Shown piece by piece: positions 1 through 64,000 of a stretch of DNA of 64,000 bases (positions within the stretch are counted from its first letter, which is position 1; every line of letters begins with the position of its first letter). This stretch comes from Shigella phage Sf21: the sequence record MF327007. One strand, given 5' to 3'. The translations under genes and the position numbers were made by a program. The notes under the pieces were generated by a model that ran no database searches, was not told the DNA's origin, and worked only from the letters and a program-made list of their open reading frames with translations.

Positions 1-170
1 AGCTCACTCCAAACTTCTGTTATATTTACTGTGCCGTCGATGTTTAAAATAAAACAGTCAATCATTAATCCAATAAGACTACCTGTAAGAGCTGCAAATG
101 CTGATATGGCAAGAATTAATAGTGCCTCTGGAAACGAATATTTGACTTTATTTAGTTTTGGCTTTTGCAT
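1..170 (-). CDS. hypothetical membrane protein, N-terminal part only (ORF runs past window start)
   Basis: ATG at 168-170 (minus) with AGGAAT 6 nt upstream; hydrophobic start MQKPKLNKVKYSFPEALLILAISAFAALTGSLIGLMI; no stop before window edge. Confidence 0.3.
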   Translation of the reverse strand, partial: MQKPKLNKVKYSFPEALLILAISAFAALTGSLIGLMIDCFILNIDGTVNITEVWSE

Positions 171-565
171 CGTGATTCCTTAACAAATTTCATAATTTCA
201 TTAAATTCATACGCAGCAAGTTTAAGCTGATGTTCCTTTTTAATCTTTTTACACTGAGCTTTCCATTCGCGTACGCGTTTACGATAGTGTCTTCCTTGAT
301 ACCAGTATCCTACCCAATTTACAGGTACTAATAAAAATGGAACTACTAATGGAAGAATTAATACTAACAGAAATACTGTGTCTGATTCAATATCAGTAGT
401 AACATCTATAACTATTCCAATAATCATTAGGATTATAAATGATACAGCTGTCACAGGACCTACTAATACATCAGTAGGAATTAGCTGGCGCTTTAATTCA
501 TACTTCAACGGTTTACTTGGAAGGTATAGTGATGGTTTTGACATATTCTCTACATTCCTTAACAA
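152..565 (-). CDS. small integral membrane protein (hypothetical)
   Basis: 137-aa ORF with two hydrophobic helices (VSFIILMIIGIVIDV; FLLVLILPLVVPFLLV); start may be internal Met MSKPSLY. Confidence 0.45.
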   Translation of the reverse strand: MLRNVENMSKPSLYLPSKPLKYELKRQLIPTDVLVGPVTAVSFIILMIIGIVIDVTTDIESDTVFLLVLILPLVVPFLLVPVNWVGYWYQGRHYRKRVREWKAQCKKIKKEHQLKLAAYEFNEIMKFVKESRCKSQN

Positions 566-1127
566 ATTTTTCTAGTAATAAATCGCTTTCAAAATTGGGA
601 TTTTCTACGAATTTATCAAAAAGATCATCAACAATAGTTAAGATATTCTTTTTACTAAGAATACGTTTATTTTCATGCTTCGTTTCAGAATCAACTATAA
701 GAGTAAAGAAATATTTCTTGCCCTGAAATTTTACCGTAGTATCAATATAGAATAAATTTGACTTTTGTAAATTACGTTTAAACCATGCATCACTTAAACT
801 ATAAACGCCAAGATAATCATAATCGTCGTTTAAATAACAAACCGTCCATTCAGGAGAAATGAAATCAGTAAATTCAACATCAAAATCACACGTCAATGAA
901 TGAATTGATTCAATACTGTTAATGAGTATTCCAGGACGTATTAAAGACTTTTTACCTTTAGAAAATCTTCCGGAAAGGCTTTCATCAGTTTCATATGAAG
1001 ACCCCCAATAGTAATTACGTCCTTCTGCCATGCGTTTAAGAGCATTTAGTAATTGGTCTGGAACATCAACCTGTCTTTGGAACTCTTCAAACATTGAATT
1101 GAAATCACTTTGCATTTTCATTTTCAT
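513..1127 (-). CDS. hypothetical protein
   Basis: 204-aa ORF downstream of hairpin 1146-1166; no motif recognised. Confidence 0.5.
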   Translation of the reverse strand: MKMKMQSDFNSMFEEFQRQVDVPDQLLNALKRMAEGRNYYWGSSYETDESLSGRFSKGKKSLIRPGILINSIESIHSLTCDFDVEFTDFISPEWTVCYLNDDYDYLGVYSLSDAWFKRNLQKSNLFYIDTTVKFQGKKYFFTLIVDSETKHENKRILSKKNILTIVDDLFDKFVENPNFESDLLLEKFVKECREYVKTITIPSK

Positions 1128-1145
1128 TCCTATTTACTCCAAGTA

Positions 1146-1166
1146 TAAGGGGCCGAAGCCCCTTAT
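1146..1166 (-). terminator. stable UUCG-tetraloop hairpin (GGGGC-UUCG-GCCCC)
   Basis: palindrome TAAGGGGCCGAAGCCCCTTA right after stop of 1169..1762. Confidence 0.55.
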
Positions 1167-1168
1167 CA

Positions 1169-1762
1169 TTATTTCAGAGAATTAATGTATTCCTGAACAT
1201 CGGCAGAGGTAGTTTCAACCCCAGAAATATTACCGTTAAAGGTTTCAACTCGAGCAAGGGTATCTTCAATATCAACCTTAGTCAGTGCTGCAATTTCAAC
1301 TACATCATCAGCAGTACTAATTCCAAGGGCATTCGCAGCACGAGTTTCACGGATATATTCCAATTTAACTGCAAGTTCTTGGCGAGCATCATCTAACTCA
1401 ACTACTTTCTTGGCGATTTCAATTCGCATTTCAGCATAACCATCAGCTTTAGTAGTCAACTGCTCAGCTGTTCGACGATATAGTAAACCAAGTTTAGCAT
1501 GCATTGTTACATCTTGACCTTCCGAAAGAAGCTTGCGAATTTCACGCTCTTTTGATTCGGCCTGCTTATTCTTTTCGACAATAAGTTCACGAATACGCTT
1601 TTCTTCATTAATAGATTTAACAGAAGCAGTTTTTAGATCTTTAATCTTATCAAGTAGTTTTGCTGCTGCAGCAGTATACTGTTCTTCAACAGATAGATTT
1701 TTAGCCATAGCAGAACCAAGTTTAGTGCGAATAAACTCAACAATTTTCTTCAGTGTGTTCAT
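1169..1762 (-). CDS. coiled-coil protein with PspA/IM30-like architecture (tentative)
   Basis: 197 aa; SD AAGGAAAT before ATG at 1760-1762; N-terminal amphipathic segment then long K/E/R-rich helical region. Confidence 0.5.
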
Positions 1763-1805
1763 AGTATTTCCTTAGGTTAATTAAGATTTAAAATCCATGA
1801 GAGTA

Positions 1806-1982
1806 TTATACTCCGGATAGTTTGTAAACTATTTCAACATCGCCTTTTGCTGCTTTATAACCTTCAGCCCAAGATACAACCGAGTTTTTATCTGAAGATT
1901 CAAATTCTGGCATTGGGCTTTCGCCAATGTTCACGCAGTATGTTTCTTCATTTTCGTCGAACCAAATAATTAAAGTAGTCAT
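1806..1982 (-). CDS. small hypothetical protein (58 aa), not in ORF track
   Basis: ATG at 1980-1982 preceded by GGAGAAATAA; translates MTTLIIWFDENEETYCVNIGESPMPEF... Confidence 0.3.
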   Translation of the reverse strand: MTTLIIWFDENEETYCVNIGESPMPEFESSDKNSVVSWAEGYKAAKGDVEIVYKLSGV

Positions 1983-2051
1983 TTATTTCTCCGTTTCTGT
2001 ATTTGTTTTTGATAAGTCTATAATAACACCGTCCTTGGTGTTTGTACACAA

Positions 2052-2327
2052 TTATTTCATATTATTGAAATATTCTTCTGCGATTTCGTCGTTATCATGG
2101 TAAACTTTAGAAGACAGTTTAACATAACCTTCTGCCGTGAACATGTTAATCACAACCTTTACAGTATACCACTGACCGTCTTCATTACCCATTACTGCGT
2201 AAGTTTCAAACATCGGATGATCAGGACCGATAACTTTAATATCATTCACTGTACGACCGAAATCTTCTGAAACACATTTCATAAAGAAGTTGAACAGTTC
2301 GCCGTAATTATCCATTTCATTCTCCAA
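2052..2327 (-). CDS. hypothetical early protein
   Basis: 91-aa ORF directly downstream of early promoter GTTTAC-N18-TACTAT at 2358-2387. Confidence 0.5.
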   Translation of the reverse strand: MENEMDNYGELFNFFMKCVSEDFGRTVNDIKVIGPDHPMFETYAVMGNEDGQWYTVKVVINMFTAEGYVKLSSKVYHDNDEIAEEYFNNMK

Positions 2328-2357
2328 ATTGTTTTCTGTATCAGTAGTTGATAGTTG

Positions 2358-2387
2358 TATAGTACCATGGAAGAACAGGGATGTAAA
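2358..2387 (-). promoter_or_regulatory. T4-type early promoter (-35 GTTTAC, 18-nt spacer, -10 TACTAT)
   Basis: minus strand reads CACAAAACTGTTTAC-N18-TACTAT with A/T-rich upstream tract; precedes ORF 2052..2327. Confidence 0.7.
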
Positions 2388-2528
2388 CAGTTTTGTGAAA
2401 AAATTTTTTAAAAAGTTTTAGGGAATTCTAGGGTCAGGAGGGACAATTAAAAGGTAGGATAATATATTATAAAGGGTATAAACTAAATGATGCCCAGAGA
2501 GGCCCGGAAAGGCCTAGATACCAAAAAG

Positions 2529-2552
2529 CCCCAACCTTTCGGCTGGGGCTAA
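2529..2552 (-). terminator. intrinsic terminator hairpin with U-run
   Basis: minus strand AGCCCCAGCCGAAAGGTTGGGGCTTTTTGG after stop of 2558..3031. Confidence 0.7.
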
Positions 2553-2557
2553 GAATG

Positions 2558-3031
2558 TTATTTGATTTGTTTAGCAGACCAAATGCGGTCTTTAATAATT
2601 TTTTGGATGTCTTCAACATATTCAAGAGAGTGAACATGTGGGTTATCTTTGAAACTATAAGCACGAGCTAGCTTTTGGCCTTCAGTTTTGATTATCAAAA
2701 GTTCTTTAAGAATTGCTTCATACCTAGAGATAATTCCTTTAGCAATATTTTTTTCTTGTGCTGCTTTAGGATCAGCCTTAGGAGCAGGTTTACCTGAAGC
2801 CTTTGCAAAAGCAGCTCCAGTAGCAACTAAACTTTTCCAAGCCATACTAACTGCATTCCCTGTAAATCCTTCGGCTTTCATATCACGAGCAAATTGGAAT
2901 CGTGATTCATCGGAAGCATCTTTATAGGAATATTTACCCGCGGCAATGGCAGCTTTTGCAACAGCTTGAATTTCAGTGCTAGATGCTTCATTTAACACCG
3001 CTTCATTTAAAAATTGAGCATATGATTTCAT
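2558..3031 (-). CDS. Lys/Ala-rich protein with internal-protein-like N-terminus (candidate packaged protein)
   Basis: 157 aa; N-terminus MKSYAQFLNE resembles T4 internal-protein capsid targeting sequence; TATAAATA late promoter 37 nt upstream; flanked by near-identical hairpins. Confidence 0.5.
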   Translation of the reverse strand: MKSYAQFLNEAVLNEASSTEIQAVAKAAIAAGKYSYKDASDESRFQFARDMKAEGFTGNAVSMAWKSLVATGAAFAKASGKPAPKADPKAAQEKNIAKGIISRYEAILKELLIIKTEGQKLARAYSFKDNPHVHSLEYVEDIQKIIKDRIWSAKQIK

Positions 3032-3067
3032 CTTATTTCCTGTTTTAATTCGTGGTTTTAATATACT

Positions 3068-3075
3068 TATTTATA
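3068..3075 (-). promoter_or_regulatory. T4 late promoter core TATAAATA
   Basis: exact TATAAATA on minus strand 37 nt upstream of ATG of 2558..3031. Confidence 0.6.
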
Positions 3076-3082
3076 CTAAAAA

Positions 3083-3106
3083 GCCCCAACCTTTCGGTCG
3101 GGGCTA
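3083..3106 (-). terminator. intrinsic terminator hairpin with U-run (near-identical copy of 2529-2552)
   Basis: minus strand AGCCCCGACCGAAAGGTTGGGGCTTTTTAG immediately upstream of late promoter. Confidence 0.65.
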
Positions 3107-3109
3107 AGC

Positions 3110-3414
3110 CTTGCGGCAACCTTGTCGGGGTTCCACCTGCTAAGGCAAGTGTTTGTACGAAACGCCGGGATTCGAACCCGGTTATTAAGCAGTTGACGCT
3201 ACTCAATATTTTTAAAAGGCCATATCTCGACCATATCCGAACGTTCCGTCAAAAACGCTACTCGGCTTACGGCAAAGATATTTCCTCGAATCGATAATTC
3301 GGTGCGCCGTTTCTGCTGTGATGTAAGAGGGCATCAATAAACGCAAAGATTATTAACGCAATTCCTTACTCAGGGAACATCAGTCCGACGACTTACCGGT
3401 AGCGACCCGGTTTC
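3110..3414 (-). ncRNA. candidate small stable RNA region with tRNA-like T-arm (unassigned)
   Basis: ~300 bp without a credible ORF next to the tRNA cluster; minus strand carries CCGGG-TTCGAAT-CCCGG at 3166-3182 with a possible 7-bp acceptor pairing, but no standard D or anticodon arm. Confidence 0.25.
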
Positions 3415-3765
3415 TTAATATTCTTTTAAAGCATCAATATGTTCACGGCGTTTACGCCATAAATCAATTGCTTCATACGCGGATTCAGCATTTCGAATTG
3501 GACGGCATTTATATAAAGATTTGTGATTTTGATATTGCGTAGATAACGGAATTTTATCTAAAAGGTCTTTACGTTCAAAGTATTCGTAACCATCTAAGCC
3601 AAATGAACGATTTTTGAGAAATTGCCAATGACCAAATTCGTTTTGAATATAAATATAATCCGCGTGTTGATAAAGTAAATTAATTTCACGAAATGAGATA
3701 TGTTTTTCATATTCATTGAAGTAAAATGTTAAATCATGAACTACTAAATAAACATTACTTTTCAT
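3415..3765 (-). CDS. hypothetical protein
   Basis: 116-aa ORF; SD GAGGAAAAT before ATG at 3763-3765, immediately downstream of tRNA-Arg. Confidence 0.5.
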   Translation of the reverse strand: MKSNVYLVVHDLTFYFNEYEKHISFREINLLYQHADYIYIQNEFGHWQFLKNRSFGLDGYEYFERKDLLDKIPLSTQYQNHKSLYKCRPIRNAESAYEAIDLWRKRREHIDALKEY

Positions 3766-3783
3766 ATTTTCCTCACTTATAAT

Positions 3784-3859
3784 TGGTCGAGGCAGTAGGG
3801 ATCGAACCTACGACCCAGGACTTAGAAGGTCCTTGCTCTTCCTTCTGAGCTATGCCCCG
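3784..3859 (-). tRNA. tRNA-Arg (anticodon UCU)
   Basis: 76-nt cloverleaf read on minus strand; anticodon loop CUUCUAA; T-arm GTAGG-TTCGATC-CCTAC; CCA encoded. Confidence 0.85.
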
Positions 3860-3863
3860 TAAT

Positions 3864-3939
3864 TGGGGTGACCGATGGGAGTCGAACCCATGACTACGAG
3901 AATCACAATCTCGAGTTCTACCAACTGAACTACGGCCAC
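3864..3939 (-). tRNA. tRNA-His (anticodon GUG), no encoded G-1
   Basis: 76 nt; anticodon loop UUGUGAU identical to E. coli tRNA-His loop; discriminator C73; base at -1 is U not G. Confidence 0.7.
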
Positions 3940-4053
3940 ATTAATACCTACTCCAACAATCAAGATGTCTTCACACGAAATTAAGAGAAGAGTGATCAGT
4001 TCAACCCCTATAATCGCGTCAAGTAGATATTAATGTGACAGTTGTCACAAATT

Positions 4054-4128
4054 TGGCGGACGTGATAGGATTCGAACCTATAACCAATCGCTTAACAGGC
4101 GATCGCTCTGCCATTGAGCTACACATCC
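4054..4128 (-). tRNA. tRNA-Asn (anticodon GUU)
   Basis: 75 nt; anticodon stem ATCGC/GCGAT, loop CUGUUAA; T-arm ATAGG-TTCGAAT-CCTAT; CCA encoded. Confidence 0.8.
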
Positions 4129-4132
4129 AAAT

Positions 4133-4219
4133 TGGTGGGGAGTGGTGGAGTCGAACCACCCGAGTCGCAATGACAATGAATTTACAGTCCACACCGCTAC
4201 CTCTACGGGATAACTCCCC
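4133..4219 (-). tRNA. tRNA-Tyr (anticodon GUA), class II with long variable arm
   Basis: 87 nt; anticodon loop CUGUAAA with G-U containing stem; T-arm GGTGG-TTCGACT-CCACC; CCA encoded. Confidence 0.7.
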
Positions 4220-4232
4220 CTAATTCTTAATT

Positions 4233-4307
4233 TGGTGGCCCTGGGTGGAATTGAACCACCATCTGGCGATTATGAGTCGCTTGCTTGAACCTTCCAGCTA
4301 CAGGGCC
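4233..4307 (-). tRNA. tRNA with CAU anticodon (T4 tRNA-Ile-like, or Met)
   Basis: 75 nt; perfect 7-bp acceptor stem GGCCCTG/CAGGGCC; anticodon loop CUCAUAA; CCA encoded. Confidence 0.75.
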
Positions 4308-4308
4308 T

Positions 4309-4384
4309 TGGTGCTGATTGACGGAATCGAACCGCCGACCTTCTCATTACAAGTGAGTTGCTCTACCTACTGAGCTAAATCAGC
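4309..4384 (-). tRNA. tRNA-Thr (anticodon UGU)
   Basis: 76 nt; anticodon loop CUUGUAA; D-arm GCTC-AGTAGGTA-GAGC; CCA encoded. Confidence 0.85.
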
Positions 4385-4389
4385 AAAAC

Positions 4390-4479
4390 TGGCGGAGGCG
4401 ATAGGATTTGAACCTATGAGTCGCCGGAGCGACTGCCGGTTTTCAAGACCGGTGCATTAAACCACTCTGCCACGCCTCC
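4390..4479 (-). tRNA. tRNA-Ser (anticodon UGA), class II
   Basis: 90 nt; anticodon stem CCGGT/ACCGG, loop CUUGAAA; long variable arm; CCA encoded. Confidence 0.85.
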
Positions 4480-4481
4480 AG

Positions 4482-4555
4482 TCTCCGCGGCAGGATTTGA
4501 ACCTACGACATTCTGCTCCCAAAGCAGACGCTCTACCAAACTGAGCTACACGGAG
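4482..4555 (-). tRNA. tRNA-Pro (anticodon UGG)
   Basis: anticodon stem TCTGC/GCAGA, loop UUUGGGA; T-loop TTCAAAT; CCA not encoded. Confidence 0.8.
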
Positions 4556-4565
4556 TAAATTAAAT

Positions 4566-4639
<74 letters not shown>

Positions 4640-4644
4640 AAATT

Positions 4645-4731
4645 TGGTGCGAGAAGTGGGACTCGAACCCACAAGGAAATCATTCCGCAGCATTTTAAGT
4701 GCTGTGCCTTTACCAATTTGACCATTCTCGC
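4645..4731 (-). tRNA. tRNA-Leu (anticodon UAA), class II
   Basis: 87 nt; anticodon stem CAGCA/TGCTG, loop CUUAAAA; long variable arm; CCA encoded. Confidence 0.85.
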
Positions 4732-4732
4732 G

Positions 4733-4805
4733 CTGGGAATAAAGGACTCGAACCTTTGCATCTAGCAGTCAAAGTGCTATGCCTTACCAACTTGGCTAAT
4801 TCCCA
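4733..4805 (-). tRNA. tRNA-Gln (anticodon UUG)
   Basis: 73 nt; anticodon stem TAGCA/TGCTA, loop CUUUGAC; CCA not encoded; abuts tRNA-Leu. Confidence 0.85.
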
Positions 4806-4891
4806 ATTATTAACAAAGGCTCTCAAACAAGAACCCTTGATGATAGAGGGTATTAATCAGTGCGGTATGAGTTAATAATAACAAATAATTC

Positions 4892-5407
4892 TTAAAGCAA
4901 ATTAAACATTTTAACGGTCGGCAAAACAATTTCTTCTTCTATATAAGAGTATTTAACACTCTCAACTACACGCAAAAAATCATAATCATAATACTCAGAA
5001 GCATTACCTAAAATATTAATAAGTCCTTCAAGCACTTTATTACCATTCACAAAGAATAAGTCAAATACGCGTTCTTCGTCTTCTTCGGATTTATTACCAA
5101 GGTCAACTTCTATATCAAAGACCTTTTTAATGAATTCTGGATAAAGTTGTTCTGAGAACAGTCCTTCAACCAAGTATTCATAAATAAAAAGCGATTGCTC
5201 GCTGAACAAGCCATTACCACAATAACGTTCAGCTTTAGTACTAGAATGTCTACTTTTAAACTTCTTTAAAAGATATTGAAATTGTAAGATTTCATGCTCT
5301 TCTACGCCAAACAGTGTTTTAGTTTTATAGTTGTCACCATCATTTTCCCAGGTAGTGACATCAATTACGTAACCCTGTGGAATTGTAGTACCTAAACAAA
5401 TATTCAT
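4892..5407 (-). CDS. hypothetical early protein
   Basis: 171-aa ORF, first of four translationally coupled (ATGA-overlap) minus-strand ORFs. Confidence 0.55.
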   Translation of the reverse strand: MNICLGTTIPQGYVIDVTTWENDGDNYKTKTLFGVEEHEILQFQYLLKKFKSRHSSTKAERYCGNGLFSEQSLFIYEYLVEGLFSEQLYPEFIKKVFDIEVDLGNKSEEDEERVFDLFFVNGNKVLEGLINILGNASEYYDYDFLRVVESVKYSYIEEEIVLPTVKMFNLL

Positions 5408-5703
5408 TTGCTCACCATATTAATGTAAGTATATTCAATACATTCAAGACCCAAAGGATTCTTGAAAATATCATATTCAAGAGGACCTTTTTCCGTTTCA
5501 ATAAAGAAATCAAAATTTACTGTATTAAATTTACGGTCTTCCTTCACTAATTTAACTTGTGAAGATGAACGGTCAATGTAAACCTTTTCAACTTCAAAAC
5601 ATGTTAAAATGCCATAATCATCAATCAAGGCTTTAGCTGCTTCTTGATCATATTTATATCCATTTTCAATGGATGATACTTTAGCATAAAGAATCATTAT
5701 CAA
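5404..5703 (-). CDS. hypothetical protein
   Basis: 99-aa ORF overlapping neighbours by 4 nt. Confidence 0.5.
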   Translation of the reverse strand: MIMILYAKVSSIENGYKYDQEAAKALIDDYGILTCFEVEKVYIDRSSSQVKLVKEDRKFNTVNFDFFIETEKGPLEYDIFKNPLGLECIEYTYINMVSK

Positions 5704-6098
5704 CCTTCATCAACAACAGTATGCGTATTGGCATTTACGATTTGCCACCAATCAAAGCGATTAGAATCCATCGGTTTGTTTTCATTTTCTTTGATAATGT
5801 CACGGAGTTCATCTTCAGAGAATGCTTTAGCAATTAAATCGGTATACCCACCACGGGGATAATAATTATCACCTGCAAACAAAAGGAAATTTACCTTCCC
5901 GGAAGGAACATACGCTTCCTTAGGATACTTGTTTCCTGCGTGGTCAACCACTTCAATATAACGGTAAGGAATATCGGTTCTTTCAACCCATTGCCATGCC
6001 GCTGCAGGGGAATCGAAAGCATCTACACCTAAACGATTATCTTCATCTTTAGACGGATTATTTTCGTAATCCGCATATACATAATATTCAACGTTCAT
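5700..6098 (-). CDS. hypothetical protein
   Basis: 132-aa ORF overlapping neighbours. Confidence 0.5.
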   Translation of the reverse strand: MNVEYYVYADYENNPSKDEDNRLGVDAFDSPAAAWQWVERTDIPYRYIEVVDHAGNKYPKEAYVPSGKVNFLLFAGDNYYPRGGYTDLIAKAFSEDELRDIIKENENKPMDSNRFDWWQIVNANTHTVVDEG

Positions 6099-6283
6099 TA
6101 TTCACCTTTAGAAATTTTATCCATAACAATAGCAATTAAACCAATTAAAAATGCTACTACAAGTGAAAAAACATTTTCTGCCGTAGTCAATAATCCGCAT
6201 ATAAATCCAACAAACATTGAAAAACTGAAAGCGGAAGCAGAAATTGCAATAGCAACATTTCGAATTAATTCACAACGTTTCAT
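6098..6283 (-). CDS. small membrane protein (61 aa)
   Basis: ATG at 6281-6283 with AGGAGAATAAA SD; hydrophobic core FSFSMFVGFICGLLT...LVVAFLIGLIAIV; ORF-track start at 6424 is upstream of the promoter and unlikely. Confidence 0.5.
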   Translation of the reverse strand: MKRCELIRNVAIAISASAFSFSMFVGFICGLLTTAENVFSLVVAFLIGLIAIVMDKISKGE

Positions 6284-6311
6284 TTTATTCTCCTCAGTAG
6301 TTGATAGGGTA

Positions 6312-6341
6312 ATAGTATCACTACCCCATCTAAAAGTAAAC
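6312..6341 (-). promoter_or_regulatory. T4-type early promoter (conserved module copy)
   Basis: GTTTAC-N18-TACTAT; precedes 6098..6283. Confidence 0.7.
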
Positions 6342-6575
6342 TTATTTTTTACGAAAAATTGATTTATTTTCTGCTGCCCATTTTTCAATAACTGCAGCAG
6401 GACCAGTAACAACAATTTTATCACCGTAATCTTCTGCGGCGAGTTGACCGAAATTATCTAATGCATCACGAAGAACTCCATGAGGCATTTCACCCATTTT
6501 ATCTTTCTTGCCAGTGTAAATAAACTCAACTTTTACATCAGCAGTTTCAGCAATAAATTCTTGGTAAGTTTTCAT
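6342..6575 (-). CDS. virion internal protein (IP family) with capsid targeting sequence MKTYQEFIAE
   Basis: N-terminus matches the T4 internal-protein capsid targeting sequence; own early promoter at 6610-6639; start taken at second ATG. Confidence 0.65.
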   Translation of the reverse strand: MKTYQEFIAETADVKVEFIYTGKKDKMGEMPHGVLRDALDNFGQLAAEDYGDKIVVTGPAAVIEKWAAENKSIFRKK

Positions 6576-6609
6576 TTTGATTTCCATTTGGTTTTGTTTT
6601 GATAGGGTA

Positions 6610-6639
6610 ATAGTATCACAACTAAAACCCTATGTAAAC
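6610..6639 (-). promoter_or_regulatory. T4-type early promoter (conserved module copy)
   Basis: AATTTCACAAAGTTGTTTAC-N18-TACTAT; precedes IP gene 6342..6575. Confidence 0.75.
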
Positions 6640-6651
6640 AACTTTGTGAAA

Positions 6652-6909
6652 TTATTTTAAATCTTCTAATCGTTTTTTCATCTTAGAACCATTTTTAGCA
6701 ATTTCTCCTGCATCGGAGCATAATGCTAAAAGTGCTTTAACTTTCGTTTGGTCTCCTTTAAAAGATGAAGGATCTACTGCAGCAGCAAGTTCTTTAATAC
6801 GAGAGAAAAGACGCTCAGCTTCAGCTAAAGCCATTCCAAGCTTTACTTCCATACCGTGGGAAGATTCAGTGATAGTAGTTTTTGTAGTAAACTCTTTGAA
6901 AGTTTTCAT
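6652..6909 (-). CDS. virion internal protein (IP family), ipI-position gene
   Basis: N-terminus MKTFKEFTTK...TE is capsid-targeting-like; SD AGGAAAAT; own early promoter at 6940-6969; adjacent to 57B as ipI is in T4. Confidence 0.6.
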   Translation of the reverse strand: MKTFKEFTTKTTITESSHGMEVKLGMALAEAERLFSRIKELAAAVDPSSFKGDQTKVKALLALCSDAGEIAKNGSKMKKRLEDLK

Positions 6910-6939
6910 TTTATTTTCCTAATTAATTTTGATGAGATA

Positions 6940-6969
6940 ATAGTATCACTACCTCATCAGCATGTAAAC
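6940..6969 (-). promoter_or_regulatory. T4-type early promoter (conserved module copy)
   Basis: AATTTCACAAAGTTGTTTAC-N18-TACTAT; precedes IP gene 6652..6909. Confidence 0.75.
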
Positions 6970-6981
6970 AACTTTGTGAAA

Positions 6982-7666
<685 letters not shown>

Positions 7667-7667
<1 letters not shown>

Positions 7668-8392
7668 TATAGTACCTTTAGTGTATTTTTAATTTTAGAA
7701 AAAAGTTCTTCAAGAGAACCATCGTTTGTAATTACTAAATCGCCATCACGAATTGGCAATCCAGCTTCTGTAATATGTGTATCATTGGATTTTTGACCAG
7801 GACGAACTACATGAATTACTGTAGCACCCATCGCCCTAGCCGCATCCATTTCATGATCTTGACGGGTATCAGGAACGATATAATAATCATAACCTGAGTT
7901 AAATTTATCAAGATAATCTAAAGCAAATAATTTTACCCAGTACATGCGGTCGAAGTTATTAACAATCAAATCCGTACCTAGGGCTTGCATCAGACGACGG
8001 ACTGACCATTGATCTTCAATATTATTTATAACGTCAGTAATTTTGTTAAATGCTACGAAATTAACTGATTCTTTTCCTTCGTCATCAAAAACAAACACAC
8101 CCTTAATTGGGCTTTTACCATTAAGATAGCAAAATGCTTGTTCCATAATCGTGATTACTTCTAATTTAGTCAGATTTAAATTAGTCTCACGATCATAGTC
8201 AATTCCTTCAAACTCTTTACGAGTTAAGCAAGGATAGTCGGTGTTTGCTGCAAATACTCCCCATGCATAAGCCAATGCATCCTTAATAGGACCAGCAAGT
8301 TGGTATTTAACTGCAGAATAATTGCTCATGATAAAATCAGCAGTAGTATCTTTTCCACTACGCTTTACACCGCTTAAAAAGATTAGTTTCAT
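7667..8392 (-). CDS. 1: deoxynucleoside monophosphate kinase (gene 1)
   Basis: 241 aa from ATG at 8390-8392 (SD GAGGAG); P-loop GVKRSGKDT. Confidence 0.85.
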
Positions 8393-8441
8393 GTGTTTCT
8401 CCTCAAATTTAATTAAGATTATAACACACAAAACTGAAGCA

Positions 8442-8972
8442 TTAAACTTCTGCTATAATTTTACCATCTTTTTCTACTTGAAAATAGGTGTAAGGAATCG
8501 TTGCTGTACATACTAAAGCCGGGTCTGAATCTTCCGTGTAGCTAAATTCTACTTCAGATAGGTCAGAAACCCAAGGCTTATAAAAATTTATTGACATCAC
8601 GATTTCAGTTTTACTATTATCTAAAATGTAAAGCGTAATGTATTCAGGACCTGTTTTTTGGGCAGTATTTTCGCCTGTAAGATAGTTACTAGTTCCTAGC
8701 ATCCATTCATACATTCCTATCCACGACTTAAGCTCTTCGTCAACTATAAATCTCACGATGAGTGGATCGTACTCAAATGTAACACCTGGACGTTGTGCTC
8801 GACCAAGTCCAAACGGCCCAGTCACGGTATCAGTAACAGGTATTCTAATTCCTGGAATAGGAACTGACTGAGCATTTAAAGTAAAAGCAGATGTAGTATT
8901 ACTATGTGGTATTGATACTACAAAGTTAGTTGTATTTGCTTGGTTAAAAATTTGTTGCAGAGCTTGCGACAT
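8442..8972 (-). CDS. 3: tail completion / sheath stabiliser protein gp3
   Basis: 176 aa from ATG at 8970-8972 (SD GAGGAA), T4 gp3 size; synteny. Confidence 0.8.
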   Translation of the reverse strand: MSQALQQIFNQANTTNFVVSIPHSNTTSAFTLNAQSVPIPGIRIPVTDTVTGPFGLGRAQRPGVTFEYDPLIVRFIVDEELKSWIGMYEWMLGTSNYLTGENTAQKTGPEYITLYILDNSKTEIVMSINFYKPWVSDLSEVEFSYTEDSDPALVCTATIPYTYFQVEKDGKIIAEV

Positions 8973-9078
8973 ATATTCCTCATAATGCTTTATAACTGTT
9001 GGTGGTATAATGGGTCTAAGTCCCTTCCATTCAATTCCATTTAGAACAAACAACAGAAAAGAATGGAAGATAATAGAA

Positions 9079-9903
9079 TTAAATATTTGACCAGACTTTG
9101 TTTGCAGAGAAACGTTTTCCTTTTGAAACGAACTGCTGAAGTGGCATCAATACAACGTTCGCCCAGTCTTTCGGGGCGATTTCAACAAGGCTACCCATAA
9201 TATTACCAGGTATATATGCCTTAATCATTTGGTCTGCACCCCTAAATCCTTTCACTTGACTCCAATCAATTTTTAATTTCGTTTTATTAGTAATAGTAGG
9301 TGTATTTGAATATTGCTTTAAAAGCTCTTCTAGGAATTGCTGGCGAGCTTTAGGTGGAATATAGTGCAAGTTCAATCCGTACATTAAATTATGCTTACCT
9401 AAACCAAGGTAAATTATCAAAGGAAATTTATCCCAGTAAGGAAGAGTTTCCTTGTGTTTAGCATCATAAGCAAAAGCATATATTCGTCCCGGCTGCGGGC
9501 GAACAACTTTATGTCCTTTTACTTGCTTAATAGTTTCAGCAAACCACTTTCTGGTTTTATTATTAATTGCTGCGCCTTCATTACGAATTTTATCGCGCAA
9601 TGTTTGTCTGAATGAATTTATCATAAGCAGTTGTCTTTCTTGCTTATTGAGTTTATTCATTGGTTTTGATTCAAGCTTTTGAATCTTTTCAGCTGTTTTA
9701 ATTCCTGAAGCATATTTTGACATTGCCGAAGTAAACGTAGAGTATTTGATTCCTCTTTCTTCAGCAAATTGCTTTCCTGTCATTCCTTTTGCTTTGGCCT
9801 TTCTGTATTCAAGACCTATCTGAATCCATTTCTTTTCGTTTAATGATTGCTTAACCTTTGGAACTTGGGGAGTGCTTTCATTAATTATTTGAAAAATAGC
9901 CAT
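9079..9903 (-). CDS. 2: DNA end protector protein gp2
   Basis: 274 aa, same as T4 gp2; basic protein; synteny. Confidence 0.85.
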
Positions 9904-10355
9904 TATGCCCCCTTAAAGCCAAGAGCTCGTAATCCATCTTCTGTTAGAATTCTAAATTTTATTCCACGCTTTTCAGCTAAAGATTGTGCTGCTTTCCATT
10001 TGTCGGTATTAACAGAATATGTATAAATTTCATTCATAAATCTTTTCTTCGCTGCGGTTGTTAGATGTGCTGGTTTAACTGGTGGTTGTGTTTCTTTTTT
10101 AGGTTTTATTTCAATAAAAAATTCTTGTCCAGAAGAATCTTTCATCCAAATATCCATGAAGTATCTACGTTTTTTCCCTTCTGCATTACAAAAATAAGGA
10201 ATTACTGCTGTTTCACTACCCCATGCAATAATTTCTGGATTTTTATCTAACCATTCAAAAAAGAATTTTTCCCAATTTGATCTATACGTAATTTTTTTAG
10301 GGTCACCTCTATACTTTGATATATTTTTAGGAACCCATTTTCCAGAATATGCCAT
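9903..10355 (-). CDS. 4: head completion protein gp4
   Basis: 150 aa, same as T4 gp4; late promoter TATAAATA (minus) at 10382-10389. Confidence 0.85.
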
Positions 10356-10366
10356 TGGATTCTCCT

Positions 10367-10374
10367 TATAAATA
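10367..10374 (+). promoter_or_regulatory. T4 late promoter core TATAAATA (gene 53)
   Basis: exact TATAAATA 29 nt upstream of gene 53 ATG. Confidence 0.7.
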
Positions 10375-10381
10375 GATAATA

Positions 10382-10389
10382 TATTTATA
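10382..10389 (-). promoter_or_regulatory. T4 late promoter core TATAAATA (gene 4)
   Basis: exact TATAAATA on minus strand 27 nt upstream of gene 4 ATG; divergent with gene 53 promoter. Confidence 0.7.
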
Positions 10390-10402
10390 AACAGGAGGGC
10401 CC

Positions 10403-11279
10403 ATGCTCTTTACATTTTTTGATCCGATTGAATATGCGGCCAAAACGGTGAATAAAAACGCGCCGACTATTCCTATGACAGATATTTTTAGAAACTATAA
10501 AGACTATTTTAAACGCGCTCTTGCGGGATACCGCTTACGTACTTATTATATCAAAGGTTCACCACGCCCGGAAGAATTAGCAAATACTATATATGGAAAT
10601 CCGCAGTTGTATTGGGTTTTATTGATGTGTAATGATAATTATGATCCGTATTATGGATGGATTACTTCGCAAGAAGCTGCTTATCAAGCATCTATACAAA
10701 AATACAAAAACGTAGGTGGAGACCAAATAGTATATCATGTGAATGAGAACGGTGAAAAATTTTATAATTTAATATCATACGATGATAATCCATATGTTTG
10801 GTATGACAAAGGCGATAAAGCTAGAAAATATCTATATCAAAGGTTCACCACGCCCGGAAGAATTAGCAAATACTATATATGGAAATCCGCAGTTGTATTG
10901 GGTTTTATTGATGTGTAATGATAATTATGATCCGTATTATGGATGGATTACTTCGCAAGAAGCTGCTTATCAAGCATCTATACAAAAATACAAAAACGTA
11001 GGTGGAGACCAAATAGTATATCATGTGAATGAGAACGGTGAAAAATTTTATAATTTAATATCATACGATGATAATCCATATGTTTGGTATGACAAAGGCG
11101 ATAAAGCTAGAAAATATCCTCAATATGAAGGAGCACTTGCTGCGGTCGATACGTATGAAGCTGCTGTTCTTGAAAATGAAAAACTTCGTCAAATAAAAAT
11201 AATAGCAAAATCAGACATCAATTCATTTATGAACGACCTTATACGTATAATGGAGAAATCTTATGGAAATGATAAGTAA
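10403..11279 (+). pseudogene. 53: baseplate wedge protein gp53, frame disrupted by internal 286-bp tandem duplication (fragments 10403..10918 and 10782..11279)
   Basis: Two overlapping ORFs share an identical ~95-aa block in different frames; removing one repeat copy gives a single 196-aa ORF, the T4 gp53 length. Confidence 0.8.
10547..11118. repeat. perfect tandem direct repeat, 2 x 286 bp
   Basis: 10547-10832 is identical base-for-base to 10833-11118; unit length not a multiple of 3. Confidence 0.9.
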
Positions 11280-12990
11280 TAACCTTAATTGGTTTGTTGG
11301 TGTTGTTGAAGATAGAATGGACCCATTAAAATTAGGTCGTGTTCGTGTTCGTGTAGTTGGTCTGCATCCACCTCAAAGAGCACAAGGCGATGTAATGGGT
11401 ATTCCAACTGAAAAATTACCATGGATGTCAGTTATTCAACCTATAACTTCTGCAGCAATGTCTGGAATTGGAGGTTCTGTTACTGGACCGGTAGAAGGAA
11501 CTAGAGTTTATGGTCATTTTTTAGACAAATGGAAAACTAATGGAATTGTCCTTGGCACGTATGGTGGAATAGTTCGCGAAAAACCGAATAGACTTGAAGG
11601 ATTTTCTGACCCAACTGGGCAATATCCTAGACGTTTAGGAAATGATACTAATGTATTAAACCAAGGCGGAGAAGTAGGATATGATTCGTCTTCTAACATT
11701 ATCCAAGATAGTAACTTAGACACTGCAATAAATCCCGATGATAGACCACTATCAGAGATTCCAACCGATGATAATCCAAATATGTCAATGGCTGACATGC
11801 TTCGCCGTGATGAAGGATTAAGACTAAAAGTTTATTGGGATACTGAAGGATATCCGACAATTGGTATTGGTCATCTTATCATGAAGCAGCCAGTTCGTGA
11901 TATGGCTCAAATTAATAAAGTTTTATCAAAACAAGTTGGTCGTGAAATTACTGGAAACCCAGGTTCTATTACGATGGAAGAGGCGACGACTTTATTTGAA
12001 CGTGATTTGGCTGATATGCAACGGGACATTAAATCACATTCTAAAGTAGGACCAGTCTGGCAAGCTGTCAACCGTTCTCGTCAAATGGCGTTAGAAAATA
12101 TGGCATTTCAAATGGGTGTTGGCGGTGTAGCTAAATTTAACACAATGTTAACTGCTATGTTAGCCGGAGATTGGGAAAAAGCATATAAAGCCGGTCGTGA
12201 TTCATTGTGGTATCAACAAACAAAAGGCCGTGCATCCCGTGTTACCATGATTATTCTTACGGGGAATTTGGAATCATATGGTGTTGAAGTGAAAACCCCA
12301 GCTAGGTCTCTATCAGCAATGGCTGCTACTGTAGCTAAATCTTCTGACCCGGCTGACCCTCCTATTCCAAATGACTCGAGAATTTTATTCAAAGAACCAG
12401 TTTCTTCATATAAAGGTGAATATCCTTATGTGCATACAATGGAAACTGAAAGCGGACATATTCAGGAATTTGATGATACTCCTGGGCAAGAACGATACAG
12501 ATTAGTTCATCCGACTGGAACTTATGAAGAAGTATCACCGTCAGGAAGAAGAACAAGAAAAACTGTCGATAATTTGTATGATATAACCAACGCTGATGGT
12601 AATTTTTTGGTAGCCGGTGATAAAAAGACTAACGTCGGTGGATCAGAAATTTATTACAACATGGATAATCGTCTTCACCAAATAGATGGAAGCAATACAA
12701 TATTTGTACGTGGCGATGAAACTAAGACAGTTGAAGGCAATGGAACTATCCTAGTTAAAGGTAATGTTACTATTGTAGTTGAAGGTAATGCTGACATTAC
12801 AGTTAAAGGAGATGCTACCACTTTAGTTGAAGGAAATCAAACTAACACAGTAAATGGAAATCTTTCTTGGAAAGTTGCTGGGACAGTTGATTGGGACGTT
12901 GGTGGTGATTGGACAGAAAAAATGGCATCTATGAGTTCTATTTCATCTGGTCAATACACAATTGATGGATCGAGGATTGACATTGGCTAA
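11263..12990 (+). CDS. 5: baseplate central spike gp5 (hub, tail lysozyme and beta-helix needle)
   Basis: 575 aa as T4 gp5; lysozyme segment DTEGYPTIGIGHL; C-terminal VxGxxxxx beta-helix repeats. Confidence 0.95.
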   Translation: MEMISNNLNWFVGVVEDRMDPLKLGRVRVRVVGLHPPQRAQGDVMGIPTEKLPWMSVIQPITSAAMSGIGGSVTGPVEGTRVYGHFLDKWKTNGIVLGTYGGIVREKPNRLEGFSDPTGQYPRRLGNDTNVLNQGGEVGYDSSSNIIQDSNLDTAINPDDRPLSEIPTDDNPNMSMADMLRRDEGLRLKVYWDTEGYPTIGIGHLIMKQPVRDMAQINKVLSKQVGREITGNPGSITMEEATTLFERDLADMQRDIKSHSKVGPVWQAVNRSRQMALENMAFQMGVGGVAKFNTMLTAMLAGDWEKAYKAGRDSLWYQQTKGRASRVTMIILTGNLESYGVEVKTPARSLSAMAATVAKSSDPADPPIPNDSRILFKEPVSSYKGEYPYVHTMETESGHIQEFDDTPGQERYRLVHPTGTYEEVSPSGRRTRKTVDNLYDITNADGNFLVAGDKKTNVGGSEIYYNMDNRLHQIDGSNTIFVRGDETKTVEGNGTILVKGNVTIVVEGNADITVKGDATTLVEGNQTNTVNGNLSWKVAGTVDWDVGGDWTEKMASMSSISSGQYTIDGSRIDIG

Positions 12991-13024
12991 TATACTTCCA
13001 ATGAGCGCTGATTTAGGAGAATCC

Positions 13025-13519
13025 ATGGAAGGTTCTTCTATCGACGTCACCTTTACCGCTCAATTAGAAACAGGTGAAACGTTAGTATCTATAAATATAA
13101 CTAGTTACGAAGAAACTCCTGGGGTTTTAGTAGAAGAAAATCGCTTATATGGAACATATGAATCTGTGTTTGGATTTGGAAATGACGCGTTGAAATATCG
13201 TTTAGGCGATGAATTTAAAACTGCTGCTTCATGGGAAGAACTTCCTACTGATTCTGATACTCAGTTGTATTTGTGGAAAGCTCCTCAAAATCTCCAGAAG
13301 ACATTCACTTACGAAGTAACATTAATATATGACTACCAAGAACAAAGTGAATCTGGAGGTTCTGGCAGTAATTCTAGGTCATCTTCTGATACTACTGAAC
13401 CGACTGATCCTCCTGCTCCAGTAAGAAAAACTCTCGTTAAAAATTATACTAAAACTATAGTTGGAAATTGGAGTCGTTGGGCTAATAAATTGAGAAGCTA
13501 TGTGTATGAGAGGTCATAG
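13025..13519 (+). CDS. gene 5.1-position protein (hypothetical)
   Basis: ATG at 13025 with GGAGAATCC SD; ORF-track start at 12962 lies inside gene 5. Confidence 0.6.
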
Positions 13520-13813
13520 ATGTCAGGATTAAGTTATGATAAATGTGTTACTGCTGGTCATGAAGCGTGGCCTCCAACAGTTGTGAATGCTACACAAAGT
13601 AAAGTATTCACTGGAGGAATTGCTGTTCTCGTAGCAGGCGATCCAATTACAGAACATACAGAAATTAAAAAGCCATATGAAACACATGGCGGAGTGACAC
13701 AACCTAGAACTTCTAAGGTATATGTCACTGGAAAGAAAGCTGTTCAAATGGCTGATCCAATATCATGCGGTGATACTGTGGCTCAGGCATCATCTAAAGT
13801 ATTCATTAAATAG
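13520..13813 (+). CDS. 5.4: PAAR-repeat spike tip protein gp5.4
   Basis: 97 aa as T4 gp5.4; position between 5 and 6. Confidence 0.8.
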
Positions 13814-13821
13814 GATTTAAA

Positions 13822-15804
13822 ATGGCAAATACCCCTGTAAATTATCAATTAACAAGAACAGCAAATGCTATTCCCGAGATATTCGTCGGGGGTACATTTG
13901 CTGAAATAAAACAAAACCTCATTGAATGGCTTAATGGCCAAAATGAATTTTTGGATTATGATTTTGAAGGCTCAAGATTAAACGTTCTGTGCGACCTTTT
14001 GGCTTATAATACGCTGTACATTCAACAGTTTGGTAATGCTGCTGTGTATGAAAGCTTTATGCGTACTGCTAACTTACGAAGTTCAGTTGTTCAAGCTGCA
14101 CAAGATAACGGATATTTACCTACTTCAAAATCCGCTGCGCAGACCGAAATTATGTTAACATGCACCGACGCATTGAATAGGAATTACATTACTATTCCTC
14201 GCGGAACTCGCTTTTTAGCATATGCAAAAGATACTTCTGTTAATCCATATAACTTCGTTTCTACCGAAGACGTTATTGCTATTCGTGATAAAAATAACCA
14301 ATATTTTCCGCGTTTAAAATTGGCCCAGGGACGTATAGTAAGAACTGAAATCATTTATGATAAATTAACACCTATTATCATTTATGATAAAAATATTGAT
14401 AGAAACCAGGTTAAATTATACGTTGATGGAGCAGAATGGATTAACTGGACAAGAAAGTCAATGGTTCATGCTGGTTCTACATCGACAATTTACTACATGC
14501 GTGAAACTATTGATGGAAATACTGAATTCTATTTTGGTGAAGGTGAAATTTCTGTTAATGCTTCTGAAGGAGCTTTGACCGCTAATTATATCGGAGGTCT
14601 TAAACCTACTCAGAACTCTACGATTGTTATTGAGTACATCAGTACTAATGGTGCTGACGCGAACGGAGCAGTCGGATTTTCATACGCAGATACATTAACA
14701 AATATAACTGTCATCAATATTAATGAAAATCCAAACGATGACCCAGATTTTGTTGGGGCAGATGGCGGCGGTGATCCAGAAGATATTGAGCGTATCCGCG
14801 AATTGGGTACTATTAAACGCGAAACCCAGCAACGCTGCGTAACTGCGACTGACTATGATACATTCGTTTCAGAGAGATTTGGTTCTATTATTCAAGCAGT
14901 TCAGACTTTCACTGATTCTACTAAACCTGGTTATGCATTTATTGCTGCTAAACCTAAATCAGGTCTGTATTTAACTACTGTACAGCGTGAAGATATTAAA
15001 AATTATCTCAAAGACTATAATTTAGCTCCTATTACGCCATCAATTATTTCTCCTAATTATCTTTTTATTAAGACTAATTTAAAAGTCACATATGCTTTAA
15101 ATAAGCTGCAAGAATCCGAACAGTGGCTCGAAGGTCAAATAATTGATAAAATTGATCGTTATTATACCGAAGACGTAGAAATTTTTAATTCATCTTTCGC
15201 TAAATCTAAGATGTTGACATATGTAGATGATGCAGATCATTCTATCATTGGCTCATCAGCGACAATTCAAATTGTTCGTGAAGTACAAAACTTCTATAAA
15301 ACGCCTGAAGCAGGTATTAAATACAATAATCAAATAAAAGATCGTTCTATGGAATCTAATACGTTTTCATTTAATTCTGGACGAAAGGTTGTAAATCCTG
15401 ATACTGGTTTAGAAGAAGATGTATTATATGACGTTCGCATAGTATCAACAGACCGAGATTCTAAAGGAATTGGTAAAGTTATTATTGGTCCATTTGCTTC
15501 TGGCGATGTTACAGAAAATGAAAACATTCAGCCATATACAGGCAACGATTTTAACAAATTAGCAAATTCTGATGGACGCGACAAATACTATGTTATCGGT
15601 GAAATAAATTATCCAGCTGATGTGATTTATTGGAATATCGCTAAAATTAATTTAACATCTGAAAAATTTGAAGTTCAGACCATCGAATTATATTCTGACC
15701 CAACCGATGATGTTATCTTTACTCGCGACGGTTCACTGATTGTATTTGAAAATGACTTACGTCCACAATACTTAACTATCGATTTGGAGCCTATATCACA
15801 ATGA
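13822..15804 (+). CDS. 6: baseplate wedge protein gp6
   Basis: 660 aa, T4 gp6 length; synteny. Confidence 0.95.
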   Translation: MANTPVNYQLTRTANAIPEIFVGGTFAEIKQNLIEWLNGQNEFLDYDFEGSRLNVLCDLLAYNTLYIQQFGNAAVYESFMRTANLRSSVVQAAQDNGYLPTSKSAAQTEIMLTCTDALNRNYITIPRGTRFLAYAKDTSVNPYNFVSTEDVIAIRDKNNQYFPRLKLAQGRIVRTEIIYDKLTPIIIYDKNIDRNQVKLYVDGAEWINWTRKSMVHAGSTSTIYYMRETIDGNTEFYFGEGEISVNASEGALTANYIGGLKPTQNSTIVIEYISTNGADANGAVGFSYADTLTNITVININENPNDDPDFVGADGGGDPEDIERIRELGTIKRETQQRCVTATDYDTFVSERFGSIIQAVQTFTDSTKPGYAFIAAKPKSGLYLTTVQREDIKNYLKDYNLAPITPSIISPNYLFIKTNLKVTYALNKLQESEQWLEGQIIDKIDRYYTEDVEIFNSSFAKSKMLTYVDDADHSIIGSSATIQIVREVQNFYKTPEAGIKYNNQIKDRSMESNTFSFNSGRKVVNPDTGLEEDVLYDVRIVSTDRDSKGIGKVIIGPFASGDVTENENIQPYTGNDFNKLANSDGRDKYYVIGEINYPADVIYWNIAKINLTSEKFEVQTIELYSDPTDDVIFTRDGSLIVFENDLRPQYLTIDLEPISQ

Positions 15805-18800
15805 CAGTAAAAGCACCTTCAGTCACTAGTCTCAGAATTTCCAAGTTATCCGCAAATCAGGTGCAAGTACGCTGGGATGACGTTGGTGCTAATTTCTACT
15901 ATTTTGTAGAAATCGCTGAGACAAAGACAGACTCGGGGGAAAATCTCCCGAGTAATCAATATAGATGGATTAACTTAGGATATACTGCAAATAACAGCTT
16001 CTTTTTTGACGATGCTGACCCATTGACATCATACATTATTAGAGTAGCTACAGCTGCACAAGATTTTGAGCAGTCTGATTGGATTTATACCGAAGAGTTT
16101 GAAACTTTTGCTACAAATGCTTATACATTTCAAAACATGATTGAAATGCAATTAGCCAATAAATTCATTCAGGAAAAATTTACTCTTAATAATTCTGATT
16201 ATGTTAATTTTAACAATGACACTATAATGGCTGCATTGATGAATGAATCATTTCAATTCAGCCCATCGTATGTTGATGTTTCATCAATAAGTAATTTTAT
16301 TATTGGTGAAAATGAGTATCATGAAATACAAGGTTCTATTCAGCAAGTATGTAAGGATATTAACCGAGTTTATTTGATGGAATCAGAAGGAATTCTATAT
16401 CTTTTTGAGCGCTATCAACCTGTAGTTAAAGTATCCAATGATAAAGGACAAACCTGGAAAGCCGTAAAGCTCTTCAATGACCGTGTAGGATATCCTTTAT
16501 CTAAGACAGTATATTACCAATCTGCGAACACAACATACGTTCTAGGATACGACAAGATTTTCTATGGCCGTAAATCGACTGACGTTAGATGGTCAGCAGA
16601 TGATGTCAGATTCAGTTCGCAGGATATAACATTTGCTAAACTTGGCGACCAGTTACATTTAGGATTTGATGTAGAAATCTTTGGTACTTATGCGACTTTA
16701 CCAGCGAATGTATATCGTATAGCTGAAGCCATTACTTGTACGGATGATTATATCTATGTTGTTGCCAGAGATAAAGTTAGATATATAAAAACGAGCAATG
16801 CACCTATAGATTCTGATCCATTATCTCCAACATATTCGGAAAGGCTATTTGAACCTGATACAATGACTATAACTGGAAATCCTAAAGCAGTATGCTATAA
16901 AATGGATTCTATTGGTGATAAAGTTTTTGCTCTTATTATCGGTGAAGTTGAAACATTAAATGCTAATCCTAGAACGTCAAAAATAATTGATTCTACTGAT
17001 AAAGGAATATATGTTTTAAATCATGACACAAAAACGTGGAAAAGAGTTTTTGGCAACACTGAAGAAGAAAGAAGACGTATTCAACCTGGGTATGCGAATA
17101 TGTCAACTGATGGTAAATTAGTTTCTCTATCTTCGAGTAATTTTAAATTTTTAAATGATAACGTTGTTAATGACCCTGAAACTGTAGCAAAATATCAGTT
17201 AATCGGTGCCGTTAAATATGAATTTCCTCGTGAATGGTTAGCTGATAAGCATTATCATATGATGGCATTTATAGCAGATGAAAAGTCTGATTGGGAAACT
17301 TTTACGCCTCAGCCAATGAAATACTATGCAGAACCATTCTTTAACTGGTCTAAAAAGTCTAATACACGGTGCTGGATAAACAACTCTAATAGAGCTGTAG
17401 TAGTTTATGCTGATTTAAAATACACTAAAGTTATAGAAAATATTCCGGAAACATCACCAGATAGATTAGTTCATGAATACTGGGATGATGGTGATTGTAC
17501 GATAGTAATGCCAAATGTTAAATTCACGGGATTTAAAAAATATGCGTCTGGGATGCTTTTTTATAAATCTTCTGGTGAAATAATTTCTTATTATGATTTT
17601 AACTATCGTGTGAGAGATACAGTAGAAATTATTTGGAAGCCGACTGGAGTATTTTTAAAAGCATTTTTACAAAACCAAGAGCATGAGACTCCTTGGTCAC
17701 CAGAAGAAGAGCATGGATTAGCTGACCCTGATTTAAGACCATTAATTGGCACAATGATGCCTGATTCTTATTTGTTGCAGGATTCGAATTTTGAGGCATT
17801 TTGCGAAGCATATATTCAGTATCTTTCTGATGGATATGGAACTCAGTATAACAATTTACGAAATTTAATTCGTAATCAGTATCCACGAGAAGAGCATGCA
17901 TGGGAATATTTGTGGTCAGAGATATATAAAAGAAACATTTATTTGAACGCGGATAAGCGAGATGCTGTTGCAAGATTTTTTGAATCACGTAGCTATGATT
18001 TTTATTCTACTAAAGGAATTGAAGCATCATACAAGTTTCTTTTTAAAGTTCTTTATAATGAAGAAGTTGAAATTGAAATTGAATCTGGGGCTGGTACTGA
18101 ATATGACATAATCGTTCAATCTGATTCTTTGACTGAAGATTTAGTAGGACAAACGATTTATACAGCCACAGGAAGATGTAATGTTACTTATATAGAAAGA
18201 AGTTATTCTAATGGTAAATTGCAATGGACCGTAACTATTCATAATCTTTTGGGAAGATTAATTGCTGGTCAAGAAGTTAAAGCAGAAAGACTCCCTAGTT
18301 TTGAAGGCGAAATTATTCGTGGAGTTAAAGGAAAGGATTTGCTTCAAAACAATATAGACTATATTAATAGAAGTAGATCATACTATGTAATGAAAATTAA
18401 ATCCAATTTACCTTCTTCCCGCTGGAAATCTGACGTTATTCGTTTTGTTCATCCAGTAGGATTTGGATTTATAGCAATTACCCTTTTAACGATGTTTATT
18501 AATGTTGGTTTAACTCTTAAACATACAGAGACTATAATTAATAAATACAAAAACTATAAATGGGATTCTGGATTGCCTACTGAATATGCTGATAGAGTAG
18601 CTAAATTAACTCCAACTGGTGAAATTGAACATGATTCAGTAACAGGAGAAGCAATTTATGAACCTGGCCCAATGGCTGGTGTAAAATATCCTCTTCCTAA
18701 TGACTATAATGCTGAAAATAATAATTCAATATTTCAAGGTCAATTGCCTTCTGAACGACGCAAGTTAATGAGTCCCCTATTTGATGCTTCTGGAACAACA

Positions 18801-18899
18801 TTTGCGCAATTTAGGGATTTAGTTAATAAACGTCTAAAAGATAATATAGGAAATCCAAGAGACCCTGAAAATCCAACACAGGTTAAAATAGATGAATGA
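15801..18899 (+). CDS. 7: baseplate wedge protein gp7
   Basis: 1032 aa, T4 gp7 length; synteny. Confidence 0.95.
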   Translation: MTVKAPSVTSLRISKLSANQVQVRWDDVGANFYYFVEIAETKTDSGENLPSNQYRWINLGYTANNSFFFDDADPLTSYIIRVATAAQDFEQSDWIYTEEFETFATNAYTFQNMIEMQLANKFIQEKFTLNNSDYVNFNNDTIMAALMNESFQFSPSYVDVSSISNFIIGENEYHEIQGSIQQVCKDINRVYLMESEGILYLFERYQPVVKVSNDKGQTWKAVKLFNDRVGYPLSKTVYYQSANTTYVLGYDKIFYGRKSTDVRWSADDVRFSSQDITFAKLGDQLHLGFDVEIFGTYATLPANVYRIAEAITCTDDYIYVVARDKVRYIKTSNAPIDSDPLSPTYSERLFEPDTMTITGNPKAVCYKMDSIGDKVFALIIGEVETLNANPRTSKIIDSTDKGIYVLNHDTKTWKRVFGNTEEERRRIQPGYANMSTDGKLVSLSSSNFKFLNDNVVNDPETVAKYQLIGAVKYEFPREWLADKHYHMMAFIADEKSDWETFTPQPMKYYAEPFFNWSKKSNTRCWINNSNRAVVVYADLKYTKVIENIPETSPDRLVHEYWDDGDCTIVMPNVKFTGFKKYASGMLFYKSSGEIISYYDFNYRVRDTVEIIWKPTGVFLKAFLQNQEHETPWSPEEEHGLADPDLRPLIGTMMPDSYLLQDSNFEAFCEAYIQYLSDGYGTQYNNLRNLIRNQYPREEHAWEYLWSEIYKRNIYLNADKRDAVARFFESRSYDFYSTKGIEASYKFLFKVLYNEEVEIEIESGAGTEYDIIVQSDSLTEDLVGQTIYTATGRCNVTYIERSYSNGKLQWTVTIHNLLGRLIAGQEVKAERLPSFEGEIIRGVKGKDLLQNNIDYINRSRSYYVMKIKSNLPSSRWKSDVIRFVHPVGFGFIAITLLTMFINVGLTLKHTETIINKYKNYKWDSGLPTEYADRVAKLTPTGEIEHDSVTGEAIYEPGPMAGVKYPLPNDYNAENNNSIFQGQLPSERRKLMSPLFDASGTTFAQFRDLVNKRLKDNIGNPRDPENPTQVKIDE

Positions 18900-19896
18900 T
18901 TCAAGTGTTATCTATCGTGCGATAGTTACTTCAAAATTTAGAACAGAAAAAATGTTGAATTTTTATAATTCAATTGGAAGTGGTCCGGATAAAAACACTA
19001 TCTTTATCACATTTGGAAGATCAGAACCGTGGTCATCAAATGAAAATGAGGTGGGCTTTGCCCCACCTTATCCAACCGATTCTGTATTAGGCGTAACTGA
19101 CATGTGGACGCATATGATGGGAACAGTAAAGGTTCTTCCATCAATGCTTGATGCGGTTATTCCTCGTAGAGATTGGGGAGATACTAGATATCCGGATCCA
19201 TACACATTTAGAATTAACGATATTGTAGTATGTAACTCAGCTCCTTACAATGCTACTGAATCAGGCGCAGGATGGCTAGTATATCGTTGTTTAGATGTTC
19301 CTGATACTGGAATGTGTTCAATCGCATCTTTAACTGATAAGGATGAATGCCTTAAATTAGGTGGAAAATGGACACCTTCTGTTAGGTCAATGACTCCTCC
19401 TGAAGGTCGAGGAGACGCGGAAGGAACAATCGAACCTGGAGACGGATATGTTTGGGAATATCTTTTTGAGATTCCGCCTGATGTATCTATAAATAGATGC
19501 ACAAATGAATATATCGTAGTTCCTTGGCCTGAGGAATTAAAAGAAGACCCAACTAGATGGGGGTATGAAGATAATCTCACTTGGCAACAAGATGATTTTG
19601 GATTAATTTATCGCGTTAAGGCAAACACTATACGTTTTAAAGCATATTTAGATTCAGTTTACTTTCCTGATGCTGCATTACCGGGAAATAAAGGATTTAG
19701 ACAAATATCAATAATCACCAATCCTCTTGAAGCTAAAGTTCATCCAAATGACCCAAACGTTAAAGCTGAAAAGGATTATTATGATCCGGAAGATTTAATG
19801 AGGCATTCGGGCGAAATGATTTATATGGAAAATAGGCCACCTATTATCATGGCAATGGATCAGACAGAAGAAATCAATATTCTGTTTACATTTTAA
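18892..19896 (+). CDS. 8: baseplate wedge protein gp8
   Basis: 334 aa, T4 gp8 length; followed by terminator hairpin. Confidence 0.95.
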   Translation: MNDSSVIYRAIVTSKFRTEKMLNFYNSIGSGPDKNTIFITFGRSEPWSSNENEVGFAPPYPTDSVLGVTDMWTHMMGTVKVLPSMLDAVIPRRDWGDTRYPDPYTFRINDIVVCNSAPYNATESGAGWLVYRCLDVPDTGMCSIASLTDKDECLKLGGKWTPSVRSMTPPEGRGDAEGTIEPGDGYVWEYLFEIPPDVSINRCTNEYIVVPWPEELKEDPTRWGYEDNLTWQQDDFGLIYRVKANTIRFKAYLDSVYFPDAALPGNKGFRQISIITNPLEAKVHPNDPNVKAEKDYYDPEDLMRHSGEMIYMENRPPIIMAMDQTEEINILFTF

Positions 19897-19900
19897 ATTA

Positions 19901-19920
19901 AGGGAGCCCATGGGCTCCCT
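19901..19920 (+). terminator. intrinsic terminator after gene 8
   Basis: AGGGAGCCCATGGGCTCCCT followed by TTTTCTTT. Confidence 0.8.
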
Positions 19921-19927
19921 TTTTCTT

Positions 19928-19935
19928 TATAAATA
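19928..19935 (+). promoter_or_regulatory. T4 late promoter core TATAAATA (gene 9)
   Basis: exact TATAAATA 25 nt upstream of gene 9 ATG, after terminator hairpin. Confidence 0.75.
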
Positions 19936-19959
19936 CTATAAACTCATAAGGAAACCGCT

Positions 19960-20826
19960 ATGTTCATTCAAGAACCAAAGAAATTGATTGATACCGGCGA
20001 AATTGGTAACGCTTCTACTGGTGATATCTTATTCGACGGTGGTAATAAAATTAATAGTGATTTTAACGCAATTTATAATGCGTTTGGCGATCAGCGTAAA
20101 ATGGCAGTAGCAAATGGCACTGGAGCAGATGGTCAAATTATCCATGCTACTGGATATTATCAAAAGCACTCTATCGCGGAGTACGCAACTCCAGTGAAAG
20201 TTGGCACTAGACATGATATTGATACCTCTACTGTAGGTGTTAAAGTTATTATTGAAAGAGGAGAACTTGGCGATTGTGTTGAATTCATTAACTCTAATGG
20301 ATCAATATCAGTTACTAATCCTTTAACGATTCAGGCTATTGATTCAATTAAAGGTGTTTCGGGTAATTTGGTAGTAACTAGCCCATATAGTAAAGTTACT
20401 TTACGTTGTATTTCATCTGATAATTCTACGTCAGTTTGGAATTATTCTATTGAAAGTATGTTTGGCCAAAAGGAATCACCGGCCGAAGGTACATGGAATA
20501 TTTCTACATCTGGGTCAGTTGACATTCCATTGTTTCATCGTACTGAATATAACATGGCTAAATTGTTAGTTACATGCCAATCAGTAGATGGAAGAAAAAT
20601 TAAAACGGCAGAAATAAATATTCTTGTAGATACTGTTAATTCAGCGGTCATTTCTTCTGAATATGCTGTCATGCGAGTTGGGAATGAAACTGAAGAAGAC
20701 GAAATCGCTAATATTGCATTTAGTATTAAAACAAATTATGTAACAGCGACTATAAGTTCTTCAACTGTCGGTATGAGAGCAGCAGTTAAAGTTATCGCTA
20801 CGCAGAAAATCGGGGTGGCTCAATAA
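19960..20826 (+). CDS. 9: baseplate protein gp9 (long tail fiber attachment)
   Basis: 288 aa; TATAAATA late promoter at 19928-19935. Confidence 0.95.
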   Translation: MFIQEPKKLIDTGEIGNASTGDILFDGGNKINSDFNAIYNAFGDQRKMAVANGTGADGQIIHATGYYQKHSIAEYATPVKVGTRHDIDTSTVGVKVIIERGELGDCVEFINSNGSISVTNPLTIQAIDSIKGVSGNLVVTSPYSKVTLRCISSDNSTSVWNYSIESMFGQKESPAEGTWNISTSGSVDIPLFHRTEYNMAKLLVTCQSVDGRKIKTAEINILVDTVNSAVISSEYAVMRVGNETEEDEIANIAFSIKTNYVTATISSSTVGMRAAVKVIATQKIGVAQ

Positions 20827-22631
20827 TGAAACAAAATATTAATATCGGTAATGTTGTTGATGATGGTACCGGTGACTACCTGCGTAAAGGTGGTATAAAA
20901 ATAAATGAAAACTTTGATGAACTTTATTATGAACTTGGCGATGGAGATGTTCCATATTCAGCCGGTGCCTGGAAAACTTATAATGCTTCATCCGGTCAAA
21001 CATTAAAAGCTAAGTGGGGAAAATCATACGCTATTAATACCTCTTCTGGAAGAGTAACTTTACAACTTCCTAAAGGAACTGTTAATGATTATAATAAAGT
21101 AATTAGAGCTAGGGATGTATTTGCAACATGGAACATTAATCCAGTTACTTTAGTAGCTGCTTCTGGGGATACAATTAAAGGGTCGTCATCGTCAGTTGAA
21201 ATTAATATTCAATTTAGTGATTTAGAGCTCGTTTATTGCGCTCCAGGACGTTGGGAGTATGTCAAAAACAAACAAATTGATAAAATTATTAGTTCAGATA
21301 TTAGTAATGTAGCTCGCAAAGAATTTTTAGTAGAAGTTCAAGGACAAACTGACTTTTTAGATGTTTTCCATGGAACTAGTTATAATGTCAATAACATCAG
21401 AGTAAAACACCGCGGTAACGAATTATATTACGGCGATGTATTTAGTGAAAACAGTGACTTTGGCTCTCCTGGGGAAAATGAAGGAGAATTAATTCCTCTT
21501 GATGGATTTAATATTAGGTTAAGACAGCCTTGTAATATTGGCGACACTGTTCAAATTGAAACGTTTATGGATGGTGTATCACAATGGAGAAGTTCATATA
21601 CAAGACGCCAAATAAAAGTGCTAGATTCAAAACTAACATCAAAGACTTCTTTAGAAGGAAGCATTTATGTTACTGATTTATCGGCGATGAAATCAATTCC
21701 ATTTTCAGCTTTTGGATTAATTCCTGGCGAACCCATTAATCCTAATTCTCTTGAGGTTCGTTTTAATGGAATTTTACAGCAACAGGCTGGAACAGCTGGG
21801 TATCCTCTGTTTTTGTGCGAAGGCGCTAATTCAGATACGCAAGAAGGATGTATATCTCTTGGTGGCGAATGGAAAGAATCAAACACAGATTATTCTATAG
21901 AATATGAAGATGGAAAACCTACCAGTCTTTTATTTGATAGAAAATTTGAATCAGGCGATATAATCGTTATAACGTGGTTCAATAATGATTTAGGAACTCT
22001 TTTAGAAAAAGATGACATCATTGAATTGACTGATGACCGTTATGTTAGCAAAGGATCGTCTACCGAAGTTACTGGCGATGTAGCCTTAACAGATTTTGAT
22101 AAAATTGGCTGGCCAAATGTTGAAAAAGTTGATTCTTATACTAGAACGTATAATTCAATATCATCTATTTTCGATAGCATTTATCCTGTAGGTTCAATTT
22201 ATGAAAATGCTATAAACCCAAATAATCCGGTGACTTATATGGGGTTTGGTTCGTGGAAATTATTTGGTAAAGGACAAGTTTTAGTAGGATGGAATGATGA
22301 TGTTACAGATCCAAACTTTGCATTAAACAATAATGATTTAGATTCTAGCGGAAATCCTTCACACACTGCCGGTGGAACAGTTGGAACAACGTCAGTAACG
22401 CTTGAAAATGCAAATCTTCCTGCGACTAAAACTGACGAAAGAGTTTTAATTGAAGATGAAAATGGATCAGTTATTATTGGAGGTTGTCAATATGACCCAG
22501 ATGAAACTGGTCCTATATATACAAAATATCGTGAAGACTATGCAACAACAAACTCTTCACATACTCCTCCTACTAATATTAGTAATATTCAACCGTCTAT
22601 TACTGTATACCGTTGGATAAGGATTGCATAA
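20826..22631 (+). CDS. 10: baseplate wedge protein gp10
   Basis: 601 aa; synteny. Confidence 0.95.
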
Positions 22632-23290
22632 TGAGTTTACTTAATAATAAAGCGGGAGTTATTTCCCGCTTAGCGGATTTTCTTGGTTTTAGAACTAAGA
22701 AAAATGATATTTCGATTATGAATAATCAGCCAGTAGGCGCTGTAACAATTTCACAAATATCAAAAGGTTTTTATGATTCAAATGTAGAATCTGCTATCAA
22801 TGACGTTAGAAATATGGCAGAGCAACCGGTTGGAGCTGTATTAGTTAATATAAGCGGCGTATCTCCTACTGGCGTGCAACAAACCGACTATTGGTCATTT
22901 GAAGGAACTGTTACTGATACTTCAGTCAAATCAGGTGACCCAGTTATTGTTAACATGTTTGGTATTCCAGTTAAAGCTACTAATGGAATGACTTCAATTG
23001 AATTTACTAGTGCCGTTAGAATAGCTCTACAGGAAATGGTTGTAAAATTTATTGCAATTGATTCATTTGAAGACCATCCTACCATAGGAAATAAAATACA
23101 AGTTAAGTATTTAGATAACCAAGAACATATCTTAGAACAATACTCTGATAAAGGAATTACTTTCAAACAGGAAATAATTTCTCCTTCTAAACCTGGGTAT
23201 GGAACTTGGCAATTATTAGGTGCGCAAACTGTTACGCTAGATAGTCACACACAACCTACAGTATTTTATTATTTTGAGAGAGTAGCATGA
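22631..23290 (+). CDS. 11: baseplate wedge protein gp11 (short tail fiber attachment)
   Basis: 219 aa from ATG at 22631 (TAATG overlap with gene 10 stop). Confidence 0.9.
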
Positions 23291-24837
23291 GTAACAATAC
23301 ATATCAGCACGTATCAAATGAATCAAAATATGTTAAATTCGATCCTACTGGATCGAATTTTCCTGGCACTGTTACGACAGTACAGTCTGCATTATCAAAA
23401 ATAAGTAATATCGGCGTAAATGGTATTCCTGATGCAACTATGGAAGTTAAAGGAATAGCAATGATTGCGTCAGAACAAGAGGTTTTAGATGGAACTAATA
23501 ACTCTAAAATCGTTACACCAGCTACATTAGCAACAAGATTATTGTATCCAAATGCTACTGAAACTAAATATGGTTTAACGCGTTATTCAACAAATGAAGA
23601 AACATTAAAAGGCTCAGATAATAATTCATCAATAACACCACAAAAACTGAAATACCACACTGACGATGTGTTCAAAAATAGATATTCGTCTGAGTCATCA
23701 AACGGGGTTATTAAAATATCATCTACACCTGCAGCTTTGGCTGGAGTTGATGATACTACTGCGATGACTCCGCTAAAAACCCAAAAACTTGCAATAAAAT
23801 TAATTTCGCAAATAGCTCCTTCAGAAGACACTGCAACAGAATCGGTGAGAGGAGTAGTTCAATTATCTACTGTTGCACAAATTCGTCAAGGAACTCTCCG
23901 CGAAGGATATGCAATTTCCCCGTATACCTTTATGAATTCTGTTGCAACACATGAATATAAGGGTGTTATACGCCTAGGAACGCAGACTGAAATTAATAAT
24001 AATTTGGGTGGTGTTGCAGTAACAGGTGAAACACTAAATGGTCGAGGAGCTACCGGTTCTATGCGTGGAGTAGTTAAATTAACGACGCAAGCCGGTATTG
24101 CCCCTGAAGGTGATAGCTCTGGAGCATTAGCATGGAACGCAGATGTAATTAATACTCGTGGTGGACAAACTATTAATGGTTCTTTAAATTTAGACCATCT
24201 TACAGCAAATGGAATTTGGTCACGCGGTGGAATGTGGAAAAATGGCGATCAACCTGTTGCCACTGAAAGATATGCGTCCGAACGAGTTCCGGTTGGAACT
24301 ATTATGATGTTTGCGGGTGATTCAGCACCTCCAGGTTGGATTATGTGTCATGGTGGAACCGTGTCAGGTGACCAATTTCCTGATTATAGAAACGTAGTTG
24401 GAACAAGATTTGGTGGCGATTGGAATAATCCTGGCGTTCCTGATATGCGGGGTCTTTTCGTCAGAGGAGCCGGCACAGGCGGTCATATTTTAAATCAACG
24501 TGGACAAGATGGCTATGGAAAGGATAGACTGGGCGTAGGATGTGACGGAATGCATGTTGGTGGTGTTCAGGCACAACAAATGTCATACCATAAACATGCT
24601 GGTGGTTGGGGTGAATATAACAGAAGTGAAGGCCCATTTGGCGCGTCAGTTTATCAAGGATATCTTGGAACTAGAAAATATTCCGACTGGGATAATGCTT
24701 CATACTTCACTAATGATGGATTTGAATTAGGTGGACCGAGAGATGCTCATGGTACACTTAATCGTGAAGGATTAATTGGTTATGAAACTAGACCATGGAA
24801 TATATCATTAAACTATATTATTAAAGTTCATTACTAA
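23287..24837 (+). CDS. 12: short tail fiber protein gp12
   Basis: 516 aa; synteny between 11 and wac. Confidence 0.9.
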
Positions 24838-24846
24838 GGATTACAA

Positions 24847-26304
24847 ATGATTGAATTAAAAGAGTTACCTTTTGTTGATAGCGTTCCTGACGAAGGTCAG
24901 GAACGTATTTCATGGATTAAAAATGGTGAAGAAATATTAGGAGCTAGTACTAAGTATGGAAATGATGGATCAATGAATAGACCAATTGTTTCCGTGTTTA
25001 AAAACGTCGAAGTTCTTGATGAAAATGTGGGAATTCTTAAAACTGCCATTGAAACATCACAGAAAGATATTAAAACAATTCAAGGAGTTTTAGATGTATC
25101 AGGAGATATAGAAGCACTATCGCAGATCAGTGTTAATAAAAATGACATATCGAATTTAAAGACACTTACCAGTGAACACACTGATATATTAACTGGAACC
25201 AATAATACAGTTGACAAAATTATTGCTGATATAGGTCCATTTAATGATGAAGAAAACTCTGTTTATAGAACAATTAGAAATGATTTATTGTGGATTAAAC
25301 AGGAATTAGGACAATATTCTGGCCAAGACATTAACGGTCTTCCTGTTGTTGGTAATGCTAGCACAGGAATGAAACACAGAATAATAACAAATAGTACATT
25401 ATTATCTTCACAGGGCATTCGTTTAAGCGAATTAGAAAATAAATTTACTGAATCTGACGTAGGATCATTAACTGTTGAAGTTGGTAAATTACGTGATGAA
25501 CTTGGTAATAAACCGGTAGATTTTGGACCAAATATTTATAATAGATTAAACACTATAGATGATAAACAAACTTTAATAAATTCTGATATAGCAGAAATTA
25601 AATCTTCTATTGGATACCCAGAAAATGTTTCTATAATAACAGAAATTAATAATAACAAAAGTAGCATTGAAGCTATTAATAATGAATTAAATCAGAGTGA
25701 AGGTGTTAAACAACGCTTAACGGCTATTGAAACTTCTATAGGTTCAGATGATATTCCTTCTAGCATTAAAGGAAAAATTAAAAATCACACAACTTCTATT
25801 GAGTCTTTAAACGGAATTGTTGGTGAAAACACTTCGTCTGGTTTAAGAGCGAATGTTTCGTGGTTAAATCAAATTGTTGGAACTGACTCCAGCGGAGGAC
25901 AACCGTCTCCTTCTGGATCTCTATTAAATAAAGTTTCAGTGCTTGAAGGAGAAGTTTCAGTTTTAAACAATAATGTTCAAAATATACAAGTTGAAATAGG
26001 AAATAATAGAACAGGAATTAAAGGTCAAGTTATTGAACTTACTTCACTTATAAATGGAAATAATCCTGACGGATCAACTGTTGAAGAACGAGGATTAACT
26101 AATTCTGTAAAAACGAATGAAACCAACATTGCGGCAGTCACACATGAAGTAAATACAGCTAAAGACAATATATCCTCTTTACAGAGCAGCGTTCAAGCTC
26201 TACAAGAAGCAGGTTATATTCCTGAAGCTCCAAAAGATGGCCAAGCTTACGTTCGTAAAGACGGCGAATGGGTACTACTTTCTACCTTTTTATCACCAGC
26301 ATAA
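24847..26304 (+). CDS. wac: fibritin (whisker antigen control, wac)
   Basis: 485 aa coiled-coil; C-terminal foldon [27 protein letters not shown]. Confidence 0.97.
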
Positions 26305-26308
26305 CATG

Positions 26309-26324
26309 GGGGCCGCAAGGCCCC
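26309..26324 (+). terminator. GNRA-tetraloop hairpin after wac
   Basis: GGGGCC-GCAA-GGCCCC right after wac stop; no clear U-run. Confidence 0.5.
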
Positions 26325-26336
26325 AAAGGATTTTAA

Positions 26337-28038
<1,702 letters not shown>

Positions 28039-28079
28039 TAAATATTATAAACTAATTAAAGCCCAGATTAGGAGAAATC

Positions 28080-31217
<3,138 letters not shown>

Positions 31218-31248
31218 ATATATTAAAGCATATTAAAGAGGATTAAAA

Positions 31249-33228
31249 ATGACTTTATTATCTCCGGGCATTGAGCTCAAAGAAACTACGGTTCAAAGCA
31301 CCGTGGTTAATAACTCTACTGGTACAGCAGCTTTGGCCGGTAAATTCCAGTGGGGTCCTGCTTTTCAGATTAAACAGGTTACAAACGAAGTAGATTTAGT
31401 TAATACTTTTGGTCAACCTACAGCTGAAACTGCTGACTATTTTATGTCTGCAATGAATTTCTTACAATATGGAAATGATTTGCGAGTTGTGCGCGCTGTC
31501 GATAGAGATACCGCTAAAAACTCATCTCCGATTGCTGGTAATATTGAATACACAATTTCTACCCCAGGTAGTAACTACGCGGTTGGAGATAAAATCACGG
31601 TCAAATATGTTTCAGAAGATGTTGAAACAGAAGGTAAAATTACCGAAGTAGATGCTGATGGAAAAATTAAGAAAATTAATATTCCTACTGCAAAAATTAT
31701 TGCTAAAGCTAAAGAAGTTGGCGAATACCCAACATTAGGTTCTAACTGGACTGCAGAAATTTCTTCATCTTCTTCCGGTTTAGCTGCAGTAATAACTCTT
31801 GGAAAAATTATTACTGATTCCGGTATTTTATTAGCTGAAATCGAGAGCGCTGAAACTGCTATGACAGCAGTTGATTTTCAGGCAAATCTTGAAAAATATG
31901 GAATTCCAGGAGTAGTAGCTCTCTATCCAGGCGAATTAGGCGATAAAATTGAAATTGAAATCGTATCTAAAGCTGACTATGCGAAAGGCGCTTCTGCATT
32001 ACTGCCAATTTATCCAGGTGGTGGTACTCGTGCATCTACTGCCAAGGCAGTATTTGGATATGGGCCGCAGACTGACTCACAGTACGCTATTATAGTTCGT
32101 CGAAATGATGCTATTGTTCAAAGCGTTGTTCTTTCAACTAAGCGTGGTGAAAAAGATATTTACGATAGTAACATCTATATTGATGACTTTTTCGCAAAAG
32201 GTGGTTCAGAATATATTTTCGCAACTGCGCAAAACTGGCCAGAAGGCTTCTCTGGAATTTTAACTCTGTCTGGTGGATTATCATCAAATGCTGAAGTAAC
32301 AGCAGGAGATTTGATGGAAGCTTGGGACTTCTTTGCTGACCGCGAATCTGTTGACGTTCAGTTGTTTATTGCGGGTTCTTGTGCCGGTGAATCTCTTGAA
32401 ACAGCATCTACTGTCCAAAAACATGTTGTTTCAATTGGTGATGCTCGTCAAGATTGCTTAGTATTGTGCTCACCTCCGCGTGAAACTGTAGTTGGAATTC
32501 CTGTAACTCGTGCAGTAGATAATTTAGTTAACTGGAGAACTGCAGCAGGTTCATACACTGATAATAACTTTAATATCAGTTCAACCTACGCAGCAATTGA
32601 TGGTAACTACAAATATCAGTATGACAAATATAATGATGTGAATCGTTGGGTTCCATTAGCAGCTGATATTGCTGGTTTATGCGCAAGAACTGATAACGTA
32701 TCTCAGACTTGGATGTCTCCAGCTGGTTATAATCGTGGCCAGATTCTTAACGTTATTAAACTTGCTATTGAAACTCGCCAAGCTCAGCGCGACCGTTTAT
32801 ACCAAGAAGCTATTAATCCAGTAACTGGTACAGGTGGCGATGGTTACGTATTGTATGGTGATAAAACAGCTACTTCTGTTCCTTCTCCATTTGATCGTAT
32901 TAACGTTCGTCGTCTGTTTAATATGTTGAAAACGAATATCGGACGTAGTTCAAAATATCGTTTGTTCGAATTAAACAACGCGTTTACTCGTTCATCATTC
33001 CGCACAGAAACTGCCCAATACTTACAGGGAATTAAAGCTCTCGGTGGAATTTATGAATATCGTGTAGTTTGCGATACAACAAATAACACTCCGTCAGTAA
33101 TTGATAGAAATGAGTTTGTTGCAACATTCTACATTCAACCGGCTAGAAGCATTAACTACATTACCTTGAACTTCGTAGCAACTGCTACTGGTGCAGATTT
33201 CGATGAGTTAACTGGTCTTGCTGGTTAA
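31249..33228 (+). CDS. 18: tail sheath protein gp18
   Basis: 659 aa; synteny. Confidence 0.97.
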   Translation: MTLLSPGIELKETTVQSTVVNNSTGTAALAGKFQWGPAFQIKQVTNEVDLVNTFGQPTAETADYFMSAMNFLQYGNDLRVVRAVDRDTAKNSSPIAGNIEYTISTPGSNYAVGDKITVKYVSEDVETEGKITEVDADGKIKKINIPTAKIIAKAKEVGEYPTLGSNWTAEISSSSSGLAAVITLGKIITDSGILLAEIESAETAMTAVDFQANLEKYGIPGVVALYPGELGDKIEIEIVSKADYAKGASALLPIYPGGGTRASTAKAVFGYGPQTDSQYAIIVRRNDAIVQSVVLSTKRGEKDIYDSNIYIDDFFAKGGSEYIFATAQNWPEGFSGILTLSGGLSSNAEVTAGDLMEAWDFFADRESVDVQLFIAGSCAGESLETASTVQKHVVSIGDARQDCLVLCSPPRETVVGIPVTRAVDNLVNWRTAAGSYTDNNFNISSTYAAIDGNYKYQYDKYNDVNRWVPLAADIAGLCARTDNVSQTWMSPAGYNRGQILNVIKLAIETRQAQRDRLYQEAINPVTGTGGDGYVLYGDKTATSVPSPFDRINVRRLFNMLKTNIGRSSKYRLFELNNAFTRSSFRTETAQYLQGIKALGGIYEYRVVCDTTNNTPSVIDRNEFVATFYIQPARSINYITLNFVATATGADFDELTGLAG

Positions 33229-33244
33229 TACGGTGCATTCTAAA

Positions 33245-33262
33245 GGCCTGTTTCGGCAGGCC
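33245..33262 (+). terminator. hairpin after gene 18
   Basis: GGCCTG-TTTCGG-CAGGCC after gene 18 stop. Confidence 0.5.
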
Positions 33263-33263
33263 A

Positions 33264-33271
33264 TATAAATA
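33264..33271 (+). promoter_or_regulatory. T4 late promoter core TATAAATA
   Basis: exact TATAAATA directly after gene 18 terminator hairpin. Confidence 0.65.
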
Positions 33272-33322
33272 CACTATATCCTTAATTCTTTAATTCTATA
33301 TGCCCTAGGTTAAACATAGGGA

Positions 33323-33330
33323 TATAAATA
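33323..33330 (+). promoter_or_regulatory. T4 late promoter core TATAAATA (gene 19)
   Basis: exact TATAAATA 15 nt upstream of gene 19 ATG. Confidence 0.75.
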
Positions 33331-33344
33331 CTACAGAGGCTAAT

Positions 33345-33836
33345 ATGTTTGTAGATGATGTAACACGAGCGTTTGAATCTGGTGATTTTGCTCGACCTAA
33401 CTTATTCCAAGTAGAAATTTCTTATCTTGGACAAAATTTTACGTTTCAATGTAAAGCCACTGCTTTACCAGCTGGTATTGTAGAAAAAATTCCAGTCGGA
33501 TTTATGAACCGTAAAATTAACGTAGCAGGCGATCGTACATTCGATGACTGGACTGTTACAGTAATGAACGATGAGGCACATGATGCTCGCCAGAAGTTTG
33601 TTGATTGGCAAAGCATTGCTGCGGGACAAGGAAACGAAATTACTGGTGGAAAACCTGCAGAGTATAAAAAGAGCGCTATCGTTCGTCAATATGCTCGTGA
33701 CGCTAAAACAGTAACAAAAGAAATTGAAATTAAAGGTCTGTGGCCTACTAACGTGGGTGAACTTCAATTAGATTGGGATTCAAACAACGAAATCCAAACA
33801 TTTGAAGTAACTCTTGCTCTCGATTATTGGGAATAA
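33345..33836 (+). CDS. 19: tail tube protein gp19
   Basis: 163 aa; two TATAAATA late promoters upstream. Confidence 0.97.
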   Translation: MFVDDVTRAFESGDFARPNLFQVEISYLGQNFTFQCKATALPAGIVEKIPVGFMNRKINVAGDRTFDDWTVTVMNDEAHDARQKFVDWQSIAAGQGNEITGGKPAEYKKSAIVRQYARDAKTVTKEIEIKGLWPTNVGELQLDWDSNNEIQTFEVTLALDYWE

Positions 33837-33842
33837 AATGAA

Positions 33843-33858
33843 TGGGGAGAAATCCCCA
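33843..33858 (+). terminator. GAAA-tetraloop hairpin after gene 19
   Basis: TGGGGA-GAAA-TCCCCA after gene 19 stop. Confidence 0.5.
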
Positions 33859-33868
33859 TCCTGCTTAA

Positions 33869-35493
<1,625 letters not shown>

Positions 35494-35494
<1 letters not shown>

Positions 35495-35739
35495 TGGAAG
35501 GTTTAATTGAAGCTATTAAATCAAACGACCTCGTAGCCGCTCGTAAATTATTTGCTGAAGCCATGGCTGCAAGAACGATTGATTTAATTAAAGAAGAAAA
35601 AATCGCTATCGCTCGTAATTTCTTAATCGAAGGTGAAGAACCTGAAGACGAGGATGAAGATGAAGATGATGACAAAGATAGCGATGATAAAGACGACAAA
35701 AAAGACAAAGACTCTGACGAAGACGAGGATGATGAATAA
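35494..35739 (+). CDS. 67: prohead core protein gp67
   Basis: 81 aa with highly acidic C-terminal tail; synteny. Confidence 0.9.
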
Positions 35740-36164
35740 TGCTTCTGATCCCTGAAACTCATGAATTAGTTCTCGAGAATGTCGAAGCACTTATTCCTGA
35801 AGCACAGGGTCGCTTTGACGAATTGTCTTCTGCTTTAAATAAAGACGATATAAATACAATTGTCGAGAATATGCTTGATGATGAAACTGATTTAGCGGTT
35901 GCATTAGCTTCTATTAATGAAAATATGCCGTTAAATGAATTCATCGTTAAACATGTTTCTGCCCGTGGTGAAATTACTCGCACTAAAGATCGCAAAACCC
36001 GCGAACGAAATGCATTTCAAACCACTGGGTTATCTAAAGCAAAACGTAGACAAATTGCTCGTAAAGCTACCAAAACGAAGATTGCCAATCCAGCAGGTCA
36101 ATCTCGTGCTCAGCGTAAGCGTAAAAAAGCTCTTAAACGCCGTAAAGCATTAGGATTAAGCTAA
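35739..36164 (+). CDS. 68: prohead core protein gp68
   Basis: 141 aa; synteny. Confidence 0.9.
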
Positions 36165-36802
36165 TGAATGAACCCCAATTACTAATTGAAACTTGGGGTC
36201 AACCTGGCGAAATTATTGATGGCGTACCAATGCTTGAATCTCATGATGGAAAAGACTTAGGTTTAAAACCGGGTTTATACATCGAAGGAATATTCATGCA
36301 AGCAGAAGTCGTCAATAGAAATAAACGTCTTTATCCAAAACGCATATTAGAAAAAGCGGTAAAAGACTATATCAATGAGCAAGTTTTAACTAAACAAGCT
36401 CTCGGAGAATTAAATCATCCTCCACGCGCTAATGTTGACCCGATGCAAGCCGCTATCATTATAGAAGATATGTGGTGGAAAGGAAATGACGTATACGGAC
36501 GAGCTCGTGTTATTGAAGGTGACCATGGTCCTGGAGATAAATTAGCAGCTAATATTCGTGCCGGATGGATTCCAGGAGTTTCTTCTCGTGGATTAGGTTC
36601 ATTGACTGACACAAATAAAGGTTATCGTATCGTAAACGAAGGATTCAAATTAACTGTAGGTGTTGATGCAGTATGGGGCCCAAGTGCTCCAGATGCATGG
36701 GTAACTCCTAAGGAAATTACCGAATCACAGACGGCGGAAGCCGATACAAGTGCCGATGACGCCTATATGGCTCTCGCAGAGGCCATGAAAAAAGCGTTAT
36801 AA
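36164..36802 (+). CDS. 21: prohead core protease gp21
   Basis: 212 aa; synteny. Confidence 0.95.
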   Translation: MNEPQLLIETWGQPGEIIDGVPMLESHDGKDLGLKPGLYIEGIFMQAEVVNRNKRLYPKRILEKAVKDYINEQVLTKQALGELNHPPRANVDPMQAAIIIEDMWWKGNDVYGRARVIEGDHGPGDKLAANIRAGWIPGVSSRGLGSLTDTNKGYRIVNEGFKLTVGVDAVWGPSAPDAWVTPKEITESQTAEADTSADDAYMALAEAMKKAL

Positions 36803-36832
36803 ATATTATTATCTAAACAACAGGACTACAAA

Positions 36833-37642
36833 ATGCTTAAAGAACAACTGATTGCTGAAGCGCAAAAAATTGATGCTTCCGTTGCTCTTGATAGTATTTT
36901 CGAATCAGTTAATATTTCTCCGGAAGCAAAAGAAACTTTCGGCACTGTATTCGAAGCTACCGTCAAGCAGCATGCCGTTAAATTAGCTGAATCTCATATC
37001 GCTAAAATTGCTGAAAAAGCAGAAGAAGAAGTAGAAAAAAATAAAGAAGAAGCCGAAGAAAAAGCTGAGAAGAAAATCGCTGAGCAAGCTTCTAAATTCA
37101 TCGACCATCTTGCGAAAGAATGGCTCGCTGAAAATAAATTAGCAGTTGATAAAGGCATCAAAGCCGAACTGTTTGAATCCATGCTTGGTGGATTAAAAGA
37201 GCTCTTTGTTGAACACAACGTTGTTGTTCCAGAAGAATCAGTTGATGTTGTAGCTGAAATGGAAGAAGAGCTGCAAGAACATAAAGAAGAATCAGCTCGT
37301 CTGTTCGAAGAACTCAATAAGCGTGACGCATATATCAATTATGTGCAGCGTGAAGTGGCATTGAGCGAAAGTACTAAAGATCTGACTGAGTCTCAAAAAG
37401 AAAAAGTCTCTGCTCTGGTCGAAGGTATGGATTATTCAGATGCATTCTCAAGTAAATTGAGTGCCATCGTAGAAATGGTGAAGAAGTCTAATAAAGATGA
37501 AAGCACTATTACTGAGAGTATAAATACTCCTGATACTGAAGCAGCCGGACTGAATTTCGTCACTGAAGCTGTAGAAGATAAAACTGCACCTGGTGCAGAA
37601 GATATTGTAAGTGTATATGCGAAAGTCGCATCTCGTTTCTAA
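36833..37642 (+). CDS. 22: prohead core scaffold protein gp22
   Basis: 269 aa, acidic coiled-coil; synteny. Confidence 0.95.
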   Translation: MLKEQLIAEAQKIDASVALDSIFESVNISPEAKETFGTVFEATVKQHAVKLAESHIAKIAEKAEEEVEKNKEEAEEKAEKKIAEQASKFIDHLAKEWLAENKLAVDKGIKAELFESMLGGLKELFVEHNVVVPEESVDVVAEMEEELQEHKEESARLFEELNKRDAYINYVQREVALSESTKDLTESQKEKVSALVEGMDYSDAFSSKLSAIVEMVKKSNKDESTITESINTPDTEAAGLNFVTEAVEDKTAPGAEDIVSVYAKVASRF

Positions 37643-37660
37643 TTTTAAAGGTTAACACAA

Positions 37661-39226
37661 ATGACTATCAAAACTAAAGCTGAACTTTTGAACAAATGGA
37701 AGCCATTACTGGAAGGTGAAGGTTTACCGGAAATTGCTAATAGCAAACAAGCGATTATCGCTAAAATCTTTGAAAACCAGGAAAAAGATTTCCAGACAGC
37801 TCCAGAGTACAAAGACGAAAAAATCGCCCAGGCATTTGGTTCTTTCTTAACAGAAGCTGAAATCGGTGGTGACCACGGTTACAACGCTACTAACATCGCT
37901 GCTGGTCAGACTTCTGGCGCAGTAACTCAGATTGGCCCAGCTGTTATGGGTATGGTACGTCGTGCTATTCCTAACCTGATTGCTTTCGATATTTGTGGTG
38001 TTCAGCCGATGAACAGCCCGACTGGCCAGGTATTCGCACTGCGCGCAGTATATGGTAAAGACCCAATCGCTTCCGGTGCTAAAGAAGCATTCCACCCAAT
38101 GTATGGTCCAGATGCAATGTTCTCTGGTCAGGGTGCTGCTAAGAAATTCGCTGCTTTGAAAGCAAGTGATACTCTTGAAGTTGGAACTATTTACACCCAC
38201 TTCTTCCAGGAAACTGGTACTGTATATCTACAAGCTACAGAAGTTAAGCAAATTGATACTAGCGCATCTGACGCAGCTAAATTAGATGCTGAAATTAAGA
38301 AACAAATGGAAGCTGGTGTACTGGTAGAAATCGCTGAAGGTATGGCTACTTCTATCGCTGAACTTCAGGAAGGTTTCAACGGTTCTACCGATAACCCATG
38401 GAATGAAATGGGCTTCCGTATCGATAAACAAGTTATCGAAGCTAAATCTCGTCAGCTGAAAGCTGCTTACTCTATCGAATTAGCACAAGACCTCCGCGCT
38501 GTTCACGGTATGGATGCTGATGCTGAACTGTCTGGTATTCTGGCTACCGAAATCATGTTGGAAATCAACCGTGAAGTTGTTGATTGGATTAACTACTCAG
38601 CTCAGGTTGGTAAATCTGGTATGACCCTGACTCCGGGTTCTAAAGCTGGTGTATTTGACTTCCAGGATCCGATTGATATTCGTGGTGCTCGCTGGGCGGG
38701 TGAATCCTTTAAAGCTCTGTTGTTCCAGATTGACAAAGAAGCAGTTGAAATTGCTCGTCAGACCGGTCGTGGTGAAGGTAACTTCATTATCGCTTCCCGT
38801 AACGTAGTTAACGTTCTGGCTTCAGTTGATACTGGCATTTCTTATGCTGCACAGGGTCTGGCTACCGGCTTTAACACTGATACTACCAAGTCAGTATTTG
38901 CTGGTGTTCTGGGTGGTAAATACCGTGTATATATCGACCAGTATGCTAAACAGGATTATTTCACTGTAGGTTATAAAGGTCCGAACGAAATGGATGCTGG
39001 TATTTACTACGCTCCATATGTAGCTCTGACTCCGCTGCGTGGTTCCGATCCGAAGAACTTCCAACCAGTAATGGGATTCAAAACTCGTTACGGTATCGGT
39101 ATCAACCCATTTGCAGAATCCGCTGCTCAGGCTCCGGCTTCTCGCATCCAGAGCGGTATGCCTTCTATTCTGAATAGCCTCGGTAAAAACGCTTACTTCC
39201 GCCGTGTATATGTTAAAGGTATCTAA
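37661..39226 (+). CDS. 23: major capsid protein gp23
   Basis: 521 aa; N-terminus MTIKTKAELLNKWKPLLEGEGLPEIANSKQAIIAKIFENQEKDFQ matches my recollection of T4 gp23. Confidence 0.98.
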   Translation: MTIKTKAELLNKWKPLLEGEGLPEIANSKQAIIAKIFENQEKDFQTAPEYKDEKIAQAFGSFLTEAEIGGDHGYNATNIAAGQTSGAVTQIGPAVMGMVRRAIPNLIAFDICGVQPMNSPTGQVFALRAVYGKDPIASGAKEAFHPMYGPDAMFSGQGAAKKFAALKASDTLEVGTIYTHFFQETGTVYLQATEVKQIDTSASDAAKLDAEIKKQMEAGVLVEIAEGMATSIAELQEGFNGSTDNPWNEMGFRIDKQVIEAKSRQLKAAYSIELAQDLRAVHGMDADAELSGILATEIMLEINREVVDWINYSAQVGKSGMTLTPGSKAGVFDFQDPIDIRGARWAGESFKALLFQIDKEAVEIARQTGRGEGNFIIASRNVVNVLASVDTGISYAAQGLATGFNTDTTKSVFAGVLGGKYRVYIDQYAKQDYFTVGYKGPNEMDAGIYYAPYVALTPLRGSDPKNFQPVMGFKTRYGIGINPFAESAAQAPASRIQSGMPSILNSLGKNAYFRRVYVKGI

Positions 39227-39239
39227 TCTTTGACGATTT

Positions 39240-39259
39240 AAGGGACCTTCGGGTCCCTT
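39240..39259 (+). terminator. UUCG-tetraloop terminator after gene 23
   Basis: AAGGGACC-TTCG-GGTCCCTT followed by T-rich tract. Confidence 0.75.
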
Positions 39260-39274
39260 TAGTTGTTTTTATGG

Positions 39275-39282
39275 TATAAATA
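39275..39282 (+). promoter_or_regulatory. T4 late promoter core TATAAATA (gene 24)
   Basis: exact TATAAATA 28 nt upstream of gene 24 ATG, after gene 23 terminator. Confidence 0.75.
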
Positions 39283-39309
39283 AATCATATAAACCAAAAG
39301 GAAAGCGCA

Positions 39310-40593
39310 ATGGCTAAAATCAACGAACTTCTGCGCGAATCAACCACAACGAATAGCAACTCAATCGGTCGCCCAAATCTCGTTGCTTTGACTCGCGCTA
39401 CCACTAAATTAATATATTCTGACATTGTAGCAACGCAAAGAACTAATCAACCTGTTGCTGCTTTTTATGGTATCAAATACCTTAACCCAGACAATGAATT
39501 TACATTTAAAACTGGTGCTACTTACGCCGGCGAAGCTGGGTATGTAGACCGAGAACAAATCACAGAATTAACAGAAGAGTCTAAATTAACTCTCAATAAA
39601 GGCGATTTATTCAAATATAATAACATCGTTTATAAAGTATTAGAAGATACACCATTTGCTGATATTGAAGAAAGCGATTTAGAATTAGCTCTTCAGATTG
39701 CAATTGTTCTTTTAAAGGTTCGTCTATTTTCTGATGCTGCAGTAACAAGCAAATTTGAAAGCTCTGATAGTGAAATTGCGGATGCTAGATTCCAGATTAA
39801 TAAATGGCAAACCGCAGTTAAATCTCGTAAACTTAAAACTGGTATCACAGTTGAATTAGCACAAGATTTAGAAGCAAATGGATTCGATGCTCCTAATTTC
39901 TTGGAAGATTTGCTTGCAACTGAAATGGCGGATGAAATCAATAAAGATATTCTACAGTCTTTGATTACAGTATCAAAACGCTATAAAGTTACAGGAATTA
40001 CTGATACTGGATTCATTGATTTGAGTTATGCATCTGCACCTGAAGCTGGTCGTTCATTATACCGAATGGTGTGTGAAATGGTTTCACATATCCAAAAAGA
40101 ATCAACTTATACAGCAACGTTCTGTGTTGCTTCAGCTCGTGCCGCTGCGATTCTTGCTGCATCAGGTTGGTTAAAACATAAACCAGAAGATGACAAATAT
40201 CTTTCACAAAATGCCTACGGGTTCTTAGCTAATGGTTTACCGCTTTATTGCGATACCAACAGTCCATTAGATTATGTAATCGTTGGCGTAGTAGAAAATA
40301 TTGGTGAAAAAGAAATTGTTGGATCAATTTTCTATGCCCCGTATACAGAAGGTCTTGACTTAGATGACCCTGAACATGTAGGTGCATTTAAAGTTGTAGT
40401 TGATCCAGAAAGTTTGCAGCCATCTATCGGTTTATTAGTTAGATATGCTTTATCTGCAAATCCTTACACTGTAGCAAAAGATGAAAAAGAAGCAAGAGTA
40501 ATTGATGGTGGAGACATGGATAAAATGGCGGGTCGTTCAGATTTGTCCGTTTTATTAGGTGTTAAGCTACCAAAAATTATCATTGATGAATAA
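39310..40593 (+). CDS. 24: capsid vertex protein gp24
   Basis: 427 aa; TATAAATA late promoter at 39275-39282. Confidence 0.95.
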   Translation: MAKINELLRESTTTNSNSIGRPNLVALTRATTKLIYSDIVATQRTNQPVAAFYGIKYLNPDNEFTFKTGATYAGEAGYVDREQITELTEESKLTLNKGDLFKYNNIVYKVLEDTPFADIEESDLELALQIAIVLLKVRLFSDAAVTSKFESSDSEIADARFQINKWQTAVKSRKLKTGITVELAQDLEANGFDAPNFLEDLLATEMADEINKDILQSLITVSKRYKVTGITDTGFIDLSYASAPEAGRSLYRMVCEMVSHIQKESTYTATFCVASARAAAILAASGWLKHKPEDDKYLSQNAYGFLANGLPLYCDTNSPLDYVIVGVVENIGEKEIVGSIFYAPYTEGLDLDDPEHVGAFKVVVDPESLQPSIGLLVRYALSANPYTVAKDEKEARVIDGGDMDKMAGRSDLSVLLGVKLPKIIIDE

Positions 40594-40597
40594 AACA

Positions 40598-40620
40598 AAG
40601 GGACCGAAAGGTCCCTTTTT
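40598..40620. terminator. bidirectional terminator between gene 24 (+) and rnlB (-)
   Basis: AAGGGACC-GAAA-GGTCCCTT flanked by A-run and T-run. Confidence 0.8.
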
Positions 40621-40622
40621 AT

Positions 40623-41627
40623 TTAACTTACCAATTCAATCCAAGCCGGACGAAGTACATCTTGTACCATTTTAACTAATTCCTTCTTAATCAAAGAAGG
40701 ATTATCCGCTTGAGTTAGAGTAATACCTTCACGAGAAGTTTCTTCCAAAATATCTTGAACAGTTAGCCCCATCACCTTTCCAAAATCTTTTGGACCAATT
40801 TCGCCAATTTTAGAAATAACGTTATTTACTCGGTTCAGTGTAACGTAACAAGCTAAAATTCCAACCAATTTGTTATCAGCTTCTGACAGTTCAACTTTAG
40901 CTTTAATAGGCTTATCAGACTTTTTCTTTTCACTAAATTTAGAGTTCTTGCATTTGATAGCTACGCGATTGCCATTAGGCATCCAAGAAGGATAACAAGG
41001 TTTCAATACATATCCTTCAGCGGTAAATACTTCGCCTTTTACTTCAGCATTCCAAACGCATTTATTTGCATCAACTAATCCAGCATGGTCTACCGTAAAA
41101 TTATAATCCTGGACGACAGAATCTAAATCATTTGGCAATTTAATAAGTTCTTCAAATTTACCGCGACCTAAAAGTGGAGCCATTTTAAATTTAAATGTAT
41201 TGCAGAATGATTCCATCATATAATCATCGACATAAGTCACATCACCACTTTCTGTAGTAACAATAATGTCAAATACATAAAAATCTTTATCGCCATAATC
41301 GACATTCTTCTGAATGCCAGGTCCGGCGAATTCACCGAAGACTTGATAAGATACAACCGCTGAAGTTTCCATAATATCTTGTACTGCTTTAATGGAATCA
41401 GCGTAATTCTTCAAAATAATTTCATGCCCAAAGAAATCTTCAGCAGGAAGAATAGGACCAGTGCGTTTAGCACAAGTTACTTTATCACGCTCAATAATTA
41501 ATGAGAAATTTGTGCCATGAATCTTTTCACGAGCTACCCATTCGCCACCAGTCAATCCTAAACTATAAAGTTTTTCAATGAATTTAGAATTGTAATGATT
41601 TTCAAGACTGCTATACTTTTTAAACAT
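40623..41627 (-). CDS. rnlB: RNA ligase 2 (RnlB, gene 24.1)
   Basis: 334 aa; nucleotidyltransferase lysine motif KIHGTN. Confidence 0.9.
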
Positions 41628-41636
41628 AATTAATCC

Positions 41637-41915
41637 TCAAAATGTAATTTCTAACCAATCACCATCACGCTGATCACTATTGACTTTAAAGCTAAATCCT
41701 TCTTTTCTCAGCCAATCACCAATTTCTTCAGTAATCAATTTATCGCGAGCAGTACAATAATAACTAAAATATGTTTTACCTTGTTCAGCTGCTTTATTAG
41801 CAAGTTCCGAAAAATCTTTAATAAAACACTCTAGCTTAAACTGTTTACTTTTAAGTGCTTTTTCGCGTAATCGATTAGCAAAAGATTCATTTTCATAAAG
41901 ATCATACTGTTCCAT
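41637..41915 (-). CDS. hypothetical protein (24.2 position)
   Basis: 92-aa ORF; synteny. Confidence 0.6.
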   Translation of the reverse strand: MEQYDLYENESFANRLREKALKSKQFKLECFIKDFSELANKAAEQGKTYFSYYCTARDKLITEEIGDWLRKEGFSFKVNSDQRDGDWLEITF

Positions 41916-41918
41916 TTT

Positions 41919-42116
41919 TCACCTTTTATTAATATGTCTTTTTCTATAGACAACTTTTTCTCGAGTTTCAAATTTATTCTTAGCAGTCATAGCTCGAGCC
42001 CATAATACAGCCACTTCTTTCGCCTGTAAGTTTAATTCACGAGCAATTTCAATGAATGACTTTCCAGACTCATGAAGAGTAAACACCACAACCTCAGTTC
42101 TCATAATCAATCTCAT
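41919..42116 (-). CDS. hypothetical protein (24.3 position)
   Basis: 65-aa ORF; synteny. Confidence 0.5.
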   Translation of the reverse strand: MRLIMRTEVVVFTLHESGKSFIEIARELNLQAKEVAVLWARAMTAKNKFETREKVVYRKRHINKR

Positions 42117-42183
42117 GTTATCGAGTTGATGCCATTATATACATCATTTTCTGAGTATGTTTTGTGTGCTTTCAAAATGAAGA

Positions 42184-42200
42184 AAGGGGCCGAAGCCCCT
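42184..42200 (-). terminator. UUCG-tetraloop hairpin after hoc
   Basis: same GGGGC-UUCG-GCCCC core as 1146-1166 and 62864-62879. Confidence 0.55.
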
Positions 42201-42211
42201 TATGATTATGA

Positions 42212-43636
42212 TTATGGATAGGTATAGATGATACCAGTTTCTAAAGCAGTTTTATGAATGATGTATCCATTGCGTGATTCTTGAACATCAACTTCTGGAT
42301 AGTCTTTCATCATCTTCTGAAGAGTGTAACGATGCAGGTAGTATTTACTGTCTGGATCTTCAGTTTTCCAATCTTTACCTTCTTCGGTCATTTTTTGGAT
42401 TTCATCCATAACCCACCAACCGCACCAGATATAAGCTGAAGTACGATGTGGAAGAGGATGAACATAAGGCAATTCACCTTCTGGTTCCGGAGCAACTTTA
42501 TCAGTTACCTGAACTTGGCCTGTTGCTTTAACTGTTTTACTATCATAGTCGGTTGCTGTAACGACAGCAGTAACTTCAATAGTTTGACTTCCAATAGATG
42601 AGGTGTCAACGGTGTATACGTTAGTTGACCCTTCTACAGGAGAAGAATCTTTCTTCCATGAATAAGTAATTTGTGCTGCTTCAGGTGCTCCAGTAACATT
42701 AGCCGTAAATGTAGCCGAAGCATCTTGCTGAACGTTAATAGAAGGAGGAGTCAATGTAACCTGTGGATTCATTGTCTTCTTATTAACTGTCAATGATACT
42801 TCATTAGAAGTAACTTCCTTTTCATTGTAATTTTCTGCAGTTACTTGCGCTACACATTTAATTCTTTTTACTCCACTTGTAGTTGGAGTATAGTTAAATG
42901 TAGAGTTAGTTTCTCCACCAATTTGAGAATCATCTACATACCACTTATATGTAGCAGACGCTCCATCAGGTTGAGAAGCTAAGGCAGCAGTAAATTGAAC
43001 TGGAGTTCCAATTACTCCAGCTGAAGGACTATTAGGAGTTACAACTAAAGTAGTCGCTTGGGTTTTCTTGTTAACAGTCAGCGACACTTCGTCAGAAGTA
43101 ACGGTCTTTGTATCATAATCTGTCGCAGTTACTTGAGCTACACACTTAATTTTTTTAACTCCGCTTATGGCAGGAGTATAGTTAAATGTAGCGTCAGTTG
43201 CTTCTCCCACAGGAGAACCGTCGACGTGCCATTGATACGTAGCAGATGCACCTGGCGGCTGTGAATCTAAGGCAGCGGTAAATTGAACAGCTGTTCCGAT
43301 TACTCCTTCCGAAGGACTATCAGGAGTTACTGTTATTGTAGTAGTCTGTGTCTTATTTTGAACTGTGATAGTTGTCGTAGTTTCTGCTGTTTCAGGTTCA
43401 GCTTCAGATTCTGGAACTGTATTTGTTGCAACTACTTTAATAGTCTTTTGACCTGCAGGTCCTTTTAGTACATAGCTAAAAGTTGCTTCAGCTCCATCCT
43501 GTGGAACATTATCTACACTCCAAGCATAGGTAATAGTTCCACCTTCAGTTTGACCACTGGGTGCAGCAGTAAACTGCTTGGTTTCATCAATAACTCCTGT
43601 TGGGGTTTTAGGAGTTATATCAACTGTAAAAGCCAT
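42212..43636 (-). CDS. hoc: highly immunogenic outer capsid protein Hoc, with tandem Ig-like domains
   Basis: 474 aa; repeated ~95-aa Ig-like units, also seen as DNA repeats; start ATG with SD AAGGATAA. Confidence 0.85.
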   Translation of the reverse strand: MAFTVDITPKTPTGVIDETKQFTAAPSGQTEGGTITYAWSVDNVPQDGAEATFSYVLKGPAGQKTIKVVATNTVPESEAEPETAETTTTITVQNKTQTTTITVTPDSPSEGVIGTAVQFTAALDSQPPGASATYQWHVDGSPVGEATDATFNYTPAISGVKKIKCVAQVTATDYDTKTVTSDEVSLTVNKKTQATTLVVTPNSPSAGVIGTPVQFTAALASQPDGASATYKWYVDDSQIGGETNSTFNYTPTTSGVKRIKCVAQVTAENYNEKEVTSNEVSLTVNKKTMNPQVTLTPPSINVQQDASATFTANVTGAPEAAQITYSWKKDSSPVEGSTNVYTVDTSSIGSQTIEVTAVVTATDYDSKTVKATGQVQVTDKVAPEPEGELPYVHPLPHRTSAYIWCGWWVMDEIQKMTEEGKDWKTEDPDSKYYLHRYTLQKMMKDYPEVDVQESRNGYIIHKTALETGIIYTYP

Positions 43637-43645
43637 AAGTTATCC

Positions 43646-44326
43646 TTATTTTAATGTTACGAAAGAAGAATTACGTGTTTCACGAATTAGAACTGATCCG
43701 TCACGATTAATGTAGTAAATTAAGCTAAATAAAGTTTGGTGTGCCGACGCATGTTCAAAACTAGTTGGGTGAGATTTCCAATCTGGGGTTTCAGCAATCC
43801 ATTGATAAATCCACCAAGGAACAGTGCAGAATCCTGGATTTTTTCCAATCAGCTGAAGATTCGGACTAAAGTTTTCCGGAAGAGTAAATACAGACGGCTT
43901 TTCAGATTCAATAATCTCAGCTACAGCCTGTTCGAATTTTTCTTCAACAAAAGGAGTATCTTCAATTAAAACAGTGGTATTTTCAGGAATTTTATCCGTT
44001 TCTACTACTTCAATTTTAATGTCAGATTTAACCGGAGAATCAATCAGAAGTGCTGCCTCTGGATTGACTTCTTCATCGTCATATTTTAATCCGTCTGCAG
44101 CATCAGCAGCATCAATTAAGTCTTTAATAGATAACCCATCAGTCTCTGGCATAGGTTCACTAGCGAGCTTCTGGAGAGCTTCTTCAATATCATTAACGAT
44201 ATTATCAAAAGATTTATTCTTTTTGACCTTTATACCAAACTGTTCAGCATATTCAGCTAATTTAGCTTTAGCTTCTTTATTATCATCAAGAGCCTTCAGC
44301 TCTGCAATATAATCTTTATCTATCAT
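43646..44326 (-). CDS. inh: Inh, inhibitor of prohead protease
   Basis: 226 aa, T4 Inh length; position between hoc and uvsW. Confidence 0.75.
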   Translation of the reverse strand: MIDKDYIAELKALDDNKEAKAKLAEYAEQFGIKVKKNKSFDNIVNDIEEALQKLASEPMPETDGLSIKDLIDAADAADGLKYDDEEVNPEAALLIDSPVKSDIKIEVVETDKIPENTTVLIEDTPFVEEKFEQAVAEIIESEKPSVFTLPENFSPNLQLIGKNPGFCTVPWWIYQWIAETPDWKSHPTSFEHASAHQTLFSLIYYINRDGSVLIRETRNSSFVTLK

Positions 44327-44339
44327 AATATTTCCTCAG

Positions 44340-44347
44340 TATAAATA
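44340..44347 (+). promoter_or_regulatory. T4 late promoter core TATAAATA (uvsW)
   Basis: exact TATAAATA 30 nt upstream of uvsW ATG. Confidence 0.65.
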
Positions 44348-44376
44348 TAGATATATTTATTACATGGTATTTAGAC

Positions 44377-45888
44377 ATGACTGACATTAAAGTACATTTT
44401 TATGATTTTAGTCACGTGAGAATTGATTGCGAAGAAAGTACATTTCATGAACTCCGTGATTTCTTTAGCTTTGAAGCTGATGGGTATCGTTTTAATCCGA
44501 AGTACAAATATGGCCACTGGGATGGACGAATTCGTCTTTTAGATTATAATCGCCTTCTTCCATTCGGTTTAGTCGGGCAAATTAAAAAGTTCTGCGATAA
44601 CTTTGGCTATAAAGCCTGGATTGACCCACAGATTAACGAAAAAGAAGAATTATCAAGAAAAGATTTTGATGAATGGCTTTCTAAATTAGAAATCTATTCA
44701 GGAAATAAAAGAATTGAACCGCATTGGTATCAAAAAGATGCAGTGTTCGAAGGATTAGTTAATCGTCGTAGAATTCTTAATCTTCCAACATCCGCAGGTA
44801 AATCTTTAATTCAAGCTTTGCTTGCTCGATATTATTTGGAAAATTATGAAGGCAAAATTCTTATTATTGTTCCAACAACTGCTCTGACAACTCAGATGGC
44901 TGATGACTTTGTTGACTATCGTTTATTCAGTCATGCAATGATAAAGAAAATCGGCGGTGGAGCATCAAAAGATGATAAATATAAAAATGATGCACCAGTC
45001 GTTGTTGGTACATGGCAAACTGTAGTAAAACAACCAAAAGAATGGTTCTCACAGTTTGGAATGATGATGAATGATGAATGTCATCTTGCTACAGGAAAAA
45101 GTATTTCATCTATAATATCAGGTTTAAATAACTGCATGTTTAAATTTGGTTTGTCTGGTTCATTGCGCGATGGCAAAGCCAATATCATGCAGTATGTTGG
45201 AATGTTTGGTGAAATATTTAAGCCAGTAACGACCTCTAAATTAATGGAAGATGGACAAGTAACTGAGTTAAAAATTAATAGCATTTTTCTTCGCTATCCC
45301 GATGAGTTCACTACTAAATTAAAGGGAAAAAATTACCAAGAAGAAATAAAAATTATTACTGGGCTCAGTAAAAGAAATAAATGGATCGCTAAATTAGCTA
45401 TTAAGCTTGCACAAAAAGATGAAAACGCTTTTGTCATGTTTAAACATGTATCGCATGGTAAAGCTATTTTCGATTTAATTAAAAATGAATACGATAAAGT
45501 TTATTACGTATCAGGGGAAGTTGATACCGAAACCCGCAATATAATGAAAACCTTAGCTGAAAACGGTAAAGGAATAATTATAGTAGCTAGTTATGGTGTA
45601 TTTTCTACTGGTATTTCAGTTAAAAATCTGCATCACGTTGTTTTAGCACACGGTGTTAAATCTAAAATTATTGTATTGCAAACAATAGGTCGCGTATTAC
45701 GTAAACATGGTTCTAAAACAATTGCAACAGTCTGGGATCTTATAGATGACGCAGGCGTCAAGCCAAAATCTGCTAATACGAAAAAGAAATACGTTCATTT
45801 GAACTATCTTTTAAAACACGGCATTGATCGTATTCAGCGCTACGCAGATGAAAAATTTAATTACGTAATGAAAACAGTTAATTTATAA
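44377..45888 (+). CDS. uvsW: UvsW SF2 helicase
   Basis: 503 aa; helicase motif I LPTSAGKS and DExH-type box MNDECH. Confidence 0.92.
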   Translation: MTDIKVHFYDFSHVRIDCEESTFHELRDFFSFEADGYRFNPKYKYGHWDGRIRLLDYNRLLPFGLVGQIKKFCDNFGYKAWIDPQINEKEELSRKDFDEWLSKLEIYSGNKRIEPHWYQKDAVFEGLVNRRRILNLPTSAGKSLIQALLARYYLENYEGKILIIVPTTALTTQMADDFVDYRLFSHAMIKKIGGGASKDDKYKNDAPVVVGTWQTVVKQPKEWFSQFGMMMNDECHLATGKSISSIISGLNNCMFKFGLSGSLRDGKANIMQYVGMFGEIFKPVTTSKLMEDGQVTELKINSIFLRYPDEFTTKLKGKNYQEEIKIITGLSKRNKWIAKLAIKLAQKDENAFVMFKHVSHGKAIFDLIKNEYDKVYYVSGEVDTETRNIMKTLAENGKGIIIVASYGVFSTGISVKNLHHVVLAHGVKSKIIVLQTIGRVLRKHGSKTIATVWDLIDDAGVKPKSANTKKKYVHLNYLLKHGIDRIQRYADEKFNYVMKTVNL

Positions 45889-45902
45889 GGGCTTCGGCCC
45901 TT
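45887..45902 (+). terminator. UUCG-tetraloop hairpin after uvsW
   Basis: AAGGGC-TTCG-GCCCTT followed by TTGG. Confidence 0.6.
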
Positions 45903-46144
45903 TGGAGAAAAAGATGTTACTAGAATTTAAACAATTTCTTTATGAAGCTTCTATTGATGAATTTATGGGTAAAATTGCCTCTTGTCAAACATTAGAAGGT
46001 TTAGAAGAACTTGAAGCTTATTATAAGAAAAGAGTTAAAGAAACTGAATTAAAAGATACTGATGACATCTCTGTGAGAGATGCTTTGGCAGGAAAAAGAG
46101 CTGAATTAGAAGATTCAGACGATGAAGTAGAAGAAAGCTTTTAA
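45902..46144 (+). CDS. uvsW.1: UvsW.1 small acidic protein
   Basis: 80-aa ORF immediately after uvsW. Confidence 0.75.
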   Translation: MEKKMLLEFKQFLYEASIDEFMGKIASCQTLEGLEELEAYYKKRVKETELKDTDDISVRDALAGKRAELEDSDDEVEESF

Positions 46145-46199
46145 ATTAAAAAAGGCCCAACCAAAAAGGAAGGGCCAAAACTATAGACTAAAGGTCACA

Positions 46200-46367
46200 C
46201 TATAGCAAAAGTTGTGTTTCATTTAATTGTTCTTCCGAACTTTCTGAAACTGGTAGTTCTTTAATGTAATTATAGCAAGGCCCAGGATGTACAGGACCTT
46301 TGTCTGTTTCAACAACCAATGCAGAATCGATTGGAGTTTTACAGACAACACAAATCTTATCTGACAT
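46200..46367 (-). CDS. small Cys-rich protein (uvsY.-2 position), not in ORF track
   Basis: 55 aa MSDKICVVCKTP...GPCYNY; SD GAGGAG; TATAAATA (minus) at 46393-46400. Confidence 0.45.
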   Translation of the reverse strand: MSDKICVVCKTPIDSALVVETDKGPVHPGPCYNYIKELPVSESSEEQLNETQLLL

Positions 46368-46392
46368 GATTGTCTCCTCTAAATTATATATC

Positions 46393-46400
46393 TATTTATA
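46393..46400 (-). promoter_or_regulatory. T4 late promoter core TATAAATA
   Basis: exact TATAAATA on minus strand 26 nt upstream of small ORF 46200..46367. Confidence 0.5.
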
Positions 46401-46620
46401 TAACTCTCATATGCATATCAATGCCCATATCTTTGGAATAAAAATATTCATCAAGATATCCAGCAAATTTTCCTTTAACATAAAGTACATCTTCACCGCA
46501 TGGGTGGTCGGCCAGGATACGAATATCCTGACGCTTGAGATTATACTTTTTCATTAAGAATTGAATTTCCGTTTCGAATTCTTCTTCATAATTAAAAGCA
46601 TCATCAATGCTATATTTCAT
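46396..46620 (-). CDS. hypothetical protein (uvsY.-1 position)
   Basis: 74-aa ORF abutting uvsY stop. Confidence 0.6.
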   Translation of the reverse strand: MKYSIDDAFNYEEEFETEIQFLMKKYNLKRQDIRILADHPCGEDVLYVKGKFAGYLDEYFYSKDMGIDMHMRVI

Positions 46621-47033
46621 TATTTTCCAGCCTCAAATGCCCGCATGTCTTGAATATGCTTAATAGCAAATCCACGTGATTTAATAGCATCAAGAGCTCC
46701 GCTACAGAAATCCAATAAAATTCCCCAATATTGTAATGAAGTATCAACCTTTAAAACATCCTTATCAGCTGATAGAACTGTTTTCATTTCTGATTTCTCG
46801 TAACGATCCATACTAAATTCATCACCATCTCCTCGTCCCGAGTAGTAGTCTAATTTAGCTTTAAGAGCAACTTTTTTCTGTGCTTCAATTCTAAGCATTT
46901 CCTTTTTAATACTTGAATGCTTATTAAGCCATTTACTATATAACATCACATTATTAGCTGCTTCATACTGTAATTTAGTCGAATCTATAAACACATCTTT
47001 CTTCAATTCTTCTTGAAGATCTTCTAATCTCAT
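46620..47033 (-). CDS. uvsY: UvsY recombination mediator
   Basis: 137 aa, T4 UvsY length; synteny. Confidence 0.9.
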   Translation of the reverse strand: MRLEDLQEELKKDVFIDSTKLQYEAANNVMLYSKWLNKHSSIKKEMLRIEAQKKVALKAKLDYYSGRGDGDEFSMDRYEKSEMKTVLSADKDVLKVDTSLQYWGILLDFCSGALDAIKSRGFAIKHIQDMRAFEAGK

Positions 47034-47099
47034 ATTGTTCTCTATTCAATTGTTATTGGATGGACTTAGATTCATTATACCACGTTTATACGTGAAGCA

Positions 47100-47498
47100 T
47101 TATACTCTATTACTGGAAGCCAGTTGTAGTTTTATCTGCTCAATATCATCAGGGTTATCGATGACTGAAAAGCGTATTTCTACTATCAAAGTATAATCAT
47201 CATAAACCGGTATTACATTAACTGCTAATTTATCAATACGTGGCTCATAGTTTCTTACTGCGCTTTCGATATTACGTTCAACCGTGTCAGCAGTAAGAGG
47301 AGTCATATTCTCAAAAAGTTGGTCAGATAAATCGCATCCAAATTCAGGGTCAAACGGTCTTGAACCTTTTCTTGTTGTAATAATTCCTAAAAGACTATTT
47401 TTAATTGACCTTAATCCAAGTGATCTTGAAACGTCTTTGTTCCAATCCATTTTCATCTCTGGGTCAATATCAGAATAAAGCTTATTAATATTTGCCAT
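47100..47498 (-). CDS. 25: baseplate wedge protein gp25
   Basis: 132 aa; synteny. Confidence 0.92.
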   Translation of the reverse strand: MANINKLYSDIDPEMKMDWNKDVSRSLGLRSIKNSLLGIITTRKGSRPFDPEFGCDLSDQLFENMTPLTADTVERNIESAVRNYEPRIDKLAVNVIPVYDDYTLIVEIRFSVIDNPDDIEQIKLQLASSNRV

Positions 47499-48124
47499 TA
47501 CAATAGCTCAAAGAATTCTTTGAGTCCTCTTATTACATGAGCGTGGGTTTTTCCACACTCTGGACATTTAATTGGAACAGCCAAATAAACAGTAGGCTTT
47601 AAAAGCATATCTTTTATAGCTACAATATCTGACTCTGTGATGATAGAATATAAATCTTCCAATTCTTTTTCATTTAAGTCTTCAACTGGAATGCTTTCAC
47701 CGTTAGCATGAATCGTTTCTATACATGATACTATCATGTGGGCTATATTTTTATCATCAAAAATTTTAGGGTAATGGAATTTAATTTTAATGTCACCCAG
47801 TGTATACCAGAGGTCTTCTGGTGCATCTATTTGTGTATGTAATAGATTTATATGGGTTGGTATTTCAGTTCCACAGGTGCACTTCCAGGAGTTTTCGTGA
47901 TTAACTTCTCCAAGAGAATGCGCCCATAAATGAATCAGTAATAGTTCTGATTCTTGGCGGTTTAAATCTTTTGCATTTGTGCAGTCTTTGATTAGCTTTT
48001 TAACAATTACTTCTACGGAACCATCATTTTTGGCAGTAATAAGTTCTAGATATTCTTTAAGAGTAAATGCACGACAGTTGATTATTTTAGAACCAACTCT
48101 CACGTCAAATTTGTATTCATACAT
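47498..48124 (-). CDS. 26: baseplate hub protein gp26
   Basis: 208 aa; late promoter (minus) at 48146-48153. Confidence 0.9.
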
Positions 48125-48145
48125 ATTTAGCTCCTTTATTTATCA

Positions 48146-48157
48146 TATTTATAAATA
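48146..48157. promoter_or_regulatory. divergent overlapping late promoters TATTTATAAATA (genes 26 and 51)
   Basis: palindromic motif reads TATAAATA on both strands, correctly spaced for gene 51 (+) and gene 26 (-). Confidence 0.75.
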
Positions 48158-48174
48158 GAATAAAAGGAGCATCT

Positions 48175-48924
48175 ATGGCAAACATTATTCGTTGTAAATT
48201 ACCTGATGGTGTTCATCGTTTTAAACCATTTACGGTAGAAGATTATCGAGATTTTTTGTTAGTTCGAAACGATATAGAACATCGGTCATCACAAGAACAA
48301 AAAGAAGTAATTGCTGATTTAATTGCTGATTATTTTGGAGACTATCCAAAGACTTGGCAACCATTTATATTTTTGCAGGTATTTGTAGGTTCAATAGGTA
48401 AAACTAAAGTACCAGTCACATTCATATGTCCAAAATGTAAAAAAGAAAAGACAGTTCCATTTGAAATATATCAAAAAGAATTAAAGGAACCTATTTTTGA
48501 TGTAGCTAATGTTAAAATTAAATTAAATTTTCCTTCTGAGTTTTATGAAAATAAAGCAAAGATGATTACTGAAAATATTCATTCTGTTCAAGTAGATGAA
48601 ATGTGGTATGATTGGAAGGAAATTAGTGAATCAAGTCAAATAGAACTTGTTGACGCCATCGAGATAGAAACATTAGAAAAAATTCTCGATGCAATGAATC
48701 CTATTAATTTAACATTGCACATGTCGTGTTGTGATAAGTACATTAAAAAATACACTGATATAGTAGATGTGTTTAAGCTATTAGTTAATCCAGATGAGAT
48801 ATTTACTTTTTATCAAATTAATCACACACTTGTAAAAAGTAATTATAGCTTAAATTCAATAATGAAAATGATTCCTGCCGAGCGCGGATTTGTATTAAAA
48901 CTGATTGAGAAGGATAAACAATAA
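48175..48924 (+). CDS. 51: baseplate hub assembly protein gp51
   Basis: 249 aa; late promoter at 48150-48157. Confidence 0.9.
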
Positions 48925-50096
48925 TGAGTATGTTGCAACGCCCCGGATATCCAAATCTCAGCGTTAAATTATTTGAGAGTTATGACGCTTGGAGTAATAA
49001 TAGATTTGTTGAATTAGCTGCTACTATTACCACATTAACTATGCGTGACTCTCTTTATGGTCGAAATGAAGGAATGCTACAATTTTATGATTCTAAAAAC
49101 ATTCATACAAAAATGGATGGAAATGAAATAATTCAGATTTCTGTAGCTAATGCAAACGATATTAATAATGTTAAAACACGAATTTATGGATGCAAGCATT
49201 TTTCCGTGTCAGTAGATTCAAAAGGCGATAACATCATTGCTATTGAATTGGGAACTATTCATTCTATAGAAAATCTTAAATTTGGTAGACCATTTTTCCC
49301 TGATGCCGGGGAATCTATAAAGGAAATGCTTGGTGTCATTTATCAAGACCACACATTATTAACTCCAGCGATAAATGCTATTAATGCTTATGTTCCTGAT
49401 ATTCCATGGACTAGCACATTTGAAAACTATTTGTCATATGTAAGAGAAGTTGCTCTAGCGGTAGGAAGCGATAAGTTCGTATTTGTATGGCAAGACATCA
49501 TGGGAGTTAACATGATGGACTATGATATGATGATAAATCAAGAACCATATCCAATGATTGTAGGTGAGCCAACTTTAATAGGTCAATTCGTCCAAGAATT
49601 GAAATATCCATTAGCATATGATTTTGTTTGGTTGACTAAATCAAACCCGCATAAACGCGATCCAATGAAAAATGCTACTATCTATGCTCATTCATTTTTA
49701 GATTCTTCATTACCAATGATTACTACAGGAAAGGGTGAAAACTCTATTGTAGTGTCAAGGTCAGGTGCTTATTCTGAAATGACTTATAGAAATGGATACG
49801 AAGAAGCTATTCGTCTTCAGACTATGGCGCAGTATGATGGTTACGCTAAATGTTCTACTGTCGGTAATTTTAACTTGACTCCTGGCGTTAAAATTATTTT
49901 TAATGATAGTAAAAACCAATTTAAAACAGAATTTTACGTTGATGAAGTTATTCACGAATTATCAAATAATAATTCCGTAACTCATCTTTATATGTTCACT
50001 AATGCAACGAAACTGGAAACAATTGACCCAGTTAAGGTTAAAAATGAATTTAAAACTGATACTACCACTGAAGAAAGTAGTTCTTCCGATAAGTAA
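48924..50096 (+). CDS. 27: baseplate hub protein gp27
   Basis: 390 aa; synteny. Confidence 0.95.
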
Positions 50097-50577
50097 TAAA
50101 GAAGTTTCTATTCCTAAGATGGGTCTTAAACATTATAACATTTTAAAAGATGTTAAAGGTCCTGATGAAAATTTAAAGCTTCTTATTGATTCTATTTGTC
50201 CAAATTTATCACCTGCAGAAGTTGATTTCGTTTCTATTCATTTGCTAGAATTTAATGGAAAGATTAAATCTCGTAAAGAAATAGATGGTTATACTTATGA
50301 TATTAATGACGTTTATGTATGTCAAAGATTGGAATTTCAATACCAAGGAAATACATTTTATTTTAGACCTCCTGGAAAATTTGAACAATTTTTAACTGTA
50401 AGCGATATGTTATCCAAATGCTTGCTTAAGGTCAATGATGAAGTTAAAGAAATTAATTTTCTTGAGATGCCAGCATTTGTTTTAAAATGGGCAAATGATA
50501 TTTCTACAACTTTAGCAATTCCTGGCCCTAATGGTCCAATAACTGGAATTGGCAATATTATTGGATTATTTGAATGA
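50044..50577 (+). CDS. 28: baseplate hub distal protein gp28
   Basis: 177 aa from ATG at 50044, overlapping the end of gene 27. Confidence 0.85.
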
Positions 50578-52346
50578 AAAAGCCACAAGAAATGCAAACG
50601 ATGCGTAGAAAAGTTATTTCAGATAATAAACCAGTTCAGGAAGCGGCTAAATCCGCTTCTAACACTTTATCTGGGCTTAATGACATTTCTACAAAATTGG
50701 ATGATGCTCAAGCTGCTTCTGAATTAATAGCTCAGACTGTTGAAGAAAAATCAAATGAAATAGTTGGAGCAATTGATAACGTTGAAAGCGCAGTAAGTGA
50801 TACTACTGCCGGTTCTGAGTTAATTGCTGAAACTGTTGAAATTGGAAACAATATTAATAAAGAAATCGGTGAATCGCTCGGAAGCAAATTAGATAAATTA
50901 ACAAGTTTACTGGAACAAAAAATTCAGACAGCTGGAATTCAGCAAACTGGAACGAGTTTAGCAGTAGTCGAAAATGCTATTCCTGTTAAAGTCGTCGAGG
51001 ATGATACAGCTGAATCTGTGGGTCCTTTATTACCGGCTCCTGAAGCAGTTAATAATGATCCTGATGCTGATTTTTTCCCTACTCCTCAGCCAATTGAACC
51101 AAAACAAGAGTCTCCAGAAGAGAAGCAAAAAAGAGACGCATTTAACTTAAAAATATCTAATGCTTTAGATAAATTAACAAAGACAGTTGATTTCGGATTT
51201 AAGAAATCTATTTCAATTACTGATAAAATATCTAGCATGCTATTTAAGTATACCGTCAGTGCTGCTATTGAAGCTGCTAAAATGGTTGCATTGATAATGG
51301 CTGTTGTTATTGGAATAGACCTGCTGATGGTTCATTTTAAATACTGGTCAGATAAATTTTCAAAAGCCTGGGATTTATTTAGCACTGATTTTACTAAATT
51401 CTCTAGCGAAACCGGAACATGGGGTCCTTTATTACAGAGCATCTTTGATTCTATTGATAAAATTAAACAACTTTGGGAAGCTGGAGATTGGGGCGGATTG
51501 ACAGTAGCTATTGTTGAAGGGCTTGGAAGTGTTCTTTATAATTTAGGAGAGCTTATTCAATTAGGTATGGCTAAATTATCTGCAGCAATTCTTCGAGTCA
51601 TTCCTGGCATGAAGGATACTGCTGATGAAGTAGAAGGAAGAGCATTAGAAAATTTCCAAAATTCTACTGGAGCATCTCTTAATAAAGAAGACCAAGAAAA
51701 AGTAGCAAATTATCAAGATAAACGAATGAATGATGATCTTGGCCCAATAGCAAAAGGATTAGACAAAATTGCGAACTGGAAAACTCGTGCATCTAACTGG
51801 ATTCGTGGTGTAGATAATAAAGAAGCATTGACTACTGGCGAAGAACGTGCAGCAGAAGAAGAAAAATTAAAACAACTTTCACCGGAAGAAAGAAAAAATG
51901 CTTTAATGAAAGCTAATGAAGCTCGTGCTGCGATGATTCGTTTTGAAAAATACGCTGATTCAGCTGATATGAGCAAAGACTCGACAGTTAAATCAATTGA
52001 AGCTGCACATGAAGACCTTAAAAAACGGATGGATGACCCGGATTTAAATAATTCACCAGCGGTTAAAAAAGAACTTGCTGCTAGATTTTCTAAAATTGAT
52101 GCCACTTATCAAGAGCTCAAGAAAAATCAGCCTAATGCCAAACCTGAAACTTCTGCTAAATCGCCAGAAGCGAAACAGGTCCAGGTTATTGAAAAGAACA
52201 AAGCACAGCAAGCTCCTGTTCAGCAAGCATCTCCTTCAATCAATAATACTAATAATGTTATTAAGAAAAATACTGTCGTTCATAATATGACACCTGTCAC
52301 AAGCACAACTGCTCCTGGTGTATTTGGTGCGACGGGAGTTAATTAA
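50574..52346 (+). CDS. 29: tail length tape measure / hub protein gp29
   Basis: 590 aa; synteny. Confidence 0.95.
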   Translation: MKKPQEMQTMRRKVISDNKPVQEAAKSASNTLSGLNDISTKLDDAQAASELIAQTVEEKSNEIVGAIDNVESAVSDTTAGSELIAETVEIGNNINKEIGESLGSKLDKLTSLLEQKIQTAGIQQTGTSLAVVENAIPVKVVEDDTAESVGPLLPAPEAVNNDPDADFFPTPQPIEPKQESPEEKQKRDAFNLKISNALDKLTKTVDFGFKKSISITDKISSMLFKYTVSAAIEAAKMVALIMAVVIGIDLLMVHFKYWSDKFSKAWDLFSTDFTKFSSETGTWGPLLQSIFDSIDKIKQLWEAGDWGGLTVAIVEGLGSVLYNLGELIQLGMAKLSAAILRVIPGMKDTADEVEGRALENFQNSTGASLNKEDQEKVANYQDKRMNDDLGPIAKGLDKIANWKTRASNWIRGVDNKEALTTGEERAAEEEKLKQLSPEERKNALMKANEARAAMIRFEKYADSADMSKDSTVKSIEAAHEDLKKRMDDPDLNNSPAVKKELAARFSKIDATYQELKKNQPNAKPETSAKSPEAKQVQVIEKNKAQQAPVQQASPSINNTNNVIKKNTVVHNMTPVTSTTAPGVFGATGVN

Positions 52347-52354
52347 GGAATAAT

Positions 52355-53449
52355 ATGGCAATTGTTAAAGAAATAACTGCTGATTTAATTAAAAAGTCCG
52401 GTGAAACAATTTCAGCCGGACAGAGTACTAAATCAGAAGTAGGAACTAAAACATACACAGCCCAGTTTCCAACTGGGCGTGCTAGTGGTAATGACACTAC
52501 AGGGGACTTCCAGGTAACAGATCTATATAAGAATGGATTATTATTTACTGCATACAATATGTCATCTAGGGATTCTGGAAGTCTTAGAACGATGAGATCT
52601 AACTACTCTTCTTCATCTTCGAGTATTTTACGTACAGCCAGAAACACTATTAGTAGTACAGTATCAAAACTATCAAATGGATTAATATCAGATAATAATT
52701 CAGGAACAATAAGTAAAGTTCCTGTTGCAAATATTCTTTTACCGAGATCTAAATCCGATGTTGATACATCATCACATAGATTTAACGATGTTCAAGATAG
52801 TCTTATTACAAAAGGTGGAGGTACTGCTACTGGCGTGTTAAGCAATATGGCTTCAACTGCAGTATTTGGAGCACTGGAAAGTATAACACAAGGTATAATG
52901 GCTGATAATAATGAACAGATTTATACGACAGCCAGAAGTATGTATGGTGGTGCTGAGAATAGAACTAAAGTGTTCACTTGGGATTTGACTCCGCGTTCCA
53001 CAGAAGATTTAATGGCTATTATTAATATCTATCAATATTTTAACTATTTTTCTTATGGTGAAACGGGTAAATCTCAATATGCTGCTGAAATAAAAGGATA
53101 TCTAGATGAGTGGTATCGCTCTACTTTTATTGAGCCATTAACTCCAGAAGATGCAGTTAAAAATAAGACGTTATTTGAGAAAATGACATCGAGTTTAACT
53201 AACGTTCTTGTAGTTTCAAACCCGACAATTTGGATGGTTAAAAACTTTGGCGCAACTTCTAAATTTGACGGAAAAACAGAAGTGTTTGGACCGTGTCAAA
53301 TTCAAAGTATTAGATTTGATAAAACTCCGAATGGTAATTTTAACGGATTAGCTATTGCTCCAAACCTCCCTAGTACATTTACTCTTGAGATTACTATGAG
53401 AGAAATTATCACGTTAAATCGTGCTTCTTTATATGCGGGGACTTTTTAA
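52355..53449 (+). CDS. 48: baseplate tail tube cap protein gp48
   Basis: 364 aa; synteny. Confidence 0.95.
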   Translation: MAIVKEITADLIKKSGETISAGQSTKSEVGTKTYTAQFPTGRASGNDTTGDFQVTDLYKNGLLFTAYNMSSRDSGSLRTMRSNYSSSSSSILRTARNTISSTVSKLSNGLISDNNSGTISKVPVANILLPRSKSDVDTSSHRFNDVQDSLITKGGGTATGVLSNMASTAVFGALESITQGIMADNNEQIYTTARSMYGGAENRTKVFTWDLTPRSTEDLMAIINIYQYFNYFSYGETGKSQYAAEIKGYLDEWYRSTFIEPLTPEDAVKNKTLFEKMTSSLTNVLVVSNPTIWMVKNFGATSKFDGKTEVFGPCQIQSIRFDKTPNGNFNGLAIAPNLPSTFTLEITMREIITLNRASLYAGTF

Positions 53450-54414
53450 TGTATTCTTTAGAGGAATTTAATAATCAAGCAATAAACGCAGATTTCCAAC
53501 GTAATAATATGTTTAGCTGCGTTTTTGCAACAACTCCATCAACTAAAAGCTCTTCGTTGATAAGTTCAATTAGCAACTTTTCTTATAATAACTTGGGTCT
53601 AAATTCAGACTGGTTAGGATTGTCTCAAGGCGATATTAATCAGGGAATTACCACGCTAATTACTGCTGGCACACAAAAACTGATAAGAAAATCAGGGGTT
53701 AGTAAATATCTTATTGGTGCCATGAGTCAACGTACAGTTCAAAGTTTATTAGGCTCATTTACAGTTGGTACATATTTAATTGACTTCTTTAACATGGCAT
53801 ATAACTCATCTGGATTGATGATATACTCTGTAAAAATGCCAGAGAATAGATTATCCTATGAAACTGACTGGAACTACAACTCTCCTAATATTCGTATAAC
53901 TGGGAGAGAATTAGACCCTTTGGTTATTTCATTTAGAATGGATTCAGAAGCTTGTAACTATCGTGCAATGCAAGACTGGGTTAACGCTGTTCAAGACCCA
54001 GTAACTGGACTGCGTGCTTTGCCACAAGATGTCGAGGCAGATATTCAGGTTAATCTTCATTCTCGCAATGGATTACCTCATACTGCGGTAATGTTCACCG
54101 GATGCATTCCAGTGTCAGTGAGCGCTCCTGAGTTATCATATGATGGAGATAACCAAATAACTACATTTGATGTTACTTTTGCATATAGAGTCATGCAGGC
54201 TGGAGCAGTTGATAGGCAAGCTGCGCTTGAATGGCTTGAATCTGCTGCTATAAATGGTATTCAAAGCGTTCTCGGAAATAGTGGAGGTGTTACTGGACTA
54301 TCTAATTCGCTTTCACGACTCAGTAGATTAGGTGGAACTGCAGGAAGCATTTCAAACATTAATACTATGACAGGAATTGTCAATTCGCAAAGTAAAATAT
54401 TAGGAGCAATATAA
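53449..54414 (+). CDS. 54: baseplate tail tube initiator gp54
   Basis: 321 aa; followed by bidirectional terminator hairpin. Confidence 0.95.
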   Translation: MYSLEEFNNQAINADFQRNNMFSCVFATTPSTKSSSLISSISNFSYNNLGLNSDWLGLSQGDINQGITTLITAGTQKLIRKSGVSKYLIGAMSQRTVQSLLGSFTVGTYLIDFFNMAYNSSGLMIYSVKMPENRLSYETDWNYNSPNIRITGRELDPLVISFRMDSEACNYRAMQDWVNAVQDPVTGLRALPQDVEADIQVNLHSRNGLPHTAVMFTGCIPVSVSAPELSYDGDNQITTFDVTFAYRVMQAGAVDRQAALEWLESAAINGIQSVLGNSGGVTGLSNSLSRLSRLGGTAGSISNINTMTGIVNSQSKILGAI

Positions 54415-54417
54415 CAA

Positions 54418-54437
54418 TGGGGACCTTTCGGTCCCCA
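54418..54437. terminator. bidirectional terminator between gene 54 (+) and alt operon (-)
   Basis: TGGGGACC-TTTC-GGTCCCCA followed by TATTTTTATTT. Confidence 0.8.
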
Positions 54438-54442
54438 TATTT

Positions 54443-54733
54443 TTATTTACGGAATGAAATAAAAGCAGCAACTGAAGCAACTAAACTGTCTTCAATATAA
54501 ACTTCAATTTTTACCGGAGCTTCTGACTCAAATTTACCTGTTACTACACCTTGGAAAATGCTTTCAGTCTGTTCTGGCTTTGAAAAATTTTCAGAAGGAA
54601 AAATTCCGAACTTTTTATCTGTTCCAAAAATTTTAATAAATTCATCGTAAACTGCTTCATTAAAAGCATTATCAGCAGGAATAACGCCTTCAACTACAAG
54701 TTCTTGACCTAAAAAGCGCAAAGAAGATTTCAT
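54443..54733 (-). CDS. hypothetical protein downstream of alt genes
   Basis: 96-aa ORF, last gene of the minus-strand alt transcription unit. Confidence 0.55.
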   Translation of the reverse strand: MKSSLRFLGQELVVEGVIPADNAFNEAVYDEFIKIFGTDKKFGIFPSENFSKPEQTESIFQGVVTGKFESEAPVKIEVYIEDSLVASVAAFISFRK

Positions 54734-54793
54734 TTTGTGTTCCTCATGTTATGTCAGTAAGACTACTATAACACAACATAAGGAACTTGTAAA

Positions 54794-56851
54794 CTACATT
54801 TTGAACTTTTTAGACATTCCGTTGATGTTAACCAAAGAAGCCAAGATTTGAGAAACTTCGTTTTCCTCTTCTTTTGATTCTTCTACAAGGAATTGATTAA
54901 ATCCAGCCATTGGACGAACTTCACCAGTTTCCATTAGATGGTCTCCATCATATACTGATTCTTCTAATTGTTCAGAAGGAGGAACGATTGTACCTTCGAT
55001 TAGATACTTGTTATAAGCAGTTTCTTTCATAAAGTAAGTACTTACTTTATTAATCTTCAGTAAAATTCCACGTGGTAGAATAACTTCAGCTTCTGATGGA
55101 AATCCTGATAAATGACCTGGAACGATAACTTTGATTCGCTCAGCTCCTTTAATTACCATACCCACGCTAGTTTCAGCATCTTCATTAGCATATGTAGAAT
55201 GACTACCCATATGCATCAAATCTTCTGCATCAACAGAACCTTCTCCTTCGCCAGAAAATACTGCACCGGAATCATCTAGAGCCATATAGTTTTTACCATG
55301 CTCGCCGAAGATATTTGGTTTAAGTGATGTCGATACGAAGTTCTTGAAATAGAACATTTTATTTTCAATGTTATGACGCAAAGTTTTAAAGGTAACTTCT
55401 TGTCCACGGTAAAGTGTAGTTCCTGGAGGAAGAACTGAACCTTTAGCGAATGCAGAATCAAGCGTCTCAATATGTTTAATAGCTCGTTCCATATATTCTT
55501 CACGGGTAGAATCTGGTTTACCCAAAAGGAACGAGTTCATTTCAACATATGAATCTGCACAATAATCTTCAATTACATCAGATTCAGCTTGAGTTAATCC
55601 TTTTGGAGTTACTTCAGTGCTTGCGTATTCATATGCCTGAGCAGCAGATTCATTAATCAATTTATAAATGCCATTCATGACAAATTGAATAATAGCTGTC
55701 TTTTCATCTGGCGTAGCTTTAGAACCTTTAACCAAATCATTGACAATTTTCTTAATAACATCAAAGCTATTAGAAATATTAATGTCAGCGAGATCGCTCA
55801 AAATTTTATCGGTTTTATAATCAAAGAATTCTTTATTCTTTAAATATTCTTGAGAACCTTGATATGTTATATCGCTCTGCAGTCTGATAGACGGATCGCG
55901 TAAACGTGCATGGGCCAATGCAATATGATTTCGGAAGCTTTCTAGTTCATAATCGTTAGATTTAAAACGAGAAGCACTTCTCATACCACCGATAGCTCCT
56001 TTGCTGAAGTTTGAACCAATCTGAATAACGCCAGAGTTCATTGGTCCTTCTGCTTTATATACCGGAACTTTAGATTCAAACTCTTGATATTTCTTGGCAG
56101 CGAAGCTATCACCCTGTAGCGAAGCATCGACAGTAGAATATTGAGCTTGTGCTGCTAATCGACGACTAATTTTAGTTTTCTGAATAACAGCTTGATCCGT
56201 GCGCTTATCATTTTCTAAAGCAATAGAAGCAGCAACAGCAACAGCTTTAGGAACAGCATTACCTGTTTTAACGTCTACATAAACATCACCGACCTTTGAT
56301 TCAACTTTTGTGAATAACTCAGTTGAAATAGGAGGTACACCTGGAATGTCTTCTAAATTGGCATTTTTACGGTAAACCATAATATATGCATATTTCTTAT
56401 CATAGTCCCAGATTTCCTTTAAAAGAACATATCGACCTGCTCCTTTAGTACGTACTAAACGGTCAGCAATAACTTGCATTTGACGAGCTGCGCCATTTGT
56501 TTTACTTTTTAGTACGCGGAATAGGCATGCGTCGATTTTATACTGTTTCATTGTTTGAAGAGCAGTATCAAAAACGGCATTAATGACACCAATTGGATTT
56601 CCACCCAAGTTTTTAAGCTTAACTAATGATAGTTTCTCATTAACACCTATCATTACGATATGCATCATTTTATCGCCTGGCTTAACGTTTTTATTCGTAT
56701 CACCACCAGAGGTGTATGTACAAAATCTAAATCCAGGAAGCACGCTTTCTTCGCCGGCTTGAATAGCAAAAATTTGTGGTATTTTATGCTTAGGATTTAA
56801 GTTAACAACCGGCGCCGAAGCGCCGTCAAATAATTCTGTAATAAGTTCCAT
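54794..56851 (-). CDS. Alt-like mono-ADP-ribosyltransferase, paralog 1 (divergent C-terminal catalytic domain)
   Basis: 685 aa; N-terminus MELITELFD shared with paralog 2; R-S-E triad (LYRGQ, STS, EAEVILPRG); SD AAGGATAAATC. Confidence 0.85.
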   Translation of the reverse strand: MELITELFDGASAPVVNLNPKHKIPQIFAIQAGEESVLPGFRFCTYTSGGDTNKNVKPGDKMMHIVMIGVNEKLSLVKLKNLGGNPIGVINAVFDTALQTMKQYKIDACLFRVLKSKTNGAARQMQVIADRLVRTKGAGRYVLLKEIWDYDKKYAYIMVYRKNANLEDIPGVPPISTELFTKVESKVGDVYVDVKTGNAVPKAVAVAASIALENDKRTDQAVIQKTKISRRLAAQAQYSTVDASLQGDSFAAKKYQEFESKVPVYKAEGPMNSGVIQIGSNFSKGAIGGMRSASRFKSNDYELESFRNHIALAHARLRDPSIRLQSDITYQGSQEYLKNKEFFDYKTDKILSDLADINISNSFDVIKKIVNDLVKGSKATPDEKTAIIQFVMNGIYKLINESAAQAYEYASTEVTPKGLTQAESDVIEDYCADSYVEMNSFLLGKPDSTREEYMERAIKHIETLDSAFAKGSVLPPGTTLYRGQEVTFKTLRHNIENKMFYFKNFVSTSLKPNIFGEHGKNYMALDDSGAVFSGEGEGSVDAEDLMHMGSHSTYANEDAETSVGMVIKGAERIKVIVPGHLSGFPSEAEVILPRGILLKINKVSTYFMKETAYNKYLIEGTIVPPSEQLEESVYDGDHLMETGEVRPMAGFNQFLVEESKEEENEVSQILASLVNINGMSKKFKM

Positions 56852-56854
56852 GAT

Positions 56855-58909
56855 TTATCCTTGAACGAACTTGTAAGGCATGTTTGCAATATCTATACAA
56901 GACGCAATAATTCCAAGAGATGATTCTACTTTCTGTTTAACATTTGATGAAACAAATGATGCAAAGTCAACTCTGTCTTCTACTTCAATATCACCTGTCA
57001 TTGCAACCAATTCACCAGTTTCCATTAAATGGTCTCCGTCATAGATTACCGATTCGGTGAGCTCTTCCGTGGTCATAACTTCAGCTTGAATAAGCTTGTT
57101 GTTAGTTTTAACTGTTCCATCATTGTAAGATGCATCAGTTATTTTATTAACTTTGACCATTAATCCACGTGGCAAAATAACTTCCATTTCATTTGAAGGC
57201 GCTAAACTTCCACCGGGTAAAACAACATTGACTTTATCAGCCCCAGTAATAACCCATCCAATTCCGACTAAATTATCGCTAGAATTAACAAGCCCTTCAT
57301 CATTTTTATCGATAGAAATGTTTAGACGCTTTTCATCTGGTAAAACACCAACAGCTGAATCAGTCATCCAAGTACCAAAAATGTTTGGATATAATGATGT
57401 TGATACAAAATTTCTAAAATAAAAAACTCGATTTTTTACCAATGCTTCATATATTGAAGGTAACATTCGCTGTGAACGATATAAAGTAATACCTTTTGGC
57501 AATCGATCACCATTTTTAAAGGCTGAATCTAAATTATCAATAGCTTTTTCTATGTCAGATGCTGTCAAAATACTTGTACGCTCATCTGGATTATATAATC
57601 CCAAAAGAGCATTATTTATGTCTACATATCCTGAACCTACGTATTCACGAATTCCGCGTTTTTGTGCTGGTGTGTATTTAGATGAATCTTTATTTTCGAC
57701 TATAGGATGTAATGACCATCCAGCTGTAAGAGCATATCCACGTAATTCTCTTCGAATAATCTTTGTTTTTATTGCATTCCAAGAATTTTGTACTAACTCA
57801 TTTGCAGCATCTTGGTTTAAATGCGAATGTTTGTTAATATTTCTTTCAAACCAAGCACCTTTATATTTTTCTAAAGTATCATCGACGATAGAAGCAATAG
57901 TTTCTAAAGTTTTTATTGAAGTAATAGATTCTTTTCGTAATTTTTCTAAAGCTTTATTTTTTATTTCTGCATTAATAATGGATTCTTTATCTTCAGGAAT
58001 TATAGAAGCTTCTCTGAATGCCATCCCAGCTGTAACACTGCTAAGAGCATTCTCTAGTGCAAATCCTGAAGTAGAAATTACCGTTAATTCATTAGAATCA
58101 GAAATTAAAGGCGCGTCCGCTGGTTTATTTAATTCTGCCGCTGAAGCCTCAAATTTTTGAAACATCGGTGTTTCAAATCTAGAAGATTCCAATGACTGAC
58201 TTTGTGCAATTGCTCTACGGGAAATTTTAACTTTAACGATTACGGCTTGGTCAGAACGTTTATCATTTTCTTGTGCAATAGATGCAGCAATTGCCTCATT
58301 TTTGGTTACTTGAGCTCCAGTATCTTTATTGATATAAACATCACCGACCTTCGATTCAACTTTAGTAAAGAGCTCGGTGCTAATTTCTGGAACTCCTGGA
58401 ATGTCTTCTAGTGATACATTTTTACGATGTATAAGAATATATGCATACTTTTTATCGTAATCCCAGAGTTCCTTAAGAAGGACGTATCTGCCACCTGAAC
58501 GACTACGGATAAGTCTATCAGCAATAACTTGAATTTGTCGAGCTTGGCCAGCAGTTTTAGACTTAAGAATACGAAGCATACAAGCATCAATTTTATATTG
58601 ACGCATTGTTTGCATTGCAACAGTAAAAACTGAATTGATATAATTAATTGGGCTTGGACCAAGACCTTTTAATTTAGCAATTGAACCTTTAGCAGTTAAT
58701 GTAAAAGGAACAATATGCATCATTTTATCGCCCATTTTTAAATCGCGATTAGTATCACCTCCAGATGTATAGGTACATAAACGAAAGCCTGGTTGTTCAA
58801 TTGCATCATCAACATGAACTGAAAAAATTTGCGGTATTTTCTTCTTTGGATTTAAGTTTGTAATCGGAAGAGTAGTATCTTCGTCAAATAATTCTGTAAT
58901 AAGTTCCAT
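56855..58909 (-). CDS. alt: Alt mono-ADP-ribosyltransferase (packaged, modifies host RNA polymerase)
   Basis: 684 aa from second ATG; R-S-E triad (LYRSQ, STS, EMEVILPRG); TATAAATA (minus) at 58933-58940; adjacent to gene 30. Confidence 0.9.
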   Translation of the reverse strand: MELITELFDEDTTLPITNLNPKKKIPQIFSVHVDDAIEQPGFRLCTYTSGGDTNRDLKMGDKMMHIVPFTLTAKGSIAKLKGLGPSPINYINSVFTVAMQTMRQYKIDACMLRILKSKTAGQARQIQVIADRLIRSRSGGRYVLLKELWDYDKKYAYILIHRKNVSLEDIPGVPEISTELFTKVESKVGDVYINKDTGAQVTKNEAIAASIAQENDKRSDQAVIVKVKISRRAIAQSQSLESSRFETPMFQKFEASAAELNKPADAPLISDSNELTVISTSGFALENALSSVTAGMAFREASIIPEDKESIINAEIKNKALEKLRKESITSIKTLETIASIVDDTLEKYKGAWFERNINKHSHLNQDAANELVQNSWNAIKTKIIRRELRGYALTAGWSLHPIVENKDSSKYTPAQKRGIREYVGSGYVDINNALLGLYNPDERTSILTASDIEKAIDNLDSAFKNGDRLPKGITLYRSQRMLPSIYEALVKNRVFYFRNFVSTSLYPNIFGTWMTDSAVGVLPDEKRLNISIDKNDEGLVNSSDNLVGIGWVITGADKVNVVLPGGSLAPSNEMEVILPRGLMVKVNKITDASYNDGTVKTNNKLIQAEVMTTEELTESVIYDGDHLMETGELVAMTGDIEVEDRVDFASFVSSNVKQKVESSLGIIASCIDIANMPYKFVQG

Positions 58910-58932
58910 CATAGCCTCTCTAGTGTTTATTC

Positions 58933-58940
58933 TATTTATA
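58933..58940 (-). promoter_or_regulatory. T4 late promoter core TATAAATA (alt)
   Basis: exact TATAAATA on minus strand ~25 nt upstream of alt start. Confidence 0.7.
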
Positions 58941-58947
58941 AAATTAA

Positions 58948-58964
58948 AGGCCCGAAGGCCTTTA
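58948..58964 (-). terminator. UUCG hairpin between ORF 58962..59150 and alt late promoter
   Basis: minus strand AAGGCC-TTCG-GGCCTT. Confidence 0.5.
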
Positions 58965-59150
58965 GTAATCTAGTGGTAAGAGAGTACGATATATTTCAAA
59001 CTTTGGTCCTTTTTCATAGGCATCAAATGTTTCTGTAAATTTATTATAAGCGTATGCATCTACAAATTCGAGAATGACTTGTGATACAGAAGTAGAAACA
59101 TCTCCACCTTCTTTTTGAGCAATGACAATTGTTTCTAAGTAAGCTTTCAT
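58962..59150 (-). CDS. small hypothetical protein
   Basis: 62-aa ORF overlapping gene 30 stop by 4 nt. Confidence 0.45.
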   Translation of the reverse strand: MKAYLETIVIAQKEGGDVSTSVSQVILEFVDAYAYNKFTETFDAYEKGPKFEIYRTLLPLDY

Positions 59151-60607
59151 AAACCAGTTACCTCATGAAAATCACCAAATACATCCTCGAATGTATTAGC
59201 TTTAGTTTTATCTTCACGTAAACGAATCGCAATCGGAAGAAATAATTTAACGTAATCAGTGCGGCCATCAGATTTTAACCAACCGTTGCATTCGCACTCT
59301 AGAATTTTTCCAATATAATAATTTTGGTTTTCCATAATGCGAGTACGGTCAAGTTCATGCGATTTTACACCGGCTTTATCTTTTAAGCCTGAACCAGCAT
59401 TTACTTTAATTTTTCCACACTCTGACTCAAGAATAAATCCACCTGCTTTAGTAGGGTCTTTACGGTGAGGATAAATTCCTACAATTTTTAAATCAACATC
59501 AATTACTTCTTTAAATTTATAGAGATTTTTTGAACGAGCATTTTCCCATAATCCATCGGTATTTTTGAGAATAATACCTTCAAGACCTTGGTCAATATAC
59601 TTTTTATAAATTACCTTAGCTTCATCTAGGTTATTTACTACTTGGTTTTCAATTAAAATTACTTTATCATATCCTGATGTCATTTGTTCTAGTTTAGAAA
59701 AACGTACATCATATTTTAAACGAAACGCCGGAAGACCGTATATTTCTACTAACGGGACATAATCCCAGACCTGAAACTTCATGCATTGAGCTTCTTTTTC
59801 AGAAATGGTTCCCTTTAAAGATTTATTGGCGATGCCATTAGATGCAGTACGAGATTCAGCTACTTCGGCAAACTCTTTAGCTTTACTGATTTCAGGAGCA
59901 TCAAAAAGAAAATCTAGACCTTCTGGCTCTTTTTCAACTTGCTCATGATATACCAATTCGCCATCAATTAACACGCCTTCTGGATGAATCTGGCGGGCTT
60001 CTGCAGTCATTTTGATTAACTCTTCCTTAAGAAGATCTAATCCTAGATATTCATTACCAGCTCGTGATAAAAGACGAACATCATCTAATTCATCGCCTCG
60101 GACTTCAGCAAAACACCGAGCTCCATCTGCTTTTAACTGTGCAAAGGCTGGAAATTTGATATTCTTACTAATGCCTTTTTCATCATAAGAACTTGCCAGC
60201 ATTTGAGGTTGTTCAGGAATTAAACCTGGCCAAACTTTATTTGCAATAGATACTGAAGCACCGCATTCAAGATCTCGCATCATCACTCGACGCAAAACTT
60301 CAACATCATCCTTTTTACCATCAGTGATATATCCAGTTAATTCCTCAATTGCAGCATTTCCAGTCAATTTCCGAGTAGCTAACGTGAATTCAATGAAGTC
60401 AAGCATATCGGTAATAGTCAGCATTCCAAAACTCTGGGTAGCAATACCAGGTTTAGGCCATTTCTTGATATAATACTGTAACCCACGAGAATAAGTCAGA
60501 CGATATACTCGTTTAAGCAATTCATTATCTTTATTCTTTTCAAGAATTGCTTGCTTCTGCTTAGTTGATCCAATAGATGCTATTTCATTCAGAATTTTAA
60601 GAATCAT
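59147..60607 (-). CDS. 30: ATP-dependent DNA ligase (gene 30)
   Basis: 486 aa; N-terminus MILKILNEIASIGSTKQKQAIL; adenylation motif KADGARC. Confidence 0.97.
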   Translation of the reverse strand: MILKILNEIASIGSTKQKQAILEKNKDNELLKRVYRLTYSRGLQYYIKKWPKPGIATQSFGMLTITDMLDFIEFTLATRKLTGNAAIEELTGYITDGKKDDVEVLRRVMMRDLECGASVSIANKVWPGLIPEQPQMLASSYDEKGISKNIKFPAFAQLKADGARCFAEVRGDELDDVRLLSRAGNEYLGLDLLKEELIKMTAEARQIHPEGVLIDGELVYHEQVEKEPEGLDFLFDAPEISKAKEFAEVAESRTASNGIANKSLKGTISEKEAQCMKFQVWDYVPLVEIYGLPAFRLKYDVRFSKLEQMTSGYDKVILIENQVVNNLDEAKVIYKKYIDQGLEGIILKNTDGLWENARSKNLYKFKEVIDVDLKIVGIYPHRKDPTKAGGFILESECGKIKVNAGSGLKDKAGVKSHELDRTRIMENQNYYIGKILECECNGWLKSDGRTDYVKLFLPIAIRLREDKTKANTFEDVFGDFHEVTGL

Positions 60608-60873
60608 TGTTCATCCTTCAGAGTTTGATTTACATTTCTATTATAAATCAATTCATCATTAAGCTCAGGCAAAGACCTGTGATATGTAGTTCTAACTTTA
60701 TTTCCTTGCATCCAGTGCTTGACGTAAATGAAACCTTGCTCTACACATTTTTTAAAAATTCGTTCGTCTTTTTGAGCTCGGAATTCCGGATTGCATCTAA
60801 AAAATTGATTTACGTGACCATAATCACGTGTAGTATTACCTTCATTTTCATAAATAGTGTGAACGACAAACAT
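60604..60873 (-). CDS. hypothetical protein (30.1 position)
   Basis: 89-aa ORF overlapping gene 30 start. Confidence 0.6.
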   Translation of the reverse strand: MFVVHTIYENEGNTTRDYGHVNQFFRCNPEFRAQKDERIFKKCVEQGFIYVKHWMQGNKVRTTYHRSLPELNDELIYNRNVNQTLKDEQ

Positions 60874-61712
60874 TAGAATGCTCCTTGGAAAATATTATCA
60901 CCGCTAGTAGGTCTATTATACAAATACTCTATGCCACCAGGTTTAATATAGTTCCATGTCTGAAATGGATGTGTCTGATATGGATGGTATAGATGATTAT
61001 AAGGATTAAATCCAGGAGTTCTCCAGGTAGTGTTCCAAGGAAAAGAATCGTTTTTAACCATCTTCTCAATTAAATCTTTTATAGCTTTTTCACTATCAAA
61101 ACTTTCTTTATTTTCCTTCGGCGAAAAAAGCTTATTTTCTACATCATTCCATGTATAAACTCGCTGAGCAGTTTTTGGAATATTGTCACGCTCTCCTCGA
61201 GCCATCCAATAAACAGGAACATTTAATATTTCACTCGCATGATCGCAGTGATGAGCGAGATCGTCAATATAACAAATTACGTTATATTTCTCTTTTGCCT
61301 TTTTAAACAACTCTTCTTTTGAAGAATCATGACCACACATCATTACTTCTGAGAAGGCACCAGGAAAAAGAGCATTCAAATTAAATTGACGATTCAACAG
61401 AGCGTCAATAGAATCACCCAATGCTGTAACAGCTACAAAATTATAATCTTCTTTTAATTTGTTAATTACACACAGGGCATCTTTATATGGAGACAAGTAT
61501 CGAATAAAATCCGAACGATTGTATTTTTCAATTAGCTTAACGCCAAGTTCTTCATCGCAATTAAATAGTTTACCAGGAGAAATAAATTTCTCATCCTGGA
61601 TCATTTTTAAAATATGTTCTAACGGAAGATTATATTTCTGGGCAAAATAAGGAAGACCTGATTGCCAGCTTAAACATACTCCATCAATATCAGTTAAAAT
61701 AGTAGGCTTCAT
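60873..61712 (-). CDS. HAD-superfamily hydrolase (30.2 position)
   Basis: 279 aa; HAD motif I ILTDIDGV near N-terminus and acidic motif CYIDDLAHH. Confidence 0.7.
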   Translation of the reverse strand: MKPTILTDIDGVCLSWQSGLPYFAQKYNLPLEHILKMIQDEKFISPGKLFNCDEELGVKLIEKYNRSDFIRYLSPYKDALCVINKLKEDYNFVAVTALGDSIDALLNRQFNLNALFPGAFSEVMMCGHDSSKEELFKKAKEKYNVICYIDDLAHHCDHASEILNVPVYWMARGERDNIPKTAQRVYTWNDVENKLFSPKENKESFDSEKAIKDLIEKMVKNDSFPWNTTWRTPGFNPYNHLYHPYQTHPFQTWNYIKPGGIEYLYNRPTSGDNIFQGAF

Positions 61713-62173
61713 AGAGAATCTCTTAATAGGTTTAACACATTAATAAATTCAGCTTCGGTTAGTATTGTATCATCTTTTGTTAGACCACTAGCCATGCTGT
61801 GCTTCAAAACTTTTCCTTTCGAGGCTTGTAATGCATCACGAAAGCCCTTGTTTTGGATCGCTGCTTCAAAATATGCATTTGTGTATAATTCTTTCCACGC
61901 CGGGGAGTATCTTGAAAACGGAACTCCAAGCCAGAAGAGGGTCCCACGGTCCTGAGCTCTAGCATAAGACCTTCCAGCTTGTTGGGCGGCAAGCCCAGAT
62001 AACCCAAATATACGACGTTGTTGTTCAACATTTTTCACCTTGCATCCTTGGAGGAATCCTTCGAGACCTCCAAATTGAATACCATCCATAACGAAAGGCC
62101 ATTGAGCGAAATTACTTAATGCACATGATGGCCATCTAAAATTACTTCTAATCTCTAACTCAGACATTTTCAA
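61709..62173 (-). CDS. NADAR / YbiA-like (DUF1768) domain protein (30.3 position)
   Basis: 154 aa; block SNFAQWPFVMDGIQFGGLEGFLQGCK resembles E. coli YbiA FSNFAAWP...DG...SEHYFQAQK. Confidence 0.65.
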   Translation of the reverse strand: MKMSELEIRSNFRWPSCALSNFAQWPFVMDGIQFGGLEGFLQGCKVKNVEQQRRIFGLSGLAAQQAGRSYARAQDRGTLFWLGVPFSRYSPAWKELYTNAYFEAAIQNKGFRDALQASKGKVLKHSMASGLTKDDTILTEAEFINVLNLLRDSL

Positions 62174-62366
62174 TGCTTATAATTTCAACATCAGCCCAAT
62201 GACCATAGCAAGGAAGACGAAATTCAACTGGCCAGTTAGGGTCCTTTTCTAATATAATAGACTCAACTTGTGGTTCTTCGTGTTCATCAGTATACGGATT
62301 TTTATCTGTTACTTTATATGTGACCTTAATGTACTGAATTCCAAAAATCTTATTAATTATATTCAT
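62160..62366 (-). CDS. small hypothetical protein
   Basis: 68-aa ORF in overlapping array. Confidence 0.5.
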   Translation of the reverse strand: MNIINKIFGIQYIKVTYKVTDKNPYTDEHEEPQVESIILEKDPNWPVEFRLPCYGHWADVEIISIENV

Positions 62367-62560
62367 ATTAATTCCTTTAATCCATAGATAGGAGATAATT
62401 CATCGCCCATATGAAGGTCTTCATTTCCATCTACCCAAGAAACAATATAAGCCTCTTTTACTTGAACATCTCCCAATTTAAATGCGGGTAAAACCTTAGA
62501 AATTAATCCAGGTATACCAACTCCCTTTAATTCAACGGTTTGACCTAAAAAGAATTTCAT
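62363..62560 (-). CDS. small hypothetical protein
   Basis: 65-aa ORF in overlapping array. Confidence 0.5.
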   Translation of the reverse strand: MKFFLGQTVELKGVGIPGLISKVLPAFKLGDVQVKEAYIVSWVDGNEDLHMGDELSPIYGLKELI

Positions 62561-62847
62561 TAGAACCTCATCTGAAACCCATGTGATTTAACATTACCGC
62601 CGCCAATATCAGAAATATTAATTTCACGCGCAATTGAGGGATCAATGTCAATTTCGCCATTAAGTTTAATGATAGACAAAGTATCACGCCCATTTACAGT
62701 GCGAAACTCTAAAGGACAAACCACATCAACATAGTTTTTAATCGATTCGCTAGTAGGTTGCAAATGAGCAGGAAGGTCTTTAGGCGCCTTAGAGAAAACA
62801 ACTTCACAGAAATTTTTGCGGGTATCAAAATAAGTAGTCATAAACAT
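62560..62847 (-). CDS. hypothetical protein
   Basis: 95 aa from ATG at 62845-62847 (SD GAGGAAAAT); ORF-track start at 62898 overlaps upstream gene and hairpin. Confidence 0.55.
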   Translation of the reverse strand: MFMTTYFDTRKNFCEVVFSKAPKDLPAHLQPTSESIKNYVDVVCPLEFRTVNGRDTLSIIKLNGEIDIDPSIAREINISDIGGGNVKSHGFQMRF

Positions 62848-62863
62848 AGTATTTTCCTCAGTA

Positions 62864-62879
62864 AGGGGCCGAAGCCCCT
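62864..62879 (-). terminator. UUCG-tetraloop hairpin
   Basis: AGGGGCCGAAGCCCCT between 62888..63253 and SD of 62560..62847. Confidence 0.5.
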
Positions 62880-62887
62880 GTTTTATT

Positions 62888-63253
62888 TTAAATATCAAAT
62901 TCGTTAAGAACTACATCAAAGATTGCTTCAAGATGCTCAGGTTTAGCTCTGTTACTCAAAATATGACGAATCCAAGTTTTAACCAGAAGCTTACGATTAG
63001 CGCCATTCCAGCAAGGATGGGTCCCTAAATCGCGTTGACGAAAATCATCATCCAGAGCGATTTTAAAGTTGGAACCTTCCATCGTGATTGAAACCGTGAT
63101 ACCGTTTTCAAATCGCATATAAACGTAGTTAGGAGTCATATACTGTTCAATTTCGCATACTGATCCATTTTGATGTTTCCAAAGGCAAATAGTATCAATA
63201 GAACCTGCAATACCATTAGAAACATATTTACGTTCAAAGTTGATGTAGTTCAT
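62888..63253 (-). CDS. hypothetical protein
   Basis: 121-aa ORF followed by UUCG hairpin. Confidence 0.55.
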   Translation of the reverse strand: MNYINFERKYVSNGIAGSIDTICLWKHQNGSVCEIEQYMTPNYVYMRFENGITVSITMEGSNFKIALDDDFRQRDLGTHPCWNGANRKLLVKTWIRHILSNRAKPEHLEAIFDVVLNEFDI

Positions 63254-63321
63254 TTTTATTCTCCGAGATGTTTAATTGCGGTACAGGTATATAATATCAT
63301 ATCCTGTACCAAAGTAAACAA

Positions 63322-63654
63322 TTATTTTACTACTTTCCAGTGCTTCATGTCAAGTTTACCAACTTTTTTCATCTTCTCAATCAAACGTTCGGCACGTTGG
63401 CGAGCTGTAACATAATACCATTCGCCTAATTCATTTTGTTCAATTTTTCCAACGATTACTGTATTCAATTCATAAATCCAACCAGTAAAGAAATTATGAA
63501 CTTGAATTGTAAAGGTGAAATCTGTTCCCATACCTTCTGTTGTTTCTACTTCAATAATATCACCTTCAACTGCCATTAAGAACCACATAGTTTCATCATA
63601 TTTACCATTGAAGCATTTAGTCTTAACTGCAGCGTTCAGATTAATCGTTTTCAT
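63322..63654 (-). CDS. hypothetical early protein
   Basis: 110 aa; SD AAGGAGAATAAA; early promoter at 63682-63711. Confidence 0.6.
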   Translation of the reverse strand: MKTINLNAAVKTKCFNGKYDETMWFLMAVEGDIIEVETTEGMGTDFTFTIQVHNFFTGWIYELNTVIVGKIEQNELGEWYYVTARQRAERLIEKMKKVGKLDMKHWKVVK

Positions 63655-63681
63655 TTTATTCTCCTTTGTTTGTGTAAGATA

Positions 63682-63711
63682 ATACTATCACAAAGGAACC
63701 ATACTGTAAAC
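63682..63711 (-). promoter_or_regulatory. T4-type early promoter (conserved module copy)
   Basis: CATAAAGTTGTTTAC-N18-TAGTAT; precedes 63322..63654. Confidence 0.7.
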
Positions 63712-63742
63712 AACTTTATGCAATCTTTGGAAAATAAAAAAG

Positions 63743-63762
63743 GACTCCCGAAGGAGTCCTTA
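63743..63762 (-). terminator. UUCG-tetraloop hairpin preceding early promoter
   Basis: minus strand AAGGACTCC-TTCG-GGAGTCCTT after stop of 63765..63941. Confidence 0.55.
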
Positions 63763-63764
63763 AC

Positions 63765-63941
63765 TTATGCTTTCTGCTTACCAAAACGAGAAGCATCATC
63801 TCGAAGAACCGCACGTGCTCGGCGCATGATCTTCTCAACAGTTTGATTGATACGAGAGTTCGACCCACGCTTGTAGCCAGCGCGTTTAGAATCACCAACT
63901 TTCTTTTCAACTGCTTTCTTTGCTTTAGCTTGTTTTGCCAT
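63765..63941 (-). CDS. small basic protein (hypothetical)
   Basis: 58 aa from ATG at 63939-63941 (MAKQAKAKKAVEKK...); followed by UUCG hairpin. Confidence 0.45.
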   Translation of the reverse strand: MAKQAKAKKAVEKKVGDSKRAGYKRGSNSRINQTVEKIMRRARAVLRDDASRFGKQKA

Positions 63942-64000
63942 TATAAATTCTCTTTTAAATGAAAATGCAGGACTTATTGGCATTGCCTGCGCAAGCCCTC

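Follow-up and report, generated by a model that had tools for sequence, protein, structure and literature searches.

The Alt protein of phage T4 is an NAD+--arginine ADP-ribosyltransferase that is packaged in the head and injected. It is cleaved at ITE-6 and LTE-619, sites that were mapped experimentally, to a mature protein of 68.2 kDa (PMC5694885). Together with ModA and ModB, it belongs to one broad R-S-E clade of ADP-ribosyltransferases (ARTs) (PMC5512222), and Alt and ModA of T4 both act on Arg265 of RNA polymerase alpha (PMC2988021). [quoted passage not shown] Alt variants cannot simply replace one another, since growth against Mokosh type I is restored by the Alt of T4 and not by that of Bas37 (bioRxiv 10.1101/2025.11.20.689424).

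Here, we analyzed a window of 64,000 nucleotides from Shigella phage Sf21 (sequence record MF327007). The ORF listing contained two minus-strand ORFs at 54794..56851 (685 aa) and 56855..58912 (685 aa), in agreement with the first-pass annotation, which had described two genes of about 685 aa lying head-to-tail on this strand. The upstream gene, alt, opens with ATGATG. The in-frame ATG at 58912 gives 685 aa, and the second ATG (58909), which is the start in the T4 annotation, has a GAGG Shine-Dalgarno sequence 5-6 nt away and gives a protein of 684 aa (56855..58909, minus strand). The downstream gene, alt2 (54794..56851, minus strand), encodes a full-length Alt paralogue of 685 aa. The two genes are separated by 3 nt (TAA atc ATG), and an AAGGA sequence lies 9 nt ahead of the alt2 start. 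A homologue of alt.-3 (54443..54733, minus strand; 96 aa, DUF5498) is the final gene of the minus-strand block. The gene order of the locus, beside the baseplate genes 48/54 and the ligase gene 30, is the same as in T4, T2 and T6.

We found that T4 Alt (NP_049811) and the product of the upstream gene share 99% identity, which identifies the latter as the orthologue. Both genes have the same location, with alt.1/gene 30 on one side and gene 54 on the other, and share the same late promoter, cleavage sites and mature mass; residues 7-619 of the window Alt amount to 68.2 kDa, exactly the value for T4. The only notable difference was that the C-terminal propeptide of the window Alt is longer by two inserted residues (65, versus 63 in T4).

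The T4 record confirmed that T4 has one alt gene followed by small ORFs, as stated in the first-pass annotation. These ORFs, alt.-1 (NP_049810) and alt.-2 (NP_049809), are remnants of the gene that is intact in the window as alt2. Before the deletion point, in roughly the first 350 nt, they share 97% nucleotide identity with alt2, and the PHROG families of alt.-1 and alt.-2 matched Alt2 (E = 2e-40 and 3e-38) better than Alt (1e-21 and 2e-19). The T4 record itself explains the two ORFs by an old duplication affecting the first part of alt. A stretch of roughly 1.69 kb (54814..56503), flanked by the 9-nt direct repeat CTAAAAAGT, is absent from T4, which lost this part of alt2 by deletion between the two CTAAAAAGT copies. 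One A is also missing in T4 from an A-run near 56692, and this 1-nt frameshift divides alt.-1 from alt.-2. The same deletion junction was present in 90 other records, and phage sutha carries a different alt2 remnant. Since T4 and these 90 records lack Alt2, it can be dispensed with, at any rate on the hosts of these phages.

The intact alt-alt2 pair was found in 400 phage records, including T2, T6, PP01 and HP3, and is the majority state in Tequatrovirus. The Alt2-specific two-thirds of the gene was intact in these 400 records at 94-98% nucleotide identity. Thus, the suggestion of the first-pass annotation that a second full paralogue is unusual did not hold: the pair is standard in T2 and T6, it has already been annotated, and T4 retains its decayed remains. 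Nolan et al. 2006 had noted the pair (PMC1524935), and the BASEL annotation of KarlGJung (Bas37) names bas37_0032 'ADP-ribosyltransferase Alt2'. The 685-aa orthologues in T2 (T2_202), T6 (AXN58232), PP01 (PP01_203) and HP3 (gp056), which have the same length and position, are unnamed. The arrangement is therefore already known and is nothing new as genome annotation. The partner gene differs between phages. In T2, T6, PP01 and Bas37, but not HP3, the partner alt carries another (T2/T6/PP01-type) middle and ART cassette, whereas Alt2 in the window is paired with an Alt of the T4-type cassette.

Among six Alt2 orthologues, dN/dS was 0.03-0.06 (about 0.04) and low in every region of the protein, which shows strong purifying selection. 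In the transposon saturation screen of Bas37, Alt2 (bas37_0032) scored 0.71 and was classed as 'Intermediate', and Alt scored 0.92 and was classed as 'Non-essential' (HIDEN-SEQ Extended Data Table 7). No conditional phenotype of Alt2 was seen among the two resampling comparisons listed (log2FC 0.11 and 0.19). This screen, the sole one covering Alt2, suggests that Alt2 matters more than Alt on a laboratory host, although toxic truncated products or a bias in insertion, and not a loss of function, could account for its 'Intermediate' class.

Both proteins are Alt-type ARTs with the R-S-E triad, as had been proposed from the sequence. In a Pfam profile search against PF03496 (gathering score 23.4 bits), Alt scored 123.4 bits and Alt2 71.9 bits, and PF26846 and PF03496 are listed in the database for every homologue. 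Both proteins also matched phrog_802, 'Alt-like RNA polymerase ADP-ribosyltransferase', from end to end (Alt E = 3.9e-263; Alt2 E = 1.2e-256, residues 1-685 against positions 2-674 of 674). The catalytic residues are intact in Alt (R478, codon 57476-57478; S503-T-S, 57401-57403 for S503; E574-M-E576, 57188-57190 and 57182-57184; minus strand) and in Alt2 (R482, 55406-55408; S507-T-S509, 55331-55333 for S507; E587-A-E589, 55091-55093 and 55085-55087; minus strand). R, STS and ExE were nearly invariant (at least 90%) among 60 diverse relatives.

The AlphaFold model of Alt2 had a pLDDT of 78, falling below 50 for residues 630-685, as expected of a propeptide. It matched the Vis, C3, CDTa, VIP2 and iota ARTs with a Foldseek probability of 1.00 (E from 8e-07) and TM-scores of 0.56-0.64, normalized to these single-domain targets. 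The predicted C-terminal domain is thus of the C3/VIP2 type. Among solved folds, those of the C3-like and binary-toxin ARTs (Vis, C3bot, CDTa, VIP2, iota Ia) come closest to the Alt2 catalytic domain, with which they share R, STS and ExE at 14-20% identity. In VIP2, iota and C2, ExE accompanies a specificity for arginine. Those toxins are secreted by bacteria and target eukaryotic actin or Rho, whereas Alt proteins pass from the phage head into bacteria. We also aligned Alt2 with ModA and ModB of T4, a comparison proposed by the first-pass annotation. BLASTP gave no significant similarity (E = 0.5 for ModA and 2.1 for ModB) and no alignment of the catalytic region, and a ModA/ModB-type assignment was rejected. 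Unlike Alt2, ModA and ModB are early, non-packaged proteins of about 200 aa and have no N-terminal domain or propeptides.

Alt and Alt2 are 41% identical overall (BLASTP, E = 3e-162), and this identity is unevenly distributed. The motifs MELITELFD, YKIDAC, GRYVLLKE, DYDKKYAYI and ISTELFTKVESKVGDVY, quoted earlier as shared, were found in both proteins. In Alt, the propeptide MELITE (cut after E6 in T4) and the conserved N-terminal domain of about 240 aa are encoded at 58190..58909, and the ART domain (approximately residues 374-619), which ends at the LTE-619 prohead-protease site, at 57053..57790. In Alt2, the corresponding N-terminal part (residues 1-238; E6 codon 56834-56836) lies at 56138..56851, followed by a predicted all-helical middle (residues 239-413; 55613..56137), an ART domain (residues 414-631; 54959..55612) ending at the predicted protease site LEE-631 (54959-54961), and a predicted C-terminal propeptide (residues 632-685 and stop; 54794..54958), assigned by analogy with T4 Alt processing. 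All of these segments are on the minus strand. The predicted propeptide is acidic and starts with the conserved motif SVYDGDHLMETGE.

The N-terminal domains of Alt and Alt2 are 68% identical pairwise and 67% identical in a 16-sequence alignment. Conservation of the N-terminal part was therefore correctly noted, but it covers about one third of the protein (about 238 aa) rather than half. The ART domain and tail are 38% identical pairwise (36% and 44%, respectively, in the 16-sequence alignment), with indels between the STS and ExE motifs. The middle, presumed to be the target-recognition part, is only 22% identical pairwise and 12% in the 16-sequence alignment, with many gaps. Hence, the triad is present in both catalytic domains as described, but "strongly diverged" does not fit a core that keeps its motifs at 36-38% identity; the greatest divergence is in the helical, non-catalytic middle (about 12-22%).

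A single T4-type late promoter, TATAAATA (58940..58933, minus strand), precedes alt, as the first-pass annotation had placed it, and its position suits transcription of alt and probably of alt2. It is the only copy of TATAAATA within 53-60 kb, so that no separate late promoter for alt2 was found in this interval. Directly upstream of it, after alt.1, lies an intrinsic-type terminator-like hairpin (TAAAGGCCTTCGGGCCTTTA followed by a T-rich run; 58945..58964, minus strand). We found no terminator-like site between alt and alt2. On the minus strand, transcription from the late promoter would meet its first such site at a bidirectional terminator hairpin (54417..54438) between gene 54 (plus) and alt.-3 (minus). 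A sigma-70 early-type promoter-like site (54765..54793, minus strand; TTTACA, 17 nt, TG-TATAGT; 10/12 matches) begins at the alt2 stop codon and faces alt.-3. Judged from the absence of consensus signals, alt and alt2 are probably co-transcribed from the one late promoter.

Taken together, we regard it as reasonably probable that Alt2 is a second late-made, head-packaged and injected arginine ADP-ribosyltransferase with targets of its own; from the features described here, we infer that it is co-transcribed with alt, packaged, processed and active as an enzyme, and that its targets are distinct. Late in infection, transcription from the single TATAAATA would probably run through alt and then alt2, and alt2 would be translated from its own Shine-Dalgarno sequence, 3 nt past the alt stop. 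Each product would have five parts: a 6-residue ITE propeptide, a conserved N-terminal domain (about 230 aa), a helical middle that varies, a C3/VIP2-type ART with R / S-T-S / E-x-E, and an acidic C-terminal propeptide after the LxE site. If they behave like T4 Alt, both proteins would enter the prohead core and be trimmed at both ends by gp21, giving mature masses of about 68 kDa for Alt and about 69 kDa for Alt2 (residues 7-631). Both would then be injected along with the DNA and would use NAD+ to ADP-ribosylate host proteins on arginines ahead of any phage gene expression.

The processing sites bear directly on this model. Both cleavage sites of T4 Alt, the only protein of the family in which gp21 sites have been defined by experiment (PMC5694885), are present in Alt2 as ITE-6 and LEE-631, and their P1 glutamates (E6 and E631) were at least 90% conserved among 60 diverse family members. 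This conservation strengthens the earlier idea of a shared packaging and processing module. Moreover, in the 16-sequence alignment the Alt2 N-terminal domain is 67% identical to the co-resident Alt and 46% to JS10-type Alt, whereas its ART domain shows the opposite pattern (36% and 56-57%); the middle is 43-47% identical to JS10-type Alt proteins. In these patterns, the N-terminal domain follows the phage and not the effector. It was found with an ART domain in 56 of 60 proteins and almost never without one. In this respect Alt and Alt2 differ from the MuF fusions, since MuF carries many kinds of effectors, and they differ from both IPI-III and MuF fusions in that their dedicated N-terminal domain is large and a second propeptide is present at the C-terminus.

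Alternatively, Alt2 could be active but not, or only poorly, packaged, and act at a late stage of infection in the cytoplasm, where its substrates might, for example, be proteins of the host or the phage during assembly. Since it would be made from a late promoter, Alt2 should be in the cytoplasm at that time in any case. Its extreme N-terminus also departs from Alt after residue 9 (LFDG in Alt2, LFDE in Alt), and this slight difference could alter targeting efficiency. Our literature search found no paper characterizing Alt2, no virion proteomics covering it and no direct evidence for its presence in virions, cleavage, activity or distinct targets. However, we consider this alternative unlikely, given the conservation of both gp21 sites and of the entire N-terminal domain, the tie of this domain to ARTs, and the fact that it tracks the co-resident Alt rather than the closest relatives of the effector, as expected of a capsid-specific module.

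It is likewise improbable that Alt2 is a redundant back-up of Alt, acting on the same main targets (Arg265 of RNA polymerase alpha and others) and kept for dosage or robustness. The two proteins do share architecture and catalytic motifs, T4 lost Alt2 without obvious harm, and T4 Alt and ModA already overlap on Arg265 (PMC2988021). But the duplication is old: even the best-conserved part, the N-terminal domain, has 67% nucleotide identity and just 51% at third codon positions. In addition, the effector part of Alt2 resembles Alt proteins from other genera more than it resembles the neighboring Alt, each copy is under strong purifying selection, and the two fall in different Bas37 fitness classes. 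The notion that the second copy is decaying or catalytically dead, as the deletions in T4 and 90 other records and the remnant in phage sutha might imply, is effectively refuted for the window by an intact 685-aa frame, a full set of catalytic residues, dN/dS of about 0.04 and the same length and sequence in T2, T6, PP01, HP3 and Bas37. Returning to Alt2 as a second injected enzyme, it most likely modifies different host proteins, since its middle region and STS-ExE loops differ from those of Alt; plausible targets are components that serve host defence or gene expression.

The predicted fold of the Alt2 N-terminal domain (1-238) was weakly GNAT-like. We looked for GNAT motif A, the acetyl-CoA pyrophosphate-binding Q/R-x-x-G-x-G/A at a strand-helix junction, and found a candidate loop, K117-x-x-G120-x-A/G, between strand 108-114 and helix 122-136. 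Distant members have KGKG and AGRG here, and G120 was at least 90% conserved among 60 relatives. The domain gave no Pfam hit to a GNAT family even at E <= 10, and its profile had no sequence match in the PDB. It is quite doubtful that this domain of about 230 aa is a diverged GNAT-like module for acyl-CoA or a similar ligand, with alt-alt2 as a cassette-swapping site. If true, Alt and Alt2 would be injected two-function effectors, in which a constant, capsid-adapted N-terminal module is joined to exchangeable target-recognition and ART parts directed against different host defences.

These results correct a T4-centered view of this locus. T4 is the exception, and T2, T6 and most relatives keep alt2 under strong purifying selection. 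If Alt2 is indeed a second injected enzyme, its conservation and its different recognition region make it a sensible candidate for a further activity in counter-defence or take-over.

Two Alt-type genes occupy the minus strand in head-to-tail order. The upstream gene, alt (56855..58912, 685 aa from the outer ATG), encodes a protein 99% identical to T4 Alt, and the downstream gene, alt2 (54794..56851, 685 aa), encodes its paralogue Alt2. The start of alt reads ATGATG; the inner ATG at 58909 lies 5-6 nt past a GAGG and gives MELITE, the start annotated in T4. The two proteins share 41% identity overall (BLASTP, E = 3e-162) and match phrog_802 end to end. The ORFs, the identity to T4 Alt and the phrog_802 matches confirmed the first-pass annotation of a tandem pair of Alt-type enzymes, and the N-terminal motifs it quoted as common to both proteins are all present. 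PHROGs from alt.-1-like and alt.-2-like fragments matched Alt2 better than Alt. The comparison with ModA and ModB proposed in that annotation revealed no similarity to either copy, excluding membership of that family. An NCBIfam search gave no match, and PDB searches found no solved structure or sequence relative for Alt2 or for the N-terminal domain (N-domain, ~230-240 aa) shared by the paralogues.

The first ~117 residues of Alt2 align with T4 alt.-1 and then with alt.-2, two small T4 ORFs. T4 DNA matches the window at 97% over 56900..56504 and then jumps to 54813..54400, with the deletion junction inside the 9-nt direct repeat CTAAAAAGT; at the A-run near 56692, T4 is one A short. These matches indicate that T4 has the same alt2 gene with a frameshift and with roughly 1.69 kb deleted. 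The T4 GenBank note already traces alt.-1 and alt.-2 to an old duplication affecting the beginning of alt, and Nolan et al. 2006 listed them as paralogous alt duplications, also mentioning that phage 44RR has a full-length duplicate (PMC1524935).

To place the pair among related phages, we counted database records in a phage collection, duplicates and laboratory variants included. The Alt2-specific 3' two-thirds was present (at least 80% coverage, 94-98% identity) in 400 records and the T4 deletion junction in 91, the latter comprising T4 strains and field isolates (e.g., HY03, SG1, ACG-C40, RB55, RB59). A 685-aa gene stands beside alt in T2, T6, PP01, HP3 and Bas37 (BASEL phage KarlGJung); the Bas37 copy is annotated 'ADP-ribosyltransferase Alt2', and the T6 record remarks on an 'apparent insertion in alt.-2; also similar to alt'. 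Over 5 kb, many Tequatrovirus genomes match the locus at 97-98.7% identity, HP3 and DalCa most closely. The direction is clear: an intact alt-alt2 pair is the norm, from which T4 departs. A second full-length paralogue had been read as a departure from the T4-type norm, a view overturned by the 400 records with an intact, already annotated alt2. The annotation of hundreds of genomes already included the pair, whose relation to T4 alt.-1/alt.-2 was on record. In Escherichia phage sutha (L005:5001-5117), a single 696-aa alt is followed by a 38-aa ORF matching only the 3' end of alt2, which indicates a loss of Alt2 separate from the T4-type deletion.

Similarity between Alt and Alt2 is unevenly distributed. 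The N-terminal region (Alt2 residues 1-238) is 68% identical in the pairwise alignment and 67% in a 16-sequence alignment. The middle (residues ~239-413) is 22% identical with many gaps in the former and 12% in the latter, and the ADP-ribosyltransferase (ART) domain plus tail is 38% identical pairwise (36% for ART and 44% for the tail in the 16-sequence alignment). The conserved N-terminal half described earlier is therefore real (67-68%) but covers the first third only, and divergence is greatest in the helical middle (12-22% identity) rather than in the catalytic core (36-38%), which had been taken as the most diverged. At the DNA level the N-terminal regions are 67% identical, with only 51% identity at third codon positions. 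A recent duplication or ongoing gene conversion is accordingly unsupported in the window; the third-position value points to an old duplication, with the similarity maintained by selection on the protein. In the database, three Alt2-type proteins (P0003, P0005 and P0006) begin with Alt-type sequence that extends to about residue 53, 190 or 220, and these chimeras indicate that the N-terminal regions of the paralogues recombine in other phages.

We also compared Alt2 with JS10-type Alt. Its N-domain is 46% identical to that type (67% to the co-resident Alt), its middle 43-47% (12%), its ART domain 56-57% (36%) and its C-terminal propeptide 61-72% (44%). Since the N-domain is closer to the co-resident Alt and the ART domain to the JS10 type, this pattern is that expected of a module fitted to its own phage's capsid core, and it supports the idea of a shared packaging module. 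The N-domain is rare, forming only 73 clusters in a set of 1.8 billion representative proteins. It nearly always opens an ART protein, and 56 of 60 N-domain proteins contain an ART domain. MuF is fused to many effector kinds, whereas the N-domain is almost always found with ART, so that a MuF-like general delivery module was rejected. The N-domain (56138-56851 and 58190-58909) has a weak GNAT-like predicted fold with a conserved K-x-x-G-x-A/G loop. A protein database assigns it to Pfam PF26846; our search at E <= 10, using a Pfam set without PF26846, gave no match.

T4 Alt is a prohead-core protein present in about 40 copies per head and injected with the DNA (PMC9026906; PMC2988021). Mass spectrometry showed that the prohead protease gp21 trims 6 N-terminal (ITE-6) and 63 C-terminal residues (LTE-619) from it, leaving 68.2 kDa (PMC5694885); the computed mass of residues 7-619 of the window Alt is likewise 68.2 kDa. 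Alt2 keeps ITE-6 and LEE-631, which predicts a mature form of 69.2 kDa and an acidic 54-residue C-terminal propeptide. E6 and E631 belong to the small set of residues that hardly vary across the family, residues 630-685 have pLDDT below 50 in the AlphaFold model, and YDGDHLMETGE follows the C-terminal protease site directly in both paralogues (54920-54958 and 57014-57052), with YDGD...E.G in relatives. All three fit the predicted processing at both ends. Conservation of this motif within a discarded propeptide suggests that it helps to bind the core or restrains the enzyme before maturation. Together with the N-domain identity pattern, the ITE-6/LxE sites favor the packaging and processing module originally suggested, and we infer that Alt2 is packaged in the virion. 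Literature searches turned up no paper characterising Alt2 function or reporting Alt2 in virion proteomics; the proteome of Morganella phage MP1 includes a single Alt only.

Several observations concern the integrity of Alt2. Six alt2 orthologues are each exactly 2058 nt, with pairwise dN/dS of 0.03-0.06, low in all four regions. The R-S-E residues noted earlier are intact in Alt2 (R482, S507-T-S509, E587-A-E589) and in Alt (R478, S503, E574-M-E576), and among 60 diverse aligned N-domain proteins the R, S-T-S and E-x-E positions reach 90% conservation or more. A pseudogene or dead enzyme was ruled out by the intact frame and motifs and the dN/dS of about 0.04. The best PDB matches of the catalytic domain in the Alt2 AlphaFold model (mean pLDDT 78) are the ARTs Vis, C3, CDTa, VIP2 and iota toxin. 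In the C2/iota/VIP2 clade, an E-x-E motif is associated with arginine specificity.

The T4-type alt middle and ART region (57053-58175) is full-length in only 173 records. In T2, T6, PP01 and Bas37, alt carries another cassette, 32% identical to the window type in the middle and 66% in ART (compare L004:4501-6594, L007:5808-7901, L008:4363-6456). On either side of it the two types agree closely, at about 100% identity in the N-domain and 91-95% in the C-terminal propeptide. The alt gene thus exists in at least two allelic cassettes, in what looks like exchange inside a constant frame.

The pair is flanked by T4 genes 48 and 54 (plus strand, ending at 54414) and the minus-strand alt.-3 homologue (54443-54733, DUF5498) on one side, and by a 62-aa alt.1 homologue (58962-59150; Pfam 'Phage blade protein' PF24647, E = 1.9e-29) and DNA ligase gene 30 (59147-60607) on the other. 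The late promoter proposed before the upstream copy was found as TATAAATA at 58940-58933, directly after the terminator-like hairpin closing the alt.1 transcript. It is the sole occurrence within 53-60 kb, and the same search gave no separate late promoter for alt2. No terminator-like site was found between the genes; the next on the minus strand past the pair is a bidirectional hairpin at 54417-54438. The genes are 3 nt apart (TAA atc ATG), with AAGGA 9 nt before the alt2 start. With one TATAAATA site before the pair and no terminator-like site inside it, alt and alt2 are likely co-transcribed, with close-coupled translation. Within 54443-54793, the alt.-3 homologue is served by a separate strong promoter-like site of the sigma-70 early type, TTTACA-17 nt-TG-TATAGT, beginning at the alt2 stop codon. 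T4 alt.-3 mutants with a C-terminal extension escape CmdTAC defence (PMC11618068), and one resampling comparison of HIDEN-SEQ, a Bas37 transposon screen (bioRxiv 10.1101/2025.11.20.689424), recorded depletion of the orthologue bas37_0031 (log2FC -2.70, q = 0.02).

Elsewhere in the window, 11 tRNA genes cluster on the minus strand at 3784-4805 (Arg, His, Asn, Tyr, Met(CAT), Thr, Ser, Pro, Gly, Leu, Gln). T4 has eight tRNA genes, so the His, Asn and Tyr tRNAs of Sf21 are apparently additional, and the gene with the CAT anticodon may be the counterpart of T4 tRNA-Ile.

T4 Alt ADP-ribosylates Arg265 of RNA polymerase alpha and many other proteins (PMC2988021), and interferes with MazEF, as cited in bioRxiv 10.1101/2025.11.20.689424. 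The same preprint reports that T4 Alt evades Mokosh type I and that the Bas37 Alt variant is no substitute; alt alleles with different middle and ART sequences thus already differ in function. Since the divergence of Alt2 from Alt far exceeds that among alt alleles, Alt2 most likely has a distinct target set. The sole experimental data we found on Alt2 are in Extended Data Table 7 of that preprint. There, bas37_0032 (Alt2) was hit at 116/164 TA sites (saturation 0.71, Intermediate, mean insertion count about 45), and bas37_0033 (Alt) at 164/179 (0.92, Non-essential, about 204). The two comparison rows listed revealed no conditional effect of Alt2. The insertion deficit hints that Alt2 contributes to fitness on K-12, although toxic truncated products could also produce it.

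Follow-up and report, generated by a model that had tools for sequence, protein, structure and literature searches.

An allele of the T4 NADAR gene adfN and a predicted HAD-superfamily phosphatase gene in the 30.x region of Shigella phage Sf21

Gene order and transcription signals of the 30.x region

The stretch of Shigella phage Sf21 DNA that we analyzed (64,000 nt of sequence record MF327007, hereafter the window) comes from a T4-like phage (Tequatrovirus) and reproduces the gene order of T4 gene for gene. A 1.8-kb region of it shares 97% identity with many Tequatrovirus genomes, and 658 phage records match. On the minus strand, the genes run in the order 30.8, 30.7, 30.6, 30.5, 30.4, 30.3, 30.2, 30.1, gene 30 for the ligase, alt.1, and two Alt paralogs. 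An initial annotation, made from the sequence alone, had placed a NADAR/YbiA-like protein and a HAD hydrolase between positions 60873 and 62173, upstream of the ligase and the Alt genes. This gene order is correct; both ORFs are present at those coordinates on the minus strand, and 30.1, the ligase, alt.1, and the two ADP-ribosyltransferase (ART) genes lie downstream on the same strand.

At the center of the region, 30.3 (61709..62167, minus strand) encodes a 152-aa protein of family PF08010, a predicted phage-type NADAR DNA ADP-ribosylglycohydrolase whose activity is known from the T4 protein. As listed, the ORF opens with TTG at 62173, but the true start is likely the ATG at 62167, which gives 152 aa as annotated in T4. 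A 75-aa internal ORF, 30.3', lies within the gene in another frame (61804..62031, minus strand) and corresponds to what the T4 annotation describes as an internal translation product. The flanking genes on the same strand are 30.4 upstream (62160..62366, minus strand; 68 aa; phrog_2042) and 30.2 immediately downstream (60873..61712, minus strand), the latter encoding a predicted HAD-superfamily phosphatase of 279 aa. Next come 30.1 (60604..60873, minus strand), a DUF3045 gene (Pfam PF11243, E=1e-62), and gene 30 (59147..60607, minus strand), which encodes the ATP-dependent DNA ligase (Pfam PF01068, E=1e-32). The short gene alt.1 (58962..59150, minus strand), identified by its ORF and T4 synteny, is the final gene of a compact block that starts at 30.7. 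Beyond it lie alt (56855..58912, minus strand), which encodes a 685-aa ADP-ribosyltransferase (Pfam PF03496, E=9.5e-36), and a second Alt paralog, also of 685 aa (54794..56851, minus strand) and 41% identical to the first. Here Sf21 departs from T4, which has one Alt plus the remnants alt.-1 and alt.-2, whereas Sf21 has two full-length paralogs.

From 30.7 to alt.1, the stop and start codons at each junction overlap, with gaps of -1 to -11 nt. Two early-promoter-like sites precede this block on the minus strand: TTTACT-16-TATTAT at 63291..63318, upstream of 30.7, and TTTACA-17-TAGTAT at 63682..63710, upstream of 30.8 and just past a terminator-like hairpin at 63761-63740. At the other end, a 49-nt gap ahead of alt holds a terminator-like GC hairpin with a T-run (58945..58964, minus strand), which closes the 30.x/ligase unit, and then a TATAAATA box (58933..58940, minus strand) that matches the T4 late-promoter consensus and precedes the alt start codon by ≈20 nt. 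Alt is a late protein that is packaged in the T4 virion, and the hairpin and late-promoter box between alt.1 and alt fit this expression pattern.

Identity, fold, and catalytic residues of gp30.3

The gp30.3 protein of Sf21 matches the Pfam family PF08010 (Phage_30_3) over profile positions 1-138 of 138 with an E-value of 5e-70. Its score, 234.1 bits where the cut-off is 36, answers positively the NADAR profile search that the initial annotation had proposed as a check. Relative to T4 gp30.3, 150 of 152 residues are identical; the only differences, M125I and N143D, both fall outside the catalytic residues. A protein of phage REP2 is 100% identical. Single-sequence phmmer searches of PDB sequences with either gp30.3 or gp30.2 returned nothing meaningful, which is why we turned to family profiles and structure models. 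With a profile built from 37 family members, the best match among PDB sequences was Escherichia coli YbiA (2b3w, E=0.0033), aligned over exactly the SNFAQWPFVMDGIQFGGLEGFLQGCK block that ORF 61709..62173 contains and that corresponds to residues 18-43 when counted from the ATG at 62167. The resemblance of this block to YbiA, noticed at the outset by eye, therefore goes beyond chance.

The structure model points the same way. The AlphaFold model of gp30.3 has a pLDDT of 92.3, and a Foldseek search of the PDB with this model gave as its top three matches YbiA (2b3w), a Phytophthora NADAR (8bau), and a Geobacter NADAR (8bat), with no other credible match beyond these three. The published catalytic residues, the Glu and Lys of an E-x-F-x-Q-x(2)-K block, land at E36 and K43 of gp30.3 when numbering starts at the ATG at 62167. 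None of the 37 homologues departs from E36 or H123, and at least 90% share K43; in the model, H123 sits on the strand formed by residues 120-123. The protein is full length, and its C-terminal helix (residues 138-151) is intact. The assignment to a NADAR/YbiA-like family thus stands on the PF08010 match, the profile match to YbiA, and a model that only NADAR structures match. On sequence and model grounds, ORF 61709-62167 is the Sf21 allele of T4 30.3, now called adfN, and its product a stand-alone enzyme of the phage NADAR type.

Comparison with characterized proteins places gp30.3 within this family. It shares with AdfN-T4 its length, the residues E36, K43, and H123, the intact C-terminal helix, and the position of its gene between 30.4 and 30.2. 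The 30.3 allele of RB69, a DarTG1-sensitive phage, is 414 nt long and has lost the C-terminal helix, which Sf21 gp30.3 keeps. YbiA is the best structural match to the gp30.3 model (TM 0.67, E=1.6e-4), and the two proteins share an SNFA..P..DG....E.FQ..K block. However, YbiA is only ≈17% identical to gp30.3, belongs to another Pfam family (DUF1768/PF08719 rather than PF08010), has another biological role, and carries a Glu where gp30.3 has His123. This replacement of the YbiA Glu by His is what defines the phage NADARs, the gp30.3 proteins (PMC11125620; Schuller et al., PMC11543638).

The fold of the gp30.3 model is also common to DarG1, the NADAR antitoxin of the DarTG1 system, represented by the Geobacter lovleyi structure 8bat. 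DarG1 and AdfN catalyze the same reaction, in which ADP-ribose is taken off guanine in DNA (PMC11825919, PMC11543638). DarG1 differs in having an N-terminal extension and an Asp at the third catalytic position; gp30.3 lacks the extension and has His at that position. The two proteins also differ in that AdfN does not neutralize DarT1 in uninfected cells. We found no DarT toxin gene beside gp30.3, whose neighbors are 30.4 and 30.2; the nearby ARTs are of the Alt type (PF03496) and lie past the ligase. Since no DarT adjoins it, gp30.3 is an orphan antitoxin homologue and not part of a DarTG1 toxin–antitoxin system.

The HAD-superfamily protein gp30.2

The adjacent protein, gp30.2 (ORF 60873..61712), begins MKPTILTDIDGV and contains the DIDGV sequence that had been read as HAD motif I. 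That reading is borne out by an alignment of 35 homologues with four HAD motifs, in which D8, D10, and K132 are invariant and T96 and D150/D151 are conserved in at least 90%, and by a model with a HAD fold. The model is confident over residues 1-200, which form the core and a C1 cap and include D8/D10, T96, K132, and D150/D151. It matches the Rossmannoid HAD core fold and is that of a capped enzyme, apparently nearest to 5'(3')-deoxyribonucleotidases. Residues ≈200-279 form a disordered tail in the model. Across the 35 homologues, this ≈80-residue tail is variable and often missing, and a C-terminal IEYLxxxPT motif is common to many members.

When the gp30.2 family profile was compared with PDB sequences, the best match was mouse cdN (2jao, E=0.024), and the alignment pairs W16-Q-S-G-L of gp30.2 with F-E-S-G-L of 2jao just past motif I. 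Compared with cdN/mdN and the Staphylococcus epidermidis protein 3bwv (NT5C, PF06941), gp30.2 falls below all Pfam thresholds and has the extra disordered C-terminal tail. The HAD profile search that had been suggested gave a divided answer: the Sf21 protein itself has no match in Pfam or NCBIfam at E<=1, whereas 11 of 35 relatives weakly match Pfam Hydrolase (best E=3.5e-4). Six of the 35 match NT5C. A search of PHROGs yielded no functional name for gp30.2, only weak hints toward polynucleotide kinase (E=0.002) and phosphoheptose isomerase. The family occurs in ≈1,438 phage records, essentially all of them Straboviridae. A literature search turned up no relevant paper on gp30.2 or the T4 gene 30.2, and a nutrient-dependent phenotype sought for 30.2 in T4 Tn-seq data (LB versus M9) was not seen, with a log2FC of -0.10 (10.1101/2025.11.20.689424).

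From the conserved motifs and the model, the classification of gp30.2 as a HAD hydrolase is solid. That it acts on nucleotides, as first proposed, is no more than our best guess, because the scores of other HAD subfamilies come close. We infer the catalytic roles and the substrate class as follows. The protein would be a Mg-dependent phosphatase, separate in function from AdfN, with Asp8 as the nucleophile, Asp10 as the acid/base, and Thr96, Lys132, and Asp150/151 completing the site. Its predicted helical C1 cap is typical of enzymes with small-molecule substrates, most likely nucleotide monophosphates in this case.

Role of AdfN and its relation to neighboring genes

Whereas the identity, fold, and residues of gp30.3 were observed here, its activity and phenotype are those of the 99%-identical T4 protein as described in the literature. 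The DarTG1 resistance of T-even phages was mapped to gene 30.3, which was renamed adfN (Johannesman et al., Nat Commun 2025, PMC11825919). AdfN-T4 is necessary for this resistance, as seen with T4 and T2 deletions, and sufficient, as seen in the rescue of RB69 (PMC11825919). Purified AdfN strips ADP-ribose from DarT1-modified DNA, and the E36A and K43A substitutions impair the protein (PMC11825919). T4 gp30.3 is guanosine-specific in vitro and hydrolyzes guanosine-ADPr (Cihlova et al., PMC11125620), and the T4 NADAR was used again in a 2026 paper, in which it acts on guanine-ADPr (PMC12945103). In a T4 Tn-seq preprint, insertions in 30.3 are lost on DarTG1 hosts (10.1101/2025.11.20.689424), with a log2FC of -7.25 (q=0). 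The same gene is dispensable without DarTG1, insertions being recovered at 27 of 28 TA sites (10.1101/2025.11.20.689424). We infer that the Sf21 allele would behave like T4 AdfN.

The initial annotation had suggested that the NADAR protein could protect phage DNA from host ADP-ribosylating toxins. For the T4 protein, such protection has been demonstrated against DarTG1 (PMC11825919), and the experiments that the annotation recommended, removal of ADP-ribose from DNA and plating of a knockout on DarTG hosts, are already published for T4 with the predicted outcome. As T4 gp30.3 is published as AdfN, the idea was right but known. Likewise, both the NADAR assignment and the co-location with ARTs were published earlier; the NADARs of T4-like phages were described as early genes encoded along with ARTs (Iyer et al., PMC9503650). 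With the biology of AdfN already in print, the Sf21 gene adds only another near-identical allele.

Taken together, these data suggest the following explanation. In Sf21, early transcription from promoters near 30.8/30.7 would yield a polycistronic message that covers 30.3, 30.2, 30.1, and the ligase gene and extends to alt.1, and adfN would be expressed as part of it. Host DarT1 would ADP-ribosylate guanines in replicating phage DNA, and AdfN, using E36, K43, and H123, would cleave the bond between guanine N2 and the ribose to restore replicable DNA. AdfN would then act as DarG1 does, as an orphan copy of that antitoxin. We consider this explanation as a whole, an anti-DarT1 adfN allele in the early 30.x unit next to an independent gp30.2 phosphatase, to be very probable. 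The orphan antitoxin picture is nonetheless incomplete. AdfN-T4 does not rescue uninfected E. coli from DarT1 toxicity and only partially rescues non-T-even phages (PMC11825919, PMC11125620), and it is reported to need a further T-even factor (Johannesman et al., PMC11825919). What it lacks is a factor, or a substrate context, specific to the phage.

Two other roles for the NADAR protein itself were weighed against defense from DarT1. One, that gp30.3 is a metabolic N-glycosidase of the YbiA type that acts on riboflavin-pathway intermediates rather than on DNA, draws on YbiA being the top match by both structure and sequence and on the presence of riboflavin-pathway N-glycosidases in the NADAR superfamily (PMC9503650). 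It has a negligible chance of being correct, given that gp30.3 is a member of the phage gp30.3 subfamily and has His where YbiA has Glu, and that direct evidence from the T4 protein covers both de-ADP-ribosylation of DNA and the DarTG1 phenotype (PMC11825919, PMC11125620, 10.1101/2025.11.20.689424). The other is a writer–eraser module in which the phage expresses the NADAR protein together with its own Alt ARTs to reverse or tune their marks, an idea raised by the location of adfN and the alt genes within ≈3 kb on one strand. The proposal that adfN shares an early transcription unit with two ADP-ribose writers is not supported, given the intervening hairpin (58964-58945) and TATAAATA box, a terminator and late promoter by their appearance, which part alt from the 30.x unit. 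Comparative gene order is equally unfavorable to a functional grouping of writer and eraser: in Acinetobacter phage Berthold alt is on the opposite strand, and five other phages have their NADAR gene at a distance from alt. Its neighbors are tRNA genes in a Klebsiella phage, recombination genes in one from Vibrio, and NAD-salvage genes in one from Aeromonas; the Rhizobium and Ralstonia phages place it at yet other sites. The targets of Alt are protein arginines. The substrate of the phage NADARs, by contrast, is guanine-ADPr in nucleic acids (PMC11125620, PMC12945103). Nor do the T4 Tn-seq data favor tuning of Alt, with adfN non-essential when DarTG1 is absent and alt insertions neutral when it is present (log2FC -0.01; 10.1101/2025.11.20.689424). 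On the strength of the terminator, the late promoter, and the comparative gene order, we dropped a writer–eraser operon with alt as highly improbable, and defense against DarT1 is the reading we retain.

The T-even factor that AdfN-T4 is reported to need makes gp30.2 an obvious candidate, for example as an enzyme that processes released ADP-ribose or a phosphorylated intermediate. Its gene is translationally coupled directly after 30.3 through a 4-nt overlap, RB69, in which ectopic AdfN is fully functional (PMC11825919), also carries 30.2, and 30.3 and 30.2 likewise adjoin in an Acinetobacter phage. Under DarTG1, however, 30.2 is neutral in the T4 Tn-seq data (Data S6, control versus DarTG1: 71 TA sites, log2FC -0.12, p=0.61, q=1; 10.1101/2025.11.20.689424), against -7.25 for 30.3, and the NADAR reaction should require no phosphatase step. 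Adjacency is likewise lost in most distant NADAR-bearing phages: 30.2 lies beside the NADAR gene only in T4-like phages and the Acinetobacter phage and not in five other NADAR-bearing phages, and in the Klebsiella and Aeromonas phages it stays near the ligase. Tn-seq neutrality and this loss of adjacency argue against gp30.2 as an AdfN helper, a role that we regard as very hard to credit, and we conclude that 30.2 is an independent neighbor of adfN whose linkage reflects inherited synteny rather than a functional partnership. A better, though still improbable, candidate for the missing T-even-specific factor is gp30.4. Only two genes reach significance genome-wide under DarTG1 in T4, 30.3 and 30.4 (Data S6 header, 10.1101/2025.11.20.689424), the latter with a log2FC of -1.79 (p=1e-4, q=0.014). 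Upstream genes of the same block are unaffected (30.6, -0.30; 30.7, -0.19) or not significant (30.5, -3.00, p=0.64; 10.1101/2025.11.20.689424), and the preprint text that we consulted makes no remark on 30.4. By tblastn, 718 phage records contain gp30.4; all are enterobacterial T-evens, RB69 among them, and this range agrees with the T-even restriction reported for AdfN-T4 activity (PMC11825919); because tblastn is insensitive with a 68-aa query, this restricted distribution is weak evidence. Against a genuine helper role, insertions in 30.4 could simply lower AdfN translation, and partial depletion fits such an effect. Because 30.4 and adfN share 8 nt at the stop of one and the start of the other, lost translational coupling to adfN is the simplest explanation of the 30.4 signal. 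If gp30.4 were a helper rather than a bystander, this would explain both the failure of AdfN in uninfected cells and the partial protection of non-T-evens, and 30.4, adjoining adfN, is a cheap candidate for the T-even factor that potentiates AdfN.

With defense against DarT1 as the preferred reading, AdfN represents a textbook-style orphan antitoxin homologue in a lytic phage, an enzyme that would erase the DNA mark laid down by a host defense. Finding adfN in a genome allows resistance to DarTG1-type defenses to be predicted, which is relevant to the choice of T4-like phages for therapeutic use.

Gene 30.4 and the reading frames of adfN

Upstream of adfN, the gene for the NADAR enzyme gp30.3, lies gene 30.4 (62160-62366, minus strand; 68 aa), whose stop and the adfN start overlap by 8 nt. 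In a public transposon-sequencing table for T4 challenged with DarTG1, only 30.3 and 30.4 reach genome-wide significance, 30.4 with a log2 fold change of -1.79 and q = 0.014 (10.1101/2025.11.20.689424). The 30.4 signal could reflect polarity or, alternatively, loss of the missing AdfN helper, the additional T-even phage factor that AdfN of T4 is reported to need. Homologues of gp30.4 turned up in 718 records, all of them enterobacterial T-even phages, with RB69 among them.

Sf21 also retains the T4 reading frame 30.3', a 75-aa ORF lying within adfN in another frame (61804-62031, minus strand); the T4 annotation describes it as [quoted passage not shown]. Elsewhere adfN itself is often short, with gp30.3 products of 83-126 aa in many T4-like genomes and metagenome contigs (entries P0104-P0107, P0113, and P0117 of the homologue list), as in phage UGJNEcP4, where a 30.3 product of 91 aa is encoded next to a 212-aa 30.2. 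These alleles suggest recurrent truncation or pseudogenization of adfN, of which RB69 would be another case.

The alt paralogs and the alt.1-alt gap

Sf21 encodes two tandem full-length Alt paralogs (54794-58912, minus strand), each of 685 aa and 41% identical to one another. T4 carries a single alt along with two short remnants, alt.-1 and alt.-2, annotated there as an ancient duplication of the first portion of alt. The 49 nt that separate alt.1 from alt contain a terminator-like hairpin and, directly after it, a late-promoter TATAAATA box (58933-58964, minus strand). These elements mark the point at which early expression of the 30.x/ligase unit gives way to late expression of alt.

The gp30.2 tail and the wider NADAR and HAD families

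The C-terminal ≈80 residues of the HAD-superfamily protein gp30.2 (60873-61112, minus strand) are predicted to be disordered (pLDDT <55), are rich in aromatic residues, Asn, and Pro, and terminate in a short motif, G-I-E-Y-L-x-N/R-x-P-T, that is shared by Tequatrovirus, Klebsiella, and further relatives. In character the tail resembles a docking peptide for a partner. Many family members have no tail at all, including the ≈200-aa Acinetobacter and Mosigvirus-type forms.

Beyond the T-evens, the NADAR gene of Aeromonas phage AS-szw (locus L006, 6001-10509) adjoins genes for PRPP synthetase and nicotinamide phosphoribosyltransferase, and a distant 30.2-like HAD gene of Vibrio phage QD01 (locus L011, 863-7589) sits amid NAD-salvage (NAMPT and nicotinate PRTase), radical-SAM, and queC genes. 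These neighbors hint at an NAD or nucleotide-metabolism setting for both families outside the T-even phages.
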